Shown: positions 1-8,760 of the stretch, one piece after another | How positions within the stretch are numbered: position 1 is the first letter of the stretch | How the letters are laid out: the number at the start of each line of letters is the position of its first letter | Source of the DNA: an archaeon | Lineage (GTDB): Archaea > Asgardarchaeota > Thorarchaeia > Thorarchaeales > Thorarchaeaceae | Length of the DNA: 8,760 nucleotides | Direction: 5' to 3' | Assembly (NCBI GenBank): GCA_024275415.1 | Contig: JAJRZD010000010.1 | Coordinates: 1-8,760 of the forward strand | Notes under the pieces: generated by a model | Databases searched by the model: none | What the model saw: only the letters and a program-made list of their open reading frames with translations | What the model was told of the DNA's origin: nothing | Program-made: the position numbers and the translations under genes

Positions 1-305
1 ATGAACCGCCGAATCTGAGAGAACACCCTTTGCTCGTGTATCTCAGCTCCCTCCTTGATGCTGACGCTACAGCGATTACCGGCAAAACGGATGTCCTGCA
101 CATCAGATGCTTTTTGCAGGATGCCGGTTGATAGCAGATATCCTATTGTCAGTTCTCTCTCATCACCTGGACTACAGACGAACGCAGCAAGGAACCTCTC
201 ATCTAACCTGACCTCAAGCGCTGTTTCGATTGCAACAAGGTCATCTTCATCACTCGTTCCATCAGGGGAAAGTCGAGTAGTAGGCAAAGACCTGTACGGA
301 CGCAT
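1..305 (-). CDS. fdhD: Formate dehydrogenase accessory sulfurtransferase FdhD, N-terminal part (3' end runs off the window)
   Basis: Manual translation of the minus strand from ATG at 305 is open to base 1: MRPYRSLPTTRLSPDGTSDEDDLVAIETALEVRLDERFLAAFVCSPGDERELTIGYLLSTGILQKASDVQDIRF... This matches the FdhD N-terminal pattern (D-x-V-A-x-E, then S/T-P-x-D-x-x-E-L-x-x-G-[FY]-L-x-[ST]-x-G-I). Absent from the ORF track, probably because it has no stop in the window. Confidence 0.88.
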   Translation of the reverse strand, partial: MRPYRSLPTTRLSPDGTSDEDDLVAIETALEVRLDERFLAAFVCSPGDERELTIGYLLSTGILQKASDVQDIRFAGNRCSVSIKEGAEIHEQRVFSQIRRF

Positions 306-334
306 CAGAACCACATGACCTGTGGAAACAATCG

Positions 335-345
335 GGTTTTAAACC
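335..345. promoter_or_regulatory. Palindromic AT core (GGTTT-T-AAACC), candidate TATA box in the divergent fdhD / DHPS-like intergenic region
   Basis: TTTTAAA at 337-343 reads TTTAAAA on the minus strand, about 30 nt before the fdhD ATG, which is typical archaeal spacing. Use on the plus strand is speculative. Confidence 0.4.
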
Positions 346-448
346 AATTCACGAATCACGATGTTCTAGGTTTTGGGATGTTGATGACAATAGGAGGAGT
401 TTTCAATCGAATGTGTCTTGTGCTTTTGTTCTTGAATGGTGGAAACGT

Positions 449-2032
449 ATGACACAGGATAGGAGAATCCTCCTTCTCACAGGAAGAATGGCGTATAATG
501 AGCTGTCATCGATAATGCTCAATGAACCCAATGTCACTATCAAAATGCTACCTATCTCCGTTGCTGCATTCACAACACCCCACCTTGTCAGGCGACACCT
601 ACCTCAATACATCCCCGAGTGTACCCCTGATATCGTGTTTGTATCGGGCATGGCGCAGGGTGATTACTCAAGTCTAAGCGAAGAGTTTGGGATTCCTGTC
701 CTAAAAGGGACACGAGGACTCTCATCCCTACCACTATTGCTCTCGCATCTTGACGACGCCCTAGAAAATCTCTCTAGCACATCACCTGCTGATGTCATCT
801 TACAAAGAATGATACTTGCTGGTCTAAGGAAACGGATGGTTGAAACAGAACGAGATGCTGTCATCGGAACAAGGAATTTCAGGTTGTCATCTGGGCTAGT
901 GATTGGTATTGACGTACTTCCTCGGATAATGGCCGAGGTTGTTGATGCTTCTACACGACCATTTGACGCAAGCATGAAGGTTGCCAAGTATTATTCTCAG
1001 TGGGCCGATATAATCGATATTGGTGCAACAGTTTCGCGGAGAAACCCCGATCGCATAGCCGAACTGACGGAAGAGATTCGAAACCTCGGGGTTCCTGTGA
1101 GTATCGATTCTCTTGACCCCAAGGAGATTCTATCTGCAGTCGATGCAGGTGCAGAGATTGTCCTTTCGATTGATTATGGCAATGTCGATGTGCTTTCCAA
1201 GTTGCCTGAAGATGTAGCCATTGTCTGTCTGCCCACGAATATCTCGGCTGGTATGTTTTCCCATAATCCCGTAGAACGAGCCCAAAAATGTCACCGACTA
1301 TGCAATGAGATACGACAGCAGGGTTATTCAAAGATTTTAGCAGACCCTATCCTTGAAGCGCCAATCCGACCTGGCATGACTCGTTCACTTGTTGCATTCC
1401 ATCACTTCAGAAGTCTGGATCAGGACACTCCCTTCTTGGCTGGACTTGCCAATGTGACCGAGTTTGTGGACACCGACACGATTGGCGTGAACGCATTGCT
1501 TGCGTTCATGGGTGTCGAGTTAGGCATCTCTGTATTTCTGTCAACCGAAGAACGGCATCCTACCACAGGATGCATCAAAGAACTCTCTTCTGCGACCCAG
1601 CTTGCTTTCCTAGCGAAGATGGCTGACGTCCCACCAAAAGAACTTGGCATCACAGCCTTTGCTGCTAAATCAAGCAGGTATAGTGTTCAATCAGTGGTCT
1701 TGGATGATACTTACAAACGAGTGAACAATGGGCGAACCAGTTATACACCCGACCCCAAGGGCTGCTTCAGGATTGGGATTCATCGACTTAGTGGATTGAT
1801 TCTCTGCGAGCATCATGACATGAAAGGAACTATCCTGCGATTTGCCGCTGAGAGATCCTCTTTACTTGTAAGAGAGTTACTTGAAAAAGGGCTTATAGGC
1901 ACATACGAGCACGCTGCCTATCTGGGCGGGGAGCTGATGAAGGCCGAGATTGCGCTCCTCGTCGGACACGATTTTCAACAAGATGAGGCGTGGATTACAG
2001 AATTCAGTCAGAGCATCGGAGATGAACCATAG
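449..2032 (+). CDS. Dihydropteroate synthase-like protein (DUF6513 + pterin-binding TIM barrel + DUF4346; MJ0107/Orf20-type), probably methanopterin-type cofactor biosynthesis
   Basis: N-terminus RILLLTGRMA...LPISVAAFTTP (DUF6513-like); pterin-binding barrel motifs IMAEVVDA, ADIIDIG, VSIDS, ILADPIL, GLANVTEFVDTDTIGVN; C-terminal DPKGCFRI...EHAAYLGGELMKAEIAL...FQQD (DUF4346-like). Start moved from 413 to ATG 449 because GGTGG at 438-442 precedes it and the homology starts there. Confidence 0.88.
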   Translation: MTQDRRILLLTGRMAYNELSSIMLNEPNVTIKMLPISVAAFTTPHLVRRHLPQYIPECTPDIVFVSGMAQGDYSSLSEEFGIPVLKGTRGLSSLPLLLSHLDDALENLSSTSPADVILQRMILAGLRKRMVETERDAVIGTRNFRLSSGLVIGIDVLPRIMAEVVDASTRPFDASMKVAKYYSQWADIIDIGATVSRRNPDRIAELTEEIRNLGVPVSIDSLDPKEILSAVDAGAEIVLSIDYGNVDVLSKLPEDVAIVCLPTNISAGMFSHNPVERAQKCHRLCNEIRQQGYSKILADPILEAPIRPGMTRSLVAFHHFRSLDQDTPFLAGLANVTEFVDTDTIGVNALLAFMGVELGISVFLSTEERHPTTGCIKELSSATQLAFLAKMADVPPKELGITAFAAKSSRYSVQSVVLDDTYKRVNNGRTSYTPDPKGCFRIGIHRLSGLILCEHHDMKGTILRFAAERSSLLVRELLEKGLIGTYEHAAYLGGELMKAEIALLVGHDFQQDEAWITEFSQSIGDEP

Positions 2033-2279
2033 TCATTCCCACGCTCTCTGATCATTTCTCTCAGCTGTTATGCCCTCTGTCAGGCAGTTGATGACTGACC
2101 TATATACACTCATATGAATCTCTCCATTCAATGCTACCATTCCAAACAATCTTTGTTGATTGGGGAATAATCAATCTCATAGCAGGTTCGAGTTAGATAT
2201 GCCCTAGTTTCCTTTTGGAACCTTTTGATTGTTTTTCGCATGCCTTTCGAATTGACACTGGTTTCATTTCATTCATTTC

Positions 2280-2310
2280 TTGCTATAGCAAAGATACAAT
2301 AATATATTTC
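2280..2310 (+). promoter_or_regulatory. Candidate promoter of the longin gene, with a perfect 12-bp palindrome TTGCTATAGCAA upstream of an AT-rich TATA-like element
   Basis: Palindrome at 2280-2291, TAATATATTT at 2300-2309, and RBS GGTGA at 2348-2352 before ATG 2359. Confidence 0.45.
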
Positions 2311-2358
2311 AAAGTCTGAAACTCTCGATAGCATACTATGCACTCATGGTGAATTTCT

Positions 2359-3597
2359 ATGATGCTCAACATCAAAGTCGATGCAGTGCTTTTCATTCAG
2401 AGGTATTCAGGGCTCCCCCTTCTTTCTCTAAAACTCAACCCTCGAGTTCTCGACATTGACCCAGCACTGATTTCGGGATTCCTAATGGCAATTCAGGCAT
2501 TCTCCGCAGAGGTCATTGAAAAGGGCACTGAAGAGTTCCAGATCGACTATGGGAAGCGACTATTCACTGTCATAGTTGGCTCTGAAACCATGGCTGTAGC
2601 TGTGACAACCGAAGGATCTAGTGATGCTATCATTCCTGTGTTAAGAGAACTCCAAAAGGAGTTTGAAATGAACCACTACCTCGATCTAGAGATCCATGGG
2701 CCGTCAAACATATATGACGAATTCAAACTGGAGATTGCAGAACACTTCGGTCTTCAGGACATTGCCCTGTCATGGGTTCCTGTTGATAAAAAGTGCGATG
2801 ATTCGGAACTCGCAATCTCCCCAATTGCACCCTACATTGATGGCTCGTCTTCCATTTCTGATATCATCGAAGCCTCTGGCATCCCAAAGGAACAGGTTCT
2901 CAAGGAAATCTCAAAGCTATGGACTACGGGCGAAATCGACCTCAGCAATATCCTTGAGCACACGGATATTATCATTCCCACAAATGAGTTCTACAAGTAC
3001 ATCCAGACAGGCACAAAGGAACGTCCTGATTTGAAAAAGTTCTCTCCCTCATTGATATCATTGCTCCCACGACTCGTTTCATGTTTTGATGGCCGTACTA
3101 CAGTGGCGGAAATAGCCAAACAGTATGACCCACAGGTCTATGACCTACTTGACACGCTTGTTCGGATGGGTGCATTGCAAATACTCAGCCCCGAGAAGAA
3201 ACGTATCCTGTTGGCAAAAGAACTTCTGGTAAAAGTCCTCGAGATTGCATCAGGACTCTACTCCACTCAGGTTGTGCTGGAAACCCTCACCGAAGTGTTG
3301 CGTAAGACTGACTGTCCTGAAATCCTTGCCGAAGTGCATATCAAGCAAAATGAATGGAATGTGGACTTTGGATTCCTCCTCTATGACAATCATAGTCCGA
3401 ATGATATCATGAATATCCATGCTTCATGGATTGACCTGTTGACCAATCTGATCGCTTTGCTACCTTCAAACAAGAAGAAGAAATTGGCTGAACGGTTAGT
3501 CCACTCATTACAAGAGGAGTTCTTTGAAAAGTACTCGGGCAATGAACTTGAAGGATTCGAAGAGTTCTCTCTCTCACTCGAGGCAGAGTTATCATAA
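2359..3597 (+). CDS. Asgard-type longin domain + two winged-helix modules (NPRL2-like) + C-terminal helical domain
   Basis: Residues ~1-110 show the longin pattern (AVLFIQRYSGLPLL...DPALISGFLMAIQAFSAE...strand-strand-strand-helix). IAPYIDG...I..I......VL..I..L...G.I.L..IL.....IPT and FDGRTTVAEIA...LVRMGALQIL are two WH-like repeats. RBS GGTGA; double stop TAA TGA. Confidence 0.75.
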   Translation: MMLNIKVDAVLFIQRYSGLPLLSLKLNPRVLDIDPALISGFLMAIQAFSAEVIEKGTEEFQIDYGKRLFTVIVGSETMAVAVTTEGSSDAIIPVLRELQKEFEMNHYLDLEIHGPSNIYDEFKLEIAEHFGLQDIALSWVPVDKKCDDSELAISPIAPYIDGSSSISDIIEASGIPKEQVLKEISKLWTTGEIDLSNILEHTDIIIPTNEFYKYIQTGTKERPDLKKFSPSLISLLPRLVSCFDGRTTVAEIAKQYDPQVYDLLDTLVRMGALQILSPEKKRILLAKELLVKVLEIASGLYSTQVVLETLTEVLRKTDCPEILAEVHIKQNEWNVDFGFLLYDNHSPNDIMNIHASWIDLLTNLIALLPSNKKKKLAERLVHSLQEEFFEKYSGNELEGFEEFSLSLEAELS

Positions 3598-3615
3598 TGA
3601 GTTTCGGATTATGAA

Positions 3616-3632
3616 CAGAATATGTATTTAAT
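3616..3632 (+). promoter_or_regulatory. Possible BRE/TATA (CAGAA...TATTTAAT) for the ODP operon
   Basis: Purine run followed by an AT-rich box in the 87-nt spacer; RBS-like GGGTG at 3673-3677 before ATG 3685. Confidence 0.3.
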
Positions 3633-3684
3633 GAGATACTATATCAACGTCGTATAACATAATCCGCTTTTTGGGTGCAACACG

Positions 3685-4419
3685 ATGACAGCGATAGATC
3701 CTGAGAAGGCAGTAGAGGTCAAGCCCAACCTGTGGTGGATTGGTTGGCCTGACTATGATGCAGGTTTCTCGAACAATCCCTACCTATTGATTGAGGGTGA
3801 TGAGGTCGTTCTTTTCGATCCCGGATCCCGGTTTGATACACATTGGGGCTGGGTCAAGAAGAAGATCGAGTCCATCATCCCTGTTTCGAAGATCACAATG
3901 GTAGTAGTACATCATCAGGATCCCGACCTATGTGCTGCTATCCCTCTTGTAGAAGAAGAGATTGGTGTCAATAACTTTGAGATCGTGACCACCGAACGCA
4001 CCTCCCTTTTCATACCCTACTATGGTGTCAAGACCGAGGTGACGGCGGTAGATGATGGTGAGTCAATCGAAATCGGGACTGAAGGAAGAGAACTTCTTTT
4101 CATAACGAGCCCATATCTGCATTTCCCGGGCGCCATGGTGACATACGACACAAAAGAGAAGGTACTTTTCTCTTCTGACATATTTGCAGGCTTCTCGCTG
4201 GACTGGTCACTCTACGCAAACGAATACTATCTTGAGGCTATGAAAGTGTTCTCGCAACCCTATCTCTCCGACACCCGCCATGTCAAGAATTTCCTGAGGA
4301 AGATCGAAGGACTAGACATCGATATGATTTGCCCACAGCACGGATCGATTCTGCAGGGCGAAATAATACAAAAAGCAATAGACACCCTACGAGATCTGGA
4401 GGTGGGCGTATGGGAGTAG
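3685..4419 (+). CDS. Oxygen-binding di-iron protein (ODP); stand-alone flavodiiron-like metallo-beta-lactamase fold domain
   Basis: Motifs NPYLLIEGDEVVLFDPG, HHQDPDLC, PYLHFPG, YD...LFSSDIF and ICPQHG. HQDPD and PQHG distinguish ODP from the FprA/FDP HxExDH motif. At 244 aa there is no flavodoxin domain. Confidence 0.85.
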   Translation: MTAIDPEKAVEVKPNLWWIGWPDYDAGFSNNPYLLIEGDEVVLFDPGSRFDTHWGWVKKKIESIIPVSKITMVVVHHQDPDLCAAIPLVEEEIGVNNFEIVTTERTSLFIPYYGVKTEVTAVDDGESIEIGTEGRELLFITSPYLHFPGAMVTYDTKEKVLFSSDIFAGFSLDWSLYANEYYLEAMKVFSQPYLSDTRHVKNFLRKIEGLDIDMICPQHGSILQGEIIQKAIDTLRDLEVGVWE

Positions 4420-4727
4420 ATCCAGTAAAGGCAAAACAGCTCGTTGACGTCTTAGTCGCAAGAGGTTTAGGTCTCTACGGACGCAAGAAGATGGTCCAAA
4501 TCTGCTATGATAGCGGCGTTGCTCTGCTCGATGACGACTCCACTGATTGGCTTGGTGATGATATTGGGAGCGCAGTGAATGACTTCCTCGTCAATTATGC
4601 CAAGTTCAATCTTGCAGCCAAGATGACCGCAATGGTCCTTGCAAAGAAGTTCGACATCGATCTTCCAGAGGGACTGAAGAGGAAGAAAAAGCGCAAGTCT
4701 CGGCTGAGGAGATTGCTGGGCAGATAG
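4410..4727 (+). CDS. 105-aa hypothetical helical protein with a polybasic C-terminal tail, overlapping the ODP gene
   Basis: Strong RBS GGAGGTG at 4398-4404 before ATG 4410; 10-nt overlap with the ODP stop, suggesting translational coupling. Protein MGVDPVKAKQLVDVL...KRKKKRKSRLRRLLGR. The ORF-track start at 4329 is a spurious extension. Confidence 0.85.
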   Translation: MGVDPVKAKQLVDVLVARGLGLYGRKKMVQICYDSGVALLDDDSTDWLGDDIGSAVNDFLVNYAKFNLAAKMTAMVLAKKFDIDLPEGLKRKKKRKSRLRRLLGR

Positions 4728-4851
4728 TTGAAGATATTCCATGCTCCAACCACACGTTCTGACCGTTTCATCTAAGATGGCTGAAAATGCTTCAATCTCG
4801 TTCAGACATAAGTAAAAAAAACAGTTTTTAGGGATTGATAATGCATGGGTG

Positions 4852-4871
4852 GTTCCAGCACTTGCTGGAAC
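4852..4871. repeat. Near-perfect 20-bp palindrome GTTCCAGCA-CT-TGCTGGAAC
   Basis: 9-bp arms at 4852-4860 and 4863-4871 in the intergenic region about 100 nt upstream of the wHTH gene; operator or RNA hairpin. Confidence 0.7.
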
Positions 4872-4971
4872 GACAACCAATCATCTCAACGTGTTCAGCA
4901 TAGAAATCTGTTATCACATAGGATTAAGTAGTTAAAAGAGTGGATACTGTTCTACCAGCAGCAAGACGGAG

Positions 4972-5808
4972 TTGAATCAACTGAACAAAGATGCGACCCT
5001 GAACAATTTGTTCAATGCTCTTTCACACCATATCAGGCGAAAAATTATTGCCATGATTGGGATTAATGGTTCAATCTCCTATACCGAGCTGACCGCACTC
5101 AAACTAGAACCAGGAACACTCTATTTTCATATTGATGTCCTGGCAAAAGCTGACGAACCGTTAGTCGAACAGATTGAGAACAAGAGGTATGTTCTCACTG
5201 CTGCAGGGCGGTCGGCATACGAGCTTATCCAAAAAGGAGAAGATGGATTATATTGGATTGAACAAGAAAGGAATCCCTCTTCAACCACACCACTGGTTAA
5301 AGTTCTGAGCATATCGCCCGTCATACGAAGAATCCAATCCGATCCTTGGCGATTCTGGCTGGACATCCTCCTCTTTCTGGGTGCCTATGGCTATTTGTCA
5401 TATCGTGTAGGTCTCATACCGATTTTCTTGTTTTTCATAGAGGGTTCGTTCGATATCGGAATCACAGTGTTTGCGGCACTGCTTGCATGGTTGTCAACCT
5501 ATCTATTGGTCGAATTGATATCACTCCCAATCCTTGGAAAGCGAAAATTCACCCCAGCCTTTCTAATGTCTGTTCCTGTAGCGTTCCTCCCATTCGCCAT
5601 TTTGGAGCTTGCGCTGAGCTTCATCAGTGAAACTGTGGTCATAACCGGATTCCCCTTGACACTCATCCTAACCGCAGCAATTGCGTGGAGCACTTACATC
5701 CTCACCCACTCGCTGGCAAGAGCAAAGGTCGTAAGACCACTGCAAGCTGGAATAGTTACTCTTCTTGTCACCAATTTCAACTTGCTAATACTGGCTCTGC
5801 TGACCTAG
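4972..5808 (+). CDS. Membrane-anchored transcription regulator: N-terminal ArsR/HTH_20-like winged helix + about 5 TM Yip1-like domain
   Basis: LFNALSHHIRRKII...SYTEL...GTLYFHIDVL...YVLTAAGRSAYELI is a classic archaeal wHTH. The hydrophobic C-terminal half has LGKRKF...AFLPFAI and AWSTYIL...LQAGIVTLL, resembling the Yip1 pattern. TTG 4972 is the only start after the in-frame TAA at 4933. Confidence 0.75.
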   Translation: MNQLNKDATLNNLFNALSHHIRRKIIAMIGINGSISYTELTALKLEPGTLYFHIDVLAKADEPLVEQIENKRYVLTAAGRSAYELIQKGEDGLYWIEQERNPSSTTPLVKVLSISPVIRRIQSDPWRFWLDILLFLGAYGYLSYRVGLIPIFLFFIEGSFDIGITVFAALLAWLSTYLLVELISLPILGKRKFTPAFLMSVPVAFLPFAILELALSFISETVVITGFPLTLILTAAIAWSTYILTHSLARAKVVRPLQAGIVTLLVTNFNLLILALLT

Positions 5809-5904
5809 GTCTGATTTCACTCCACTCAAACATTATCCTGTCCATTTTTCGCACTCGAACTCGACTTCGAGATTAGTCGAACTCCCTTTTCCATAAACAT
5901 CGAA

Positions 5905-5920
5905 TAGAAATATTATATAC
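5905..5920 (+). promoter_or_regulatory. BRE + TATA box (AGAAA-TATTATATA) for surface protein 1
   Basis: Canonical purine-rich BRE directly followed by TTATATA at 5913-5919; RBS GGTGAT at 5944-5949 before ATG 5953. Confidence 0.7.
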
Positions 5921-5952
5921 TTATTGAATGAAATATCTACAATGGTGATCGA

Positions 5953-6957
5953 ATGAAAACCGCGACACTAAAACTAATGTCCCTCGTAATGGCGGCAATT
6001 CTTCTGGCATCTGTGCCAGCAGCTATTGCCCAAGGCAACGGAATAGGATACCAATATAGCTCAGGAATGGCAAGCCTGACAACCGAAAAGATCGGTGTGA
6101 GAGTATCTGCATATAATCAAGTCCCACACTTCCAGTGGTGGAACGTAACATCACCAGGAAATGACTACCATGTCATGTTCCTGAAGCTCTTTGAGGCCAA
6201 TGACACCAACGGTGATGGCATCTTCGACCCAGAGGTGGATCGACTTGTCGGTGTGCCCTTCTTACTACCTTCTGGCAACTGGAACTTCAGTGGATTCCAG
6301 ACAGTGGAAGAGGACTCTGTCGTCACAGAAGTTCACTTCAACTTCACGACAACCGAAACCTATACTTTCACTACTCCCACTACGCCCACAACAGTCCCCT
6401 CACAGACACCATCTTCCTTTGATGTGACAATCCAGATTCGTGTTCACATAAACACGGCAAATCCGGAAGAGATGAAGTTTGACTTGATCCTGTCTGGATG
6501 GGTTTGGACCTACGATGATTCGATTTTGGTCTTCCAGTTCACAATAACTGAAAGTGAACATGGTGCAGACCAAGGAGTTGTCGAACCCTCTACATTCGCT
6601 CAGGAAGGCAACCGTTTCCAGTTTGGAGAAGCTTACATGGAGTTTGCCCAACAGGCTGAAGCCGGGACTACCGCGATTCCGGTCAATGGAACCTCTGGCG
6701 AAGGTACCGGCGATGAGGCTGGAACGTCAGTATATCTGGCATTTGGGTACTTTGGCAATGAAACCTTGGAGTATGATCCTATCCTTGGCATTTCATCCAC
6801 ATCAGATGATGGCACGGATGATGGAAGTGCTGATGGTAGCGATGATGGCTCCGACGGTTCAATAGGACAGATTCTTGGTGACAACCAACTCCTTCTATTC
6901 GCAGGCGGCATTTTTGTTGTCGTGTTGGTGATTGCTGTCCTAAAGGTGAAGAGATGA
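5953..6957 (+). CDS. Secreted, C-terminally membrane-anchored surface glycoprotein (paralog 1) with a DxNxDG Ca-binding-like motif
   Basis: Signal peptide MKTATLKLMSLVMAAILLASVPAAIA|Q; DTNGDGIFDPEVD; Thr/Pro insert; several N-x-S/T sequons; Asp/Gly/Ser linker; TM helix LLLFAGGIFVVVLVIAVL followed by KVKR. Confidence 0.85.
   Translation: MKTATLKLMSLVMAAILLASVPAAIAQGNGIGYQYSSGMASLTTEKIGVRVSAYNQVPHFQWWNVTSPGNDYHVMFLKLFEANDTNGDGIFDPEVDRLVGVPFLLPSGNWNFSGFQTVEEDSVVTEVHFNFTTTETYTFTTPTTPTTVPSQTPSSFDVTIQIRVHINTANPEEMKFDLILSGWVWTYDDSILVFQFTITESEHGADQGVVEPSTFAQEGNRFQFGEAYMEFAQQAEAGTTAIPVNGTSGEGTGDEAGTSVYLAFGYFGNETLEYDPILGISSTSDDGTDDGSADGSDDGSDGSIGQILGDNQLLLFAGGIFVVVLVIAVLKVKR
6802..6861 (+). repeat. 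Coding low-complexity (S/T)DDG-type repeat forming an acidic juxtamembrane linker
   Basis: SDDGTDDGSADGSDDGSDGS, encoded by GATGATGG-like units with varied codons. Confidence 0.75.
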
Positions 6958-6996
6958 ATCTGATCGGCGTGTACCAAGACTCCTAACATCTCCCCC

Positions 6997-7038
6997 CGAG
7001 ACCAAGTTCTTCAACTTGGTCTCGCCCTTTCATTTTTT
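6997..7038 (+). terminator. Perfect 12-bp stem-loop followed by a pyrimidine/T tract
   Basis: CGAGACCAAGTT (6997-7008), loop CTTC, AACTTGGTCTCG (7013-7024), then CCCTTTCATTTTTT; about 40 nt after the paralog 1 stop. Confidence 0.7.
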
Positions 7039-7180
7039 GGTCACGACCATCATCTGACCAGACACCATCATCTTAAACCTGTAGAAAACGCCACAATTGA
7101 TGCAGATATCCATCCTTCCGAACCGAAGGAAACCAAAATAAGTACATTTGAACTATCATGAACTACCAAAAGGTGCTCAC

Positions 7181-8191
7181 ATGCAATATCCCAAAACGAA
7201 ACTGATTATTCCTATCGTTTCACTGGTTATCCTCTTATCATTGCCTCTTGTAGATGCCCAAATGACAGGAATCGACTATGGCTATTCCACTGGGATTGCG
7301 GTTCTTAGCACTGAGGATATTGGATTACGAGTCACTGCATACAATCAGGTTCCACATTTCCAATGGTGGAATATGACCTCCCCTAGAAATGACTATCATC
7401 TGATGTTCCTGAGGATCTTTGAAACGGATGATGTGAACAATAATGGAATCTTCGAATTGGGGGTAGACCTACCTGTGGGTGTGCCATATGTCCTCCCTTC
7501 TGATAGTTGGGAGTTCAGTGGTTTCAAGACACATGAGGTGAACTCCATCGTCGAATACGTCCAATTCAATTTCACGGTTTCAACTAGCTTTCCCCTACCC
7601 ACGACCCCAACGACTCCCATCACAACTCCCACCACCCCCACATCCCCAACAACATTCCCAGTCACCCAGATTGGTGATGATGAGCTTCAAATTCGCATTC
7701 ACATGAATGCAAGTAACCCACAACAAATCAAATTTGATGTCTTCCTCTCTCACTGGTACTGGTTATACGACGACTCTCTACTGGTGTTCCAATTCACTGT
7801 GACTGAGAGTATTCATGGTCAGGATACCGATCACAGAGCTCCGTCCAACTTCTCGAAAGATGGCACTCGTTTCAATTTTGATGCAGCATACATGGAATAT
7901 GCAGAACAGGCTTCAGCTGGTAACAAGTCCATCTCGGTTTTTGCGTCATCTGGAGAGGGACTAGAAGGCGAAGGAGGAACATCCATCTATCTCTCATTCC
8001 AGAATTTCGGGAATGAAAGTTTGGTGTATGACCCTACACTGGGGATAAATGGCTCGACACCTGTTTCCTCAACCACATCCACCACTGGTACGCTTCCTGG
8101 CACCGACATCGAGTATGATGAGGTTTTTATCTTGTTCGGTGGAGTTAGCATTATCACTCTAGTGGCAATACTATCAAAACACCGGAGATGA
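7181..8191 (+). CDS. Secreted, C-terminally membrane-anchored surface glycoprotein (paralog 2)
   Basis: Colinear with 5953-6957 (shared AYNQVPHFQWWN, NDYH, KFD, YDDS.LVFQFT.TES, FGNE.L.YDP.LG). Signal peptide ending VDA|Q; TM helix followed by KHRR. Start moved from TTG 7148 to ATG 7181 because of RBS AGGTG at 7171-7175. Confidence 0.85.
   Translation: MQYPKTKLIIPIVSLVILLSLPLVDAQMTGIDYGYSTGIAVLSTEDIGLRVTAYNQVPHFQWWNMTSPRNDYHLMFLRIFETDDVNNNGIFELGVDLPVGVPYVLPSDSWEFSGFKTHEVNSIVEYVQFNFTVSTSFPLPTTPTTPITTPTTPTSPTTFPVTQIGDDELQIRIHMNASNPQQIKFDVFLSHWYWLYDDSLLVFQFTVTESIHGQDTDHRAPSNFSKDGTRFNFDAAYMEYAEQASAGNKSISVFASSGEGLEGEGGTSIYLSFQNFGNESLVYDPTLGINGSTPVSSTTSTTGTLPGTDIEYDEVFILFGGVSIITLVAILSKHRR
7598..7654 (+). 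repeat. Coding Pro-Thr-Thr tandem repeat (mucin-like insert)
   Basis: PTTPTTPITTPTTPTSPTT; a shorter equivalent lies at 6370-6417 in paralog 1. Confidence 0.8.
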
Positions 8192-8261
8192 GAGCGAATC
8201 TGCAACCTTCATATCGATCTGTTTTTAGCCTGTTCTCAAAGGCATAAGACCAGTGGTGCTC

Positions 8262-8414
8262 ATGGATATCGACAAGCTAACCAACTGTGACCTTGCGGAA
8301 CAAAATCGTCAGGACGAACTTGAACGAAGAGCGAAAGGTGCGAAATGGAAATGTAAGGAATGCGGACGCGCCTCTTACAAGAATGAGCATTTGTGTGAGC
8401 CTGTGGAGATTTAG
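8262..8414 (+). CDS. 50-aa four-cysteine metal-binding microprotein (C-x21-CxxCGR-x8-LCxP)
   Basis: Manual translation: MDIDKLTNCDLAEQNRQDELERRAKGAKWKCKECGRASYKNEHLCEPVEI*. RBS GTGGTG at 8253-8258. The CxxCGR...LCxP pattern is one I recognise from small uncharacterised prokaryotic proteins. Not in the ORF track. Confidence 0.8.
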   Translation: MDIDKLTNCDLAEQNRQDELERRAKGAKWKCKECGRASYKNEHLCEPVEI

Positions 8415-8471
8415 ATAACCTGTTTCTTCCTTAGAACGCAAAGGGAGTAGACGGAAACATGCCCCCACAGT

Positions 8472-8707
8472 GATGACGGACACTTACGGAAACACGAGCT
8501 CTGCGAGTATTTACATCTAGGAATCGGGGCCGCGATGCGTCAATATTATCTACGATCGAGCGAGAGGACATCCGTAAAATAATGACATATGATGATGCCT
8601 TCAAATATGTGCCGAGAATAGATGTTATTGTTCCAGTGCCACCGTCTAACCGAAATTTCCTACAATTCGGAGCGATGACTCCACAATTATTCTTTCTTCT
8701 ATTGTGA
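8472..8707 (+). pseudogene. Degraded ComF-like phosphoribosyltransferase fragment
   Basis: IDVIVPVPPSNRN at 8618-8656 matches the D-x-I-V-P-V-P-P-S motif. Upstream HELCEYLHL lies in another frame and joins NRGRDASIL via an apparent frameshift near 8519 (ELGExL..KYRG-like). No proper start; stop at 8705-8707 before any PRPP-binding loop. Confidence 0.45.
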
Positions 8708-8760
8708 TTGGTGTCCTATCTTTCTCGTGGAGCATTATGTGGGCATACTTAAATATGTGG

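Follow-up and report, generated by a model that had tools for sequence, protein, structure and literature searches.

ODPs serve as O2/Fe(II) sensors in bacterial chemotaxis and second-messenger pathways, and here an ODP gene is found in a thorarchaeal genome with two neighbours that do not belong to those pathways, a gene for an NPRL2-like longin protein (A) and a gene for a small protein (C). The NPRL2-like longin proteins of Asgard archaea are counted as eukaryotic signature proteins, but we know of no partner or function for them. The locus raises the question of whether the ODP, C and A work together, and if so, what the sensor acts on.

Organization of the locus

The window, which is the whole stretch of DNA that was analysed (8,760 nucleotides of contig JAJRZD010000010.1), contains at 2359-4727 three open reading frames, all on the + strand, which encode A, the ODP and C in this order (Table 1). 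An earlier note on this DNA had described three co-oriented genes, the first 87 nt from the second and the last two overlapping by 10 nt, and the coordinates are exactly so, with the ODP and C genes sharing 4410-4419. Its statement that the usual ODP outputs are absent also held when the window was searched, as no chemoreceptor, cyclic-dinucleotide enzyme or kinase was found there. The mechanical ORF list starts C at an upstream TTG at 4329; the ATG at 4410 was taken here, and the C homologues share the same starting Met. The GGAGGTG site stands 6 nt before this ATG, and together with the overlap it points to probable translational coupling of ODP and C. An internal promoter may lie in the spacer that separates A from the ODP gene. 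Alignment of this spacer from eight thorarchaeal loci showed AT-rich stretches only and no common conserved element. A query for public RNA and DNA sequencing data on this stretch returned none. A fourth conserved gene was considered and rejected: the downstream membrane proteins of the window and of loci L006, L007 and L068 were not convincingly homologous, and the HTH-membrane protein of the window gave only a weak HTH match to the ArsR gene that follows the Rab-like gene in L008.

Table 1 Features of the three-gene locus in the window and an example of the paralogous locus
Feature	Position	Strand	Remark
Gene A	2359-3597	+	NPRL2-like protein, 412 aa
G18-L19-P20 (GxP motif)	2410-2418	+	Loop preceding longin strand 2 of A
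A-ODP spacer	3598-3684	+	87 nt, AT-rich; similar length (~68-100 nt) in thorarchaeal relatives
ODP gene	3685-4419	+	244 aa, single domain, metallo-beta-lactamase fold
GGAGGTG	4397-4403	+	Shine-Dalgarno-like site for C, read from sequence; within the 3' end of the ODP gene
Gene C	4410-4727	+	105 aa from ATG; no known family
Polybasic C-terminal tail of C	4674-4724	+	17 residues, net +11
A'-C'-Rab example	G000:C73, locus L022, 6323-8498

Conservation of the three genes in Asgard archaea

The earlier note had named synteny of the longin gene with the ODP gene in related genomes as a test of its proposal, and we found that the synteny of all three genes extends well beyond Thorarchaeota. C lay immediately 3' of the ODP gene at all 34 loci checked for this ODP clade in Thor, Heimdall, Loki and other lineages (8 of 8 in the order, 14 of 14 in six other Asgard families, and 12 assembly contigs), and at the loci checked A adjoined the ODP-C pair wherever the contig extended far enough. 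Three gene orders were seen, A-ODP-C, ODP-C-A and a divergent one, and the genes flanking the cassette varied between loci. Because the arrangement recurs amid unrelated flanks at every examined locus of the ODP clade, it is far beyond chance. Outside the Thor family, C was seen only beside an ODP gene (14 genomes; 251-genome phylum sample), and in the 251-genome sample the per-family counts of ODP and C outside that family were identical, with abutting coordinates.

The module is patchy: 20 of the 251 sampled Asgard genomes have it, whereas the six other genomes from the same genus as the window all lack it. Lokiarchaeum ossiferum, which is in culture, also has the module, and this makes co-purification and expression studies under micro-oxic conditions practicable. 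At locus L063 the ODP and C genes are intact but A has a large internal deletion, which suggests that some lineages may be able to do without A. Among the papers searched, none connected ODP with longin or NPRL2-like proteins of Asgard archaea.

Genes related to oxidative stress were found repeatedly next to the cassette, namely MsrA/PMSR, two OsmC genes, two AhpC genes with a nitroreductase gene, and a gene for a hemerythrin-PAS protein.

The ODP of the window

By sequence comparison the ODP assignment is solid, and the protein is a genuine ODP with an intact metal-ligand motif. It matched PF19583 with E 8.9e-52 and 176 bits (cut-off 27.2) over profile positions 2-194 of 194, and it matched the solved ODPs 6qrq and 6qnm with E 2e-26 and 3e-18. 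The HQDPD, LH(F), S(S/G)D and PQHG motifs align with both structures, and H77, D79, D81, H146, D165 and H219, assigned as ligands from the structures of the solved homologues, are invariant across nine cassette ODPs. On these motifs, the window's ODP would be expected to bind O2/Fe(II). According to the passages of PMC7319448 and PMC7666581 that cite Muok et al. 2019, the role of ODPs as sensors of O2/Fe(II) is established, and they signal via a genetically coupled partner.

In source annotations these ODPs are often called flavorubredoxin or FprA. The window's protein lacks a flavodoxin module, and its flavodiiron matches are limited to the N-terminal core of those proteins (about 30-245 of 400-480). 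It is the only single-domain ODP of the genome; the other PF19583 matches reach E 1e-22 at best and are in unrelated frames, two of which are about 400 aa long. Its clade is Asgard-wide, and bacterial relatives reach at most 49% identity. Among thorarchaeal cassettes ODP identity was 77-84% (53% for one divergent cassette), whereas that of A was just 36-48%, and this fits a constrained sensor.

A paralogous pair linked to a Rab-like GTPase

Thorarchaeota alone have a paralogous locus without ODP, in which A' and C' lie side by side or form a single fused gene, with a gene for a Rab-like GTPase after them. The Rab-like gene was present 3' of A'-C' in 24 of the 30 loci listed, at a distance of about 65-170 nt, and several of the others reach, or nearly reach, the limit of the fetched DNA. 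A' shares 31-36% identity with A, and C' shares 24-40% with C; the order and strand are the same. The genome to which the window belongs encodes an A'::C' fusion of 529 aa, and at least 15 further fusions were found. We take A and C to be a unit because their paralogues are joined into one polypeptide. The A tree and the C tree show a matching split between the ODP type and the Rab type, and judging from these sequences A and C are a pair that would work together with either an ODP or a GTPase attached.

The pair is also tied genomically to small GTPases, since the paralogous A'-C' precedes a Rab-like GTPase gene. Among the ODP-type cassettes no GTPase gene was seen in or beside any. Two near-complete genomes, G003 (98%) and G005 (97%), have ODP-type A only, with no Rab-type copy by this profile. 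With midpoint rooting, the GTPase-linked form appears to be a derivative confined to Thorarchaeota and not the ancestral state.

Gene A is a longin protein with NPRL2-like winged helices

The 412-aa protein had been read in the earlier note as a longin domain with NPRL2-like winged helices, and both fold and sequence profile bore this out. In the AF2 model (pLDDT 85, pTM 0.72), a longin domain (about residues 6-134) is followed by winged helix 1 (about 140-200), winged helix 2 (about 225-285) and a helical C-terminal domain (about 286-412). The modelled N-terminal domain has the longin order beta-beta-alpha-beta-beta-beta-alpha, and residues 6-134 superposed on Sec22b with Z 13.1 and rmsd 3.1 over 120 residues, and on many longins with Z 10-12. 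Foldseek against the PDB gave NPRL2, NPRL3, Npr2 and Npr3 chains as the top 13 matches (E 2e-7 to 2e-4), with about 330-500 aligned columns in the NPRL2/3 matches; owing to a different arrangement of the domains, the global TM-score to NPRL2/3 is no more than about 0.25. Profile analysis aligned positions 87-281 of the A family with 123-329 of human NPRL2 at E 1.3e-7, and the match to yeast Npr2 had E 2.3e-4. At the level of existing families, no Pfam or NCBIfam family scored above cut-off for A, and Pfam NPR2/NPR3 matched neither A (E <=0.1) nor 53 family members (E <=0.01); HTH_NPRL3 was found below threshold in A (E 0.03) and in one family member (E 2.4e-4).

G18 and P20 of the GxP motif are invariant in all 15 thorarchaeal ODP-type A proteins and in 25-26 of the 26 scorable Rab-type proteins. 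A GP motif at this loop is reported to be specific to GAP-type longins (PMC12290439). The motif of A is GxP and not GP, and alanine takes the place of P20 in two ODP-linked rows from outside Thorarchaeota, L066 (Lokiarchaeum ossiferum) and L078. The arginine finger of NPRL2 (human Arg78) we take to lie in the beta4-beta5 turn. No group has a conserved Arg in this turn of A (positions 74-76), where the match to Arg78 was made by longin topology and not by superposition. R67 was considered as a finger analogue. It is invariant in the Rab type, and it was rejected because the beta3-beta4 turn in which it sits and the GxP loop are at opposite ends of the sheet, and because most Loki and Heimdall ODP-type A proteins have Q, N or G there. 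A is strongly acidic (pI 4.7), with a net charge of -7 in the winged-helix 1 region. It is probably a scaffold or a non-catalytic regulator and not an arginine-finger GAP.

Gene C encodes a small Asgard protein with a basic tail

C gave no Pfam, NCBIfam or PDB sequence match at the thresholds used, and a protein-atlas feature search returned nothing usable. The family comprises 136 proteins called "hypothetical", and all of its named sources carry Asgard labels (Thor, plus one Loki and one Hodarchaeales). A four-helix core is predicted from residues 445-519 of the A'::C' fusion model. Between C and the small protein that follows A' in Rab-type loci we found 34% identity (E 6e-23). The polybasic tail is retained in the ODP-type C of Thor, Heimdall and Loki; Rab-type C' has an acidic amphipathic tail instead, or no tail in the fusion compared with them. 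The idea that C is a free copy of the C-terminal domain of A was dropped: profile-profile comparison gave a probability of 0.2%, and the only match, to the first winged helix, spanned 16 columns and was at chance level.

What the sensor may act on

Because the three genes stay linked across Asgard archaea, it appears that an O2/Fe sensor of bacterial type is wired to a eukaryote-like regulatory platform. We think the chances are about even that the three genes form one conserved Asgard signalling module in which the state of the ODP alters binding by A through C. The ODP, C and A would assemble into a complex, and oxygenation or the iron state of the ODP would change, via C, the binding partners of the acidic A platform. 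The relay order from ODP to C to A is suggested by gene order and is provisional. The output would most likely be protein-protein, in that a small GTPase encoded elsewhere is regulated or recruited, and/or the polybasic tail of C docks to a membrane; DNA binding is a less likely output. A complex prediction for A and C with the ODP as the scored partner, run without controls, gave a score of 0.00 and has no bearing on binding either way. The earlier note had proposed a sensor-to-GTPase-regulator circuit, and of this the linkage and the NPRL2 likeness stood, but the GTPase link is indirect and no conserved arginine was found in the turn where the finger would be expected.

The contents of the two cassette types are mutually exclusive (ODP without GTPase, or GTPase without ODP), A and C were co-duplicated with both trees split alike, and the polybasic tail of C is confined to the ODP type. 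These observations, with the presence of the ODP type only in G003 and G005 and the lack of conservation in the ODP type of residues suggestive of GAP chemistry, fit a reading in which the A-C platform binds one switch. This switch would be the ODP itself (O2/Fe-bound or free), with no GTPase involved; in the thorarchaeal paralogue a Rab-like GTPase (GTP or GDP) would have replaced it, and the output would be a downstream action of A-C such as membrane docking or recruitment of other factors. We consider this unlikely, as the two switches would occupy different cassette positions, the ODP between A and C and the Rab after C, and many other small GTPases in thorarchaeal genomes could serve the ODP-type module.

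Two further readings would place the output at DNA or in the ODP itself. An O2-responsive transcription regulator, in which the winged helices of A and/or the tail of C bind DNA under ODP control and govern an oxidative-stress regulon, is improbable in our judgement, because by profile the winged helices of A match the protein-binding C-terminal domain of NPRL2. The acidity of A and its first winged helix also counts against it, as does the A-ODP spacer without a conserved operator-like element, and pairing of the paralogue with a GTPase is an atypical context for a transcription factor. Weak TrmB and other wHTH matches in A (E 6e-4, below cut-off) and the +11 charge of the C tail speak for DNA binding; oxidative-stress genes do often adjoin the cassette, but the flanking genes are not conserved, so no fixed regulon adjoins it. 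The same neighbours, the annotations mentioned above, and the fact that flavodiiron O2/NO reductase cores are the closest non-ODP relatives would suit an ODP that is an enzyme (for example a scavenger of O2, H2O2 or NO, or a metallo-beta-lactamase-fold hydrolase) with A and C as assembly, localisation or regulatory subunits. However, neither a flavodoxin nor a rubredoxin domain is present in the cassette, and a redox-partner gene is also missing; the one conserved Cys of C is not accompanied by any metal or flavin motif, and the score to the ODP family is far above that to flavodiiron proteins, which makes an enzyme very improbable. We keep the signalling module, with the ODP acting on A through C, as our preferred reading.

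Implications

What is new here is the ODP-C-A linkage across Asgard archaea, the tie of C to ODP outside the Thor family and the A'-C'-Rab paralogue found only in Thorarchaeota; the NPRL2-like family of Thorarchaeota, to which A very likely belongs, was already known. The module offers the first concrete and testable functional context for NPRL2-like proteins, namely oxygen or iron sensing, and it identifies C as an obligate small partner. The thorarchaeal paralogue, with a Rab-like GTPase in place of the ODP, amounts to a natural experiment. The findings bear on oxygen perception in the mostly anaerobic Asgard archaea and on the origin of GATOR1/folliculin-type longin regulatory platforms. 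There is a small chance that the ancestral role of A-C was to receive a non-GTPase sensor, the ODP, and that Thorarchaeota later duplicated the pair and exchanged the ODP for a Rab-like GTPase. If this is true, the first use of a GATOR1-type platform was oxygen/iron signalling in archaea related to eukaryotes, and a sensor feeding a longin platform is older than a longin platform regulating a GTPase.

Comparison with known systems

In their account of the "NPRL2-like" family, Liu et al. (bioRxiv 10.1101/2020.10.19.343400; Nature 2021) describe a longin domain with an NPRL2-specific C-terminal domain in Thor and some Loki MAGs. A resembles that family in lineage and domain organisation as given there and is very likely a member of it; we found the A family in 71 of the 87 genomes of the order, where the same account speaks of most Thor MAGs. 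For this family, the text consulted in Liu et al. (10.1101/2020.10.19.343400) does not mention ODP, a small partner or gene neighbourhood.

NPRL2 and NPRL3 of GATOR1 (yeast SEACIT) share with A an N-terminal longin domain followed by tandem winged helices, and the GxP of A before longin strand 2 may correspond to their Gly/Pro motif. A differs from them in carrying a further, helical domain (about 125 aa) at the C terminus, and its cassettes differ from GATOR1 in that none contains a DEPDC5-like or Rag-like gene, the partners being C plus either an ODP or a Rab-like GTPase. MglB/MglA and other Roadblock/longin operons with small GTPases follow a similar logic, as a small alpha/beta regulator is encoded beside its client switch, and the N-terminal domain of A superposed on MglB with Z about 11. 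However, A has the longin and not the Roadblock topology, it is a multidomain protein of 412 aa, and the neighbouring "client" in the window is a di-iron protein instead of a GTPase.

The ODPs of Treponema denticola and Thermotoga maritima (6qrq/6qwo and 6qnm/6r9n; PF19583) are likewise single-domain proteins of about 245 aa with a metallo-beta-lactamase fold, and their HxDxD...H...D...H metal motif aligns with the window's ODP. In known systems of ODP plus receptor, a stand-alone sensor gene is tightly coupled to the gene of its cognate partner, as it is here. The known partners are chemoreceptors and classical prokaryotic signal transduction proteins, whereas those of the Asgard module are the small helical protein C and the NPRL2-type longin protein A.

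Gene layout of the window

The window spans a complete contig of 8.76 kb, and its source, a Thorarchaeota-type bin, was 3.5 Mb in size and 93% complete. The earlier note had placed three genes here, encoding an NPRL2-like longin protein (A), an oxygen-binding di-iron protein (ODP) and a small partner protein (C), with an 87-nt gap between A and ODP and a 10-nt overlap between ODP and C, and all of this was as it had claimed. A GGAGGTG site was read from the sequence 6 nt ahead of the C ATG, and this site together with the overlap makes it likely that translation of C is coupled to that of ODP. The note had also seen none of the usual ODP outputs in the window, and family searches found none among the remaining genes: an FdhD fragment, a dihydropteroate-synthase-like gene, an HTH-plus-membrane gene and two paralogous genes that, judged from their sequences, probably encode surface proteins. 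Between C and the HTH-membrane gene downstream lay 244 nt; three other loci (L006, L007, L068) likewise had polytopic membrane proteins after the cassette, with no convincing homology to the 278-aa protein of the window. Each of the tandem paralogues had a signal-like hydrophobic stretch at the N-terminus, a transmembrane anchor at the C-terminus and an insert rich in Pro and Thr, and neither matched a Pfam or NCBIfam family.

Features of the window and of L061, a Thorarchaeota locus with both cassette types
Feature	Position	Strand	Remarks
FdhD sulfurtransferase	3-314	-	N-terminal part, runs off contig end
Dihydropteroate-synthase-like protein	413-2032	+	TIGR00284, E 3e-84; DUF6513 and pterin-binding DUF4346 domains
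A	2359-3597	+	412 aa
ODP	3685-4419	+	244 aa
C	4410-4727	+	105 aa
HTH-membrane protein	4972-5808	+	278 aa; weak ArsR-type HTH at N-terminus, then several hydrophobic segments
Tandem paralogues	5953-6957, 7148-8191	+	334 and 347 aa; pairwise identity 47% (E 9e-100)
L061 ODP-C-A	3756-6048		permuted order, divergent A at 24% identity
L061 A'-C'-Rab	7958-10274		A' in two frames, 7958-8461 and 8500-9348

Properties of the three proteins

ODP matched Pfam PF19583 (E 8.9e-52). Among solved structures it matched two oxygen-binding di-iron proteins, 6qrq (E 2e-26) and 6qnm (E 3e-18), with which its HQDPD, LH, SxD and PQHG motifs aligned. H77, D79, D81, H146, D165 and H219 were invariant among nine cassette ODPs, and the ligand motif reads as intact. 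It was the only single-domain ODP of its genome; further PF19583 matches there did no better than E 1e-22 and lay in unrelated frames, two of them about 400 aa long.

A reached the cut-off of no Pfam or NCBIfam family. In its AlphaFold2 model (pLDDT 85, pTM 0.72) a longin domain is followed by two winged helices and, at the C-terminal end, a helical domain. When the model was compared with the PDB by Foldseek, the top 13 matches were all NPRL2, NPRL3, Npr2 or Npr3 chains of GATOR1 or SEAC (E 2e-7 to 2e-4), and the longin domain superposed on Sec22b with Z 13.1. Among 1.8 billion representatives searched, 313 proved to be relatives, and a family profile built from 53 of them matched human NPRL2 (E 1.3e-7, residues 123-329) and yeast Npr2 (E 2.3e-4), which means that the likeness is homology and not shape alone. 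A is thus homologous to NPRL2 by both profile and fold, and its description in the earlier note as a longin/NPRL2-like protein with winged helices was borne out. The beta4-beta5 turn, where the arginine finger of NPRL2 probably lies, held no conserved arginine in the A family. R67 of A was rejected as the finger, as it sits at the opposite sheet end and is unconserved outside Thorarchaeota and some Heimdall proteins. G18-x-P20 occupied the place of the GP motif carried by GAP-type longins (PMC12290439). A and ODP were both acidic (pI 4.7 and 4.5), and the last 17 residues of C had a net charge of +11. Proteins on contigs C58, C64, C42, C1 and C45 of the same genome matched the longin region of A only (E 1e-4 to 4e-2), as would be expected from the known large expansion of longins in Asgard archaea.

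C had no match in Pfam, NCBIfam or the PDB, and profile comparison ruled it out as a copy of the C-terminal domain of A. Its family comprised 136 members, and wherever a source was named, the label was Asgard and the protein was called 'hypothetical'.

Conservation of the cassette across Asgard archaea

Close A homologues (41-62% identity) stood in A-ODP-C cassettes that shared the small overlap but had unrelated genes on either side. The ODP clade was present in 8 of the 87 Thorarchaeales genomes and 6 of the 17 genera; the window's genus has six other genomes, and all of them lacked it. Seven of these eight copies had both A and C next to them, and the eighth (G004) had A, with the contig ending inside the ODP gene. 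Beyond the order, clade members (52-70% identity) were labelled Heimdall, Hod, Kari, Odin, Loki and Promethearchaeota; bacterial relatives reached at most 49%. A sample of 251 genomes from the phylum held ODP in 20 and C in 63, and outside the Thorarchaeota family the per-family counts of the two were identical (14 genomes, six families), with abutting coordinates. C directly followed ODP in all 14 of these loci and A adjoined the pair in 11, the fetched contig being short or ending beside the cassette in the other three. The gene order was ODP-C-A in Lokiarchaeum ossiferum and in one Heimdall contig and A-ODP-C in another, A and C being confirmed by HMM search in all three. The synteny with both neighbours, which the earlier note had asked to be checked, was therefore kept within the order and beyond it: the three-gene module is conserved, with ODP then C as the invariant core and A before, after or divergent.

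In a contig labelled Hodarchaeales (L063, 669-1476), the A upstream of an intact ODP-C had lost residues about 41-190, that is the longin core and first winged helix, and only a 205-aa C-terminal ORF was called. Genes for MsrA, OsmC, AhpC, a nitroreductase and a hemerythrin-PAS protein recurred beside the cassette without being conserved; these oxidative-stress genes fit an oxygen-related role of the module.

A paralogous cassette with a Rab-like GTPase

Homologues further removed from A (31-36% identity) stood in cassettes without ODP, in which paralogues of A and C preceded a GTPase in the order A'-C'-GTPase, the GTPase being seen in 24 of 30 such loci. The GTPase was Rab-like (Rab35 and Rab1, about 1e-37 to 1e-36; solved Thorarchaeota Rab, 9e-35). 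At least 15 of the 30 loci were A'::C' fusions, a Rosetta-stone arrangement by which A and C are a unit; in the window's genome (contig C73) the fusion was of 529 aa, with the GTPase gene 64 nt after it, and the C-equivalent domain of a fused paralogue was modelled as four helices. The sensor-to-GTPase-regulator circuit proposed earlier is partly supported: a Rab-like GTPase goes with the paralogous A'-C' pair, in cassettes that lack ODP.

In the A and C trees, one branch (SH-aLRT 100 and 84, respectively) separated the Rab-type sequences, all from the Thorarchaeota family, from the rest, and the fused clade was monophyletic in the A tree (support 100). The midpoint root put the Rab-type sequences beside the Thorarchaeota ODP-type clades, with Loki and Heimdall ODP-type sequences outside; because the root was set at the midpoint and not inferred, a derived Rab type is only the parsimonious reading and is not demonstrated. 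Many Thorarchaeota genomes, with examples in genus g11 (G038, G046, G047), held two Rab-type copies: a fusion of about 530 aa and a pair of separate proteins of about 425 and about 110 aa. In L061 (G014:C6:16000-28000) one genome held both cassette types on one strand with about 2 kb between them, and the split of A' there would come from a frameshift or from a sequencing error. A 94-aa ORF of no known family was conserved just upstream of A' in some cassettes (L008, 2326-2610; L009, 3391-3675), and an ArsR-family HTH gene followed Rab in L008.

Possible working of the module

ODP may sense O2 or Fe(II), and its state would, via C, alter the binding partners of the A platform, the output probably being a protein-protein or membrane event; we give this sensor-to-platform model a roughly even chance of being right. 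That ODP is itself the client of the platform, with no GTPase involved, seems unlikely to us, and that the module is a transcription factor is less probable still. An enzymatic ODP we regard as very improbable.

ODP and NPRL2-like families were both already known, the latter from most Thorarchaeota and a few Loki MAGs according to Liu et al. (bioRxiv 10.1101/2020.10.19.343400; Nature 2021). The literature searched yielded neither the invariant ODP-C pair and its Asgard-wide coupling to an NPRL2-like protein nor the A::C fusions and the ODP/Rab alternation. The module would thus give a known sensor a new class of output, and a known eukaryotic signature protein its first functional context.
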